Shown piece after piece: positions 1 to 55,343 of a stretch of 55,343 nucleotides of DNA. This DNA is from Clostridia bacterium (GTDB lineage: Bacteria; Bacillota; Clostridia; Peptostreptococcales; Anaerovoracaceae), in the NCBI GenBank assembly GCA_024403065.1, contig JAKSSM010000001.1, positions 1-55,343 on the forward strand, read 5' to 3'. The notes below the pieces were generated by a model, which had not been told where the DNA came from, did not search any database, and saw nothing but the letters and a program-made list of their open reading frames with translations. A program made the position numbers and the translations under genes. Within the stretch, counting starts at the first letter, position 1. Each line of letters starts with the position of its first letter.

Positions 1-467
1 ACCCTGAAGTTTCATACTGCGGACTTGAAGAACTCAGGTTTGCTGTTCAGGTTGGAAACAGTGCAGTGAGAAACGGAAGAGAAACAAAGGATTTCATTTC
101 ACAGTTCTATCATTTCCTTAAGCCATGGACTGTATCCTATCCACCAACTTTCTATCCGCTTGACTATAAAAAGGGACGTGCTCCAAGAATTGTATTTGGA
201 GAAGCAAAGGATGGAAGACCTGTATGCCTCTGGTTTGAAGGTGCAGGCAAATTCAACTACAGACCAAAAGAGGACAGTTGCGGAGCATCTCTTTCAGAAG
301 CTGCAGCAATATGTATGGACCTTGGTATCTGGAATGCTGTTCATCTTGACGGAGGTGGGTCGGCTCAGATAATATTTGAAGGTAAACGTGAACTAATGGT
401 ATCTGACCGTAATGCAGAGGATTTTTCTGAAGCAGAACGTGCCATTTCCATGGGAATATATATTTAA
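1..467 (+). CDS. Phosphodiester glycosidase family protein (NAGPA/DUF2233-like), C-terminal part; 5' end lies outside the window
   Basis: Frame is open from the window edge (no stop between nt 3 and the listed GTG at 66). ...CMDLGIWNAVHLDGGGSAQ... resembles the C-terminal core of the NAGPA/DUF2233 domain. Confidence 0.6.
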   Translation, partial: PEVSYCGLEELRFAVQVGNSAVRNGRETKDFISQFYHFLKPWTVSYPPTFYPLDYKKGRAPRIVFGEAKDGRPVCLWFEGAGKFNYRPKEDSCGASLSEAAAICMDLGIWNAVHLDGGGSAQIIFEGKRELMVSDRNAEDFSEAERAISMGIYI

Positions 468-488
468 GATTAGGAGACATAAAAAACA

Positions 489-1508
489 ATGTATTATCAG
501 TTCAGAAATGACTACAGTGAACTCGTTAGCCCTGAAATACTCAGGTTCATAGAAGAAATCGCTCTTGAACAGAATGTAGGATATGGTTTAGACAAGCACT
601 CAGTTGAAGCAGAAAAACTTATTCTTGAAAAGTTCGGCCTTGATAACGGAGCAGTATTCTTCATGCTTGGAGGTACTCAGGTAAATATGGTTACACTTTC
701 ATATCTTTTAAGACCTTATGAAGGAGTTATCGCATGCGATACAGCTCATATCAACGGACATGAAACAGGTGCTGTTGAAGGTTCAGGTCACAAGATCTAC
801 ACATCAAAGAATGTTGATGGAAAGATTACACCAGAAGATATAAGAAGATGTGTAAGATTAAATCACGACTGCCACACTGTGAAGTTCACTACAGTATACA
901 TTTCAAATGCTACAGAATCAGGTACAATCTATACAAAGGATGAGCTTCTTGCCTTAAGAAAGGTATGTGATGAACTTGGACTCTTCCTCTTTATGGATGG
1001 TGCAAGAATGGGCGTTGCGCTTACATCAAGAAAGAATGATGTTGACTGCAAGCTTATCGGCGAAGTATGTGATGCATTCTATATAAGTGGTACAAAGAAC
1101 GGTATGCTTTCAGGTGAAGCATTATGCTTCAAGAATAAGAAGGTAGCTGAAGACTTCAGATATCAGATCAAGAACAAGGGTGGAATGCTTGCAAAAGGAT
1201 TCCTTGTAAGTTCACAGTTTGAATGTGCATTCAGGGATGACCTTTTCTTCAGACTTGCAAAGAACTCCAATGACCAGGCTGACTACATCAAGGACAGTTT
1301 AAAGGGTGTATGCGAATTTACAAATGAGTCACCTACAAACCAGATTTTCTTAAGATTCAAGAAGGCTGATGCGGAAAAGATTATGGAAAACTTCGGTGCT
1401 GAACCTTGGGAAGATCAGGGAGAACACATGGTAATCCGTCTTGTAACATCCTTTAATACTAAAAAAGAAGACTGCGATAAGATTATTGAGTTTATCAAAG
1501 GATTATAA
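489..1508 (+). CDS. Threonine aldolase / beta-eliminating lyase family PLP-dependent enzyme
   Basis: 339-aa ORF with N-terminal FRNDYSE...PEIL motif, GGTQVN and a PLP-lysine context (SGTKNG) typical of low-specificity threonine aldolases. AGGAG lies upstream. Confidence 0.8.
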   Translation: MYYQFRNDYSELVSPEILRFIEEIALEQNVGYGLDKHSVEAEKLILEKFGLDNGAVFFMLGGTQVNMVTLSYLLRPYEGVIACDTAHINGHETGAVEGSGHKIYTSKNVDGKITPEDIRRCVRLNHDCHTVKFTTVYISNATESGTIYTKDELLALRKVCDELGLFLFMDGARMGVALTSRKNDVDCKLIGEVCDAFYISGTKNGMLSGEALCFKNKKVAEDFRYQIKNKGGMLAKGFLVSSQFECAFRDDLFFRLAKNSNDQADYIKDSLKGVCEFTNESPTNQIFLRFKKADAEKIMENFGAEPWEDQGEHMVIRLVTSFNTKKEDCDKIIEFIKGL

Positions 1509-1520
1509 CCCAGGCATTAA

Positions 1521-1550
1521 AAATGGCTCTCAACTGAGAGCCATTTTTCT
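1521..1550. terminator. Bidirectional rho-independent terminator between convergent genes
   Basis: Stem AAATGGCTCTC / GAGAGCCATTT with loop AACT. A-run on the left and T-run on the right. Confidence 0.8.
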
Positions 1551-2154
1551 ATTTTGCCTTTGGACATCTGTCTTTGATATATTTAAGTACGAAGTCGAAA
1601 TCTTCTTTTCCTACGTAAACCTGGTTTTTGAAAAGACCTGAGTCTACATAGATTACGTTTCTGTGCTTTACCGCTCTTACCTTTGTAACATCAGCAAATG
1701 ATGTTGACATGGAGTTTCTCGCTGAAACAGTTGCGCCTCTTCCGATGGCACCGGCATTTCCAGCTGCAATACCATAGGCAGCATTCATTGCTGCAATTAC
1801 CTGAGCCTTTGCAAACTGCTTGTCAGTCTGCTTGTGAACGAATCCGTCTTCTCCCATGGAGAATTCTACGATGTAGTGCCACTTGTAGTATGCAGCAAGG
1901 AGGAAGTATGCAAGGAGTCCTACAACAAGCATGATTCCTCCGGTAATGAGATAAACCTTTCCTGCAGTAACGAAAGCATTTAATCCATCCTTATCTTTAA
2001 GACCAAGGATGAGCACAAGAAGTGCAGGAGCAAGGGCTGAAAGAAGAAGCACCTTTGCAGTTGTAATATATATTGTTGCATTTCTTAACATTGGCATTTC
2101 ATATACCCAGTGGTATCTGCCGTCATTTCCGATTTTAAGATCTTTTGGTTGCAT
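1549..2154 (-). CDS. Hypothetical membrane protein (two central TM helices)
   Basis: 201-aa ORF with two hydrophobic segments and GGAGG immediately upstream on the minus strand. No family recognised. Confidence 0.5.
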   Translation of the reverse strand: MQPKDLKIGNDGRYHWVYEMPMLRNATIYITTAKVLLLSALAPALLVLILGLKDKDGLNAFVTAGKVYLITGGIMLVVGLLAYFLLAAYYKWHYIVEFSMGEDGFVHKQTDKQFAKAQVIAAMNAAYGIAAGNAGAIGRGATVSARNSMSTSFADVTKVRAVKHRNVIYVDSGLFKNQVYVGKEDFDFVLKYIKDRCPKAK

Positions 2155-2166
2155 TTTATTCCTCCT

Positions 2167-2811
2167 TTAACCTTTGTTTTTAACCTGTTTCAGTCCCATA
2201 ACTACCATCCATACATACATGCATGTCTTTGGCATCATGAGCATTCCTATCATTGGGCTTACATCTGAGAAGAGTACTACAGGAAGGTAGAATGCAAAGC
2301 TTAAAAGTATTGCAATCCACATGAATCTGTAGTATCTGTCTTTCCTTTCTTTATAGAATAGAACAACCATTATGATCCCCATAATAGTGAACGGAATGTT
2401 TCTAAGTATTCCATAGAAAAGTGGGTCAGATCCTGTCCAGTCATTCTGTGGAAGGAGACAGAGTGCAATTCTTAATACAGAAAGCACAATCATTGCTGTT
2501 CTTATATTCCTACACTCTTTATTATATCTCTTTTCATAGATAAGATAAAGAATGAGATAGAAAATAGTCATAGTGATGGATGTTACCATCTTGCCAAGTC
2601 CCAAAGATACATGATAGTCTCCTGCAGGATTCAATGCTGCAAGAATTCTTGGTACGAGATGGAATGAGTCGCCGAATACAAGTGTCAGTGTCATGATTCC
2701 AAAAAGTCTGTCATTCTTTCTTCCTTCACTCTTTTTTATGATTACTATTCCAAGTACTGTTGTGAGTATGAGGTAGATTACGCAGAATACTGCTTCCATT
2801 ATTTTCCCCAT
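2167..2811 (-). CDS. Hypothetical polytopic membrane protein
   Basis: 214-aa ORF that is hydrophobic throughout (about 6 TM). Tightly packed between neighbouring minus-strand genes. Confidence 0.5.
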   Translation of the reverse strand: MGKIMEAVFCVIYLILTTVLGIVIIKKSEGRKNDRLFGIMTLTLVFGDSFHLVPRILAALNPAGDYHVSLGLGKMVTSITMTIFYLILYLIYEKRYNKECRNIRTAMIVLSVLRIALCLLPQNDWTGSDPLFYGILRNIPFTIMGIIMVVLFYKERKDRYYRFMWIAILLSFAFYLPVVLFSDVSPMIGMLMMPKTCMYVWMVVMGLKQVKNKG

Positions 2812-2826
2812 AGTTTTATGCCTTTC

Positions 2827-5163
2827 TTAAATGTCTCTTGTCATAATTACTTCTATATGTTTTCCAACCTGTTTTTCTTCTGATGTGAGAGTGAAACCCT
2901 GTTCTTCCCAGAAACGGATTGCATCGGTATTTTCCTTTACGCATCCAAGGGAAAGTCTGTTTACTCCCTGTGCCTTTAAGGATGCTCTGATATCTGCAAA
3001 GAGTTCAGAACCTACTCCGTTATTCTGAAGTTCTGCATCTACCATGAACCAGCCAAGGAAGCAGTTGTTCTTATCAGGATAGTCTGAAATCATGTCCATG
3101 AATGCAACAAGTTTTGTTTCATCATAGAAACCGACAAAGTGAGCATTGTGGTCTTCAGAATCAGGTTTTGTAACTACTGTTGTAAGGCTTCTTCTTGTAG
3201 GTTTTTCGTTTAAGAGTCTGTAGTACCTTACATTTGATCTTGCAAGGTGATATACATCTTCGATATCGGATTCAGTAAGTTTTCTTGCAGTATACTGTGA
3301 TGAAAGGTTTGAAAGGTCAAGTTCAGTCTTCTTTGTTTCATAGTCGATTGCCTGTCTGAACTGAGTTTCATAAAGGTTTCTGTATACGCCACCCTTTGAG
3401 AGAAGTTCTTCATGAGTTCCTTCTTCACAGATAACTCCACCTTTAACAACAAGGATTCTGTCAGCCTTAAGAATTGTTGAAAGACGGTGTGCAATTACAA
3501 TTGATGTACGTCCAATCATCATTGCTTCAAGAGCATCCTGGATGGAACTTTCTGAAATACTGTCAAGAGCTGATGTTGCTTCATCAAGGATAAGAATCTT
3601 AGGATCCTTTAAGATTACTCTTGCGATTGAAAGTCTCTGCTTTTCACCACCGGAAAGTTTCAGTCCACGGTTACCTACAACAGTATTGTATCCATCTGGC
3701 TGTGATACGATGAAGTTATGGATATTTGCAACTTTGCATGCGTGTTCAATTTCTTCATCTGTTGCATCTTCCTTTGCATAGAGGAGATTTTCTCTTATAG
3801 TACCGTTGAAGAGATAGGTATCCTGAGTAACAACTCCGATTGCCTGCCTTAAGTGTACAAGGTCAATATCTCTTACATCGACTCCAGAAATTGTAACCTT
3901 ACCTGAATCTACATCGTAGAGTCTTGGGATGAGATTTACTACTGTAGACTTACCTGAACCTGATGGACCTACTATTGCATACATCTTTCCGCCTGGTACA
4001 TGGAAATTGATATCTGTAAGAAGTGGGTTGTCCTTTTCATAGGAGAATGCCACATGATCGTATTCAATATCAGCATTCTGCATTTCAGGCTTTTTGCCGT
4101 CTTCTGGATTCTTTATTGTATTTTCTCTGTCAAGGTAGTCAAAGATTCTTGTGAAAAGTGCAAGGGATCTTGTGAAGTCTACCTGGATATTAAGGAGGGA
4201 TTCAACAGGACGGTAAAGTCTGTTTATAAGGGCTACAGTTGCTGTAATTGCACCAACAGAAAGCGTTGAATCAAGGTTGTTTATGATAAGGTATCCACCT
4301 GCAAAGTAGATTAAGAGTGGTCCAATCTGAGTAAACATACCCATTACAACTCTGAACCATTTTCCACTTCTGTTTTCCTTGAGTGAATACTTTGTTACTT
4401 CATCATTTATCTTGACGAAATTCTCATATTCCTTTTCTTCTCTTGTAAAGAGTTTTACAAGAAGTGAGCCTGAAACTGAAAGTGTTTCGTTTATAACCTG
4501 GTTCATCTCGTCATGCTTTTCCTGGCTTTCAGTCAGAAGCTTGTAACGTGTTTTGCCAACGGATTTTGTTGGGATGATTAAAAGAGGAATTACTATAACA
4601 CCAACCAGTGCCAGCTTCCAGCTCATGGAAAGAAGGGCAACGGATGTAGTAATTACTGTTGCAATGTTACTTACGATACTTGAGAGTGTTCCAGAAATTA
4701 CAGAGCTTACACCTGAAATATCCGTATTCATTCTTGTAATGATGTCACCCTGCTTTTCTGTAGTAAAAAAGGAGTGTGGCATATATTCAAGATGATGGTA
4801 CATTTCGTTCTTCATGTCATAGATTATCTTCTGTGAAATCCATGCGTTTATATAGCTTTCGATTACACCGATAAGCTGTGAGCACAAGAGTGCTCCAAGT
4901 GCCATAAGAAGAAGCTTTATTAGGAGCTCCATATTCTTTCCGACAAGTGCCTCATCCACAATACGTCCTGTGATTATGGATGGAAGAAGTCCAACTGTTG
5001 CTGAAAGGATGATGGAAACAAAAACGAAGATGAACTGAAGCCAGTAAGGTTTAAGGTAGCCAACAATACGTTTTAAAAGTGCTCCTGTAACCTTTGGTGC
5101 TGTCTTTTTTTCATCTTCTGTAAGAAATCCTCTAGGGCCGAAACTGCCCATACCTGGTGCCAT
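2827..5163 (-). CDS. ABC exporter (fused TMD-NBD, MsbA/type I exporter-like) with a C-terminal GNAT acetyltransferase domain
   Basis: Walker [10 protein letters not shown], signature LSGGEKQR, Walker B ILILDEATSALD and H-loop AHRLST. A 176-aa C-terminal extension carries the GNAT motif A LQNNGVGSELF. Start moved to ATG 5163 (MAPGMGSF...) because GGAGG sits 7 nt upstream; the ORF-track start at 5235 has no RBS. Confidence 0.85.
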   Translation of the reverse strand: MAPGMGSFGPRGFLTEDEKKTAPKVTGALLKRIVGYLKPYWLQFIFVFVSIILSATVGLLPSIITGRIVDEALVGKNMELLIKLLLMALGALLCSQLIGVIESYINAWISQKIIYDMKNEMYHHLEYMPHSFFTTEKQGDIITRMNTDISGVSSVISGTLSSIVSNIATVITTSVALLSMSWKLALVGVIVIPLLIIPTKSVGKTRYKLLTESQEKHDEMNQVINETLSVSGSLLVKLFTREEKEYENFVKINDEVTKYSLKENRSGKWFRVVMGMFTQIGPLLIYFAGGYLIINNLDSTLSVGAITATVALINRLYRPVESLLNIQVDFTRSLALFTRIFDYLDRENTIKNPEDGKKPEMQNADIEYDHVAFSYEKDNPLLTDINFHVPGGKMYAIVGPSGSGKSTVVNLIPRLYDVDSGKVTISGVDVRDIDLVHLRQAIGVVTQDTYLFNGTIRENLLYAKEDATDEEIEHACKVANIHNFIVSQPDGYNTVVGNRGLKLSGGEKQRLSIARVILKDPKILILDEATSALDSISESSIQDALEAMMIGRTSIVIAHRLSTILKADRILVVKGGVICEEGTHEELLSKGGVYRNLYETQFRQAIDYETKKTELDLSNLSSQYTARKLTESDIEDVYHLARSNVRYYRLLNEKPTRRSLTTVVTKPDSEDHNAHFVGFYDETKLVAFMDMISDYPDKNNCFLGWFMVDAELQNNGVGSELFADIRASLKAQGVNRLSLGCVKENTDAIRFWEEQGFTLTSEEKQVGKHIEVIMTRDI

Positions 5164-5281
5164 ATGATTACCTCCATGATGCAATAAATATGTGTACTTC
5201 ATTTTACAATATATGATTATGGTTTTGCAAACCATAATACAAATGTGGTAGAATAAAACATTAGTTTTTATGGAGGAAAAT

Positions 5282-6235
5282 ATGAAATATCTTCAGATTG
5301 AGATAAAGACAACAGTAGAAAACATTGATGAAGTGGTATCAAATCTCTATTCCATAGGGTTAACTGATCTGGTGATTGATGACCCAAGAGATATTGATGA
5401 CATTCTTGATAAAAAGACAGGTTACGAATGGGACTATATAGATGATTCAGTACTTGAACTTAAAAACAGTGAACCAAAGGTTACTCTCTACTTTGATTTC
5501 AAAGAGGAAGGTGAACCTGACTATGAGGAAACTGTAAAGAGAAATGATGAAAAGTACGATGAAATAAAGGAAGTAACAAAGGGAATTGCCACATCAGTTG
5601 ATTTCCTCGTTAATGATGATACTGACTGGAAGGATACATGGAAACAGTACTTCAAGCCTAAGAAGGTATCAGAAAGAATTGTAGTAAAACCTACATGGGA
5701 AAACTACGAAAAGAAGGATGATGAACTGATACTTGAAATTGACCCTGGTATGGCCTTTGGTACAGGTACACATGAGACTACATCACTCTGCATCAGAATG
5801 CTTGAAAAGTATATGAAGAGGGGTGAAAAGGTGCTTGATGTAGGCTGCGGTTCAGGAGTTCTTTCAATTGCTGCATCTCTTCTTGGTGCAAGTGAATGTC
5901 TTGGCGTTGATATTGATCCTGTTGCAGTTGAAGTATCAAAGGAAAATATTGAACTGAACCACGTGGAAAACATTTCAAGGGCAGAATATGGTGACCTTAC
6001 AAAGGGCATAGATTTTGTAGCAGATACTGTTGTTGCAAACCTTATGGCTGACCTTGTAATCATGCTTTCAGAGGACGTTGCAAGATGCATGAAGAGTGGC
6101 GGCTACTACATCTCATCAGGAATTCTTGTGGAAAAGATTCCTGTTGTAAGGGAAAAAATCGAAGCATGCGGTTTTGAAATCGTAGAAATAAAGGAAGACG
6201 GCATGTGGAGTGCCATCGTAGCAAGAAAGAACTAG
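5282..6235 (+). CDS. prmA: Ribosomal protein L11 methyltransferase
   Basis: MKYLQIEI... N-terminus, IDPGMAFGTGTHETT and the SAM motif VLDVGCGSGVLSIAA. GGAGG lies 5 nt upstream of ATG 5282. Confidence 0.9.
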   Translation: MKYLQIEIKTTVENIDEVVSNLYSIGLTDLVIDDPRDIDDILDKKTGYEWDYIDDSVLELKNSEPKVTLYFDFKEEGEPDYEETVKRNDEKYDEIKEVTKGIATSVDFLVNDDTDWKDTWKQYFKPKKVSERIVVKPTWENYEKKDDELILEIDPGMAFGTGTHETTSLCIRMLEKYMKRGEKVLDVGCGSGVLSIAASLLGASECLGVDIDPVAVEVSKENIELNHVENISRAEYGDLTKGIDFVADTVVANLMADLVIMLSEDVARCMKSGGYYISSGILVEKIPVVREKIEACGFEIVEIKEDGMWSAIVARKN

Positions 6236-6247
6236 AGGTAAGAATTA

Positions 6248-6532
6248 ATGAGATATTTACCAATACTCGAAGAGCTATTCGAATCAAATACAATAATTCT
6301 CCTTATAATCGGAGTAATAATTGCATTCATTGCAGTTTCAAAGAAAACAAACTACAAGCTTTTAAGAAACTTTACCCTTTATGCCATTGGCGCATACCTG
6401 GTATGTGAGGTAATTGAAAATGTACAGAACAGCTACATGATAGAGATTATCGTTCTCTTTATCGGTACTCTTCTTCTTGGTGCATGCGTAGGACTTCTTC
6501 TTAAGCTTATTCTTGTTAAACTCATAAAATAA
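6248..6532 (+). CDS. Small hypothetical membrane protein (3 TM)
   Basis: 94-aa hydrophobic ORF with AGAGG upstream. No family recognised. Confidence 0.45.
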   Translation: MRYLPILEELFESNTIILLIIGVIIAFIAVSKKTNYKLLRNFTLYAIGAYLVCEVIENVQNSYMIEIIVLFIGTLLLGACVGLLLKLILVKLIK

Positions 6533-6542
6533 GGAAAAGAAA

Positions 6543-7802
6543 ATGAAAATCAAAGTAGCAGAAATGCCATATGAAAAGGTTCTTGAACTTCCAAAGGAGA
6601 AAAGAGAAAAGCCTGTAAAGCCTGGTATTCTTTTCAGAACTCTCTTAAAGACTTTAAGTAAACCTGATTTAAAGGCAACAGATTTCACATACAGAACATT
6701 TGGAATGGAACGTTTGGGAAAAGACGAGCCATGTCTTATCCTCATGAACCATTCAAGTTTTATAGACCTTAAGATTGCATCTGTAGTATTCTCTGACCGC
6801 CCATTCAATATCGTCTGCACATCAGACGGTTTTGTTGGAAAGAAGTGGCTCATGAGAAATCTCGGATGTATTCCAACTCAGAAGTTTGTAACTGATATTG
6901 CTCTTGTAAGGGATATGAAGTACTGCTTTGATACGCTTAAGACATCAGTTCTCATGTATCCTGAAGCAAGCTATTCTTTTGATGGTACAGCAACACCTCT
7001 TCCTGAATCCGTTGGAAAGAGTCTTAAACTTCTCAAGGTTCCTGTAGTTATGGTTAAAACCTATGGAGCTTTTTCTAGAGACCCGTTATATAACAACCTG
7101 CAGTTAAGAAAGGTAAAGGTATCCTGTGATGTCACATATCTTCTTTCAAAGGAGGATATTGAAGAGAAGTCAGTTAAAGAACTGAACGACATTTTAAAAG
7201 AACAGTTTACATTCGACAATTTTAGATGGCAGCAGGAAAATGATGTTTCAATTACTGAAGATTTCAGAGCAGATTACCTTAACCGTGTTCTTTTCAAGTG
7301 TCCTCACTGCGGTACTGAAGGGAAAATGGAAGGAAAGGGCACAAGGATTACATGCCATGCCTGTGATGCAGAGCATGAACTTACTGAAAAAGGTTTCCTT
7401 AAGGGAGTAAATGTCTCTGAAAAGTTCAGTCATATCCCTGACTGGTACAGATGGGAAAGAGAAGAAGTAAAGAAGGAAGTTGAAGAAAACAGATACAGTC
7501 TCTCCCTTCCTGTAGATATCTGCCTTATAAAAAACACAAAGAGTGTATATAAAGTTGGAAGCGGAGTGCTTACTCATAACAGCGAAGGATTCAGACTTTC
7601 TGGATGTGACGGAAAACTTGAGTTCACTCAGAAGCCAAAGGATTCCTACAGCCTCTATGCCGACTACTACTGGTATGAAATCGGTGATATGATCTGCATC
7701 GGAGATAAAGACGTACTCTACTACTGTTTCCCTAAAGTTCCTGGAGACTTTGTAGCAAAGGCAAGAATTGCAACTGAGGAGATGTACAAAAAGGAGAAAT
7801 AG
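6543..7802 (+). CDS. PlsC-family (lysophospholipid) acyltransferase with internal 4-Cys zinc ribbon and uncharacterised C-terminal domain
   Basis: HX4D motif NHSSFID and zinc ribbon CPHCG...CHAC. Full-length paralogue of 19243-20526. Confidence 0.75.
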   Translation: MKIKVAEMPYEKVLELPKEKREKPVKPGILFRTLLKTLSKPDLKATDFTYRTFGMERLGKDEPCLILMNHSSFIDLKIASVVFSDRPFNIVCTSDGFVGKKWLMRNLGCIPTQKFVTDIALVRDMKYCFDTLKTSVLMYPEASYSFDGTATPLPESVGKSLKLLKVPVVMVKTYGAFSRDPLYNNLQLRKVKVSCDVTYLLSKEDIEEKSVKELNDILKEQFTFDNFRWQQENDVSITEDFRADYLNRVLFKCPHCGTEGKMEGKGTRITCHACDAEHELTEKGFLKGVNVSEKFSHIPDWYRWEREEVKKEVEENRYSLSLPVDICLIKNTKSVYKVGSGVLTHNSEGFRLSGCDGKLEFTQKPKDSYSLYADYYWYEIGDMICIGDKDVLYYCFPKVPGDFVAKARIATEEMYKKEK

Positions 7803-7803
7803 C

Positions 7804-8292
7804 ATGAGAAGAAGAGACAGAGAAGTAACTGACATGAATGAAATAATGCATATTCTTGAAGAGGGCAAGGTTCTTCACCTTGGCTTATCCGATAAGGGTA
7901 TGCCATATATTGTTCCCATGAACTATGGATTTCTTATGGAGGATGGAAAGCTTACATTCTATCTTCATGGTGCACTTGAAGGAAGAAAGCTTGATGTAAT
8001 AAAGGAGAATCCTTTATGCTGCTGCCAGATTGACTGCGATGGTGCTCTTGTAGAAGGAAAGGTTGCATGCCAGTATGGCTACAGCTACTACTCTCTTATG
8101 GGATTCGGAAAAGCCACAATAGTTGATGATCCTTCAGAAAAAATGAAGGGACTTACACTTCTCATGAAGGAACAGACTGGACGTGATTTTGAATTCAACG
8201 AAAAACTTGTTTCAATAGTTGCAGTAATAAGAGTTGACTGTGACAGTTTTACAGCAAAGCATAGACCACTTTCCATGAAACCACAGGTATAG
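7804..8292 (+). CDS. Pyridoxamine 5'-phosphate oxidase family (FMN-binding split-barrel) protein
   Basis: MRRRDREVTD...EIMHILEEGKVLHLGL...PYIVPMNYGF N-terminus is typical of this family. AAGGAG lies 7 nt upstream of ATG 7804. Confidence 0.75.
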   Translation: MRRRDREVTDMNEIMHILEEGKVLHLGLSDKGMPYIVPMNYGFLMEDGKLTFYLHGALEGRKLDVIKENPLCCCQIDCDGALVEGKVACQYGYSYYSLMGFGKATIVDDPSEKMKGLTLLMKEQTGRDFEFNEKLVSIVAVIRVDCDSFTAKHRPLSMKPQV

Positions 8293-8297
8293 CACAT

Positions 8298-8822
8298 ATG
8301 AACTTTACAATAAGAAGAGCAGAAAAAGATGAATACGAGGCTGTAAAGAACTTCTATGATGAAGTAATCGATAGACTCGAGGAATTTGAATATGGTCCAA
8401 AATGGACAAAGGGTGTATACCCTGCATATGACTACCTGAAAAGTTCCGTTGAACTTGGTGACATGTATATAGGGCTTCTTGATGGAAAGATCGTTTCAAG
8501 CATGATTGTAAATGGGGAAGCCAATGAAAGCTACAGAAATGCAAAGTGGGGTCTTGATGTAGATGATGGAGAATATGCAGTTATTCATGCTCTTGGTGTA
8601 ATGCCGGGATTCACAAAAAATGGACTTGGAAAGAAGATGGTTCAGTATGCCATTTCTATCTGTAAGGATAAATACAAATCAGTAAGGCTCGATGTACTTA
8701 AAGGAAATCTTCCTGCAAACAGACTCTATGAGTCGGTTGGCTTCAGAATGACTGATGCACTTCCAATGTTCTATGAAGATACAGGATGGACTGATTTTGA
8801 ATTATATGAATATGTTTTATAA
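8298..8822 (+). CDS. GNAT family N-acetyltransferase
   Basis: 174 aa with an acetyl-CoA motif region LGVMPGFTKNGLGKKMV and NRLYESVGF. Confidence 0.8.
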   Translation: MNFTIRRAEKDEYEAVKNFYDEVIDRLEEFEYGPKWTKGVYPAYDYLKSSVELGDMYIGLLDGKIVSSMIVNGEANESYRNAKWGLDVDDGEYAVIHALGVMPGFTKNGLGKKMVQYAISICKDKYKSVRLDVLKGNLPANRLYESVGFRMTDALPMFYEDTGWTDFELYEYVL

Positions 8823-8840
8823 CAGGCGAGGTTAAATACT

Positions 8841-9611
8841 TTGTTTACTTACACGAATTTTCAGAAAAAGGTATCCCTTGTTTTAAAGGTTATTGTTGCA
8901 ATTGCTGCAGTACTTGGCACATTTTTAAGTGCTTTTGCAGGAAGAAACTCTTTCATGGGTGGAACTACTGTATTCATGTACTTTACCATTCAGTCAAATA
9001 TACTGATTGCACTTGTTTCCCTTGTTGGAATCCTCTTTCTCTTAAGAGGAAAGTCAGGTAAAGTCTGGTATACCCTTACATTTGTAGCAACTGTTGCAAT
9101 AACACTTACAGGAGTTGTATTCTGTTTTGTTCTTGCACCAACCATGGGAAAAGCAGCATGGAATGTTCAGAATATTCTTACACATGTTGTGACTCCAGTT
9201 GTATCAGTACTTGACTTTTTTGTATGTGGTCCATCAGGAAAAATCAGAAAGAAGAATGCATTTCTTGTAATTATCCCACCAATTCTCTATCTCATCTATG
9301 CATCCGTTGGATACGTTAAAGGCTGGGAGTTTGGACCTGGAATCAACTATCCATACTTCTTCCTTAACTGGGGAAGCCCAATGGGAGCATTTGGATTCGG
9401 AAAGGAATTCCCGTTCATGGGTTGTGTATGGTGGATTCTCCTTCTCCTTGTATCCTTTCCTGTTGTAGGATTCCTTTATCTCATAATTGTAGATTTCTTG
9501 AGACTCTTCAGAAAGAAGACAAGAGAAGAAAAGCTTGAAGCTGAACTTAAGGAAAAGGAAGAAGAACTGGAATCAAAGGAAACTGAAAGTGAAGTATCAG
9601 AGGAAGTATAA
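8841..9611 (+). CDS. Polytopic membrane protein (possibly Pr6Pr-type) with highly charged Glu/Lys C-terminal tail
   Basis: TTG start and about 6 TM. The FTIQSN motif is reminiscent of the Pr6Pr family (weak recollection). The tail is ...KKTREEKLEAELKEKEEELESKETESEVSEEV. Confidence 0.5.
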   Translation: MFTYTNFQKKVSLVLKVIVAIAAVLGTFLSAFAGRNSFMGGTTVFMYFTIQSNILIALVSLVGILFLLRGKSGKVWYTLTFVATVAITLTGVVFCFVLAPTMGKAAWNVQNILTHVVTPVVSVLDFFVCGPSGKIRKKNAFLVIIPPILYLIYASVGYVKGWEFGPGINYPYFFLNWGSPMGAFGFGKEFPFMGCVWWILLLLVSFPVVGFLYLIIVDFLRLFRKKTREEKLEAELKEKEEELESKETESEVSEEV

Positions 9612-9712
9612 CCATGTACGAACTGATAAAGATATCAGAAAATGATTGCTATAGAGTTCAGTTTATCTTTAGTGATAACAGAATGCTCTGGTATGCAATA
9701 TAGAAATCAGAA

Positions 9713-9746
9713 GCCTTCAGTATGGTTTTACTGAAGGCCTTTTTTA
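9713..9746 (+). terminator. Rho-independent terminator
   Basis: Stem GCCTTCAG / CTGAAGGC followed by TTTTTT. Confidence 0.75.
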
Positions 9747-9789
9747 GTGTATAATAGTGCAGTAGATATGTGATAGAGGTGCGAAGAAT

Positions 9790-10152
9790 ATGAAATTCAA
9801 AGGGACGCTAATAGTGGTGTCTGACTGCAGGGATGCTTTCAGGTTCTATAACAGTATGTTTGGGCTTTCACTTTTAAAGGATAATGATGGAAATATGGAA
9901 CTGAGTAACGGTATCTATCTTCAGGAGGTATCATACTGGGAAAGGTTTCTTGGACGAAGTGTAAAAGAAAAAAGCAACAGCACTGAACTGTATTTCGAGG
10001 AAGAGGATATTGAAGGTTTCCTCCTGAAACTGGAAAGACTTTATCCTGAAACCGAATTTGTAAACAGACTGTTAACCCACAGTTGGGGACAGAAGGTTAC
10101 AAGATTCTATGACCCTGATGGAAATCTTATTGAAGTTGGAACACCTTTATAG
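9790..10152 (+). CDS. VOC (glyoxalase/bleomycin-resistance fold) family protein
   Basis: 120 aa. N-terminal ...VVSDCRDAFRFYNSMFGL... and C-terminal ...FYDPDGNLIEVGTP are typical of the VOC fold. Confidence 0.7.
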   Translation: MKFKGTLIVVSDCRDAFRFYNSMFGLSLLKDNDGNMELSNGIYLQEVSYWERFLGRSVKEKSNSTELYFEEEDIEGFLLKLERLYPETEFVNRLLTHSWGQKVTRFYDPDGNLIEVGTPL

Positions 10153-10154
10153 GA

Positions 10155-10910
10155 ATGGAGAATGAAATGAAAAAAGTATTTATACCAGTATTAACCCTTG
10201 TACTTGCAGTATCTCTTGCTGCATGCTCATTCAATCCTTTTGTAAAGAAAGCGAATAAGGATGATTACTATATGGGTTCAGGAGAAACAAAAGAGGATAT
10301 CGATACAGTTGAAATAAACTGGGTTGGTGGAGATATTGACATTGTTTACGGAAACTCAGATAAAATCATAATAACTGAAGTATCTAAGGAAACCCTTAAA
10401 GCTTCTCAGGTAATGAGATGGGGTGTGGATGGCAAGACCTTATCTGTTGATTTCCATGATCAGAAGGGCATGGTTAAGGTAGATGTACCAAATAAGGATC
10501 TTAAAGTTGAACTCCCAAAGAATAAAAGCTATAAGGTTCTTGAAATAAATACCGTTGCTGGAGATGTTAGTGTTTCTTCAAAATTCGATAAGACTACAGT
10601 TAACAGTGTTGCAGGAAAAGTAACTGTAACAAGTGAGAAGGCTGATGACATCAAGGTGCACTCTGTTGATGCTGATGTTGAAATTACAGCTGGAGAATTC
10701 AGCAGACTGGATGCAGATACTGTATCAGGAAAGATTACAGTAAATCTCCCTGATAATGCTGACTGCAAGGGTGAAATCACTTCCTTAAGCGGTAGGATTC
10801 AGATTGACCTCGACAGCAGAAAAGATGAAGATAAATTTATCTTCGGAAAGGGAAGTGCAAGTATCAGCATTGCAACACTTTCTGGAGATATTCTTGTAAA
10901 AGCAAAGTAG
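10155..10910 (+). CDS. Lipoprotein with DUF4097-like beta-strand repeats (putative adhesin fold)
   Basis: Lipobox LAAC. Repeated xxGDV/KITV units (VAGDVSVSS, VAGKVTVTS, VDADVEITA, VSGKITVNL, LSGRIQIDL, LSGDILVKA). An alternative start at ATG 10167 has better RBS spacing. Confidence 0.65.
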   Translation: MENEMKKVFIPVLTLVLAVSLAACSFNPFVKKANKDDYYMGSGETKEDIDTVEINWVGGDIDIVYGNSDKIIITEVSKETLKASQVMRWGVDGKTLSVDFHDQKGMVKVDVPNKDLKVELPKNKSYKVLEINTVAGDVSVSSKFDKTTVNSVAGKVTVTSEKADDIKVHSVDADVEITAGEFSRLDADTVSGKITVNLPDNADCKGEITSLSGRIQIDLDSRKDEDKFIFGKGSASISIATLSGDILVKAK

Positions 10911-10928
10911 CTTGCAGATGTTTGCGTT

Positions 10929-10938
10929 TAAAGATAAT
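10929..10938 (+). repeat. Left copy of the 10-bp direct repeat TAAAGATAAT bracketing an atypical-composition islet
   Basis: Identical 10-mer recurs at 12439-12448. Confidence 0.6.
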
Positions 10939-10939
10939 C

Positions 10940-11119
10940 ATGTCATATGGGATTGTTGTGAAGTTCCAACCAGATAACACACCTAACAATGGATATCATG
11001 CATATGAAGTTTCGAAGCTGAGAGATATTCCGGTGACGATTTTAAAAGCGCTACTGGAAGATGGCAAGATATCAAAAGCAGAATACAATAAGTTAAGAAC
11101 GAGGAAAAAGCAAGTATGA
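10940..11119 (+). CDS. Small hypothetical protein with SHOCT-like C-terminus
   Basis: 59 aa from ATG 10940 (track gives TTG 10922). ...ILKALLEDGKISKAEYNKLR resembles the SHOCT motif. Stop overlaps the next start (ATGA). No clear RBS. Confidence 0.35.
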   Translation: MSYGIVVKFQPDNTPNNGYHAYEVSKLRDIPVTILKALLEDGKISKAEYNKLRTRKKQV

Positions 11120-11661
11120 ATTCACAAATAGTTGATGAAAAATCATTTGTTATTTCGTATAGATTTTTTGAAGAAACTCATGAGACAGAAATAGCTATGA
11201 AGATAGGGGGAGAAAATATTCTTGCATTTATGAGAACTGGCAACTTGCTGACTACTAGGTGGAATCTAGATGAACTTGCTTTTTGGATTCGTGAATTTCT
11301 TGATCATATGGCGCAAGATCCATACCCTGTAGATGTTGAGGGTGAATATGCAGCAATTAAGGATATTAACGCACGTGAATTTGACTCAGATGACGATGAG
11401 GAGTTTGATGCATATTACGATAAACTCGACGAATGGAATTTGAGACATAGATGGCATTATGCTTCTAATGGAGCAATCCTTGCAGATTTGTATTTTCAAT
11501 TAGTTGATGGATGTGTAGAAATTTCTTGGAATAATCAAGAGACAGATGATGGTGTTGCATTTCAATGTGAACTTGGCGGGGCAAGAGTTTCACGTGAGCA
11601 ATTTGAAAAGGAAATGACTTCATTTTTAAATGCGTATGCAGCCCAGTGGTTTAAATGCTAA
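11116..11661 (+). CDS. Hypothetical acidic protein (181 aa)
   Basis: GAGGAAAAA RBS region upstream. Acidic DSDDDEEFD stretch. Codon choice differs from flanking genes (CAA for Gln). No family recognised. Confidence 0.5.
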   Translation: MNSQIVDEKSFVISYRFFEETHETEIAMKIGGENILAFMRTGNLLTTRWNLDELAFWIREFLDHMAQDPYPVDVEGEYAAIKDINAREFDSDDDEEFDAYYDKLDEWNLRHRWHYASNGAILADLYFQLVDGCVEISWNNQETDDGVAFQCELGGARVSREQFEKEMTSFLNAYAAQWFKC

Positions 11662-11808
11662 AGTGGTGATGTGTGTATCAAAACCTTTGCTGAAATTGCA
11701 AATTAGTAGAACTGTATATTTTTTCAAGGTATAAAGTGGAGGAATGCCTGCAGGAACTGGCATTTCAATTGATAAGTGTGACATGAAAATATCAAGGTAG
11801 GTGTGCAA

Positions 11809-12441
11809 ATGGACATTATTCAAATAAAAACAACAAGAGACAGTGTATGTATGGGTGATGACTGTAATGCTCCGCATGAGGTATTAATGGAATTTGATCC
11901 AAAGAGTGATACGGTTTATGACCTTTTTTCAAGGCTGGTAAAATATGTGCCTTCCATGTATGACTGCGAATGGGAAGTAATGTGCGGTTCAAAAGTGCTT
12001 GGAAGACTTGTACCTGATTCTAAAGAGAAATATCAGATAATACCTGAATGTACATATATCCATTTTTCGGAACTTCCGGAATATGAAATATTCTGCAGAA
12101 GAAAAGCATTTGATAATCAATTGGAATATTATGAAAGGGTTGAAGTGCTTTATGATGGAAGCTACTTTAATCTTACATTATTCCGTGAATATGGTGATAT
12201 AGGAACAGTTCTTTTGAAAGGTGCAACAAAGATTACTACAATGGACAGGGAGTTTGCTGTTAGAAACGGGTTCGTTCATAGAGAACTTCAGCATTATGAC
12301 AGAGTGCTCGAAATAAATGAGTTTGAAGGTCTTCGTATTGTAAGGATCCCAAATGATATGAATCATGATACAGAATATATTCTGATTCCAAAAGAAAAGG
12401 TAATGGATGAACTTGAAAAAAGAGCAGGAACTGCTTTATAA
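11809..12441 (+). CDS. Hypothetical protein (210 aa)
   Basis: ATG 11809 is preceded by AAGGTAGG (track start is GTG 11803). No family recognised. Confidence 0.5.
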   Translation: MDIIQIKTTRDSVCMGDDCNAPHEVLMEFDPKSDTVYDLFSRLVKYVPSMYDCEWEVMCGSKVLGRLVPDSKEKYQIIPECTYIHFSELPEYEIFCRRKAFDNQLEYYERVEVLYDGSYFNLTLFREYGDIGTVLLKGATKITTMDREFAVRNGFVHRELQHYDRVLEINEFEGLRIVRIPNDMNHDTEYILIPKEKVMDELEKRAGTAL

Positions 12442-12448
12442 AGATAAT
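12439..12448 (+). repeat. Right copy of the 10-bp direct repeat TAAAGATAAT
   Basis: Identical to 10929-10938. Includes the stop codon of 11809-12441. Confidence 0.6.
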
Positions 12449-12457
12449 GAATTCAAA

Positions 12458-12477
12458 TGTCAGGCTTAAGCCTGGCA
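12458..12477. terminator. Short hairpin between convergent genes (weak terminator candidate)
   Basis: TGTCAGGC-TTAA-GCCTGGCA stem with one G-T pair. No strong T-run. Confidence 0.35.
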
Positions 12478-13554
12478 TTACTGTTTCTGCATTTCTTTTC
12501 TTCGTTCACGACGTACTCTGTTGATGTGTCTTTCAAAGTCACCGCTTTTTATAAGCTCATATATTACATACTGATCGATTACCGGTACTGTACATGAGTA
12601 GAAACTGAGTCTTCTGTTGTATTCATCAAGAAGTTTTTTGGGAAGAATCATATATCCTGTACGTATGGCTGACGAGATGGTATTTGAGAATGTATTCATG
12701 TAGATTACATTGTCTGAATCGGACATGCTGAAGGTGGATTCCTCATATTTTCTTTTTACTGTGAGTTCTGAATCATAGTTGTCTTCAATGATGTAGCCGT
12801 TTCTTTCCTTTGCCCATCTGATGTACTCCAGCTTCTTTGTGATACCGATGGTAATTCCGCTTGGATAACTGTTGAATGGAGTGACATGTAATACTTTTGC
12901 TTTTGATGATGCAAGGATGTCACCAGGGATCCCATCATCATCGAGTCTCAGTTTTTCAAGGGTAGTTCCAAGAGATGAATATACCTGTTCGATTTTTTCA
13001 TAGGATGGATCTTCAATTGCAAAGGTTTCACCCATAAAAAGCTGGGCAAGAAGACCGTAAAGGTATTCAGCTCCAGAACCAACAATAATCTGCTCCGGAC
13101 TTACAATTATTCCTCTGTTTCTTGCAAGGTAGGATGCAATTTCTGTTCTAAGTTCCATGATACCCTTGGCGTCGGATGGGATGAGGAGTCTTTCGTTATA
13201 TTCAAGAAGCACTTTTCTTACGGTTTTTGAGATGATGCTGTATGGGAATGCACCTTCACCGGCAGTGCTTTCCAGTGTTCTTGGTTTTGCTTTTTCATTT
13301 GCAGGTTCCTTTGGTTTTCCCTGGAAGTCTGACTCACGGTAGATTACAAAGTAACCACTCTTTTCACGGGCTTCAATATATCCTTCATCAATCAGAAGTT
13401 CCATTGCATGCTGAACAGTAATTACTGATACCGCATTATCAAGGGCTATGGTTCTTTTAGACTTGAGGCGGGAACCGTATGGGTAGATTCTTTTTATTAT
13501 TTCTTCTCTTATCTGATAGTAGATTTTAAGATATTGAGGTTCTTTATTTTTCAT
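12478..13554 (-). CDS. MocR/GabR/PdxR-type regulator (GntR wHTH + fold-type I aminotransferase-like domain), degenerate: PLP lysine replaced and C-terminal subdomain missing
   Basis: N-terminal GntR-type HTH. The AAT-like region has IIEDNYDSEL and VIYMNTFSNTISSAIRTGYMILP, which aligns with the ...TFSKSL... PLP-lysine motif but has Asn. Only 358 aa. Confidence 0.8.
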   Translation of the reverse strand: MKNKEPQYLKIYYQIREEIIKRIYPYGSRLKSKRTIALDNAVSVITVQHAMELLIDEGYIEAREKSGYFVIYRESDFQGKPKEPANEKAKPRTLESTAGEGAFPYSIISKTVRKVLLEYNERLLIPSDAKGIMELRTEIASYLARNRGIIVSPEQIIVGSGAEYLYGLLAQLFMGETFAIEDPSYEKIEQVYSSLGTTLEKLRLDDDGIPGDILASSKAKVLHVTPFNSYPSGITIGITKKLEYIRWAKERNGYIIEDNYDSELTVKRKYEESTFSMSDSDNVIYMNTFSNTISSAIRTGYMILPKKLLDEYNRRLSFYSCTVPVIDQYVIYELIKSGDFERHINRVRRERRKEMQKQ

Positions 13555-13645
13555 CTGGTTATATTAAATACTTTGATTCTGATTATTTTTATATTATCAA
13601 TTTCATTGTATACTCCTGTTACAAACTTGTAAAGGAGAAATTGAC

Positions 13646-14164
13646 ATGGAAAAGACATCAGCAAAAACAAGAACGGTAAGATTGGTTATAACAGCTTTAT
13701 TTTTGGCAATGAACGTGGCATTAAGCTCATTTGGAGTGCCTGTCCCTGGCGGACACCTTTATCTTAATGACGTAGTAATCTGCCTTGCGGCAATTATGCT
13801 TAATCCATTTGAAGCATTCATGGTTGGAGGAGTAGGGGCATTCCTTGGAGACTTCTTTTTCTACCCTGCACCAATGTTCGTATCACTGGTAACACATGGT
13901 ATTCAGGCAGTAGTTATTTCCTTATGTTCACACAAGCTTTTCAAGAAGAAGCCACTTCTTGGAGCAATTGTAGGAGTAACAATCGGAGCACTTATCATGG
14001 TAGCTGGATACACATTCGGAAGAGCATTCATCTACAGCACAAAGGAATATGCACTTCTCAAACTCCCATTCCAGTTCCTTCAGGCAGGAGTTGGAGCAGT
14101 TCTTGGAACATTCCTCTGCTTCGGTACTGGCATAAAGAAGCAGTTCGACAAGAGCGTAAGATAA
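13646..14164 (+). CDS. ECF-transporter S component-like membrane protein
   Basis: 172 aa with about 6 TM and a Gly-rich helix pattern typical of ECF substrate-capture subunits. Divergent from the MocR-like regulator. Confidence 0.6.
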   Translation: MEKTSAKTRTVRLVITALFLAMNVALSSFGVPVPGGHLYLNDVVICLAAIMLNPFEAFMVGGVGAFLGDFFFYPAPMFVSLVTHGIQAVVISLCSHKLFKKKPLLGAIVGVTIGALIMVAGYTFGRAFIYSTKEYALLKLPFQFLQAGVGAVLGTFLCFGTGIKKQFDKSVR

Positions 14165-14171
14165 TGAAGCT

Positions 14172-14196
14172 AACCGGGCTATGCCCGGTTTTTTGT
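14172..14196 (+). terminator. Rho-independent terminator
   Basis: AACCGGGC-TAT-GCCCGGTT followed by TTTTTT. Confidence 0.8.
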
Positions 14197-14244
14197 TGTT
14201 AAAAACCCTTCTTTATGTTAGAATAGCATTCATCGGAGGCAAAG

Positions 14245-14961
14245 ATGTTTAGTAGACAGGTAACAATAACAGAAGAACTTGCAGGAAGAAACAGCCATCT
14301 TTCCCTAAAGGAAATGGCAACACTTCTTGTAGATACAGCGGGTGGTCACCTTACTACAGTAGGTCTTACAGGACCTGAATTAAGGGAGTATGACCTTGCC
14401 TGGGTAATAGTAAAAAGAAATGTAGAAATATTAAATGACATATTTGTAGGAGACACTGTAACCTTTGAAACAAGAGCAGGTAAGCCAAGACACGGAATGT
14501 ACCCAAGAATTTTCGATCTTAAAAACAATGCAGGGGAAGTTCTTGCCCATGTTGAAGAAATCTGGGTTGTAATGGATATAAAGAACCGTGTAATGGTGGA
14601 CAGAACATATTTCACTGACAGCTATCCGGAAGAAATGTCTGAACCTGTAAGATACAGAAAGATGCAGATAACAGAACTTGAACTTTCAAAGGTTAAAGAA
14701 AGAACTGCAGATGAAAGTGAGACTGATGTTAACGGTCACATCAATAATGCATATTTTTTAAGATGGGCAGACCAGGTTCTTGGATCTGAAATTGAAAGCG
14801 CATCAGTAAGAAAAGTATATATTGAGTATGCAAGAGAAATTCTTGCAGGAGAAAAGGTAACCTTAAGATACGGAATCGACAGTGAATCCTGCGAGTTCTA
14901 CCTTAAGGGTGAAGTTGAAGGTGAAGAAAGATTCACTGTATATTTCACATTTGAAAAATAG
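14245..14961 (+). CDS. Acyl-ACP thioesterase family protein
   Basis: 238 aa with double hot-dog organisation and the DVNGHINNAYFLRW motif. Confidence 0.8.
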   Translation: MFSRQVTITEELAGRNSHLSLKEMATLLVDTAGGHLTTVGLTGPELREYDLAWVIVKRNVEILNDIFVGDTVTFETRAGKPRHGMYPRIFDLKNNAGEVLAHVEEIWVVMDIKNRVMVDRTYFTDSYPEEMSEPVRYRKMQITELELSKVKERTADESETDVNGHINNAYFLRWADQVLGSEIESASVRKVYIEYAREILAGEKVTLRYGIDSESCEFYLKGEVEGEERFTVYFTFEK

Positions 14962-14977
14962 AAGGTATCAGCAGTTT

Positions 14978-15871
14978 ATGAAAAGATTTGCAGTCATATT
15001 CCCAATCCTTTCAGGTACATTCTGGGGTTCGTGCGGAATATTTGTGAGATCCCTATCGGGAGCAGAACTTAATAACATTACAATTCTTTTCCTAAGAGCA
15101 TTTGTGAGTACCATATTTCTTCTTTTTCTGATACTCTTAAAGGACCGAAGTCTTCTTAAGATAAATCTTAGGGATCTTCCACTTTTCCTTTCATTTGCCA
15201 TTAATGGAATTACCATTATGAATTTCTTCTATAACCTGGCAATGAATACGGTGTCACTGTCCCTTGCAGCAGTACTTCTATCCACATGTCCTGTATTTGT
15301 AATGATAATTGCAGCAGTACTTTTCGGAGAGAAGATTACACCACTAAAGGTTTCATGCATGCTTGCAACAATTGCAGGATGCTTTATGCTTTCGGGAGTT
15401 CTTGATGGAAAGGAAATGATAGTAAGTGGCATCGGTATCCTCTTTGGAATAGGAGCAGCGGTATTCAATGCCATATATATTACAACTGTAAAGGCTCTTA
15501 CAAACAGAAACTACAACAACCTTACAATCCTTTTCTACGGATTCATGTTTGCAAGCGTAGTACTTCTTTTCTTCTGTGATTTCAGAGCAGTTGGGAGTTT
15601 TGTAAAGGCAGAACCACTCTATGGAATTACTTTGATAATTTCACAGAGTGCAGTATCAACCCTTCTTCCAAATCTTCTTTTCACAAAAGGAATGCAGTAT
15701 ATGGAGTCGGGAAAGGTTACTGTATTCTCCAGTGGAGCAGAGCCTGTTTCAGCCATGCTCTTTGGACTTTTCATATACAAAGAGGTACCAACGGTATTTG
15801 GAATACTGGGACTCATTACAGTAATTACAGCACTTACAGTTCTTACACTGAAAGGAGAGAAAACAGAATGA
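14978..15871 (+). CDS. EamA/DMT superfamily transporter
   Basis: 10-TM pattern in two EamA-like halves. ATG 14978 (MKRFAVIFPILSG...) chosen because the track's GTG 14882 extension overlaps the thioesterase gene. Confidence 0.8.
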   Translation: MKRFAVIFPILSGTFWGSCGIFVRSLSGAELNNITILFLRAFVSTIFLLFLILLKDRSLLKINLRDLPLFLSFAINGITIMNFFYNLAMNTVSLSLAAVLLSTCPVFVMIIAAVLFGEKITPLKVSCMLATIAGCFMLSGVLDGKEMIVSGIGILFGIGAAVFNAIYITTVKALTNRNYNNLTILFYGFMFASVVLLFFCDFRAVGSFVKAEPLYGITLIISQSAVSTLLPNLLFTKGMQYMESGKVTVFSSGAEPVSAMLFGLFIYKEVPTVFGILGLITVITALTVLTLKGEKTE

Positions 15872-16365
15872 AAAAAGCAGTTCCATTTCTTGTTCTTGCT
15901 ATAGCAGTTATCCTCATTGTGCTTTTCCTTGTAAAGGGAAAAGGCGATGAAAAGGAAATGGTCTATGAATCAGAAATTCTTAAAAATGCAGGAGTAACAG
16001 AATTTACTCTTCAGTATTCAGGAAGCAGTTCTGGTGGCCATGAATTCTATATCTATGGTATTGAAAAGGGCAAGTGGGTCCTTACTGTAAAAGAACAGGA
16101 AACATTCAATTCCAAAGAAAAGGTAAAGAAATACAAGGCTGATGAAGAGGGCATGCTTAAGCTCTACACAATCTTTACTGAAAATGACCTTGAGCATTCA
16201 AAGGAAAGAGAAGGTGAAAGAATCTACATCCTTGATGGTGCAACAGCAACGGTTTCAGTAACTTCAGACGGAAAGAGAATCTGGGTTCATGAAAGTGAGA
16301 TGCCTGAAGATGAGCACAAGTATCTCGGTGAAATCTGGTCCGTAATAAAGGAATACATCAGATAG
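15868..16365 (+). CDS. Membrane-anchored hypothetical protein
   Basis: N-terminal TM anchor. 4-nt ATGA overlap with the EamA gene. No family recognised. Confidence 0.5.
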   Translation: MKKAVPFLVLAIAVILIVLFLVKGKGDEKEMVYESEILKNAGVTEFTLQYSGSSSGGHEFYIYGIEKGKWVLTVKEQETFNSKEKVKKYKADEEGMLKLYTIFTENDLEHSKEREGERIYILDGATATVSVTSDGKRIWVHESEMPEDEHKYLGEIWSVIKEYIR

Positions 16366-16368
16366 CTT

Positions 16369-16392
16369 AAGAAGGGTAATCCCTTCTTTTTC
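16369..16392 (+). terminator. Rho-independent terminator
   Basis: AAGAAGGG-TAAT-CCCTTCTT followed by a T-run. Confidence 0.75.
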
Positions 16393-16408
16393 TATTCTTC
16401 AAAAACTA

Positions 16409-16438
16409 TTGAAGAAACAGCATAAAAAATGGTAAAAT
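16409..16438 (+). promoter_or_regulatory. Sigma-A-like promoter candidate for the radical SAM operon
   Basis: TTGAAG, 18-nt spacer, TAAAAT, located 40 nt upstream of ATG 16480. Confidence 0.45.
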
Positions 16439-16479
16439 ACATTGTTAACATTTATCCAATAAATATACGGAGATAGAAA

Positions 16480-17859
16480 ATGGGTTTAAACAAAAGACTT
16501 AGAAAATATGCTGAAGAGAATCTTCAGGGAATGGTACACACAACTCTCAATCCGGAGGGACCTGGAGTTGTAAGAATTCATCTTGTTCCACCAAGATTTG
16601 ATGGAGAGAATGTAATCAACTCTGTTGCCATCATCAACGGACAGGACATTATTCCTGTTGATGTTTCCTGGACTGTACTCCTCACAGAATTCATCAAGGA
16701 AGTAAATAAATATGACGGAAAGCCTGTAAATGATCAGGATGTGGAAAATATCGTAAATGCAACTTTAAAGAATGTAAGAAAGGTATATCATCTCCTTCCA
16801 AAGAAAAAGGTAAGAGAAGGTATCTACAAGCTCATGAATTCATTCAAGCAGATTGCATATGGTGAAGAGGTTACTGAAGAAATCGGATACCTTAACATCG
16901 GTGAATACGCAGACTCCATGCGTGCACCTCACAGAATGGACCTTCTTGTATCAGCAATGACAAAGGATGGACACTGGCACTGCAACCAGAAGTGTGTTCA
17001 CTGCTATGCTGCAGGACAGGTTTATGCTGAAGAACAGGAACTTTCAACAGAAGAATGGAAGAAGGTTATCGACAAGTGCAGGGAAGTATGTATCCCTCAG
17101 CTCACATTTACTGGTGGAGAACCAACAATGAGAGATGATCTTCCAGAACTCATCAGATATGCTGCATGGTTTGTAACAAGACTCAATACCAATGGTATCA
17201 GACTCACAAAGGAACTCTGCAGAGAACTTCGTGAAGCATCCTTGGACAGCATGCAGATTACATTCTATTCAGATGAAGAGGAAATCCATAACGCGCTTGT
17301 TGGCGCAAACCACTATAAGGATACAGTAGCAGGTATTGAAAACGCAGTTGAAGCTGGAATCAGCGTAAGCATCAATACTCCACTCTGTGTTTCAAACAGA
17401 GACTATGTAAAGACTCTCAGGTTCCTTAAGGAAAAGGGCGTACAGTTTGTAACATGTTCAGGCCTTATCACTACAGGTAATGCTGAAACTGAACAGTCAA
17501 CATCACTTCAGCTTTCAAAGGAAGAAATCAAGGCAATCTTAAAGGATGCTGTAGAATTCTGCTATGCAAACGAAATGGAAATCAGTTTCACATCCCCAGG
17601 ATGGATTGAAAAGGAATTCTTCGATGAACTTGGTATTTCAACACCAACATGCGGTGCATGCTTAAGCAATATGGCAATTACTCCAAGCGGAAATGTTGTT
17701 CCATGTCAGAGCTGGCTTTCAGGAGATGCTCTTGGAAACATACTTACTGACGACTGGAAGAGAATCTGGGATGGACCTCTCTGCTCAGAAAGAAGAGCAT
17801 ATTCTGCTGAAATGCTTGGTGAATGCCCATTAAGAAAATATACAGGAGGTGAGAACTAA
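16480..17859 (+). CDS. Radical SAM enzyme with twitch/SPASM-like C-terminal domain and about 150-aa N-terminal extension
   Basis: CX3CX2C = C168 NQK C172 VH C175 (nt 16981-17004). GGEPTM SAM-binding motif. C-terminal C391-GA-C394-X9-G-X4-C409 matches the first half of the SPASM/twitch signature. GGAG RBS upstream. Confidence 0.85.
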   Translation: MGLNKRLRKYAEENLQGMVHTTLNPEGPGVVRIHLVPPRFDGENVINSVAIINGQDIIPVDVSWTVLLTEFIKEVNKYDGKPVNDQDVENIVNATLKNVRKVYHLLPKKKVREGIYKLMNSFKQIAYGEEVTEEIGYLNIGEYADSMRAPHRMDLLVSAMTKDGHWHCNQKCVHCYAAGQVYAEEQELSTEEWKKVIDKCREVCIPQLTFTGGEPTMRDDLPELIRYAAWFVTRLNTNGIRLTKELCRELREASLDSMQITFYSDEEEIHNALVGANHYKDTVAGIENAVEAGISVSINTPLCVSNRDYVKTLRFLKEKGVQFVTCSGLITTGNAETEQSTSLQLSKEEIKAILKDAVEFCYANEMEISFTSPGWIEKEFFDELGISTPTCGACLSNMAITPSGNVVPCQSWLSGDALGNILTDDWKRIWDGPLCSERRAYSAEMLGECPLRKYTGGEN

Positions 17860-19172
17860 TGAACAAGAAAAGATTTTCTGTAATATTAATTGCGTTACTC
17901 CTTCTCGTTTTATCCATTGCTCCATTTGCAAGTGCAGCTTCTCCTACAGATGAGATTCTCCTCTATGAAATCACTGCAGATGTAAATGACGATGGTACAG
18001 TAGACCTTGTATATCACATTCAGTGGAAGGTACTCGTATCCGATGGAATCGGACCTTTAAACTGGGTAAATATCGGTATTGCAAATGACCAGTATATAGA
18101 CTATGAGCCATTAAGCGATACCATCGACAACATGTGGTACCATGGCGAAGGTGGAGAAAGCTTCATGCAGATCTATTTTGACCGTGACTACTACAAGGGA
18201 GAAGTATGTGACTTCTCATTCAAGGTTGTTCAGGACTATATCTATCAGATGAACCTTCTTCAGGATGGAGTAACAACATACAAGTTCACTCCAGGCTGGT
18301 TCAATGATATTGCAGTAGACAAATTCGTTTTCAGATGGAACAATGAAAAGACTGTAAGCCACTCACCTGCAGGTATCGTAAAAGACGGATACATGACATG
18401 GGAAGAAAGCTTAAAGCCAGGTGAATATATTTCATTCATGATTGACTACAACAATGATGCCTTCATGTTCAATGAAACAAAGACTATCGAGAGTGGTGAA
18501 TCATACTACCATGGCGGCGGATATGACTACGATGATGACGACAGCATATTTGAAATCATTGCAGGACTCTTTGCACTCTGCTTCTTTGGTGGAATCTTCA
18601 TTGTAATCGGAAAGATTTTATCAGCTGTTGCAAGATTCGCAACAGGTGCTTCCATGAGTGCTACAAAGACTCAGAAGAAGATTACACGTACAAAGATTGT
18701 TTACTGGCCAGAATGTCAGGGCTGTGGTGCTGTAAGAAAAGACGGCGAAACTACATGCTCATACTGTGGCAGAAGCTTTGTAAAGAGTGAAGAAATTCTT
18801 AAGGAAGAAGATATCAAGGCTCAGGATAAGGATGCCTTGAAATACAGAACAAACGGAGAGTATCACTACTCATCATCACCTGATACATTTATCAGAATCA
18901 ATGTAGTAAATGTTCCTGTTCCAAAGAGCAGTTCATCTTCATCCCGTCCATCAAGTTCAAGAACTTCAAGCTCCGGATCATCACGTTCACACAGTTCCTG
19001 TGCTCACAGTTCCTGTGCACACAGCTCCTGTGCATGCGCTTCATCCTGTGCATGTGCCTGCGCATGTGCCTGCGCTGGAGGCGGAAGAGCCGGTTGTACA
19101 ACAAAGGACTTCTACAATACTGGACTTAAACTCAAGCAGCTTGAGATGAAGAAAAAGGCAAAGAGAAGATAA
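17859..19172 (+). CDS. Single-pass membrane protein: signal peptide, DUF2207-like ectodomain, TM, zinc ribbon, poly-Ser and Cys-rich (HSSCA/CA repeat) tail
   Basis: Start overlaps the radical SAM stop (TAATG). Signal peptide ends ...PFASA. EITADVNDDGTVDLVYHIQWKV resembles the DUF2207 N-terminus. TM is IIAGLFALCFFGGIFIVIG. Zinc ribbon is CQGCG...CSYCG. Tail has 10 Cys between nt 18999 and 19097. Confidence 0.65.
   Translation: MNKKRFSVILIALLLLVLSIAPFASAASPTDEILLYEITADVNDDGTVDLVYHIQWKVLVSDGIGPLNWVNIGIANDQYIDYEPLSDTIDNMWYHGEGGESFMQIYFDRDYYKGEVCDFSFKVVQDYIYQMNLLQDGVTTYKFTPGWFNDIAVDKFVFRWNNEKTVSHSPAGIVKDGYMTWEESLKPGEYISFMIDYNNDAFMFNETKTIESGESYYHGGGYDYDDDDSIFEIIAGLFALCFFGGIFIVIGKILSAVARFATGASMSATKTQKKITRTKIVYWPECQGCGAVRKDGETTCSYCGRSFVKSEEILKEEDIKAQDKDALKYRTNGEYHYSSSPDTFIRINVVNVPVPKSSSSSSRPSSSRTSSSGSSRSHSSCAHSSCAHSSCACASSCACACACACAGGGRAGCTTKDFYNTGLKLKQLEMKKKAKRR
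18990..19076 (+). repeat. In-frame tandem repeats inside the CDS (3 x 15 bp, then 2 x 12 bp)
   Basis: CACAGTTCCTGTGCT / CACAGTTCCTGTGCA / CACAGCTCCTGTGCA at 18990-19034. TGTGCCTGCGCA / TGTGCCTGCGCT at 19053-19076. Confidence 0.9.
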
Positions 19173-19188
19173 AAGTATAACAGACATT

Positions 19189-19229
19189 AAAAAATGGGAC
19201 ATTCTGATGTGTGAGATGTCCCATTTTTG
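19189..19229. terminator. Bidirectional rho-independent terminator
   Basis: 12-bp stem AAAATGGGACAT / ATGTCCCATTTT with a 13-nt loop, flanked by A-run and T-run. Confidence 0.8.
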
Positions 19230-19242
19230 ATGTATTGATATA

Positions 19243-20526
19243 TTAGAGTTCGTCAGGTGTATGTCTGTATTCAATTTCTTTCCACTTGCCGCCTTCAGCT
19301 CTATGCATTTCTTCTGTTGCATGAACCCATCTTAAAACTGTTTTATCTTCTGGGAAGAATTCGATGAATTTTCCGTCTACGAATGTATAGAATCTTGAAA
19401 TATCTGTACACATTCCATATGTTGGAACCTGGTCAGTTGTAAGGTCGAATGTATATGGTTCATCAAAGAGTGTTCCGTTAAAGTGAAGACCCTTATGATC
19501 AAGTGTAAGCATTCCCTGACCGTTTGTTTCTGATGTCTTGCTTCCTGAAAGGAATCTGTCTTCTGGAAGTGTTCCAACCTTTACGATTTCCTTTAAAACG
19601 AAATCAGGATTCTTTACATCTTCCTTTGCCTTTGCTCTTTCCATAAGTACCCAGTCTGTTACAAGTTCTGGACATACGGAGTCACCTACAGGTGTCAGAT
19701 TGTATTTTGAATCAAGTTCAACTTCATTACCGCATACGTTGCACTTCATACGGTTTCCTGATACTTCCATTCTGTGCATTGCACCGCACTTTGGACACAT
19801 GTAGAGGAGTGTATCAAGTTCAGATGCCATATCATTCTTGTTCTTGTATGAAACTTGCGCAGTCTTGTTCCAGATGTAGTCATCGTGAGCAAGAAGTCTG
19901 TTCATCTTGTCAAGAATTTCTTCTACAGTGAGAGTTTGAAGTTCTTCCTTTGTGAACATGATGTCACATACGGATACGCACTTTCCTTTTCTTGAACCAA
20001 GGATGTGCTTTGGATATGTAAGGTAGGCACCTGATGTATGAGCATAGTATACCGGCTGTCCGATGCTCTTTAAGAGCTTTGCGGAGCCGAGTGCTACAGG
20101 CTGCTGCATACCAGTGATTGAGTTCATTCCTTCAGGCATGAAACAGATATTTCCACCCTGTTTTACAATGCTCTTGATCTGCTTCATAGCATAGATGTCA
20201 GGAGTGAAATTCTTCTTTGGAATAGCCTGAGCAAGTCTTAAAAGGATTCCAAGAGGGAATCTGAAGAACTCATTGTATCCTACAACATAGTTGAGCTTGT
20301 TTGGGTAGCAGAATGGAGCTGTGAAAAGATAGTCATTTCTGCAGGCATGATTTGCAATGAACACGAATGGTTCCTTTTCCTTGCTTGGATCAGCCTTAAC
20401 AATATATTCAGCATTTACTGTTTTTGCAATAATCTTTACTACGATGGAAAGGATTGCAAACAGAACTGTATTAGGTTTCTTTACCTGTCTTTTATGGAGT
20501 TTTTCCTGAAGTGTAAGCTTTGCCAT
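19243..20526 (-). CDS. PlsC-family acyltransferase with zinc ribbon (paralogue of 6543-7802)
   Basis: HX4D motif NHACRND and zinc ribbon CPKCG...CNVCG, with the same overall architecture as 6543-7802. Start set at ATG 20526 (MAKLTLQEK...), which has an AGGA-type RBS; the track start 20556 has none. Confidence 0.75.
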   Translation of the reverse strand: MAKLTLQEKLHKRQVKKPNTVLFAILSIVVKIIAKTVNAEYIVKADPSKEKEPFVFIANHACRNDYLFTAPFCYPNKLNYVVGYNEFFRFPLGILLRLAQAIPKKNFTPDIYAMKQIKSIVKQGGNICFMPEGMNSITGMQQPVALGSAKLLKSIGQPVYYAHTSGAYLTYPKHILGSRKGKCVSVCDIMFTKEELQTLTVEEILDKMNRLLAHDDYIWNKTAQVSYKNKNDMASELDTLLYMCPKCGAMHRMEVSGNRMKCNVCGNEVELDSKYNLTPVGDSVCPELVTDWVLMERAKAKEDVKNPDFVLKEIVKVGTLPEDRFLSGSKTSETNGQGMLTLDHKGLHFNGTLFDEPYTFDLTTDQVPTYGMCTDISRFYTFVDGKFIEFFPEDKTVLRWVHATEEMHRAEGGKWKEIEYRHTPDEL

Positions 20527-20686
20527 AATATTTTTTCCTTTCGATTCTGTTGTCATATATATTCAGTATATTAGATTATCTAACTATTTGCAATTAAATG
20601 TTGAAAAATCGCAAGCTTTTGCTTTAACTGTATATATGTTTGTGATATAATTCTTGGTGTTTTCGTAAAAAAGGAGATATATTGAA

Positions 20687-22345
20687 ATGAATAAAAAAAG
20701 CACACTGACACCTATGCTCTTTACATCTCTCAAGGGATATACAAAAGAGCAGGCGGTAAAGGATGTAATCTCAGGAGTAATAGTTGCAATCATCGCACTT
20801 CCACTCTCCATTGCTCTTGCTCTTGCCTCAGGCGTTACACCAGAGCAGGGACTCTATACTGCAATTATAGCAGGTTTCCTCATCTCATTCTTCGGAGGAT
20901 CCCGTGTTCAGATTGCAGGACCTACTGCAGCATTTGCTACAATAGTTGCAGGTATTGTATATCGTAATGGAATGGCAGGCCTTGTAGTTGCTACTGTAAT
21001 TGCAGGTATCCTTCTTATCCTCATGGGTGTTTTCAGACTTGGTACTCTTATCAAGTTCATACCATATACAATCACAACAGGTTTCACTGCAGGTATCGCA
21101 GTTACAATCGTAATCGGACAGCTTAAGGATTTCTTTGGAATCAGATATATGAATGGTGAAACTCCAATTGAAACAGTTGATAAAATAAAGGCAATTGTTT
21201 CAAACTTCGGAACAGTAAATCTTCAGGCAGTCATTGTCGGTGCAGTATGTCTTGCAGTATTAATCATCTGGCCAAAAATCAGTGAAAAGATTCCAGGATC
21301 ATTAATCGCTGTAATTATAGGAATCGTTATGGTATCAGTCTTAAAGCTCAAGGCTAATACAATCGGTGACTTATACACAATTAGCTCAGCACTTCCAAAG
21401 CTTACTATTCCAAAGGTAACATATGCAGTTGTAAGAGAGTCTCTTGGTGACGGATTCACAATCGCAGTTCTCGCTGCTATTGAATCACTCCTTTCATGCG
21501 TAGTAAGTGACTCCATGATAAACTCAAAGCACAATTCCAATATGGAACTCGTTGCACAGGGAATCGGTAATATCGGTTCAGCTCTCTTTGGTGGTATTCC
21601 TGCTACAGGTGCTATTGCAAGAACTGCAGCAAACATCAAGAATGGCGGAAAGACTCCAGTTGCAGGTATGGTTCATGCCGTAATCCTTCTTCTTGTACTT
21701 GTGCTTCTTATGCCATATGCAGCACTGATTCCAATGCCAACAATTGCAGCTATCCTCTTTATGGTAGCATGGAACATGTGTGGTCTTTCCACATTCGTTC
21801 ATCTCTTGAAGACTGCTCCAAAGAGTGATGTAGTTGTACTTGTAATCACATTTGTACTTACTGTAGTATTCGACCTTGTAGTTGCAATCGGTGTAGGTCT
21901 TGTAATGGCTATGGTACTCTTCTTAAAGAGAATCTCAGACGAAACTCAGGTTCTTGGCTGGAAGTACTATGACGAAAACGAAGACGACCCAGAATCAGTT
22001 GAACTCATGAAGATTCCACAGTACGTAAGAGTATATGCATTCAATGGTCCTATGTTCTTCGGTGTGTCCGACCTTACCGGAACAATCAGACTTAAGGACT
22101 TCACAAGGTGCCTGGACATCCGTATGAGAGGTGTTCCATCACTTGATGCTACAGCAATCAATGCTCTTGAAAACCTCTACAAGCGTTGTGAAAAGAACAA
22201 TGTAAAGCTTGTTCTTTCACACCTTAATGAACAGCCATATGCAGCTTTAAAGAAGGCAGGCTTCATCGATATGGTAGGAGAAGACAACTGCTGTCCACAT
22301 ATTGAAGATGCAATCGCACGTGCAACAGAACTTGGAAGAGAATAG
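20687..22345 (+). CDS. SulP family inorganic anion transporter with C-terminal STAS domain
   Basis: 552 aa. N-terminal ...DVISGVIVAIIALPLSIALALASGV..., many TM helices and a STAS-like C-terminus. AAGGAG RBS. Confidence 0.9.
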   Translation: MNKKSTLTPMLFTSLKGYTKEQAVKDVISGVIVAIIALPLSIALALASGVTPEQGLYTAIIAGFLISFFGGSRVQIAGPTAAFATIVAGIVYRNGMAGLVVATVIAGILLILMGVFRLGTLIKFIPYTITTGFTAGIAVTIVIGQLKDFFGIRYMNGETPIETVDKIKAIVSNFGTVNLQAVIVGAVCLAVLIIWPKISEKIPGSLIAVIIGIVMVSVLKLKANTIGDLYTISSALPKLTIPKVTYAVVRESLGDGFTIAVLAAIESLLSCVVSDSMINSKHNSNMELVAQGIGNIGSALFGGIPATGAIARTAANIKNGGKTPVAGMVHAVILLLVLVLLMPYAALIPMPTIAAILFMVAWNMCGLSTFVHLLKTAPKSDVVVLVITFVLTVVFDLVVAIGVGLVMAMVLFLKRISDETQVLGWKYYDENEDDPESVELMKIPQYVRVYAFNGPMFFGVSDLTGTIRLKDFTRCLDIRMRGVPSLDATAINALENLYKRCEKNNVKLVLSHLNEQPYAALKKAGFIDMVGEDNCCPHIEDAIARATELGRE

Positions 22346-22355
22346 AAAAATCCAT

Positions 22356-23369
22356 ATGAGAAATATTATTTATGGCGCAGGGTCACTGGGAACAGTGCTC
22401 GGCGCCTTTCTTGAAAAAAACAGTGAAGAGATTACCCTTGTATCAAGAAATGTTGAGCACGTAAAGATGCTCAACGAAAAGGGTGCAAAGGTAGTAGGAA
22501 ATATTGAGATGTGTGAAAAGGTTCATGCAGTTCTTCCATCTGAAATGGAAGGAAAGTATGACATCATTTTCCTTATGACTAAGCAGCAGGATAATGCTGA
22601 TGCAGCAGCATTTCTTAAGGATTTCATGCATGAGGACTCCCTTGTAGTTGCGCTTCAGAATGGAATTCCTGAACCATATCTTAAAGAAAAGCTTGGTGAA
22701 AACCGTGTAGTTGGTGGAATCGTTGAATGGGGTGCAAGACTTGTTGCTCCAGGAGTTTCAGAACTTACATCAGATATTTCGGCAAATATAATAAAGCTGG
22801 AGAAAAATGAGAAGGTTGAGCCTGAAAGGCTTGATAAGGTCAAGTCAATTCTTGAAAAGATGTGTGAAGTGACTCTTGAAGAGAATATGACTGGTGCAAG
22901 ATGGTCCAAGCTTTTAATTAACGCAACATTTACAGGAATCGGAACTTCTGTAAACGGAACTTTCGGGGACGTTGCAAAAGGAAAGAAAACAAGAGAAATT
23001 GCAGTGAGATCCGTAAAGGAATGCATTGATATCTGCAGAACTGCAGGAGTAACCATCCTTCCTGTACAGGGAAACAATATTGAAAAACTTTTCTACTACA
23101 GAAGTCCAGTAAAGAAAATGATTGCAAAACTCATAATACCTGTAGCAATGAAGAAACACTACAAGACTGAACCATCCATGCTTCAGGACCTTAAAAAAGG
23201 AAAGAAGTGTGAAATTGATCAGATAAATGGTGTTGTAGTTCAGTGGGGAAAGAAATATGGGGTGGATACTCCTGTTAACTCAAGAATCGTTGAGATTGTA
23301 AAAAAAGAAGAAAGGGGAGAACTTCCACTTTCATCTTCCAACATTGAACTGTTTAATGATCTGATTTAA
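22356..23369 (+). CDS. Ketopantoate reductase (PanE/ApbA) family oxidoreductase
   Basis: N-terminal Rossmann IIYGAGSLGTVLGAFL. Length and C-terminal domain fit the ApbA family. ATG 22356 chosen because the track extension overlaps the SulP gene. Confidence 0.75.
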   Translation: MRNIIYGAGSLGTVLGAFLEKNSEEITLVSRNVEHVKMLNEKGAKVVGNIEMCEKVHAVLPSEMEGKYDIIFLMTKQQDNADAAAFLKDFMHEDSLVVALQNGIPEPYLKEKLGENRVVGGIVEWGARLVAPGVSELTSDISANIIKLEKNEKVEPERLDKVKSILEKMCEVTLEENMTGARWSKLLINATFTGIGTSVNGTFGDVAKGKKTREIAVRSVKECIDICRTAGVTILPVQGNNIEKLFYYRSPVKKMIAKLIIPVAMKKHYKTEPSMLQDLKKGKKCEIDQINGVVVQWGKKYGVDTPVNSRIVEIVKKEERGELPLSSSNIELFNDLI

Positions 23370-23383
23370 AATATAAAAAATAT

Positions 23384-23412
23384 AGGCTCTCCATCTGGAG
23401 AGCCTTCTTTAT
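23384..23412. terminator. Bidirectional terminator
   Basis: AGGCTCTC-CATCTG-GAGAGCCT flanked by A-rich and T-rich runs. Confidence 0.75.
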
Positions 23413-23796
23413 TTAGCGTCTGAATCCGAAAAACAGTTTTACGAAATTACCGATGATACTTAAGAGAATAAGCATACCGACAATTCTCATTGGTTTCAGT
23501 TTGAATTCGTAACCGAATCCGTCATCGTGTGTAAGGTTTGTACTTACATATTCCAGAGGTCCCTTTACAGGCATTACTGCTGAAATGAGAACTCCTGGAA
23601 GCTTTCCAAGATCCTTATTGTATTCTTCAGCCAGAAGATTGTATGTTACAGGTTTTGATTCTCTGTAATATGAGATTGTCTCATATCTTGAGTTCATGGA
23701 AGTCATTCCACCGATAAAGAAACCTGCAACGATGAGGATAATCATGAGAAGAATACAGAGAGTCTTGTTATGTCCTATTTTTTTCCTGTTATCCAT
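23413..23796 (-). CDS. Small membrane protein (N- and C-terminal TM helices), last gene of the XpaC/TelA operon
   Basis: 127 aa, GGAG upstream, 11-nt gap to the preceding gene. Confidence 0.5.
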   Translation of the reverse strand: MDNRKKIGHNKTLCILLMIILIVAGFFIGGMTSMNSRYETISYYRESKPVTYNLLAEEYNKDLGKLPGVLISAVMPVKGPLEYVSTNLTHDDGFGYEFKLKPMRIVGMLILLSIIGNFVKLFFGFRR

Positions 23797-23807
23797 ACCT
23801 ACTCCTT

Positions 23808-24059
23808 CTATTTGAGCACTGATCCTACTTTTTCCTGAAGTTCCTTCTGAAGTCTTAAAAGTTCATCTTCTGCAGATGCTCTCTTTTTCTTTTCTTCTTC
23901 TTCAAGCTTTGCCACATCATCAATGGCATCAAGTATTTCGTCATTGGTAGCAATAAGGGATTCTACAAGGATATCAGATGTATCTGAATCCTTTGTGTCA
24001 CCAAGTTCTTCCTTCTGACGGAGAAGAATGCTCTTAAGTCTACTGAAATCGATTTTCAT
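23808..24059 (-). CDS. Small coiled-coil protein resembling the C-terminal about 60 aa of TelA
   Basis: 83 aa. ...KRASAEDELLRLQKELQEKV... parallels the TelA C-terminus ...QRALAETELLRLEGELKDKV.... 2-nt gap after the telA-like stop. Confidence 0.5.
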   Translation of the reverse strand: MKIDFSRLKSILLRQKEELGDTKDSDTSDILVESLIATNDEILDAIDDVAKLEEEEKKKRASAEDELLRLQKELQEKVGSVLK

Positions 24060-24061
24060 GA

Positions 24062-25150
24062 TTAGCTGATTGCCTGGAGAACCTTATCCTTGAGTTCGCC
24101 TTCAAGTCTTAAGAGTTCAGTTTCAGCAAGAGCACGCTGTTCTCTTCCTTCAGTCTGAATCTGCATAACTTCGTCGATTGTTTCGATAAGCTTAGCGTGA
24201 GTTTCCTGAAGAGTTTCAAGATCAACAATACCTCTTTCTGATTCCTTTGCAACAGATACTGTAGTCTGCTTTAATGCTTCTGCGTTCTTCTTTAAGAGTT
24301 CGTTTGTAGCATCTGTAACTGCTCTCTGAGCCTTTACAGCTTCTTCTGAGTTAGCAAGACCAAGTGCAAGTACCATCTGGCTCTTCCAGAGTGGAATAGT
24401 ATTTACAAGAGCAGTCTGAATCTTTTCGATCATAAGTGAGTTGTTGTTCTGAAGCATTCTGATCTGTGGTGCCATCTGAACGGAAACTGTTCTTGTAAGG
24501 TTAAGGTCATAAACCTTCTTTTCAAATCTGTCGATCATCTGTGAGAAGTCATTTACAGCCTGGATGTCCTGAGGATCGCTTGAAGCTTCAGCCTTAGCCT
24601 TTAATTCAGGAAGTGTAACTGTTCTTGCTTCTTCAATCTTCTGCTTACCAGCAGCGATGTAGAGTGAAAGTTCCTTGTAGTTGTCTGAGTTTGCCTTGAA
24701 GAGTTCGTCAAGTACTGCGATGTCTCTTGTTAAAGCAACCTGATGTCCATCAAGAACGTCTACAACACGACCAACATTTGATTCTGCTGTAGCATATCTT
24801 GTCTTTAATACTTCGATAGGTGACTGAGCCTTCTTGAAGAGCTTTGCAAGACCCTTCTTTTCTTCAAATGCATTGAAGCCCTTTAATTCTGCAACGAGTC
24901 CAGTAAGAGAATCGGAAACTGTTCCAAGGTCCTTTGTTCTTACCTTTTCAAGAGCAGTGTCAGAGAATTCTGAAAGCTTTGCCTGAGCATCAGCACCATA
25001 CTGAATAATGCTGTTTGTATCAAATAAGTCTACCTTTTCAGCGTACTTTGCAACGATTGCGTTATCTACTTCTGTGAGGTCAAGACCTACTTCGATATCG
25101 TTAACGGAGATAACTTCGTCCTGTTCTACCATTACTTTTTCCTGTTCCAT
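24062..25150 (-). CDS. Toxic anion resistance protein (TelA/YaaN family)
   Basis: 362 aa, all-helical, with TelA-like conserved blocks and an xpaC-like gene immediately upstream as in Bacillus xpaC-yaaN. Confidence 0.75.
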   Translation of the reverse strand: MEQEKVMVEQDEVISVNDIEVGLDLTEVDNAIVAKYAEKVDLFDTNSIIQYGADAQAKLSEFSDTALEKVRTKDLGTVSDSLTGLVAELKGFNAFEEKKGLAKLFKKAQSPIEVLKTRYATAESNVGRVVDVLDGHQVALTRDIAVLDELFKANSDNYKELSLYIAAGKQKIEEARTVTLPELKAKAEASSDPQDIQAVNDFSQMIDRFEKKVYDLNLTRTVSVQMAPQIRMLQNNNSLMIEKIQTALVNTIPLWKSQMVLALGLANSEEAVKAQRAVTDATNELLKKNAEALKQTTVSVAKESERGIVDLETLQETHAKLIETIDEVMQIQTEGREQRALAETELLRLEGELKDKVLQAIS

Positions 25151-25153
25151 TTT

Positions 25154-25888
25154 CTATTCCTCTCTTTTCTTCTTGCTGTTTTCTTCAAGCTCAAGTCTCA
25201 TAAGCTTGTCGAGTGTGTTGATGTCAGCATTGACTTCCAATGCGTCTATTGTGAAAAGGTCATCAAAGAGATCCTTTAAGGATACATCTGCGCCTTTTAC
25301 TGCCTCTAAAATCTTGTCCATTGCCTGCTGGATTGTCTGTCCTTCAGGTGCTGCTTCCTTGTTGTTTTCGAAATCGATGAATCTGTCAACGAGTTCTAAG
25401 AGCATATCACCATAGTAGTTTGCAAGCTTTCTTACCTTCATTCTGTCTTCAGGCTTCTCTTCAACGTCTTCAGCCATCTTTGAAAGTGTAACTGCGATTG
25501 AACCGAGGGCCTGCTTCATTTCCTGATTCTGAACTACCTTTGCTCTGTCGATTACAAGGTCGTTGAGCATGTGAAGCTTCTGAGCGATTTCATCGCTGTA
25601 GACCTTTGAAACAGGTGGTGGTGGGAGAAGCTTGATCTGGCTTTCTCTGATCTTCACAAGGATGAATCCTACAAGCCAGGCTGCAAGTGTTACGAAGAAG
25701 ATTGTTGCAGGTTTGTAGATTGGAGTAATGAGTGCAAGTCCGCACCATACAAGGCCTGCTGCGATGTATGGGACACCTTTACCCATAACCTTTGCTTTCT
25801 TCTTTTCGTAGTTCTCTTTTTCCTGTTCTTTTCTTTCTTTTATTTCACGTTCATACTGTTCAGTCTTTGTTTCTTTTGTTTCTGCCAT
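25154..25888 (-). CDS. XpaC-like (5-bromo-4-chloroindolyl phosphate hydrolysis protein family) membrane protein
   Basis: Lys/Glu-rich N-terminus, two TM helices, helical C-terminal domain. AGGAGG RBS. Position upstream of the TelA-like gene. Confidence 0.55.
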   Translation of the reverse strand: MAETKETKTEQYEREIKERKEQEKENYEKKKAKVMGKGVPYIAAGLVWCGLALITPIYKPATIFFVTLAAWLVGFILVKIRESQIKLLPPPPVSKVYSDEIAQKLHMLNDLVIDRAKVVQNQEMKQALGSIAVTLSKMAEDVEEKPEDRMKVRKLANYYGDMLLELVDRFIDFENNKEAAPEGQTIQQAMDKILEAVKGADVSLKDLFDDLFTIDALEVNADINTLDKLMRLELEENSKKKREE

Positions 25889-25962
25889 AATTTACCTCCT
25901 TTTGAAGCAATTCAAAAATATTATATCACATATTATATTAAATTTGTGATAATATATCTTCG

Positions 25963-27072
25963 ATGAGAAAATTTTTTGAATTTTTAAAAGAAAATACTGT
26001 AATTGCGGTGGCTCTTTTTGCATCAGTTGTTACTGCCTTTATTGTAAGACCGGACAAAGCATATCTTTCATACTTTGACCTTAAGACTCTTACATGTCTT
26101 TTTCTTACCCTTGCAGTAATATGTGCGCTTAAAAGAATCCAGTTCTTCAGCATCCTTGCAAAAAGAATTGTAATACGTACAGGGAACCTGAGAGTTCTTG
26201 CTCTTGCCCTTGTATATATTACATTTATCGGTTCAATGATTATTGCAAACGATATGGCCCTGATTACATTTCTCCCTCTTGGCTACTACTCACTCTCTGT
26301 AACAAGAAATGAAAAGCATATGGCCTATGTTTTTGTACTTCAGAATATTTCAGCAAATCTTGGAGGAATGATTACACCTTTTGGAAATCCCCAGAATCTG
26401 TACCTTTATTCCTTCTTCAACATACCAACAGGTGAGTTTATGGGAATAATGTGGAGACCATTTGTCCTTGCCATATTCCTTCTTACAGTCCTCTGTTTTA
26501 TGCTTAAACCTGAGAAGCTCACTCTTGAAAACAGTGTAAAGCAGACACTGCCACCAGGAAAGTGTACAGCATATCTTCTCCTTATGGCATTCTCACTTCT
26601 CATAGTATTCCGTGTAGTGCCATACCTTGTGGGACTTCTTGTAATTCCGGTAATTCTTTTCTTTATGGACAGAAAGGCACTTCTTGAGGTGGACTATGGA
26701 CTTCTTCTCACATTTACACTTTTCTTCATATTCTCAGGTAATATGGCAAGAATTGAACTTGTAAACAGTGTGATGTCCAGGCTTCTTTCATATAATGCAC
26801 TCATATTTTCAGAACTGTCATGTCAGGTGATTTCCAATGTTCCATCGGCAATCCTTCTTTCACAGTTTACTGAAAACTACAGAGAACTCCTTCTTGGAGT
26901 TAACATCGGTGGTACAGGTACACTTATTGCGTCCCTTGCATCACTTATAACATTCAATCACTATAGAGCACTTTATCCAGATCACACAAAGGAATATCTC
27001 CTTACATTTGCAGCACTTAATGTATTTTTCCTTGTGGTGATGACTGTATTTTCATATTTTTTCTTTACATAG
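25963..27072 (+). CDS. ArsB/NhaD-superfamily (CitMHS-like) anion permease
   Basis: 369 aa, about 10 TM, GNPQNL motif typical of citrate-transporter-like permeases. Confidence 0.6.
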   Translation: MRKFFEFLKENTVIAVALFASVVTAFIVRPDKAYLSYFDLKTLTCLFLTLAVICALKRIQFFSILAKRIVIRTGNLRVLALALVYITFIGSMIIANDMALITFLPLGYYSLSVTRNEKHMAYVFVLQNISANLGGMITPFGNPQNLYLYSFFNIPTGEFMGIMWRPFVLAIFLLTVLCFMLKPEKLTLENSVKQTLPPGKCTAYLLLMAFSLLIVFRVVPYLVGLLVIPVILFFMDRKALLEVDYGLLLTFTLFFIFSGNMARIELVNSVMSRLLSYNALIFSELSCQVISNVPSAILLSQFTENYRELLLGVNIGGTGTLIASLASLITFNHYRALYPDHTKEYLLTFAALNVFFLVVMTVFSYFFFT

Positions 27073-27082
27073 GGAGGCATTT

Positions 27083-27697
27083 ATGAATAGAATAATAACT
27101 ATAGGAAGAGAATTCGGTTCAGGTGGAAGAGAAATAGGACTTCTCCTTTCTGAAAAACTTGGCATTCCTTTCTATGACAAGGAAATAATAACGCTTACTG
27201 CTGAAGCAGGTGGAATCAGTGAGGATCTCATAAAAGCCCATGAAGAGGGAATAGGGTTAGCAGGAAAGAAGATTGCAAGCCGTATGAAATATGCATCCTT
27301 CATGTACAGCCCATCTCTTTCAGACAGTATCTTCCTTCATCAGTGTGATGCCATAAGAAAACTGGCATCAAGTGGCCCATGCGTAATCGTTGGACGATGT
27401 GCAGACTATGTCTTAAGAGATATGGGAAGTGTAAATGTATTCATAGCATCTGCTATGGACTCAAAAGTAAAGAGAAAAAGAGCCATGGCTCCAGAAAAGG
27501 CCGACTACACTGAAAAGGAATTTGAAAAGTGGATCAGTGACGTAAATGAAGCAAGATGCAACTATTACGAACACTATACAAAACAGGGCTGGGGAAGAAT
27601 CCAGAACTATCATCTCTGCATCCATTCAGACCTTTGTGGTATTCAGGGTGCAGTAGATACAATTATTGCTTATCTTTCCGCTATTGAAAAGAAATAG
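27083..27697 (+). CDS. Cytidylate kinase-like family protein
   Basis: IITIGREFGSGGREIG...LGIPFYDKEII N-terminus is characteristic of this family. Confidence 0.7.
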   Translation: MNRIITIGREFGSGGREIGLLLSEKLGIPFYDKEIITLTAEAGGISEDLIKAHEEGIGLAGKKIASRMKYASFMYSPSLSDSIFLHQCDAIRKLASSGPCVIVGRCADYVLRDMGSVNVFIASAMDSKVKRKRAMAPEKADYTEKEFEKWISDVNEARCNYYEHYTKQGWGRIQNYHLCIHSDLCGIQGAVDTIIAYLSAIEKK

Positions 27698-27717
27698 AGA
27701 GAAAAGGGGGTATATCT

Positions 27718-28503
27718 ATGGAACAGAGAGAAGTAAAGACAACAGAAGAAAAGAAAGTTACACGCGAGAAAAACGGGGAAAACACCCTCGTTACTTTCCT
27801 TACTCCAAAGAAACACGCAAGATTTCTTAAGGGACTTGTAATAGGTCTGATTATCGGGATGCTCTTCACATATGTAATAGGACTCAATACTTTAAGAGGA
27901 AAGCTTTTCAACAAGGTTGGAGCAGGTAAAGAATTTGTGGATAAGCTTATAGATGAACGACTCTTCGGCTACACATCAGCAGACTTTACAGAAACCATTC
28001 TTGGAGAAGCAACTGCCCATCAGGAGCTGATTGTAATGGAGCAGCCTTTAACCGTTGCAACAACAATAACAAAGGCAGGCCTTGGCAACTGGGCAATGTT
28101 CTCAAAGACAAAGAACATTACATATGCAGGTACAGGTGTATATACAGTTGACTTAAGCAAGATCCATCGTGAAAACATTGTGGTGGACAAGGATTCAAAG
28201 CTTGTTACCGTATATATTGAACATGCTGAACTCAAGTACATCAATATTGACTACGACAGAATTGAGTTTGAAAACACTGAGAACGGATTTTTTACTATAG
28301 GTGATATCAAGTTCACAGCAGAACAGCAGAATGACCTTGAAATGTCCGTAAAGGAAGAAATGAAAAAGACCCTTGATTCTGAAACACTCCTTGCTGATGC
28401 AGACAGATTTGCAGTCCTTAAGGCATGGGAAACATTCAGTCCACAGGTACTTTCCATGAATCCTTTCTACAGAGTTCAGGTTAAGTTTGCTGACCAGATG
28501 TAA
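27718..28503 (+). CDS. Membrane-anchored hypothetical protein (DUF4230-like)
   Basis: Charged N-terminus, one TM, about 190-aa extracytoplasmic domain. The family call is a weak recollection. Confidence 0.45.
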   Translation: MEQREVKTTEEKKVTREKNGENTLVTFLTPKKHARFLKGLVIGLIIGMLFTYVIGLNTLRGKLFNKVGAGKEFVDKLIDERLFGYTSADFTETILGEATAHQELIVMEQPLTVATTITKAGLGNWAMFSKTKNITYAGTGVYTVDLSKIHRENIVVDKDSKLVTVYIEHAELKYINIDYDRIEFENTENGFFTIGDIKFTAEQQNDLEMSVKEEMKKTLDSETLLADADRFAVLKAWETFSPQVLSMNPFYRVQVKFADQM

Positions 28504-28512
28504 CGCAGATTC

Positions 28513-28535
28513 AGGACCCTTCGGGGTCCTTTTTC
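28513..28535 (+). terminator. Rho-independent terminator
   Basis: AGGACCC-TTCG-GGGTCCT followed by TTTTT. Confidence 0.85.
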
Positions 28536-28660
28536 ATTCCAGAAATGCACAGAAACGGTTTTATGCAGCATATTATGACTATTATGCATTAAAATATTAC
28601 TTTTTTGCAAATTGCATTGAAAATAATGCATATTTCTTCAAAAAATATGTATAAAAGTTA

Positions 28661-28688
28661 TTGACAAATGAATGGAAACGACTATAAT
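28661..28688 (+). promoter_or_regulatory. Near-consensus sigma-A promoter of the M20/amino-acid ABC operon
   Basis: TTGACA, 16-nt spacer, TATAAT. 34 nt upstream of ATG 28722. Confidence 0.7.
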
Positions 28689-28721
28689 GCTATTATGAAT
28701 TTCATATTAAGGAGAGATGCA

Positions 28722-29954
28722 ATGTTTACACCAGAAAAAATAGAAAAATATGTAATGGATAATAAGGATGAGGCAATAAGCCTTATTGTTGAAGCAATAC
28801 AGTCACCAAGCCCAACAGGTTTCGAACAGCCAATGGGTAAGACAATGAAAAAGTGGATTGAAAGTGCAGGCCTTGAAGCAAAGTGCTACTGCTATGATCA
28901 GGACAGACCAAACTTCATCGCTGACTGGAACGGAACAAATGCCGGAAAAGAAGGTTCAAAGAAGTTCCTCTTTAACGGACATATGGACGTATTCCCTCCA
29001 ACAGCAAAGGATGATCCAGACTACAACCCATGGTCAGGTGAAATCAAGGACGGCTTCATCTATGGACGTGGTGCGAGTGATATGAAGGGTGGCGACTGCG
29101 CAGCAATGATGGCAGTAAAGTTCCTGAAGGAAATGGGATTTGATCCAAACGGTACTATCACATTAAACTACGTATCCGATGAAGAAAATGGTGGAAAGTA
29201 TGGAGTTAACTCCCTGCTTGATGAAGGTTTCCTTAATGCTGACTTTGGTATCAGCATGGAACCAACAGACAACAAGATGAAGATCGGACATGGTGCAATT
29301 TACCCATGCAAGATTACAGTATATGGTGATGGCGGTTCATCCAGTGAACCAATCGTTCCAAACGACATCGACAACATCTATGGTGGTGAAGATGCAATCA
29401 AGAAAGGAATGAAGGCTGTAGCTGCACTTAATGGCATTCAGGACAACATCCTTTCAAAGAAGGAAACAAAGTACGGAACACATCTTTCAGTAACAAAGAT
29501 CAACGCTGGTAAAGCTGTCAACAACTATGCAAGAGAATGCGTAATCTGTATCGATAGACGTTTCTCCAGCCCTGAAACAGTAGAATCCGTTGACAAGGAA
29601 ATCTGTGATGCACTGGATGCAGTAAAGAAGACTGACCCAACATTCACATACAAGTTTGAAGGCTTCTATGAACCAATGACTCCAGAATTCACTGTTGACC
29701 TTGAATCTGAAGTTGTTAAGGCTGTTGAAGCTTCCTACAAAGAAGTATATGATGGCAAGGAAATTGAAAAGTACACTATGCCAGGCGGTTCAGACATGGC
29801 ATTCGTACATGCAAAATACGGATTTGAAACTCCTTGGTTCGGACCAGGAAACCACAATGGTGTAGCAGGTTCATTCGAAAACCTGAGTATCGATAACTAC
29901 CTTAAGTGCATCATGGTATATATGAATACATTAGTAAAGTTAATGTCAAAGTAA
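28722..29954 (+). CDS. M20 family metallopeptidase / ArgE-DapE-type deacylase (copy 1)
   Basis: Metal ligand motifs GHMDV, GRGASDMKGG and SDEENGG. AAGGAG RBS before ATG 28722 (the track start 28668 lies inside the promoter). Confidence 0.85.
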   Translation: MFTPEKIEKYVMDNKDEAISLIVEAIQSPSPTGFEQPMGKTMKKWIESAGLEAKCYCYDQDRPNFIADWNGTNAGKEGSKKFLFNGHMDVFPPTAKDDPDYNPWSGEIKDGFIYGRGASDMKGGDCAAMMAVKFLKEMGFDPNGTITLNYVSDEENGGKYGVNSLLDEGFLNADFGISMEPTDNKMKIGHGAIYPCKITVYGDGGSSSEPIVPNDIDNIYGGEDAIKKGMKAVAALNGIQDNILSKKETKYGTHLSVTKINAGKAVNNYARECVICIDRRFSSPETVESVDKEICDALDAVKKTDPTFTYKFEGFYEPMTPEFTVDLESEVVKAVEASYKEVYDGKEIEKYTMPGGSDMAFVHAKYGFETPWFGPGNHNGVAGSFENLSIDNYLKCIMVYMNTLVKLMSK

Positions 29955-29981
29955 AGACATCGGAAAGGATATACATTTTAA

Positions 29982-31214
29982 ATGATTACTAGCGAACAGA
30001 TTAAAAAATATGTTGAAGAGCACGAAGCAGAAGCTCTTCAGTGCATTGTAGAAGCAGTTCAGTCACCAAGCCCAACAGGTGCAGAACAGCCAATGAGAAA
30101 GATGGTAGAAAAGTGGCTTGGAAAGCTTGATGTAGAAGTAAACAAGTACTTCTATGATCAGGACAGACCAAACTTCATTGCTGAATGGAAGGGTACAGAC
30201 TGCGGAAAAGAAGGAACAAAAACTTTACTTTTCAACGGACACATGGACGTATTCCCTGTAGAAAAGGACGATGAGGATCCAGACTACAACCCATGGTCAG
30301 GTGAAATCAAGGATGGATATGTAATAGGCCGTGGCGCATGCGACATGAAGGGTGGCGACTGTGCAGCAATGATGGCAGTAAAGTTCCTTCAGGAAATGGG
30401 ATTTGATCCAAATGGTAAAGTAATTCTTAACTACGTATCTGACGAAGAACGTGGTGGCGAATTCGGTACAAACTCACTTTTAAACGATGGTTTTCTTAAC
30501 GCTGACTTTGGTATCAGCATGGAACCAACAGACAACTGTTTAAAGCTCGGACATGGTGCGATTTACCCATGTTCAGTAGTAGTATATGGTGACGGCGGTT
30601 CATCCAGTGAACCAATCGTTCCAAATGACATCGACAACATCTATGGTGGTGAAGATGCAATCAAGAAGGCAATGAAGGCTCTTACAGCATTAAACAAGCT
30701 TCAGGACGAAGTAATCTCAAAGAAGACTACAAAGTTCGGTTCAAGCCTCTATGTTACAAAGATCAACGCTGGTAAAGCTGTTAACAACTATGCAAGAGAA
30801 TGTGAAATCTGTATCGACAGACGTTTCTCATCCCCAGAAACAGTAGAATCAGTTGATGCTGAAATCTGTGCAGCACTTGATGAAATCAAGAAGACTGACC
30901 CAACATTCGCATACAAGTTTGCTGGATTCTATGAGCCAATGACTCCAGAATTCGATATCGATGTTGAATCAGATGTATGCAAGGCACTTTCTGAATCATA
31001 CAAGGCTGTATATGGAAAAGAAGTTACAACAATGATTGCTCCTGCCGGTTCAGACATGGCATTCATCAAAGACAAGTGGGGATATCAGACTCCAATCTTA
31101 GGACCTGGAACTCACAAGGGTGTAGCTGGAAAATATGAAATGTTAAGAGTTGACAATTATCTTAACTGTATCCAGATCTACATGAACTCAATCGTTAAGT
31201 TACTTTCAAAGTAA
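29982..31214 (+). CDS. M20 family metallopeptidase / ArgE-DapE-type deacylase (copy 2, tandem paralogue)
   Basis: Collinear with copy 1 over its full length, with long identical blocks such as GDGGSSSEPIVPNDIDNIYGGEDAIKK. Confidence 0.85.
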   Translation: MITSEQIKKYVEEHEAEALQCIVEAVQSPSPTGAEQPMRKMVEKWLGKLDVEVNKYFYDQDRPNFIAEWKGTDCGKEGTKTLLFNGHMDVFPVEKDDEDPDYNPWSGEIKDGYVIGRGACDMKGGDCAAMMAVKFLQEMGFDPNGKVILNYVSDEERGGEFGTNSLLNDGFLNADFGISMEPTDNCLKLGHGAIYPCSVVVYGDGGSSSEPIVPNDIDNIYGGEDAIKKAMKALTALNKLQDEVISKKTTKFGSSLYVTKINAGKAVNNYARECEICIDRRFSSPETVESVDAEICAALDEIKKTDPTFAYKFAGFYEPMTPEFDIDVESDVCKALSESYKAVYGKEVTTMIAPAGSDMAFIKDKWGYQTPILGPGTHKGVAGKYEMLRVDNYLNCIQIYMNSIVKLLSK

Positions 31215-31244
31215 AGATGTATATATTTTAAAGGAGAAAGAAAA

Positions 31245-32021
31245 ATGAAGAACTTAAAGAAATTTTTATGCGTAGTATTAGTACTCGTAATGATCTTCTC
31301 AATCGCAGCATGCGGTAAGAAGGAAGAACCAAAGGATGATGTAAAGACTTATACAGTTCTTACAGAAGCTACATACCCTCCATTCGAATCATATGATACA
31401 GATGGAAAGCTTGTAGGTGTTGATATTGACCTTATCGAAGCAATCGCTGAAGATCAGGGATTCAAGGTTGTATGGCAGGATATCGCATTCGATTCCCTCA
31501 TTCCAGCAATCCAGTCAGACCAGGGCGACATCATCGCTGCATTCATGGTTAAGACACCTGTCAGAATGGAAAAGGTTGACTTCACTGAAGGATACTACAC
31601 TGGTGGATATTCCTTAATCGTTAAGGAAGGTAACGACAAAATCAAGTCAATTGACGATTTAACACCTGATATGGTAGTTGCAAGCCAGATGGGTACAGTA
31701 GAATGGAACAAGGCTAACGAATTAAAGGAAGCTGGAAAAATCAAGGACGTTATTTCCAACAACGACTTCGTTACATGCGTAATGCAGACAATCAATGGAG
31801 AAATTGATGCTACATTAGTAGGTGTTATCACATCAAAGGCATACCTCGCTAAGTTCCCAGGAAAGATCAAGCTTGTTGACTTTGAAGAATCAACAGATGC
31901 TCCATCAGCATTCGCTGTAAAGAAGGGTAACACAGAACTCTTAAACATGCTTGATGAAGGCTTAAAGCACATCAAGGAAAACGGCAAGTATGACGAAATC
32001 ATTCTTAAGTGGGTTGACTAA
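31245..32021 (+). CDS. Amino-acid ABC transporter substrate-binding lipoprotein (family 3 SBP)
   Basis: Lipobox IAAC. YPPFE and DIDL motifs typical of polar amino-acid binding proteins. Confidence 0.85.
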   Translation: MKNLKKFLCVVLVLVMIFSIAACGKKEEPKDDVKTYTVLTEATYPPFESYDTDGKLVGVDIDLIEAIAEDQGFKVVWQDIAFDSLIPAIQSDQGDIIAAFMVKTPVRMEKVDFTEGYYTGGYSLIVKEGNDKIKSIDDLTPDMVVASQMGTVEWNKANELKEAGKIKDVISNNDFVTCVMQTINGEIDATLVGVITSKAYLAKFPGKIKLVDFEESTDAPSAFAVKKGNTELLNMLDEGLKHIKENGKYDEIILKWVD

Positions 32022-32040
32022 TCTGAAAAATTAAAATGAA

Positions 32041-32072
32041 AACTGTGTGCCTTTTCTGGCACACGGTTTTTG
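32041..32072 (+). terminator. Intra-operon hairpin/terminator between SBP and permease genes
   Basis: AACTGTGTGCC-TTTTCT-GGCACACGGTT followed by TTTTT. Confidence 0.7.
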
Positions 32073-32132
32073 TTCGTTATAGGTAGATTGAAAGTGCATG
32101 TTATGCACAACTAAAGAAATTCAGGAGATTTT

Positions 32133-32849
32133 ATGGCAATTTATTTAAAAGGTGTAATGGTAGCATTAAAGGGACTGCCAAGAACACTTCAGGTAAGTGC
32201 ATTTGCGCTTGTTGTAGGTATTGTTCTCGGACTTTTCCTTGCACTCGCCAAGATGTCAGGAAGCAAGGTGCTGAAAGTTCTTGCAAGTGTATATATTGAA
32301 GTAATCCGTAGTACTCCAATGATTGCTCAGGCCCTCATCATGGCCTACGGTGTCCCAATGATCCTTCAGAGCAAGGGTATAAACTTCAAGTGGGGTAACC
32401 TCCTTATTCCAGCTTTAATCGTATGCGGACTCAACTCTGCTGCATATATGGCTGAAGTAATCCGAAGCGGTATTCAGGCAATTGACAAGGGTCAGATAGA
32501 AGCAGCTCATTCCCTTGGTATGAGCAAGCGTCAGGTAAACATGCTCATTGTCCTTCCACAGGCATTCAAGATTGTTATTCCTGCTCTTGTAAACGAACTT
32601 GTAACACTTATCAAGGAAACATCAATCTTAGCATATGTAGGAGTTGTAGAAGTAATCCGTAGCGCTCAGCTCTGGAATGCTACAACATTTGAAACATTCC
32701 CTGCATATGTAGGTGCTGCAGTAGTATATTTCATCGTATGCTTCCCAATGTCAAAGGGAGTACAGTATCTTGAAAAGAGATTAAGTGCAGATAAACCTGT
32801 AAAAAAGAGTGAAACTGAAAAGAGTGAAGGAAAGGGAGGCATAAGATGA
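32133..32849 (+). CDS. Amino-acid ABC transporter permease (HisM/GlnP-like)
   Basis: EAA-type loop [23 protein letters not shown], about 5 TM. Confidence 0.85.
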
Positions 32850-33565
32850 TAGAAGCAAAGAATATTCATAAGCATTTTACTGACCTTCATGCAGTTAAAG
32901 GCGTAAGCATCACTGTAAAGGATGGCGATGTATTAAGTATTATCGGGCCATCAGGTTCAGGAAAGTCAACATTCTTAAGATGTCTCAACCATCTCGAAAC
33001 TCCAGATGGAGGAGAAGTATATGTTGACGGAGAACTTGTAACAGAAGACAATCTTCAGAACGTAAGAGCAAAGATGGCAATGGTTTTCCAGAACTTCAAT
33101 CTTTTTGACAATCTTACAGTTCTCGGAAATATTACAGTTGCTCCAATTCATGTAAGAAAGCAGAGCAAGGAAGAAGCTGAAAAGAGAGCTATGGAACTCT
33201 TGAAGCTTGTTGGACTTGAAGAAAAAGCCCATGTATATCCTAGAAACCTTTCAGGTGGACAGAAGCAGAGAGTTGCAATTGCAAGAGCACTTGCAATGGA
33301 TCCTGAAGTAATCCTTTTCGACGAACCGACATCAGCACTTGACCCTGAAATGGTAGGAGAAGTACTTGAAGTAATGAAGAAGCTTGCAGCATCCGGTATG
33401 ACAATGCTTGTTGTAACTCATGAAATGGGATTCGCAAGAGAAGTATCCGATGAAGTTATCTTCATGGATGCAGGTGAAATCGTTGAGAGTGGAGATTCAG
33501 AAGAAATCTTCGGAAATCCAAAGACAGAACGTTTAAAGGCATTCCTTAACAAGGTATTAAAGTAG
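32846..33565 (+). CDS. Amino-acid ABC transporter ATP-binding protein (GlnQ-like)
   Basis: Walker [18 protein letters not shown], Walker [12 protein letters not shown]. 4-nt overlap with the permease gene. Confidence 0.9.
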
Positions 33566-33570
33566 AGAAA

Positions 33571-33640
33571 AAAGACCGCGAAATGATATGTACCCAAAAT
33601 CCTGGACACATATCACAAGCGGTCTTTTGTATTGTTTTTT
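33571..33640 (+). terminator. Long imperfect hairpin plus T-rich tract (terminator candidate)
   Basis: Outer stem AAAGACCGC / GCGGTCTTT and inner stem TGATATGT / ACATATCA, followed by TTTTGTATTGTTTTTT. Confidence 0.55.
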
Positions 33641-33776
33641 ATGACATTTTATTAAGGGATATTCTTTTTATATAACAATTAAAGAATATTGTTTCATTTC
33701 TCTCTTTATTAAATAGAAGTTTAATGATAGAATATATTAGTAAAAATGTATATACACGTTAAGGAGGCATTTCAAA

Positions 33777-34712
33777 ATGGATTTGGTAACAACCAAAGAG
33801 ATGTTTAAAAAAGCTTATGAAGGACACTATGCAATCGGCGCATTCAATGTTGATGATGTTGATATCATGCAGGGAGTTCTTGATGGTGTAGTGAGAGCAA
33901 AATCTCCAGTAATCATCGCAATCAGTGAAGGTGCTTTAAAGTTCATGAGACCTTCATATGTAATCGCAGCAGCAAAGGCAGCTGCAAAGGATAATGACAT
34001 TCCTATCGCGCTTCACCTTGACCACGGCAAGGATATGGAACTTGTAAAGCAGTGTGTAGACCTTGGATTCACTTCAGTTATGATCGATGCATCTGCATAT
34101 GATTTCGAAGAAAACGTAAGAATCACAAAGGAAATCGTAGATTATGCACACGCTAAGGGTGTTGTTGTTGAAAGTGAACTTGGTGCTATCTCAGGTATCG
34201 AAGATAATGTAAACGTCGATGACAAGTATGGTCAGTTTACACATCCTGATGATGTTGTTGAGTTCGTAACAAGAACAGGCATCGACTCACTTGCAATTGC
34301 AATCGGTACAGCACACGGTGCATACAAATTCAAGCCAGGTCAGGAACCAAAGCTCAGATTTGATATACTTGAAGAAATTCAGGAAAAACTTCCTGGTTTC
34401 CCACTTGTACTTCACGGAGCATCTTCAGTTCCAAAGGACAGACTTGACATCTTCAACGAATATGGCGGAAAGATGGCACAGGCTGTTGGTATTCCTGAAG
34501 AAATGCTTAAAAAGGCATCACAGATGGCTGTATGCAAAATCAATGTAGGAACAGACATCAGAGTATGCTACTTCGGTGAAATCAGAAAACAGCTTCAGTT
34601 AAAGCCTGAAAAGTTTGATGGAAGATCATTCCTTGAACCAGCAAGAAAGGCTGTAGCTGACATGGTTGAAAAGAGAGTAACTGACGTATTCTTAAGTGCA
34701 GGTAAGGCATAA
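33777..34712 (+). CDS. fba: Class II fructose-1,6-bisphosphate aldolase
   Basis: GAFNV, LHLDHG, AIGTAHG and LVLHGASSVP motifs of class II ketose-bisphosphate aldolases. AAGGAGG RBS. Confidence 0.85.
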   Translation: MDLVTTKEMFKKAYEGHYAIGAFNVDDVDIMQGVLDGVVRAKSPVIIAISEGALKFMRPSYVIAAAKAAAKDNDIPIALHLDHGKDMELVKQCVDLGFTSVMIDASAYDFEENVRITKEIVDYAHAKGVVVESELGAISGIEDNVNVDDKYGQFTHPDDVVEFVTRTGIDSLAIAIGTAHGAYKFKPGQEPKLRFDILEEIQEKLPGFPLVLHGASSVPKDRLDIFNEYGGKMAQAVGIPEEMLKKASQMAVCKINVGTDIRVCYFGEIRKQLQLKPEKFDGRSFLEPARKAVADMVEKRVTDVFLSAGKA

Positions 34713-34777
34713 AAAGGTATTTTCCGGCTCGGCCGTAAAATATATAACATTTTCTTAAATTTCAAAGGAGAAAAATC

Positions 34778-36043
34778 ATGAAAAAGACTATGAAGAAGGT
34801 TCTTGTTCTTGTTCTCGTACTCGCTATGGTATTCGCTATGGCAGCATGCGGAAAGAAAGAAGAACCAGTAGAAGAAAAGTCTGCTGTTCAGACAGCTATC
34901 GAAGCAGCTCAGAAGATGACACTTGCTGAACTCGAAGAAGCAGCTAAGAAGGAACTTGAAGAACACCCAGACCTCGTATTCAACGCAGATTCCCTTACAT
35001 CAGGAATCAAGAAGGCACTTGCTGGCTTCGAAAAGAAGTATGAATGGGCTGCTGGCAAGACAGCTTACAACAGCAAGAAGGGTAGCGAATATCAGCCAAA
35101 GCTTATCGCTGCTCAGAAGGCAAACAGCTACATCGCTGACTTCGTTATGATTCAGGACGCATCATTCCTTAAGAACGCTATGCTTGACACAGGATTCTTA
35201 AGAAGCTACGTTCCAGCAGGCGAAGGAATCGAAATCGCAGCTGAAGACCAGAACCCACTTGTAGGTGTTACATTCAACAAGGTATTTATGTATGACAACA
35301 CTACAGTTGGTGCTGACCAGTTAAAGAACGTATGGCAGATGACTGGAGTTGACGGTGCTACTCTCAAGGGAGTTAACAACGTATCATTCCAGAACCCACT
35401 TGGTGAAGACATCAACATGAGCTTCCTTATCATGCTCACAAGCCCTGCTGCTTGCGAAAAGCTTACAGCTGCTTACAAGAGCTACTTCGGAACTGATTAT
35501 GATGGATCAAAGGATGACTATGAAAACATCGGTTACAAGTTCGTTGCTGAATTCGTTAAGAATGTAGGACACTGGCACAGCTCAGACTCTTCAGAAGTAA
35601 AGAAGATCAACACTTACAATGAAGATGGTAGAATCCTTTTCGCAGGTCTCTGCAAGCTTAAGGATTATGAATTCTACAAGAAGGACTACAAGGATACAGA
35701 CATGTACTATACAAAGACTGTAACAGCTGGTGGCTGGAACAATGACATCGAAGGATTCGATGGATTCGTTTACAACATGTGGACTCTTATCCCAGATACA
35801 GCTCAGCTTCCTTACACAGCATGTCTCTTCATCAACTACATCCATTCAGAAGAAGGCTATGCTGCTGGTTGGGGTGGAGTACTTGGTTACTACTCATCCA
35901 ACAAGAACATCCCATCAGTAGATGGAGACCCAGCTCTTTCCGTATGGAAGGAACAGTGCGTTGTAGAAGATGTAGAATACATCGATTCTGTATACGCTAC
36001 AGCAGTTAAGTTCATCAACATGCAGCTTGCTGGCGTAAAGTAA
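34778..36043 (+). CDS. ABC transporter substrate-binding lipoprotein (Fbp/Afu/ThiB-type system; substrate unknown)
   Basis: Lipobox MAAC. 421 aa. Sits directly upstream of a fused two-module permease and its ATPase. Confidence 0.7.
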   Translation: MKKTMKKVLVLVLVLAMVFAMAACGKKEEPVEEKSAVQTAIEAAQKMTLAELEEAAKKELEEHPDLVFNADSLTSGIKKALAGFEKKYEWAAGKTAYNSKKGSEYQPKLIAAQKANSYIADFVMIQDASFLKNAMLDTGFLRSYVPAGEGIEIAAEDQNPLVGVTFNKVFMYDNTTVGADQLKNVWQMTGVDGATLKGVNNVSFQNPLGEDINMSFLIMLTSPAACEKLTAAYKSYFGTDYDGSKDDYENIGYKFVAEFVKNVGHWHSSDSSEVKKINTYNEDGRILFAGLCKLKDYEFYKKDYKDTDMYYTKTVTAGGWNNDIEGFDGFVYNMWTLIPDTAQLPYTACLFINYIHSEEGYAAGWGGVLGYYSSNKNIPSVDGDPALSVWKEQCVVEDVEYIDSVYATAVKFINMQLAGVK

Positions 36044-36084
36044 TATAGCGCATATATCTAATCCGTTATAGTGATTTGAAAGAT

Positions 36085-36117
36085 AAATAAGGGGGTCTCA
36101 AAGCCCCCTTATTTCTT
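36085..36117 (+). terminator. Intra-operon hairpin/terminator between SBP and permease genes
   Basis: 11-bp stem AAATAAGGGGG / CCCCCTTATTT with an 8-nt loop. Confidence 0.65.
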
Positions 36118-36134
36118 GAATTAGGAGAAGCCTT

Positions 36135-37967
36135 ATGAAAAATAAGCAGCCTCTTGGAAATAGGCTCAAGTCCTATTTTTCTAAGCCTGCAAATGTCATT
36201 TGCATTATTTTCCTGGTAATACTGCTGGCTACAGTTGTACTCCCACTTCTGACTCTTTTGATCGGGTCATTCACAGTAAATGGTAATCAGGAAGCAATTT
36301 ATATCGGTCAGGGTGTGATGGATGGTGATTTCACATTCAACCACTGGAAAGAACTCCTGACAAGCAGAGATTTTGACTATGCACTTATCAAATTCTGGAG
36401 ACCACTTGGCCAGTCAACAGTCATGGCTTTACTTGCCTGTCTTGTTGCTGTAGGTTTTGGTGGTGTTGTTGCATGGTTTATAACAAGATCCGATTTACCT
36501 GGAAAGCAGTTCATTTCCACAATTTTCGTATTCCCATATATCATGCCTAGCTGGGCTATGGCCATGTTCTGGGAAAATTTCTTTAAGAACACACAGATCA
36601 ATGCTGGAGCTGGTATGCTCGAAGGTATGACAGGGATCTGTGTACCGGAGTCCTTTGTATATGGTTTATTCCCATGTGCAATGAGTTTGGGACTTCACTA
36701 TGCACCGTTTGCGTATATCCTTATCGGTGGAATACTCCGTAACATGGATGCAAACCTTGAAGAAGCTGCAACAGTGCTTAAGGCAAGCAGATTCAAAATT
36801 TTAAGAAAGGTAACACTTCCTATCGTAATGCCTGCACTTATCTCAACAGTACTTCTTGTATTCTCAAGCAGTATCAGCAGCTTCACAGTACCATTCTTCT
36901 TGAATAAAAGTAGTATCAGCAGTGGTAACAACTTCATTTCTATTTCTGTTCAGCTTCGAAGCCTCATCAATACAGGATTCACAAAGGGACAGGGATATGT
37001 ACTTGCTATCATTCTGATGCTGTTCTCTATAGGTATCCTTACATTAAACAACTGGTTTACAGGAAGCAGAAAGTCCTTCACAACAGTAACTGGAAAGTCA
37101 GGACAGGTATCTCTTGTTAAACTTGGTAAGGCAAAGCCATTTGTTGCAGCTGTTCTTTTCATCATAGTAGCATTCTTTGCAATCATGCCACTTGTGTCAT
37201 TTGCAATGGAATCAGTACTTGAAGTTCCAGGAGACTGGTCAACATTCACTTTAAGATACTGGCTTTCAAGCGAAGGATTTGAAGGCTCAAACAAGGGCGA
37301 CACTATTGGTATTTTACGTTCCAGCATCATGTGGAAGGCACTTGGACGAAGCCTGCTTCTTTCAATCATCGTTTCCCTTATTGCTGGTACATTCGGACTC
37401 TTAATCGGATACGCAGTTGCAAAGAAGAGAAACAGCAAGCTTGCAACATTTGTTTCAAACCTTGCATTCTTCCCATATCTTATCCCTGCAATGAGTTTCG
37501 GTGCAGTATACCTCGCACTCTCATATACAAAGGGATTCACATGGCTTGACGGATCATTCATCCTTCTTATGCTTGTAGGTTCAATCAAGTTTATGCCATT
37601 CGCATCCCGTACAGGAACAAGTGCTATGCTTCAGCTTTCAGGAGAAATTGAAGAAGCTGCAATTGTAATCGGTGTTCCATGGATCAAGAGAATGACAAGG
37701 GTTCTCTTCCCAATCCAGAAGGCAAGTTTCATTTCCGGATATCTTCTCCCATTCATTTCATGTATGAGAGAAATGTCACTCTTCGTACTTCTTGCAGCAA
37801 GCTATACAACTCTTGTTACAACAGTACTTCAGGAGTACAGCAGAACAGGCCTTTCACAGGCAGCAAATGCCATAAACTTACTTATTATCGTTGTTGTTCT
37901 TGTTATTCAGTTCGTTGTAAACAAACTTACTGGTGCAAGTATTGATAAGGGCGTAGGAGGTAACTAA
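36135..37967 (+). CDS. ABC transporter permease, fused double module (FbpB/AfuB/ThiP-like, about 12 TM)
   Basis: 610 aa with two EAA loops (LEEAATVLKASRFKILRKVTLP and IEEAAIVIGVPWIKRMTRVLFP). Confidence 0.8.
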   Translation: MKNKQPLGNRLKSYFSKPANVICIIFLVILLATVVLPLLTLLIGSFTVNGNQEAIYIGQGVMDGDFTFNHWKELLTSRDFDYALIKFWRPLGQSTVMALLACLVAVGFGGVVAWFITRSDLPGKQFISTIFVFPYIMPSWAMAMFWENFFKNTQINAGAGMLEGMTGICVPESFVYGLFPCAMSLGLHYAPFAYILIGGILRNMDANLEEAATVLKASRFKILRKVTLPIVMPALISTVLLVFSSSISSFTVPFFLNKSSISSGNNFISISVQLRSLINTGFTKGQGYVLAIILMLFSIGILTLNNWFTGSRKSFTTVTGKSGQVSLVKLGKAKPFVAAVLFIIVAFFAIMPLVSFAMESVLEVPGDWSTFTLRYWLSSEGFEGSNKGDTIGILRSSIMWKALGRSLLLSIIVSLIAGTFGLLIGYAVAKKRNSKLATFVSNLAFFPYLIPAMSFGAVYLALSYTKGFTWLDGSFILLMLVGSIKFMPFASRTGTSAMLQLSGEIEEAAIVIGVPWIKRMTRVLFPIQKASFISGYLLPFISCMREMSLFVLLAASYTTLVTTVLQEYSRTGLSQAANAINLLIIVVVLVIQFVVNKLTGASIDKGVGGN

Positions 37968-37968
37968 T

Positions 37969-39078
37969 ATGCCAAAAATCGTATTGGAAAATGTATGCAA
38001 GAGATTTGATGATTTCGTTGCTGTAGAAAATCTTAATATGGTTATTGAAGACCGTGAATTCATTACACTTCTTGGACCATCTGGTTGCGGAAAGACAACA
38101 ACACTCAGAATGATTGCAGGTCTTGAAACACCAACAGAAGGAAAGATTACAATTGGCGATCAGGTAGTATTTGATTCAGAAAAAGGAATCAATGTATCTC
38201 CTGCAAAGAGAGATATCGGTTTCCTTTTCCAGAACTATGCTCTCTGGCCACATATGACTGTATATCAGAACATTGCCTTTGGTCTTGAAAACCTCAAGTG
38301 GCCAAAGGACAAGATCAAGGAAAGAGTAGCTGAAATGCTTCAGATGCTCAAGATTGAAGAATTTGAAAAGAGATACCCAAGTGAACTTTCAGGTGGACAG
38401 CAGCAGAGAGTTGCTATCGCAAGAACTCTTGCACCAAGCCCTAAGGTTTTATTCATGGACGAACCTCTTTCAAACCTTGACGCAAAGCTCCGTCTCGAAA
38501 TGAGAACTGAGTTAAAGAGACTTCATGTTGACACAGACTCAACATTCGTATATGTAACACATGACCAGCTTGAAGCTATGACTCTTGCTACACGTGTATG
38601 CTTAATCAAGAACGGTGTAATGCAGCAGTATGATCACCCACTTGAAACATATTCAAACCCTGCAAATCTTTTCGTTGCTGACTTCGTAGGTAACCCTACA
38701 ATGAACTTTATTGATGCAACAGGAAAGGTAACAGGAGAAAACACAGCTGAACTCAACTTCTTTGGAAAGACATTCACACTTAACGCAAAGGGTGGATTAA
38801 AGCAGACTGAAGAAACAGAATTCGTAGTAGGTGTAAGACCTGAGTTCGTAAAGCTCGGTGAAGGTGCTCTTACAGGTAAGGTATATGCTACACTTCCAGC
38901 AGGTATGGAAACTACAGTAAAACTCGATGTTGACGGATTTGTCCTCACATCAGTAGAATTCGGTAGTGTTGACTACATGGTTAACGATGAAATTCCATTC
39001 GGAATTGATGGAGAAAACGTAATTCTCTTTGAAAAGAAATCAGGAGAAAGCCTTGGAAAGGGATGCGTTACTCTCTAA
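37969..39078 (+). CDS. ABC transporter ATP-binding protein (MalK/UgpC/PotA-like with C-terminal regulatory/TOBE-like domain)
   Basis: Walker A GPSGCGKTT, LSGGQQQR, Walker B LFMDEPLSNLD, and an about 130-aa C-terminal beta domain. Confidence 0.9.
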   Translation: MPKIVLENVCKRFDDFVAVENLNMVIEDREFITLLGPSGCGKTTTLRMIAGLETPTEGKITIGDQVVFDSEKGINVSPAKRDIGFLFQNYALWPHMTVYQNIAFGLENLKWPKDKIKERVAEMLQMLKIEEFEKRYPSELSGGQQQRVAIARTLAPSPKVLFMDEPLSNLDAKLRLEMRTELKRLHVDTDSTFVYVTHDQLEAMTLATRVCLIKNGVMQQYDHPLETYSNPANLFVADFVGNPTMNFIDATGKVTGENTAELNFFGKTFTLNAKGGLKQTEETEFVVGVRPEFVKLGEGALTGKVYATLPAGMETTVKLDVDGFVLTSVEFGSVDYMVNDEIPFGIDGENVILFEKKSGESLGKGCVTL

Positions 39079-39096
39079 ACCATTTATATGAAATCT

Positions 39097-39125
39097 ATCC
39101 CATCTTTAATAGGATGGGATTTTTC
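39097..39125 (+). terminator. Rho-independent terminator
   Basis: ATCCCATC-TTTAATAG-GATGGGAT followed by TTTTT. Confidence 0.75.
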
Positions 39126-39193
39126 ATTTAAATATTTATGAAATACTCTGATTATGATAATATATATGTGTTTTTACAGGAGATTTCATTCAT

Positions 39194-39973
39194 ATGAGAA
39201 AAAGATACATATTTTTTGATATAGATGGCACACTTGCAGCAGATGGATATGAAAATGCATATATTCCTGAATCTGCACAGCTTGCCTTAAAGAAACTTAA
39301 AGAAGCAGGTCACTTTGTTGCAATTGCAACAGGAAGAGCAGAATCCATGGCAAGAGATATTCTTGAAATGGCAGGACTCGACAATATGGTTAGTGACGGC
39401 GGCTGGGGCCTTACGATAGATGGAAAGGTTCTTTATATCAAGACACTTCCAAAGGAAGATATTATTCCCTTGGTTGAGGAATGCAAAGAAAAGGGTCTTC
39501 CATGGGGACTTCAGCTTGAAAACAGAGCACTTCGTACATGCCCTGACGACAGCTTTATGGAGTATACTCATGATACGTATATAAAGACGGTGGTAAAGCC
39601 AGATCTTGACCCTGCTAAAGTTGACAGAATCTACAAGATGTATATAGCATGTCACTATCCAAAGGAACTGGAAATTGAAGGACTCAAGACACTTCCATAC
39701 TGCAGATTCCATGAACCATATCTTTTTGTTGAACCACTGGATAAGGGAGAAGGAATAAAGGATATGCTTAAAATAGTTGGTGGAGATCCAAAGGATGTAA
39801 TCGTGTTTGGTGATGCCAAGAATGACATTTCCATGTTTCTTCCTGAATGGACAAAGGTTGCCATGGGAAATGCGTGTGATGAGCTGAAAGCAATTGCTGA
39901 CTATGTAACAACTGACGTAAAGGAAGATGGTGTATATAACGCATGTGTTCATCTTAATCTTTTTGAGGACTAG
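39194..39973 (+). CDS. Cof-type HAD-IIB family phosphatase
   Basis: Motif I FFDIDGTL and motif IV GDAKNDISMF, with a cap domain in between. Confidence 0.8.
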   Translation: MRKRYIFFDIDGTLAADGYENAYIPESAQLALKKLKEAGHFVAIATGRAESMARDILEMAGLDNMVSDGGWGLTIDGKVLYIKTLPKEDIIPLVEECKEKGLPWGLQLENRALRTCPDDSFMEYTHDTYIKTVVKPDLDPAKVDRIYKMYIACHYPKELEIEGLKTLPYCRFHEPYLFVEPLDKGEGIKDMLKIVGGDPKDVIVFGDAKNDISMFLPEWTKVAMGNACDELKAIADYVTTDVKEDGVYNACVHLNLFED

Positions 39974-39976
39974 ATA

Positions 39977-40654
39977 ATGATTAGAAACCTTATTTTTGAC
40001 GTATATGGTACACTGGTCACATCTGGAACAGGGTCGGTGGATGCGACAAGAGAAATCTTTAAAGAGTTCGGAATGGCAGATGATGCTGAAAAGATATACA
40101 GAAGATGGAAAGAACTCCATAGAGAGCACTATATCCGTCCAGCGTTCAAAACAGAACGTGATATCTATGTAGAGGACCTTGGATGTCTTTTCATGGAGCT
40201 TGGAATAGATGCTGATCCAGGTGTTAAAATAGTACCTATGCATAAATCTCTTTATGGAAGACATATGTTCCCTGATGCAGAAAAGGCCATGGGAGAAATA
40301 ATCGGGAAATACAACTGTGCTATCGGGTCTGTCACTGATGACGAGCCTTTAAGGGACTCAATTAAGGATACCGTGCTTGAAAGGATAGACCTTGTATATA
40401 CATCTGAAAGTCTAAAGGTGTATAAGCCACATTTAAGATTCTATACTGATATCCTTGAAAGTACCGGATGGAAGGTGGAAGAAACTGTATTTATTGGAGA
40501 CTCCATGGAAAATGATGTGATCGGGCCAAAGAAAGCGGGCTTAAGAGCAGTCCTTATAGATAGAAAAGGGAAGTATGACGGAAATTCAGAAGTTAAACCT
40601 GATGCTGTAATTTCCTCAATGGAAGAACTTATTTCAGTTCTTTCAGAAATGTAG
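39977..40654 (+). CDS. HAD family hydrolase (subfamily IA / haloacid-dehalogenase-like)
   Basis: Motif I IFDVYGTLV, KVYKPH and IGDSMENDVIG. Confidence 0.75.
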   Translation: MIRNLIFDVYGTLVTSGTGSVDATREIFKEFGMADDAEKIYRRWKELHREHYIRPAFKTERDIYVEDLGCLFMELGIDADPGVKIVPMHKSLYGRHMFPDAEKAMGEIIGKYNCAIGSVTDDEPLRDSIKDTVLERIDLVYTSESLKVYKPHLRFYTDILESTGWKVEETVFIGDSMENDVIGPKKAGLRAVLIDRKGKYDGNSEVKPDAVISSMEELISVLSEM

Positions 40655-40673
40655 ATAGTTTAGGAGACATAAT

Positions 40674-42995
40674 ATGAAAAGCAGAAAACTTATATCACTG
40701 TTACTTGCATTTCTTCTTGTATTTTCCATGTTTACAGCATGTGGAAAGAAAGAAGAGCCTGTTATAGAACCTCAGGAAACAATTCCAGCGTCCATAAGAC
40801 CTGAGATTGATGAGGCTGAAGTAAAGGCATTCGAGGAATATCTCGTTTCATACGAAAAACTTGATGAATATGTTGATTTCAGCAAAGTGGATATCGAAGC
40901 TGAATATGCAATCTCAAGAGTAATTGTTGAAGGTAAGCCTTTCCTTGAAGGGGCAGAGCCACTTGCGATGTGTGAAGACGGCATGGGATTCACTCTTGTT
41001 CAGTTCGGAACTCCTGAAGAAGCAAAAGCGTTTTCTGAACTTCAGAAGGAACACGGTATAACTGCTTTTGAAGATGAACTGATTCTGACATATGATGACG
41101 TAGAATATGATGAAGAACCTGTGGGACCTCTTACTCTTGAAGATATGGGATGGCTATATGAGCCTTTAGATGGTGTAAATCTTGAATCTGCACTTGGTTC
41201 ATGGGGAACAACTTACACAGGTTCACTTGCTTATGCAAACCTCATAAAGGAAAGAGGAAGAGCGGGAACTGAAATCATAGTTGCGGTAGTTGATGATGGA
41301 GTTGATGTAAATCATAAATTCCTTGCTGGAAGACTGGTGCAGGGATATAACTATATTGAAAATAACGGGATCCAGACTCCACTTTATGATCATGGGACTC
41401 ATATTGCAGGTACTATAGTAGATAATACGCCTGGTCTTAATGTTAAAATTATGCCAGTACGTTCTATTGGCTATCTTTGGGATAAACCTGCGGAAAATCA
41501 GCATAAAGAATTTGGCACAGCTACATCAATTGCAAATGGTATCAGATTTGCCGTTTACTATGGTGCATCCGTTGTAAACTGCAGTTTTGGAGGGGAACGC
41601 AGTTCGAGTGAGATATACAAGACAAATGCAATTCGTGAAGGTTTATCTAAAGGAGTAGTATTCTGTGTTGCTGCCGGAAATGATAACCAGAATACTTCCA
41701 ATATTAATCCGGGATGTCTTACTGACAAAGGTGTTATTGTAACTGCTGCTATTGACAGCGCGGGCAATAAGGCATCCTTCAGCAACTTCGGAGCGTCTGT
41801 CGATATTGCTGCGCCTGGAGTAGCTATCAGAAGTTCCCTGTTGTTTAACAAATATGGTAATATGAACGGAACATCTATGGCAACACCTCATGTAACAGCG
41901 GCTGCAGCAATGGTTAAAATAATGCATCCTGAGTTCAGTCCTGCCGATGTTGAAAACTTTCTTACAGAATATGCAACAGATGCAGGTGCACCAGGTAGAG
42001 ATGATTATTTCGGCTATGGAATTCTCAATCTCTTTGAATGTGACAGAAAGAACGAAGTTGTTGAAATTGCTGTAAGACAGCTTCCTGATGTAACAGAATA
42101 TTATCTTAATGATGAACTCAAGAGAGCAGGTCTTGTTGTAGCAGTAAAATATACTGATGGTTCAATCAAGCTTATAAGATTTACTGGAGACAGCAGAAAA
42201 GACTTTGAATATGACAATTACTGTGCTTTCTCGAATGAGAAATTCACAAAGCCGGGTAAAGCTACTGTAACAGTTGTGGTTGAAGGAAAGTCAGCAGCCT
42301 TTGAAGTAAATGTTCTTGGTGAAGAGAGACCACCATTCCCTGCACTTAAACATCTTGAAAGAAGTTCATCCAACTTCAGCATCATGTTCTCAACATTTGC
42401 GCCTGAAGCATCAGCTTACCTTGACAATGCTTCACCATTCGGATTTGGAGAAGATTTCAGCGGAGACGGACTCACTTTTGATCCTGCAACAAACACAATC
42501 ACACTTAATAATGTAAGGAGCGGTTTCCTTACAATAAGTGGAGCTGGAAATGATCTTAAGATAAAGGTTGTTGGAAGCAACACACTTAATTTCATCCATA
42601 CTGATGGATGGGATGCCGGTGGAAGCATTAAGTTTATAGGTGATGGAAGTCTTAATATCAAATGTCACCCTGATTACGGCAAGGACGCATATGGTGATAT
42701 CGAGCTTGATGGAGAGCTTACTGACTGCTGCCTTATGATCGGAAAAGGACTTGATATTACAGTTGAAAGACAGATTGGAGTATGTACAACTACTCTTAAG
42801 GATAATATTTTCCTTGAAAAGAATACTGAGTTTACCGGTAAGGTTTTAACAGTAGAAGATCCAAAGGGTACTTCTTCAAGAATCGGAGACTGGTACATAA
42901 ATATGGTTATAGATAACTGCAAGGGAACTGTTCCTATGATGTACCATACTGTAGTTACTCCAGAAAACGGGGCAATCCATATCAGCACAAGATAG
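40674..42995 (+). CDS. S8 (subtilisin-like) serine protease lipoprotein with long C-terminal extension
   Basis: Lipobox FTAC. Catalytic triad motifs VAVVDDGVD, HGTHIAGT and GTSMATPHV. About 330-aa C-terminal region of unknown fold. Confidence 0.85.
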   Translation: MKSRKLISLLLAFLLVFSMFTACGKKEEPVIEPQETIPASIRPEIDEAEVKAFEEYLVSYEKLDEYVDFSKVDIEAEYAISRVIVEGKPFLEGAEPLAMCEDGMGFTLVQFGTPEEAKAFSELQKEHGITAFEDELILTYDDVEYDEEPVGPLTLEDMGWLYEPLDGVNLESALGSWGTTYTGSLAYANLIKERGRAGTEIIVAVVDDGVDVNHKFLAGRLVQGYNYIENNGIQTPLYDHGTHIAGTIVDNTPGLNVKIMPVRSIGYLWDKPAENQHKEFGTATSIANGIRFAVYYGASVVNCSFGGERSSSEIYKTNAIREGLSKGVVFCVAAGNDNQNTSNINPGCLTDKGVIVTAAIDSAGNKASFSNFGASVDIAAPGVAIRSSLLFNKYGNMNGTSMATPHVTAAAAMVKIMHPEFSPADVENFLTEYATDAGAPGRDDYFGYGILNLFECDRKNEVVEIAVRQLPDVTEYYLNDELKRAGLVVAVKYTDGSIKLIRFTGDSRKDFEYDNYCAFSNEKFTKPGKATVTVVVEGKSAAFEVNVLGEERPPFPALKHLERSSSNFSIMFSTFAPEASAYLDNASPFGFGEDFSGDGLTFDPATNTITLNNVRSGFLTISGAGNDLKIKVVGSNTLNFIHTDGWDAGGSIKFIGDGSLNIKCHPDYGKDAYGDIELDGELTDCCLMIGKGLDITVERQIGVCTTTLKDNIFLEKNTEFTGKVLTVEDPKGTSSRIGDWYINMVIDNCKGTVPMMYHTVVTPENGAIHISTR

Positions 42996-43013
42996 ATATT
43001 AATTCGGAGGTAG

Positions 43014-43325
43014 ATGATGATAGTAACTGATATTATAAACAAAACTGAACTGGAAATGACCAGAGAAGAAATGATAGAGGCCATGGTTAAGAGTGACCGT
43101 CAGGTTGACCTCTATTTCGACTATGAGAAGAATGACTGTCCTGAAAGTCCTGAGTTCGCTTATCTCAAGTGGAACCACGAAAACTGGACAACAGTTGATG
43201 GAAAACGCTTCATCTGTTCATACTTTGTAGATGAACGTGCGCTGTCAGATTATGGCGCATATAACGTGAGCGATATAGTGAACTATTTTCTCCCTGAAGA
43301 AGCGAAGAAAATCGTTCTGGGCTAA
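43014..43325 (+). CDS. Hypothetical protein (103 aa)
   Basis: GGAGG RBS upstream. No family recognised. Confidence 0.4.
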   Translation: MMIVTDIINKTELEMTREEMIEAMVKSDRQVDLYFDYEKNDCPESPEFAYLKWNHENWTTVDGKRFICSYFVDERALSDYGAYNVSDIVNYFLPEEAKKIVLG

Positions 43326-43360
43326 AATCTGAGCCTTTTAAATCGATATCAGCTGTGACA

Positions 43361-43448
43361 AGGTCTGCACCACGTGCAGACCTTTCTTATTGCAGAGCTT
43401 ATATAGCTCTGCAATAAGAAAACGCCTATTTCGGAAATAGGCGCTTTT
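43361..43448. terminator. Three consecutive hairpins between convergent genes (bidirectional terminator cluster)
   Basis: A: AGGTCTGCA-CCACG-TGCAGACCT (43361-43383). B: CTTATTGCAGAGC-TTATATA-GCTCTGCAATAAG (43386-43418). C: CGCCTATT-TCGGA-AATAGGCG (43423-43443) followed by CTTTT. Confidence 0.75.
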
Positions 43449-43464
43449 GATTTGAGATTGTTGA

Positions 43465-44022
43465 TTATAGAAGTTCAAGTACTTCTTCTACTGTAGGCAT
43501 GTCTGCGAGGTTTTGTGCATAGTGGGAATATACGATTTTTCCGGTGCTGTCTGTAATAAACATTGCAGGAAGCTGTTCTTCGATTCCTTCGTAGTCTCCA
43601 TGAACGATACCATATTTTTTCTTTATGTCTGCCTTTGCCTGAAGCATTGGTCTTATATCGTCAGGGATGAGTTCCTTCATTGAGGAAGCGGCTTCAATTA
43701 CAAGTTCTTTGTAAATTTCAAGTTTGTTGTCGCAGATTATTTCGAAAGGCAATGCGGACTCTTCTTTAAGATCGTTTTTGATATGATCCTGGTCGCTCTG
43801 CATTACAACATATACCTGTGCGTTCTTTTCTCTGAATCTGTCGTAGTCCTGTTTTATGAATTCGATATCAAGTCTGCAGTTTGTGCATCCTATGTATCTT
43901 AATACCCAGAATACAGTTTTATCTGCTTTTTTTACTTCGTCACTTACTGACTGACCTGTTTTCCATCCTGTATTGAATATGAAGTTTGGCATCATATCGC
44001 CAACTGTAAGTTTCTTTGCCAT
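43465..44022 (-). CDS. Peroxiredoxin-like / AhpC-TSA (thioredoxin-fold) family protein
   Basis: 185 aa with a CxxC-type centre (YIGCTNC) in a thioredoxin-fold context. Confidence 0.65.
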   Translation of the reverse strand: MAKKLTVGDMMPNFIFNTGWKTGQSVSDEVKKADKTVFWVLRYIGCTNCRLDIEFIKQDYDRFREKNAQVYVVMQSDQDHIKNDLKEESALPFEIICDNKLEIYKELVIEAASSMKELIPDDIRPMLQAKADIKKKYGIVHGDYEGIEEQLPAMFITDSTGKIVYSHYAQNLADMPTVEEVLELL

Positions 44023-44195
44023 TCTATTATCTCCTTGTTAGTTTCTGAAGAGTATAATACGCCTTTTCTTTGAAAAATTCAAATCATAATAACGGTTTTG
44101 GGAGAAAGCACAACTACATATAACTTGAATGAAAAGAGGAAAAAAGATATAATAAATATGTAGATATTGAAATATTAAATGGGAAATGATAAAGA

Positions 44196-45569
44196 GTGAA
44201 AGACGTATTTACAGCTTCTGATATTCTTGAAGCAATCAAAAGATTCTATAGTGAATCCATTTTCATCACAGATGGAGAAGGCAATGTCATCTTTGTAAAT
44301 GAAATTGGTGCCCAGAGACTTGGTCCAAAAGCCAATAACATTCTTGGACGCAATGTTGATGACCTTGTTAGAGAAGGTGTTTATGGCCGTTCCACAACAA
44401 GAATCGCCATTGAAACAAAGAAGCCATATACTGCAACGATCAATCCAAAGGAAAAGGAATCCAACGTATCAAAGTCTGTTCCTGTAATTGATAAAGAAGG
44501 TAACGTCAGAATGGTAGTTACTGCAAACATGTCACTTAAGCAGAACAAGGAATGGAAGGGTATTCTTGATGAGCAGAAGGAGATTGCTGAAAGACTGAAG
44601 AGAGAAATAGACAACCTCCGTCAGAACGACAACAAGATTATTGCAAATGATCCTGAAACTAAAAAGGTATTTGCAAATATTGATATTATTGCTCCAACAG
44701 ATTCCAATGTTATTATTCTTGGAGAATCTGGAACAGGTAAGGATCTTACTGCAAGATATATTCATGAGCATTCACCAAGAAAAGATGAAGCCTTTATCTC
44801 CATAAACTGTGCAGCAATTCCAGAGCCTCTTCTTGAATCCGAACTCTTCGGATATGAATCGGGTGCGTTTACTGGAGCCTCTTCCAAAGGAAAAATGGGT
44901 CTCTTTGAAGCTGCAAATGGTGGAACCCTTTTCCTTGATGAAATCGGAGAAATGCCACTGGGCCTCCAGTCAAAGCTTCTTAATGCCATTGAAGACAAGA
45001 GCATCAGAAAAGTCGGTGGTGTAAAAAGCAAACCTGTTGATGTAAGAATAATCTGTGCAACAAATGCTGATCTTATGACTCTTGTAAAGGAAAAGAAGTT
45101 CAGAGAAGACCTCTACTATCGTATTGCTGTATTTACAGTAAGACTTCTTCCGCTTAGAGAAAGACCGGGAGATATACTTCCTCTTGCAGGCTATTTCCTT
45201 GAGGAAATGAATAAACGTCAGGGAACGTCCAAGTATCTCAGTGATGCAGCCAAAGAATCCATGCTTATGCACAGCTGGCCTGGAAATATCAGAGAATTGA
45301 GAAACGTAGTCGAAAGAATTTTTGTAATATCATATACTGATTCCCTGGACTTCCTTCCAACACCAACATTCGGAATTCCTTCGGGACTTTATGAAGCAGA
45401 CAAAGTTTTACCTATTGCAAAGTTCGACAATCTGAAAGACTATCTTGAAGATGCGGAAAAGAGATATATCGAAAGTGTTGTAGAAGAATCTGAGACACTG
45501 GTAGAAGCTGCAAGAAAACTTGGTATAGATAGAACTGCTCTTTACAGGAAACTGAAAAAGTTTAAGTAG
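44196..45569 (+). CDS. Sigma-54-dependent transcriptional activator (PAS sensor + AAA+ + Fis-type HTH)
   Basis: GTG start. Walker A GESGTGKD, GAFTGA loop (ESGAFTGA), Walker B LFLDEIGEM, R-finger region PGNIRELRN, C-terminal HTH ...AARKLGIDRTALYRKLKK. Confidence 0.9.
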   Translation: MKDVFTASDILEAIKRFYSESIFITDGEGNVIFVNEIGAQRLGPKANNILGRNVDDLVREGVYGRSTTRIAIETKKPYTATINPKEKESNVSKSVPVIDKEGNVRMVVTANMSLKQNKEWKGILDEQKEIAERLKREIDNLRQNDNKIIANDPETKKVFANIDIIAPTDSNVIILGESGTGKDLTARYIHEHSPRKDEAFISINCAAIPEPLLESELFGYESGAFTGASSKGKMGLFEAANGGTLFLDEIGEMPLGLQSKLLNAIEDKSIRKVGGVKSKPVDVRIICATNADLMTLVKEKKFREDLYYRIAVFTVRLLPLRERPGDILPLAGYFLEEMNKRQGTSKYLSDAAKESMLMHSWPGNIRELRNVVERIFVISYTDSLDFLPTPTFGIPSGLYEADKVLPIAKFDNLKDYLEDAEKRYIESVVEESETLVEAARKLGIDRTALYRKLKKFK

Positions 45570-45595
45570 GGCACCTGGCTATTTAAAATTTGAAT

Positions 45596-45658
45596 AACGT
45601 TGCAACTGTGCAACGTTAAAATGTTGCAGAAATGCAACTATGTTGCAAAGGTGCAACA
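45596..45658. promoter_or_regulatory. Three tandem inverted repeats GTTGCA-N4-TGCAAC (candidate enhancer/UAS for the sigma-54 activator)
   Basis: AACGTTGCA-ACTG-TGCAACGTT (45596-45617), GTTGCA-GAAA-TGCAAC (45623-45638) and TGTTGCA-AAGG-TGCAACA (45641-45658). Confidence 0.75.
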
Positions 45659-45680
45659 TACTAAAGTCAATGTATTTGTT

Positions 45681-45720
45681 AAATACCCTAAAAAACAGAT
45701 GTTTTTAGGGTATTTTTTTG
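45681..45720 (+). terminator. Strong rho-independent terminator between the UAS and the sigma-54 promoter
   Basis: About 15-bp stem AAATACCCTAAAAAAC / GTTTTTAGGGTATTT (one bulged A) followed by TTTTTTT. Confidence 0.8.
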
Positions 45721-45737
45721 TTGGCACGGTTCTTGCT
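45721..45737 (+). promoter_or_regulatory. Sigma-54 (-24/-12) promoter
   Basis: TTGGCAC-GGTTC-TTGCT matches the TGGCAC-N5-TTGC consensus. 52 nt upstream of ATG 45789. Confidence 0.85.
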
Positions 45738-45788
45738 ATATATATGAGTGTTATTATAAAAAAATATAGTTATTAAAGGAGATTGAAA

Positions 45789-46715
45789 ATGGCTATTAAA
45801 AATGTATTAGTTGCTGGTGGCGGACTTATGGGAAGCAACATCGCTTTCCTCTGTGCAGCTATCAAGGACCGTGAAGTTACAGTATATGACAAGTTCCCAG
45901 TTGATCTTGCAGCAAAGATCAGAATCAACACAAAGGAACTTATTGAACACGAAGTAATCACTGAAGAAGAAGTTCTTGAAAGAATGTCAAGAATCCACTT
46001 CACTCAGGATATCGATTCTGAAGGCGTTAAGAATGCTGACATCGTTATCGAAGCAGTATTTGAAGACGTTAAGGTTAAGCAGGATACTTATGAACTTCTT
46101 GAATCAAGAGTTCGTCCAGACTGTATCATCTGTACAAACTCATCAGTAATGAGCCCATCAATGTTATCAGAAAAGATGGCTCACAGAGAAAGATTCATCG
46201 GAACTCACTTCTGGAACCCAGCTCACCTTATTCCACTTGTAGAAGTTATCAAGACTGACGCTACTACTCAGGAAGTTGCTGACACAGTTATGGCATTTAT
46301 GGCTGAAATCGGCAAGAAGCCATGTCTCTGCAAGAAGGACGTACCAGGCTTCATCGCTAACAGACTTCAGCACGCATTATGGAGAGAAGCTATCTCCATC
46401 GTTGAAAACGGAATCGCTGATGCTGCTACAGTTGACTCAGCTATCCAGAACTCATTCGGTTTAAGACTTCCACAGCTCCCAGTACTTGTTAACTCAGACT
46501 TAGTAGGTACAGACCTTACATTAAGCATCCACAACACAGTACTTAAGGCAATCGAAGATTCCCACGAACCATCACCACTTCTTCAGCAGATGATCGACGA
46601 AGGAAAGATGGGATTCAAGAGCAACAAGGGATTCTATGACTGGACAGATGAATCAAAGGCTAAGGTTAGCGCTGACCTTAACACTTACTTAATCAAGATG
46701 GTATACGGAAAGTAA
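45789..46715 (+). CDS. 3-hydroxyacyl-CoA dehydrogenase family NAD-dependent dehydrogenase (L-carnitine/3-hydroxyacid dehydrogenase-like)
   Basis: Rossmann VAGGGLMGSNIA, HFWNPAHLIPLVE and PGFIANRLQ motifs. AAGGAG RBS before ATG 45789. Confidence 0.85.
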   Translation: MAIKNVLVAGGGLMGSNIAFLCAAIKDREVTVYDKFPVDLAAKIRINTKELIEHEVITEEEVLERMSRIHFTQDIDSEGVKNADIVIEAVFEDVKVKQDTYELLESRVRPDCIICTNSSVMSPSMLSEKMAHRERFIGTHFWNPAHLIPLVEVIKTDATTQEVADTVMAFMAEIGKKPCLCKKDVPGFIANRLQHALWREAISIVENGIADAATVDSAIQNSFGLRLPQLPVLVNSDLVGTDLTLSIHNTVLKAIEDSHEPSPLLQQMIDEGKMGFKSNKGFYDWTDESKAKVSADLNTYLIKMVYGK

Positions 46716-46758
46716 TTCAAGTTATTAGTAATTTTAAATAAATGGAGGAAATTTAATC

Positions 46759-47616
46759 ATGGGCGACTTAAAGAATAAGAGAATTATTACAATCGCTACA
46801 ACAGGTGCTTGGCCAAAGAAGGAAAACAACCCTAACGTACCAATGACACCAGCTGAAATCTCAGAAGATATTTATGACTGCTGGAAGGCAGGCGCAGCTA
46901 TGGCTCATATCCACATGAGAGATGACAACGGAAACGGAACTATGGACCACAACAAGTTCAGAGAAACTATGGAACTCCTTAGAACTAACCACCCAGACTG
47001 CGACATCATCATCAACATGACAACTTCTGGAGATATCTATGCTACAGATGAAACAAGAGTTCAGCACGTTAAGGAATTAAAGCCTGAAATGGCTTCCTAT
47101 GACTGCGGATCAATGAACTGGTTAAATACAGCATTATTCCTTAACACTCCACAGTTCCTTGAAATGTGTGCTAAGGTATTCGATGAAACTGGAACAAAGC
47201 CAGAAATCGAAGCATTTGACCCTGGTATGATCGGAAACGCTGCTTACTATGTAAAGAAGGGCGTTCTTCACACTCCACTTCACTTCCAGTTCTGCATGGG
47301 TTGCGCAAACGGAATCCCTGGTTCACTCAAGAACCTTCTCTTCATGAAGGAAACTGCTGATACATTAATCGGTAAGGGCAACTACACTTGGTCATGCTTC
47401 GGTGTTGGTCACTCAGCAATGGAAATCATGTATGCTGCTATCGCTATGGGCGGAAACATCAGAGTTGGTATGGAAGACAACGTAATGTACTCAAAGGGTA
47501 AGCTTGCTGACTCCAACAGACAGTTCGTTGAAAGAGCTAAGAGAGTAATCGAAGAATTCGGTTGCGAAGTAGCTACACCAGATGAAGCTAGAGAAATTCT
47601 TGGCTTAAAGAAATAG
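46759..47616 (+). CDS. BKACE family enzyme (3-keto-5-aminohexanoate cleavage enzyme-like, DUF849)
   Basis: IITIATTGAWPKK...PMTPAEI...AGAAMAHIHMRD is the characteristic BKACE N-terminus. 285 aa TIM-barrel size. Confidence 0.85.
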   Translation: MGDLKNKRIITIATTGAWPKKENNPNVPMTPAEISEDIYDCWKAGAAMAHIHMRDDNGNGTMDHNKFRETMELLRTNHPDCDIIINMTTSGDIYATDETRVQHVKELKPEMASYDCGSMNWLNTALFLNTPQFLEMCAKVFDETGTKPEIEAFDPGMIGNAAYYVKKGVLHTPLHFQFCMGCANGIPGSLKNLLFMKETADTLIGKGNYTWSCFGVGHSAMEIMYAAIAMGGNIRVGMEDNVMYSKGKLADSNRQFVERAKRVIEEFGCEVATPDEAREILGLKK

Positions 47617-47695
47617 TTGAAAGCTGAAAAGGCTTTTAAAGCCTTTTCAGTTATCATATAGGTATTATTTTTATTTTTTGAAAGGAGATTTTCAA

Positions 47696-49072
47696 ATGTC
47701 TAACACAAAGGCAAAAGAAAAGGGAAGTATCCTTTGGAGAATTTCAAAGAAGTTCCAGTATGCTGCAGACAGAATCATTCCTGATTCACTCGTATTCTGT
47801 TTATTACTTACTTTCCTCGTATTCGTACTCGCACTTATCTTTGCAGACCACAATCCTTTAAACCTCGTTGTTGCTTGGTGGGGTGGATTATGGACTCAGA
47901 ACAGCTTCGCATTCCAGATGGGTATCATGGTAATTGTATGTGCTACATGCGCTAAGGCACCTCAGGTAAAGAAGGTTATGAACAAGATCGCTGCTACAGC
48001 TAAGACTCCAGTTGCTGCTATGGTACTCCTCGTAGTATTCGGTATGGTAACAAGCTTCATTAACTGGGCATTCTGTACAGTAGTAGGCGCACTCTTCGCT
48101 ATGTACCTCGCTAAGAACGTAAGAGGAACGCACTACACTTGTATGACTTTCGGTCAGTGTCTTGGACCTACAGCATCAGTTTACTCATTACTTAACACTC
48201 CTGGTAACTTCACAATCACTCAGGGATTCTTCAACGACATCATTTCACAGAGCGTATCAGTTTACAACCCACACAACTTAATCGTATGGTGCACATTCGC
48301 TCTTATCCTTATCCTCGTTGCAGTATTCACAAAACCACCTGAAGCTGAAATCGTTGAACTTAAGACTGCTCTTGACGAAGAAGACGTTAACTTCGACGTA
48401 ACTGAAAAGGAAACTCCAGCTGACAAGATGAACGGTGGAAAGGTATTCATGTACATCATCGGACTCATGGGTATCGTAGTACTCGCTCAGCAGTTCATCA
48501 CAAAGGGATTCATGGGAGCTCTTTCAATGACCCTCATCATCCTTCTCTTCATCACAATCAACTGCTTCCTTTACAAGACTCCTAGAGCATTCATCGAAGC
48601 TCACAAGGTTAACATGTCACTTGCATGTGAAATCATTCTTCAGTTCCCATTCTACGGTGGTATCATGGGAATCATGCAGGATTCAGGACTTGCTGCTATC
48701 GTAGTAGCAGGTATCGTAAAGCTTGCTTCAGCAGCTACACTTCCAATCTGGTCATTCGTTTCAGCATGTGCTGTAAACCTCTTCATCCCATCACAGGGCG
48801 GCCAGTTCGTAATTCAGGGACCATTACTCCTTCAGGCAGCTGAACAGCTTGGTGCTAACAAGATCGACGTTATCAACGCATTCGTATATGGTGACGAATG
48901 TACAAACCTCCTTCAGCCACTTTACCTCATCCCAATGCTCGCAGTAGTAAAGATGAAGTTAAAGGACGCTTGGGGTATGTGCGCATTCGTATGCGTATTC
49001 TGGGCAGTTGTAGTAGTTCTTGGCTACTTAATCGTTCCAGCACTCGTTCCTTGGACTCCAATCTTACCATAA
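47696..49072 (+). CDS. atoE: Short-chain fatty acid transporter (AtoE/TIGR00366 family)
   Basis: Collinear with E. coli AtoE motifs (IPDSLVF, FINWAF, QFPFYGGIMGIM, PSQGGQFVIQGP). AAAGGAG RBS before ATG 47696. Confidence 0.8.
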   Translation: MSNTKAKEKGSILWRISKKFQYAADRIIPDSLVFCLLLTFLVFVLALIFADHNPLNLVVAWWGGLWTQNSFAFQMGIMVIVCATCAKAPQVKKVMNKIAATAKTPVAAMVLLVVFGMVTSFINWAFCTVVGALFAMYLAKNVRGTHYTCMTFGQCLGPTASVYSLLNTPGNFTITQGFFNDIISQSVSVYNPHNLIVWCTFALILILVAVFTKPPEAEIVELKTALDEEDVNFDVTEKETPADKMNGGKVFMYIIGLMGIVVLAQQFITKGFMGALSMTLIILLFITINCFLYKTPRAFIEAHKVNMSLACEIILQFPFYGGIMGIMQDSGLAAIVVAGIVKLASAATLPIWSFVSACAVNLFIPSQGGQFVIQGPLLLQAAEQLGANKIDVINAFVYGDECTNLLQPLYLIPMLAVVKMKLKDAWGMCAFVCVFWAVVVVLGYLIVPALVPWTPILP

Positions 49073-49110
49073 TGGTAATTTAGCTTAGAGTTAAAATATT
49101 CTGATTTATT

Positions 49111-49140
49111 GTGGGTATGGATTTTCCATACCCACTTTAT
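49111..49140 (+). terminator. Rho-independent terminator
   Basis: Perfect 10-bp stem GTGGGTATGG / CCATACCCAC with loop ATTTT, then TTTAT. Confidence 0.7.
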
Positions 49141-49161
49141 CAATTACAAAAAGGAGATAAT

Positions 49162-49632
49162 ATGTCTAAAAGCGAAGAAAGAAAGCCGCTTCCAAAATAC
49201 ACATATGTAATTGTTGCTGTAATGGCAGTAGTATTTGTTGTGCGACTTTTCATGCCTGCAAATTTCGGCACTACTTTTGACAAGATTGGACTTGATGCAA
49301 AAGAGATTACAGTTACTGCAATTGATGATGAAAAGAGTTATGCATCCTATGGCACAAATGTAAAAAGTGATGTTGATGAATTCAGAGATTTCCTTTCAGG
49401 ATGGAAACTGAGATATGCAACGCTTGCTGATACAATGAAGCTTAATGGAACTACAGGAATCACAAAGTATTCATTCCTTGTAATTTCAAATGAAGGTACA
49501 TACTATTCAATGTCTATCGATACACGTGGCTATGTGCTCATAGGAACTGCAGCATACAAGATTGCAGGAGACAAGGCACAGTTCATCACTGAAATGGCCG
49601 ACAGAATGAGCAAATGGACATATATTAAATAA
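49162..49632 (+). CDS. Membrane-anchored hypothetical protein
   Basis: AAGGAG RBS before ATG 49162 (the track GTG 49111 lies in the terminator hairpin). One N-terminal TM. Confidence 0.5.
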   Translation: MSKSEERKPLPKYTYVIVAVMAVVFVVRLFMPANFGTTFDKIGLDAKEITVTAIDDEKSYASYGTNVKSDVDEFRDFLSGWKLRYATLADTMKLNGTTGITKYSFLVISNEGTYYSMSIDTRGYVLIGTAAYKIAGDKAQFITEMADRMSKWTYIK

Positions 49633-49650
49633 GGAAGAAGGTAAGTAGAA

Positions 49651-49842
49651 ATGACTTGGGGACCTCAGATGATGTGCTATATCTGTCCTGAATGTGGACA
49701 GAAATTCAAGTATGAACTTGGTTTACTCAATGAGCTTGGACCTGAATTTGGAACATGTCCAAAATGTGGTGCTGAAGGAAAGCTTGATCATGATGGACCA
49801 AGAAGAAAAGAAGACGAAGACTTCGTAGAAGTACTCGGCTAG
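49651..49842 (+). CDS. Small zinc-ribbon protein (63 aa)
   Basis: Two CxxC pairs, CPECG...CPKCG. Confidence 0.5.
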   Translation: MTWGPQMMCYICPECGQKFKYELGLLNELGPEFGTCPKCGAEGKLDHDGPRRKEDEDFVEVLG

Positions 49843-49853
49843 GACTTTTGTCT

Positions 49854-49878
49854 GCACGCATATTTGCGTGCTTTTTTA
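49854..49878 (+). terminator. Rho-independent terminator
   Basis: GCACGCA-TATT-TGCGTGC followed by TTTTTT. Confidence 0.8.
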
Positions 49879-49953
49879 TTGTCCTAGGATAAAAGCTATA
49901 GCATTTTTGTCTGTAATGATATAGAATGAATTTGTTTCAACGGAGGTATACTT

Positions 49954-50487
49954 ATGAAGAAAATTATTTCAGTTATTATGGTTTTTGTAATAATCCTTTC
50001 TTTTGCTGCATGTGGCGGAAGTGGAAGTGGCGGAAACGACAATGGTGGAAGCAATGCTTCTAATAACAGTTCAACTGGAGGAGCAAAGACATACAGCATG
50101 GAAAACTATATTATCATGCATAAGGCAGATGGCGGTACAAGTGAAATGGCAGATCTTTCAGTAATCGGAGATAAAGCTGAAGACTGGACGCTTTATATTG
50201 ACGCAGAGTTCAAGACATTCAAGCTTACACATCTTGACAGATCACTTACTGGTACTCTTGTGGAAGATAAAACTATTGCTGAACAGGCAAAGGCTGACAA
50301 GGCATATGCTGTTTCCTTTGACAGTTTCAGTGCTGATTTCTTCCACTGCACTTTTGACAATGCAAGCCTTAAGAATCAGTATCTTCTGATAGGGGATGGA
50401 GCCCTTACATTTACTGCAGTTATAGGATATCAGTACTATGGCGGATATGATGTTACTGAAAGAAACATGCTGATTTTTAATGAATAG
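49954..50487 (+). CDS. Hypothetical lipoprotein
   Basis: Lipobox FAAC followed by a Gly/Ser/Asn-rich linker. GGAGG RBS. Confidence 0.6.
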   Translation: MKKIISVIMVFVIILSFAACGGSGSGGNDNGGSNASNNSSTGGAKTYSMENYIIMHKADGGTSEMADLSVIGDKAEDWTLYIDAEFKTFKLTHLDRSLTGTLVEDKTIAEQAKADKAYAVSFDSFSADFFHCTFDNASLKNQYLLIGDGALTFTAVIGYQYYGGYDVTERNMLIFNE

Positions 50488-50512
50488 AAAACAGCTGGTT
50501 ATCTGAAATCTA

Positions 50513-50547
50513 AAACACTCTTTACAGAAATGTAAAGAGTGTTTATT
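50513..50547 (+). terminator. Rho-independent terminator; left copy of a shared hairpin core ACACTCTTTAC...GTAAAGAGTGT
   Basis: Perfect 14-bp stem AAACACTCTTTACA / TGTAAAGAGTGTTT with loop GAAA. Confidence 0.75.
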
Positions 50548-50622
50548 GTCCTGTTTATTGTGCACTGAATTTGTGTATAATGAAAGAGATGTAAGAATAT
50601 GCAGATGAAAAGGAGCAGTGTG

Positions 50623-51294
50623 ATGGATAAATATAGCTTCGCAAAATGGGACGTGGAACTGATTCAAGAACCGAGAATACTTCTTGACAAACTGAAAATA
50701 TTCAATTTAAAAGGTAGAAAAATTAAAAGCATCCGCATACCAGGTTATGCATATGAACCATTTGATTCAATGCAGGATATTACTTGGACAGGCTGCTATG
50801 GTGAGTGTTCATTTAAGAAGTTTGAAGATGATTGTGAATTTAAGCGATATGTAGCAATTGATGGGTTGCTTATAATTACTTTTGAAGATGGTGACAGATT
50901 TGAGATTGAATACTCTGACGGCAGTACTCTTAAGATAGGACTTAGCAGTTTGCCAGAAAATATTGAGGACAATTTGTTTATACCAAATGCAAATATGAAT
51001 ATTATATTTTCAAACTGTCTTGGAGAGTGCATAACTGGTTTTGAGATTACAATGCAGAGCGAACCTGAAATGTCGTATTATTTTACTGAAAAATATGGAT
51101 ATGTTTTGCCAGATGGCCTGGATGCATATATCGGTGGGTTAAAATTACTTTTAACAAACAGAAAAAGCATTGTTTTTAAAAGTTCTGATGGGTATAGTGA
51201 GATATATTGTGAAGATAACGAAAAAATAGCAAAGATTGCCTGGAGCGAGCTCAAGCATGCAATCATAGAACCTAAGAAAAATGTGTTGAAATAG
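50623..51294 (+). CDS. Hypothetical protein (223 aa)
   Basis: AAAGGAG RBS 8 nt before ATG 50623. AAA/TTG/TTA-rich codon use unlike the neighbouring core genes. No family recognised. Confidence 0.5.
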   Translation: MDKYSFAKWDVELIQEPRILLDKLKIFNLKGRKIKSIRIPGYAYEPFDSMQDITWTGCYGECSFKKFEDDCEFKRYVAIDGLLIITFEDGDRFEIEYSDGSTLKIGLSSLPENIEDNLFIPNANMNIIFSNCLGECITGFEITMQSEPEMSYYFTEKYGYVLPDGLDAYIGGLKLLLTNRKSIVFKSSDGYSEIYCEDNEKIAKIAWSELKHAIIEPKKNVLK

Positions 51295-51296
51295 AA

Positions 51297-51331
51297 GAAA
51301 AACATCCATTTAATGCGATGGATGTTTTTTT
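51297..51331. terminator. Bidirectional terminator between convergent genes
   Basis: AAAAACATCCAT-TTAATGCG-ATGGATGTTTTT. Confidence 0.75.
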
Positions 51332-51354
51332 ATCTGCAACTATTTACTTAAAGA

Positions 51355-52167
51355 CTAGAACCACTCATCATCGTCATCATCCCCAAAAAGGATGTCTGCA
51401 ACTTCCATATTGTATGCATCATCTTCCGGATATTCTGAGAAGATTGGATCCCCACCTTTTTGTGTATTACTGTTATTCCTTTTTTCATCCTGCTGATTTT
51501 CACGTGCATTATATAGTGTTTCTCTGAAAACTGCAGTAAGATATTCAATTCCAGGGTCTATCTTAGTGGATGTATGTCCTCCTGCTGTACTGCGTTTTTT
51601 AGTACTTACAGTTTCTGTTCTGTTTTCTTTCTTAGGTGGACGTACAAATTCTGTTTTTGGAAGTGTACTTATGCTATATGAGATAGAGAATATTATTAAC
51701 CCTGGAATCCCAAGGGTAAGAATACTTATAAAGAACCAGCCGACAGGAGACCAGTTTCTTTTTCGTGCACAATATGCTGTAATCAGTGAGAATACCCATA
51801 CTACGAAAACAAAGATAAGGTACAAATTGGGTGATTTGTCTTCGTTGGGTGCTGCTACCATTGCAAAGAGTATAAACATTGGTAAAACTGCTGCTAGTCC
51901 CCAGATAAATCCCATATAGCCTTTTTTTGACATGTACAGTCCTATTAGCTCAGGAACAATAAGGACTGACAGAAGTACAAAGGCTTCCAAATCATGCTGA
52001 TACAGGAAAAGAAGAACAAATGGAGAATCCAATGCACCGAAAACAGCCCATTCCCATGGGGTTCCACCTGTTTTCTTTGCAAAATAAGCAGAAACCCCTG
52101 CGCAGGCTATGACAACAGGCATAAGCATAATGCATAAAGATATGATTGTAACAGTTTTTTCTGACAT
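51355..52167 (-). CDS. Hypothetical polytopic membrane protein with acidic C-terminal tail (...GDDDDDEWF)
   Basis: 270 aa, about 6 TM, then an about 90-aa hydrophilic tail. No family recognised. Confidence 0.5.
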   Translation of the reverse strand: MSEKTVTIISLCIMLMPVVIACAGVSAYFAKKTGGTPWEWAVFGALDSPFVLLFLYQHDLEAFVLLSVLIVPELIGLYMSKKGYMGFIWGLAAVLPMFILFAMVAAPNEDKSPNLYLIFVFVVWVFSLITAYCARKRNWSPVGWFFISILTLGIPGLIIFSISYSISTLPKTEFVRPPKKENRTETVSTKKRSTAGGHTSTKIDPGIEYLTAVFRETLYNARENQQDEKRNNSNTQKGGDPIFSEYPEDDAYNMEVADILFGDDDDDEWF

Positions 52168-52224
52168 GATTTTATCCCTCTTTATGGATATAGGATAGAA
52201 TAATAGAGAGTGTTTTGCAATATA

Positions 52225-52258
52225 TAAAAAACACTCTTTACGTATTGGTAAAGAGTGT
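52225..52258 (-). terminator. Rho-independent terminator (minus strand); right copy of the shared hairpin core
   Basis: 11-bp stem ACACTCTTTAC / GTAAAGAGTGT with loop GTATTG. T-run on the minus strand (A-run 52225-52230). Confidence 0.75.
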
Positions 52259-52266
52259 CATTTTAT

Positions 52267-52830
52267 TTAAGCAAGGGTTTTATCATAAACTGCGCGTTCA
52301 CCACCAATAAATTTAGGGCGGACTCTTGCACATACAAGATGAGCATTTCCAATAGAGCTTATGCTTAAACGTACAGGAACTGCAACATCCTTAAGGTGCA
52401 TACCAATAAGTGTATCACCAATATCCATTCCAGCATCTGCTTTTATATGTTCGACTGCAACAGGATTATCCATAAATCTGTATGCCATAGTTGCAAATGA
52501 ACCTCCAGCCTTTGGCTGTGGTACAACATTTACTGCTTCATAATTTCTAATATCTGCTGCAGTTCTTTCGAGAATCAGTGCTCTGTTCAGATGTTCACAG
52601 CACTGCGCTGCAAGGAAAATCTTCTTTTCCTTTACTGCTCTATAGATTCCATGAAATACTTTTTCTGCAAGTTCCGGTTTTGAATTTGAACCTATCTTTG
52701 TACCGAGGATTTCAGAAGTTGAACATCCGACAACAAGGAGGTCACCTTCCTTAAGTTTTGCAGTTTCAATAAGTTCAGAGGTTGCAGTATAAGCCTGATT
52801 TTCTAATATTTCTTCTGTAATTTCATTCAT
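52267..52830 (-). CDS. UPF0340 / TIGR01440 (DUF436) family protein
   Basis: ...GDLLVVGCSTSEILGTKIG... and overall length match the YwlG-like family. Confidence 0.7.
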   Translation of the reverse strand: MNEITEEILENQAYTATSELIETAKLKEGDLLVVGCSTSEILGTKIGSNSKPELAEKVFHGIYRAVKEKKIFLAAQCCEHLNRALILERTAADIRNYEAVNVVPQPKAGGSFATMAYRFMDNPVAVEHIKADAGMDIGDTLIGMHLKDVAVPVRLSISSIGNAHLVCARVRPKFIGGERAVYDKTLA

Positions 52831-52859
52831 TTTACTGTTCCAATCTTATGGCAGGAAAA

Positions 52860-53882
52860 CTACTTTTCCCAGCTTACCATATCTCTTGTTATTTCCTTAA
52901 GGGAGTGTGCTCCACACATTGCCATAGCGTCAGCAAGTTCATCCTGGAGCTTCTTTGTGTAGGCTTCAATTCCATCATAATTTCCACCATAGAGTGCAAC
53001 TACATATGGACGACCAATCAGAACTGCATCTGCACCTAAGGCTAAAGCACGGAATACATCAAGACCTGATCTTATTCCACCATCTATGAATATCTTCATG
53101 GAGCCTCCAACTGCTTCCTTTATTTCTTCAAGGACTGATGCAGTAGGTGCGCATCCGTCAAGAACACGTCCGCCGTGGTTTGATACAACTATACCAGCTG
53201 CTCCTGCTTCCTTTGCCTTTAAGGCACCTTTTACTGACATGATTCCTTTAATGATAAATGGTTTTCCTGCTGACTTTACAATTTCCTTCAGTTCATCAAC
53301 AGTTTTTGAACCTGCTGGTGGAGTAAGTCCCTTTAAGAATGGAAGTCCTGCAGCATCGATATCCATTGCAACTGCAAGTGAACCAGTTCCCTTGATCATA
53401 TCAAGCTTTTCCTTAAGGGTATTAACATCCCATGGCTTGACTGTTGGAATTCCTTTTCCGTTGGCAGCGCTTATGGCTTTAACTGCACCTTCCATAACCT
53501 TTGGGTTTACACCGTCTCCGGTAAATGCAGCAATACCTGACTTGGCACATCCTGAAACAAGGATGTCGTTATACTGAAGGTCATCATACTTATCTCCATA
53601 GTGGAGTTTCAGTGCTCCAACTGGTGCTGCAAACACTGGGAGTCTGAAAGATTCACCGAAAAGCTCAAATGCTGTATCTACTGGTATATTTTCACAGATG
53701 GTATCCATTACAAGGTTTACCTTCTGCCATTCTTCATAGTTCTTTACTGCTACTGTGCCGCTTCCTTTAGCCCCTGGTCCTGGCATTCTGTTTCCACAGG
53801 CTTTACCGTTACATACAGGGCAGGCCTTGCAGACAGGTCCCATATTTCCTCTTGCGTTTTCAAGTACTTCTTCAAATGTCAT
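52860..53882 (-). CDS. FMN-dependent alpha-hydroxy-acid oxidising enzyme family protein with N-terminal 4-Cys motif
   Basis: TIM-barrel FMN motifs (VSNHGGR, FIDGGIRSG, GADAVLIGRP). N-terminal CKACPVCNGKAC. Confidence 0.8.
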   Translation of the reverse strand: MTFEEVLENARGNMGPVCKACPVCNGKACGNRMPGPGAKGSGTVAVKNYEEWQKVNLVMDTICENIPVDTAFELFGESFRLPVFAAPVGALKLHYGDKYDDLQYNDILVSGCAKSGIAAFTGDGVNPKVMEGAVKAISAANGKGIPTVKPWDVNTLKEKLDMIKGTGSLAVAMDIDAAGLPFLKGLTPPAGSKTVDELKEIVKSAGKPFIIKGIMSVKGALKAKEAGAAGIVVSNHGGRVLDGCAPTASVLEEIKEAVGGSMKIFIDGGIRSGLDVFRALALGADAVLIGRPYVVALYGGNYDGIEAYTKKLQDELADAMAMCGAHSLKEITRDMVSWEK

Positions 53883-54040
53883 ATCTGTTCTCCTGAATTT
53901 TACTTAAGATAATGTAATTATACAGCATCTCCAGTTGTGGCGCAATTGGAATGCTCCTGGAGCCAGTTTTTTAAAGGTTTAAGGCACAAAAATAACCCTT
54001 CCGACAAATATATCGAAAGGGCAGTTTTGTTTCTTAAAAG

Positions 54041-55343
54041 CTATTCTACGGACTTGAGGGACTCAACCATCTGAATCTTTCGGAGTGGTTTCTTTGTGAG
54101 CTGAAGTACGAAAAGGGTAAAGAGTATTGTTATTGCAAAAGCATATACAAAGCTTATAGGCCTTATTACATTTCCAAATTTTATCATTTCCATACTTATG
54201 ATATTCATGATGAAGTGATGTTCAATTACTCCAAGTGGAAGTCCGAGAAGTCCTCCTATTACAGAAAGAAGCAGTATTTCTTTGAAGAGGTATGCGTTTA
54301 CTTCACCATTTCTGAAACCAAGAACCTTAAGGGTTGCAATTTCTCTCATTCGTTCTGAAATGTTAACCTGAGTAAGGTTTATGAGTACAACAAGGGCTAA
54401 AGCACCTGCGGTAATTATGATGACCATAATGATATAGTCTAAGGCTTTAATCATATTGTTGAAGGTTGAAATCATTGAATTGAAGTTTCCTGTGGAACGG
54501 TATCCTTCGATTTCTGATATTTCTGAAACCATTTTTTTTCCATTTTCACTGGATACTGCAATATTATGTGGATGAACTGCTTCGCCAAATACTGATTTAT
54601 AGTAGCTTTCGGAAATGAATACATAGTGCTGGAAGTAGAATTCTGCTACATCATCAACCAAAACATCCGCCTTATACCCTGATTTCGATTCAATTGTAAT
54701 TGTATCGCCCTTTCTGATATTGTTGTTCTTTGCGAATTTCTCTGATATGATGACACCATTTGCACTTAGATTAATCTTTGTTCTTGTTCCTGCACGTCTC
54801 AGATTAAGAATGTTTCTTGACTGCTTTGCATCAACAACAATCGCATTAAGTGTCTTGTCATCGCTTTTTCCGTCATAGTATTTCGTTGAATATCCCATAT
54901 ATGGAACGGAGTAGTCAACTTCCAGGTCGTCAGTTAAAACCTCGATGAATTCATCAAGATTTCTGTCATCTTCAAGATTTACAGTATACTGATAATTGAA
55001 GATGTCTCCAAACTGGATGTTTACAATATCAGCAATGGAATTCTTTATACCCCATCCTACAACAAGTAATCCTGTACATCCTGCAACACCGATTACTGTC
55101 ATAAGGAACCTTGACTTGTACCTTATGAGATTTCTTGCTGTAATCTTTCCAGTGAAAGAGAATCTGTTCCAGATGAATCTGTTCTTTTCAAGGAAAATCG
55201 GTTTAGAACTCTTTGGTGCCTTTGGTCTCATAAGCTGTGATGGTACTTCTCTTAAGGAAGCACGGACAACAATCATGCTTACTGCACTCATGAGAAGGGC
55301 AAATGACAGTATGCATACAATAAGGATCAGTGGGGAAATAACA
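54041..55343 (-). CDS. FtsX/MacB-type ABC transporter permease, C-terminal part; 5' end lies outside the window
   Basis: Frame remains open (hydrophobic helix) from the listed ATG 55291 to the window edge. Large extracytoplasmic domain followed by the FtsX 3-TM bundle (...REIATLKVLGFRNGEV...). Confidence 0.8.
   Translation of the reverse strand, partial: VISPLILIVCILSFALLMSAVSMIVVRASLREVPSQLMRPKAPKSSKPIFLEKNRFIWNRFSFTGKITARNLIRYKSRFLMTVIGVAGCTGLLVVGWGIKNSIADIVNIQFGDIFNYQYTVNLEDDRNLDEFIEVLTDDLEVDYSVPYMGYSTKYYDGKSDDKTLNAIVVDAKQSRNILNLRRAGTRTKINLSANGVIISEKFAKNNNIRKGDTITIESKSGYKADVLVDDVAEFYFQHYVFISESYYKSVFGEAVHPHNIAVSSENGKKMVSEISEIEGYRSTGNFNSMISTFNNMIKALDYIIMVIIITAGALALVVLINLTQVNISERMREIATLKVLGFRNGEVNAYLFKEILLLSVIGGLLGLPLGVIEHHFIMNIISMEMIKFGNVIRPISFVYAFAITILFTLFVLQLTKKPLRKIQMVESLKSVE

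Follow-up and report, generated by a model that had tools for sequence, protein, structure and literature searches.

A radical SAM enzyme of predicted peptide-modifying type encoded beside a single-pass membrane protein with a conserved cysteine-alanine tail

Introduction

RRE-dependent radical SAM (rSAM) maturases are known almost only from pathways that make small secreted peptides or excised cofactors. The sactisynthase SkfB of Bacillus subtilis, which matures the sporulation killing factor, comprises an N-terminal RiPP recognition element (RRE), an rSAM partial barrel and a C-terminal Twitch domain with a single auxiliary cluster (PMC6231123). Its substrate is a free, Cys-containing 55-aa precursor that is later cleaved and exported. 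CteB and other ranthipeptide and sactipeptide maturases also combine an RRE with an rSAM domain and act on Cys-rich peptides. CteB has a full SPASM domain with two auxiliary clusters, the substrate Cys binds an auxiliary cluster, and its substrate, SCIFF, is a free peptide of about 45 aa. In the PqqE/PqqD/PqqA and MftC/MftB/MftA pathways, a PqqD-type RRE and an rSAM-SPASM enzyme act on a strongly conserved core, the cofactor (PQQ or mycofactocin) is excised from a small peptide, and there are additional dedicated genes.

In other systems, the product remains part of a functional protein. QhpD/QhpC, which introduces thioether cross-links into the gamma subunit of quinohemoprotein amine dehydrogenase, and anSME, which acts on sulfatases, are rSAM-SPASM enzymes of this type. 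Their substrates are soluble, exported enzyme subunits, and neither family has an N-terminal RRE. In the four-gene His-Xaa-Ser (HXS) antiphage system, HxsABCD, which includes two rSAM enzymes, HxsB and HxsC mature the full-size, envelope-associated HxS-repeat protein HxsA (PMC13128918). The HXS effector is periplasmic.

Here, we examined a two-gene unit in a 55,343-nt stretch of DNA from a Clostridia bacterium (the window; assembly GCA_024403065.1, contig JAKSSM010000001.1, positions 1 to 55,343 of the forward strand). An earlier note, made from the sequence alone, had proposed that the rSAM enzyme and the neighbouring membrane protein form an in-cis maturase/substrate pair or, alternatively, that the tail of the membrane protein is a metal or Fe-S binding partner.

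Results

Organization of the two-gene unit

To evaluate the proposal, we first re-examined the sequence. The observation held: a 459-aa rSAM enzyme and a 437-aa membrane protein are encoded by two open reading frames that overlap by one base and lie between two terminators, as the earlier note had described (Table 1). The stop TAA (17857-17859) shares its last base with the start ATG (17859-17861), and the Shine-Dalgarno sequence AGGAGGTG lies at 17844-17851. The promoter-like site proposed in the note, TTGAAG-18-TAAAAT, is present and has a TG before the −10 hexamer. However, the region holds 9 such sites and shuffled sequence yields 9.0 on average, so the match alone is not evidence and the promoter is plausible but unproven. 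No Pfam or NCBIfam model or paper describes the pair.

Table 1. Features of the two-gene unit. Positions refer to the window; residues are numbered within each protein.
Position	Strand	Feature	Residues	Basis
16369..16392	+	Intrinsic terminator of the upstream gene, isolating the unit on its 5' side		Stem 16369-16388 with 8 pairs, followed by a T-run
16409..16438	+	Promoter-like site		Motif scan
16480..17859	+	rSAM enzyme gene: RRE domain, rSAM core, Twitch-like domain	1-459	ORF; Pfam; AF2 model, pLDDT 81
16525..16878	+	N-terminal PqqD-type RRE (four strands, then three helices)	about 16-133	Model: E19-23, E31-36, E48-52, E56-60, H62-78, H85-99, H108-126
16981..17004	+	CX3CX2C motif for the SAM-cleaving [4Fe-4S] cluster	C168, C172, C175	Read from sequence
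17650..17826	+	Twitch-like (partial SPASM) domain, one auxiliary-cluster site	C391, C394-X9-G404-X4-C409, C435, C449	PF13186 at residues 391-444
17844..17861	+	Shine-Dalgarno sequence inside the end of gene 1, then the TAATG stop/start overlap		Read from sequence
17859..19172	+	Single-pass membrane protein gene, candidate substrate	1-437	ORF
17859..17936	+	Signal peptide or N-terminal anchor (MNKKR, a hydrophobic core, then ASA/AS)		Hydropathy peak at residues 2-30; helix 4-19 in the model
17949..18473	+	Extracytoplasmic all-beta sandwich domain	about 31-205	pLDDT mostly above 90
18546..18632	+	Transmembrane helix	230-258	Hydropathy; helix 230-262 in the model
18669..18917	+	Folded cytoplasmic zinc-ribbon/beta domain	271-353; CxxC 286/289 and 300/303	pLDDT 86-94
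18999..19097	+	Cys-rich tail, predicted to be disordered	381-413; 10 Cys in 33 residues	pLDDT 30-46
19053..19115	+	Near-invariant core CACACACAGGGRAGCTTKDFY, proposed site of modification	399-419	Conservation per position
19104..19169	+	C-terminal amphipathic, basic helix (KDFYNTGLKLKQLEMKKKAKRR), possible 'follower' recognition element		Helices 416-420 and 423-436 in the model
19184..19233 (approximate)	.	Bidirectional intrinsic terminator shared with the convergent acyltransferase gene		−22.4 kcal/mol, z = −5.7; flanked by an A-run and a U-run

Domain architecture of the rSAM enzyme

The enzyme belongs to the rSAM superfamily and to its SPASM/Twitch subgroup. More specifically, PF04055 matched residues 168-302 (7e-24; 85.3 bits against a cut-off of 29.5) and PF13186 matched the C-terminal domain (26.8 bits against 21.5), which contains the CX9-15GX4C element. 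The CX3CX2C motif was conserved in 19 of 20 diverse homologues, the exception being a paralogue, and the GGE motif occurs as an invariant TFTGGEPT. In the C-terminal domain, C391, C409 and C449 were conserved in all true orthologues, while C394 and C435 were lineage-dependent. The second motif of a full SPASM domain, CX2CX5CX3C, is absent, as are the 7-8 Cys of a two-cluster domain. The domain is therefore Twitch-like, with one auxiliary cluster. In Firmicutes, this site has up to five Cys, such that an open coordination site for a substrate Cys is not guaranteed.

The earlier note had left an N-terminal extension of about 150 aa unexplained. We assigned this region as a PqqD-type RRE. In fold comparisons, the best matches of the model were SkfB, CteB and SuiB, and matches to RRE-containing maturases, TigE among them, spanned about 430 columns. 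The N-terminus of the window enzyme itself did not reach the Pfam PqqD threshold, so the assignment relies on fold and on orthologues: the orthologue at one of the homologous loci (L046) matched PF05402 at 29.9 bits against a cut-off of 23.4, and hhalign of the Firmicutes and distant N-terminal profiles gave a probability of 87.5% (E = 3.6e-6). The presence of this domain strengthens the maturase/substrate reading.

To test membership in named families, we compared the enzyme with NCBIfam models. It scored below the cut-offs for SkfB (TIGR04403; 59.3 bits against 300), HxsC (TIGR03977; 57.7 against 267.9), the ACGX-repeat system (TIGR04340; 57 against 400) and MoaA (96.5 against 325). Among the NirJ/AhbC/AhbD haem-modifying enzymes, the best was NirJ2 (107.6 against 500). 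The repeat in the tail is C-A, not A-C-G-X.

Architecture and topology of the membrane protein

The membrane protein matched no Pfam or NCBIfam family. The label 'DUF2207-like' (PF09972), given in the note to its N-terminus, was not supported: the window protein had no Pfam hit at E ≤ 1, and one distant homologue (L017) reached only E = 0.086 (13.5 bits against a cut-off of 24.4). The predicted ectodomain had weak fold similarity to the ribophorin-I/OST1 luminal domain and the M1-aminopeptidase N-domain (E about 2e-6) and was conserved at 27-35% identity in distant phyla.

An extracytoplasmic tail had been named in advance as an observation that would refute the idea, so we examined topology. 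Hydrophobic segments occurred only at about residues 6-24 and 230-258, and the net charge was −5 before the transmembrane helix and +6 after it. According to the positive-inside rule, the C-terminus is cytoplasmic, on the same side as the enzyme.

Co-occurrence of the two genes

The note had also held that the idea would fail if homologues of either gene usually occurred without the other. We therefore analyzed loci seeded from each gene. Of 48 loci seeded from the membrane protein, 47 carried the rSAM gene next to it; the single exception begins at a contig end. These loci included Lachnospiraceae, Oscillospiraceae, Chitinivibrionia, Krumholzibacteriia, Zixiibacteriota, Aminicenantes, Dehalococcoidia, Anaerolineaceae and Sabulitectum. 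Of the loci seeded from the rSAM gene, all 68 with at least 250 nt of flanking DNA carried the membrane protein gene next to it. In 96 of 98 loci, the order was rSAM then membrane gene, on the same strand and closely spaced; the stop/start overlap itself was not shown to be universal. Some loci carried two tailed copies per enzyme, like multi-precursor RiPP clusters. A profile search with the membrane protein found 880 clusters at 50% identity (E ≤ 1e-3). The family is common in human-gut and rumen Clostridia and reaches at least half a dozen phyla.

Only these two genes recurred in the neighbourhoods: no protease, transporter or further tailoring gene was conserved near the pair in about 130 loci. 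These data bear on the possibility that the tail core is modified and then cut off by an unlinked protease to release a small RiPP or redox cofactor, as PqqA yields PQQ and MftA yields mycofactocin, with the membrane protein serving only as a carrier. Highly conserved cores and RRE-dependent rSAM-SPASM enzymes are typical of those pathways, PqqE and MftC were among the partial NCBIfam hits, and the core lies 9-38 residues from the C-terminus. However, the conserved ectodomain and transmembrane helix would have no purpose in a mere carrier. Moreover, no free precursor peptide was found: two of the short tail-only gene calls were traced to their contigs, and both are frameshift pieces of the membrane gene. 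We consider this reading unlikely.

We also considered whether the pair is an envelope-associated defence or conflict module in which the enzyme matures a protein effector, by analogy with the HXS system. In support of this, rSAM maturation of a protein effector has precedent (PMC13128918), the window protein has HxS-like HSSCA repeats, and the pair occurs in varied genomic contexts. By contrast, no HxsB- or HxsD-like third or fourth gene was present, the HxS repeats are absent outside the Lachnospiraceae-type lineage, and the region proposed to be modified is cytoplasmic, not periplasmic. PADLOC returned only generic viperin-core matches. There were no plasmid hits, and the single 'phage' hit was a faecal scaffold that has not been verified. 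This reading is very unlikely.

Conservation of the tail

To identify the conserved part of the tail, we compared 102 tail-bearing representatives of 50%-identity clusters. The tail ends in CACACACAGGGRAGC[STA]xKDFY, each position of which was 85-100% conserved, including the Ala and Gly residues, while the ectodomain drifts to 27-50% identity. Beyond K-D-F-Y, the C-terminal helix varied. All synonymous codons were used while the amino acids stayed fixed, which indicates selection on the protein. The HSSCA repeats, poly-Ser stretch and zinc ribbon, which the note had described, proved to be specific to the Lachnospiraceae-type lineage, and the zinc-ribbon domain was absent from the Oscillospiraceae-type and non-Firmicutes homologues. 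The universal element is CACACACAGGGRAGC[STA]xKDFY. No classical leader peptide was identified, and the sequence between the transmembrane helix and the core was not conserved between lineages.

Near-total invariance of a core is atypical for RiPPs and would also fit a metal or Fe-S binding site. In this alternative, the CxCxCxC...C motif would hold a cluster or metal and act as an electron conduit, cluster donor or membrane anchor for the enzyme, whose true substrate would be something else, such as a membrane lipid or a small molecule. The density and CxC spacing of the Cys residues resemble metallothionein-like sites. The second-best PDB sequence hit of the enzyme was the lipid-modifying GDGT-MAS (7.2e-14), NCBIfam also listed the tetraether lipid synthase Tes (54 bits), and tethering to a membrane protein would place the enzyme at the bilayer. 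However, the GDGT-MAS and Tes matches covered only the generic rSAM core (residues 164-267 and 167-297, respectively) and were far below family cut-offs, and an RRE is not expected in a lipid- or small-molecule-modifying rSAM enzyme. Further, the Ala and Gly residues between and after the Cys are as invariant as the Cys, which simple metal ligation does not require, and the tail is predicted to be disordered. We therefore regard this alternative as doubtful.

Discussion

Overall, the data support the interpretation of the earlier note, in that neither co-occurrence nor predicted topology refuted it. The best explanation is a self-contained two-gene module in which an RRE-containing rSAM enzyme of the SPASM/Twitch subgroup post-translationally modifies the cytoplasmic C-terminal tail of its neighbouring single-pass membrane protein. 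We assign this reading a probability of about 0.6. It is a strongly supported candidate rather than a demonstrated reaction: no modification was observed, thioether formation between Cys-S and C-alpha was not measured, and no enzyme-tail complex was modelled. What the analysis itself establishes is the architecture of the enzyme (a peptide-recognition domain, a SAM-cleaving cluster site and one auxiliary-cluster site), the cytoplasmic placement of a disordered tail ending in the near-invariant motif, both by prediction, and the inseparability of the two genes across several phyla with nothing else conserved around them. The mechanism, by contrast, is inferred. In this view, the RRE docks onto the tail, possibly at the K-D-F-Y follower or the flanking sequence, and the flexible Gly/Ala/Cys core threads into the active site. 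A 5'-deoxyadenosyl radical would then abstract a hydrogen from a small acceptor residue (Ala or Gly), and a Cys thiolate held at the auxiliary cluster would close a thioether, as in the closest relatives SkfB and CteB, perhaps several times along the Cys-Ala ladder. Thioether cross-links are the leading guess for a chemistry that is unknown. As no protease or exporter is linked to the pair, the product is expected to stay on the membrane protein as a cross-linked or cofactor-like module rather than being released as a natural product.

In a bolder form of this hypothesis, which we consider about as likely as not, one or several radical-derived cross-links, or another covalent change, are installed in an invariant 21-residue Cys/Ala/Gly core that is a permanent part of the tail. 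The result would be a non-released, RiPP-like module, perhaps redox-active or metal-binding, coupled to an extracellular beta-sandwich domain. If the tail is modified, this defines a previously unrecognized post-translational modification and a new functional class of membrane proteins, shared by gut and rumen Clostridia and several other anaerobic phyla. It also provides a simple two-gene system for studying how an RRE-rSAM enzyme handles a protein-sized, membrane-tethered substrate.

The enzyme has an architecture already known from RiPP maturases, and what differs is that the machinery appears to be dedicated to the intracellular tail of an integral membrane protein. As in HXS, an rSAM enzyme would mature a full-size protein, but the HXS system has four genes. 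anSME is a fold match (E = 4.5e-10), but the anSME recognition motif, C/S-x-P/A-x-R, is absent from the tail sequence SCAHSSCAHSSCACASSCACACACACAGGGRAGCTTK, and the substrates of anSME and QhpD/QhpC are not integral membrane proteins. The PQQ and mycofactocin pathways share the PqqD-type RRE and a strongly conserved core but have dedicated additional genes of which none is conserved here. CteB is the second-best fold match (5WGG; E = 3.9e-12) and likewise combines an RRE with an rSAM domain, but has the second auxiliary cluster that the enzyme described here lacks. SkfB is the best PDB match by sequence (6EFN; 2.5e-15) and by fold (E = 1.1e-12 over 432 columns) and has the same three-domain layout, although identity is only 19%. 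Whereas SkfB acts on a free precursor, the Cys-rich peptide encoded next to the present enzyme is the tail of a membrane protein.

Organization of the two-gene unit

To investigate the arrangement of the radical SAM (rSAM) gene and the membrane protein gene, we mapped the ORFs, terminators and promoter-like sites of the region. Both ORFs were found where the earlier note had placed them, and the last base of the TAA stop of the first gene is the first base of the ATG of the second. A strong Shine-Dalgarno sequence, AGGAGGTG, precedes this overlap. The unit lies between an intrinsic terminator, followed by a T-run, and a hairpin that folds at -22.4 kcal/mol (z = -5.7), with no shuffled sequence folding as well. 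The hairpin is flanked by an A-run and a U-run, so it can also terminate the convergent acyltransferase gene. The promoter-like TTGAAG-18-TAAAAT described in the note is present, but such matches are no more frequent than in shuffled sequence (9 found, 9.0 expected). All of the Cys positions given in the note are correct, and its observation of the gene pair holds. The whole window contains no tRNA and no Rfam hit. The coordinates of these features, and of features from homologous loci (L-numbers), are tabulated below.

Coordinates of the two-gene unit, its neighbours and selected features of homologous loci
Source	Position	Strand	Feature
Window	15868-16365	+	165-aa protein with an N-terminal membrane anchor and no Pfam hit; immediately upstream of the unit and separated from it by a terminator; not conserved beside the pair elsewhere
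Window	16369-16388		Intrinsic terminator preceding the unit
Window	16480-17859	+	rSAM enzyme gene (459 aa)
Window	17844-17851		Shine-Dalgarno sequence
Window	17857-17859		TAA stop of the rSAM gene
Window	17859-19172	+	Membrane protein gene (437 aa)
Window	about 19184-19233		Terminator hairpin
Window	19243-20556	-	Convergent PlsC-type acyltransferase (PF01553, residues 56-169) with a long C-terminal extension containing a CPKC...CNVC zinc-ribbon-like motif; not conserved next to the pair in other loci
L012	35-1300	-	Tailed membrane protein gene
L012	2907-4154	+	Tailed membrane protein gene
L015	5113-6375	-	Tailed membrane protein gene
L015	7959-9215	+	Tailed membrane protein gene
L028	7499-8446		Ectodomain paralogue
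L028	8443-9183		Middle ectodomain paralogue (246 aa); ends just after its TM helix, with no tail
L028	9147-10136		Ectodomain paralogue
L046	7989-9542		Long membrane protein gene
L047 (Anaerolineaceae MAG)	7902-9740		Long membrane protein gene
L047	9762-11141		True rSAM gene
L047	11157-12311		Second rSAM-like paralogue
L048	2868-5225		Long membrane protein gene
L129	3229-4159		Membrane gene split by a frameshift
L130	2-620		Membrane gene split by a frameshift
L131 (MT837216.1)	2517-3848		rSAM gene
L131	from 4001		Membrane protein gene; tail at 4895

Domain content of the rSAM enzyme

According to Pfam, the enzyme contains Radical_SAM (7e-24, residues 168-302) and SPASM (26.8 bits against a 21.5 cut-off, residues 391-444) domains. 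By contrast, no NCBIfam equivalog came near its cut-off. The best score was that of NirJ2 (108 bits against 500), while SkfB scored 59 against 300, HxsC 58 against 268 and ACGX 57 against 400. The AhbC/D, MoaA, PqqE, MftC, GeoRSP, SCM and Tes models likewise scored far below their cut-offs. The enzyme therefore belongs to no named family.

An AlphaFold2 model (pLDDT 81, pTM 0.83) showed an N-terminal module of four strands and three helices (residues 19-126) preceding the barrel. In a Foldseek search of the PDB, SkfB, CteB, SuiB and TigE ranked first, with alignments of about 430 columns. These are all RiPP maturases with an N-terminal RiPP recognition element (RRE), whereas enzymes without that domain, such as anSME and MoaA, aligned over only about 325 columns. 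SkfB was also the best PDB hit by sequence (2.5e-15). The window sequence alone did not reach the Pfam PqqD threshold, and a PDB sequence search with the N-terminal profile gave no significant hit. The RRE assignment rests instead on fold, on an orthologue and on profile comparison. More specifically, the orthologue next to the homologous membrane gene in locus L046 scored 29.9 bits for PF05402 against a 23.4 cut-off, and an hhalign profile-profile comparison linked the Firmicutes N-termini to that group with 87.5% probability and E=3.6e-6 over window residues 16-133. The 150-aa extension that the earlier note had left unexplained is therefore a PqqD-type RRE.

Among 19 diverse orthologues, the universally conserved Cys are 168/172/175 together with 391, 409 and 449, while C394 and C435 are lineage-dependent. 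No CX2CX5CX3C motif exists. The C-terminal domain is thus Twitch-like, with one auxiliary cluster, although the model coordinates were not inspected for cluster geometry. RRE + rSAM + Twitch is exactly the architecture reported for SkfB (PMC6231123). In L047, the paralogue directly after the true rSAM gene has V/A/A in place of the three CX3CX2C cysteines, but keeps a PqqD-like N-terminus (22.8 bits) and a Radical_SAM fold hit. It may be a catalytically dead pseudo-rSAM that acts as a peptide chaperone.

Predicted topology and structure of the membrane protein

Scans of the membrane protein against Pfam, NCBIfam and PADLOC found no family. The earlier note had described its N-terminus as DUF2207-like, a label that is not supported. 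Hydropathy showed only an N-terminal signal or anchor and one TM helix (residues 230-258). The net charge is -5 just before the helix and +6 just after it, so the C-terminal 180 residues are predicted to be cytoplasmic.

The AlphaFold2 model comprised a confident all-beta ectodomain (residues 31-205, pLDDT mostly above 90), the TM helix, a folded cytoplasmic zinc-ribbon/beta domain (residues 271-353, pLDDT 86-94), a disordered Ser- and Cys-rich stretch (residues 357-414, pLDDT 30-46) and a short basic helix. The ectodomain, whose function is unknown, resembles the ribophorin-I/OST1 luminal domain and the N-domain of M1 aminopeptidases only weakly (E about 2e-6).

Linkage of the two genes

To examine whether the two genes occur together, we first scanned one genome per species, seeding from the membrane protein. 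This yielded 48 loci from Lachnospiraceae, Oscillospiraceae, Gemmiger, Saccharofermentans and Bacilli MAGs, and also from Chitinivibrionia, Krumholzibacteriia, Zixiibacteriota, Aminicenantes, Dehalococcoidia, Anaerolineaceae, Sabulitectum and a Pseudomonadota MAG. An rSAM homologue of 31-70% identity lies directly beside the membrane gene in 47 of them, and the exception starts at base 1 of its contig. We then scanned metagenomes, seeding from the enzyme, which yielded 80 loci at 50-68% identity. All 68 loci with at least 250 nt of DNA beyond the enzyme gene carry the membrane gene next to it, and the 12 without it have less than 170 nt of room. This second scan sampled only homologues of at least 50% identity, more distant ones having been reached only from the membrane-protein side, and most loci are MAG or metagenome contigs. 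The order is rSAM then membrane gene, on the same strand, in 96 of 98 cases, with little or no spacer. Two outcomes had been named in advance as counting against a dedicated pair: that homologues of either gene would usually occur without the other, and that the tail would be predicted to be extracytoplasmic. Neither was observed.

Clustering of all flanking ORFs over 129 loci found no third recurrent gene, whether protease, transporter or second enzyme. A protein search with the tail alone returned only gene calls of 43-86 aa, and the two that were traced (P0246 and P0272) are frameshift pieces of the membrane gene beside an rSAM gene or at a contig end. No free precursor peptide was seen. 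It is therefore improbable that the core is excised as a cofactor or peptide, a possibility disfavoured by the absence of any linked protease or transporter and by the conserved ectodomain. The membrane gene is often split by a frameshift in or near the TGY-GCN repeat that encodes the Cys tail (loci L094, L099, L114, L129 and L130, and gene call P0387). This may be sequencing or assembly error at the repeat or real slippage, between which we did not distinguish.

Some loci have extra membrane-protein genes for a single rSAM gene. L012 and L015 each carry two tailed copies, one on each strand on either side of the rSAM gene, and L028 has three tandem ectodomain paralogues. This suggests multiple substrates and possibly hetero-oligomers.

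We also considered an HXS-like defence module. No plasmid hit was found, and the only match in the phage collection, L131, is an unannotated 7.4-kb scaffold from human faeces, recorded as 'UNVERIFIED: Bacteriophage sp.', that simply carries the same pair. It is probably a misclassified bacterial contig rather than evidence of phage carriage. A defence role is very unlikely, being disfavoured by the failed HxsC membership, the missing partner genes, the cytoplasmic location of the tail and the lack of any mobility signal.

Conservation of the cysteine-rich tail

The HSSCA repeats, the poly-Ser stretch and the zinc ribbon, all described in the earlier note, are confined to the Lachnospiraceae-type proteins, and other lineages have quite different linkers. 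What is universal is the end of the tail. Over 102 tail-bearing representatives among the best hits of the profile search (50%-identity clusters), each position of C-A-C-A-C-A-C-A-G-G-G-R-A-G-C-[STA]-x-K-[DN]-[FL]-Y is 85-100% conserved, and a further 9-38 residues follow. Over the same set, the ectodomain falls to 27-50% identity. Every synonymous codon is used at these positions, so selection acts on the peptide and not on a DNA repeat. The family has 880 clusters at 50% identity with E<=1e-3, and 289 with E<=1e-30. Of the top 148 representatives, 104 carry the tail. Most of the rest are truncated or frameshifted gene calls, and a few appear to be genuinely tail-less paralogues.

In L038 and L040-L043 (Chitinivibrionia, Krumholzibacteriia, Zixiibacteriota and Aminicenantes), the tails read CACACACAGG[GS]GAGC[ST]RK, with Arg replaced by Gly, and are followed by HxCPxC instead of KDFY. 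The follower segment therefore differs between the deep lineages, as do their RRE sequences. The long versions of the protein in L046, L047 and L048 (517-785 aa) have an extra cytoplasmic domain, and their tail ends ...CACACAGCACACAGGGR-stop with no AGC. Their rSAM partners lack both C394 and C435. The last tail Cys may co-vary with an enzyme Cys, but there are only three such loci. In L046 and L047 the gene order is reversed, whereas in L048 the rSAM gene lies upstream as usual.

The Ala and Gly residues of the tail are as fixed as the Cys. This argues for steric constraints, such as passage through an active site or a tight cross-linked product, which mere metal ligation would not require. 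An alternative in which the tail is an Fe-S or metal site, or a membrane tether for an enzyme with a different substrate such as a lipid, is therefore unlikely, being disfavoured by the RRE and by the invariant non-Cys residues.

Proposed modification of the tail

The best-supported reading, to which we assign a probability of about 0.6, is that the tail is the in-cis substrate of an RRE-guided rSAM maturase and that the product remains on the protein. The earlier note's proposal of a maturase and its substrate is thus supported. The analysis itself establishes the domain content of the enzyme, the cytoplasmic (predicted), disordered and invariant nature of the core and the strict two-gene linkage. 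It is by inference that the RRE docks onto the tail, no enzyme-tail complex having been modelled, and that hydrogen abstraction is followed by Cys-thioether closure, by analogy with SkfB and CteB. That the modification may repeat along the Cys-Ala ladder is likewise inferred. The chemistry could equally be something else, such as epimerization or another cross-link.

Comparison with known systems

Databases call the proteins only 'radical SAM protein' and 'hypothetical protein'. Literature searches on the tail motif, on rSAM enzymes with DUF2207, and on rSAM/RRE enzymes with transmembrane or cysteine-rich substrates found no description of this pair in the library searched. The only 'GGGRAGC' hit was in an unrelated lamb-colon multi-omics paper, presumably as a nucleotide string. 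No curated model covers the two proteins.

In the proposed reading, the pair works like a maturase-precursor pair of the SkfB/CteB type. In keeping its product on a protein, it resembles QhpD/QhpC, anSME/sulfatase and HxsBC/HxsA (PMC13128918). It is not a member of any of those families, because every equivalog model fails. Several things set it apart from these systems: the proposed substrate core is the cytoplasmic tail of a single-pass membrane protein with a conserved ectodomain, the core is nearly invariant across phyla, and nothing else accompanies the pair.
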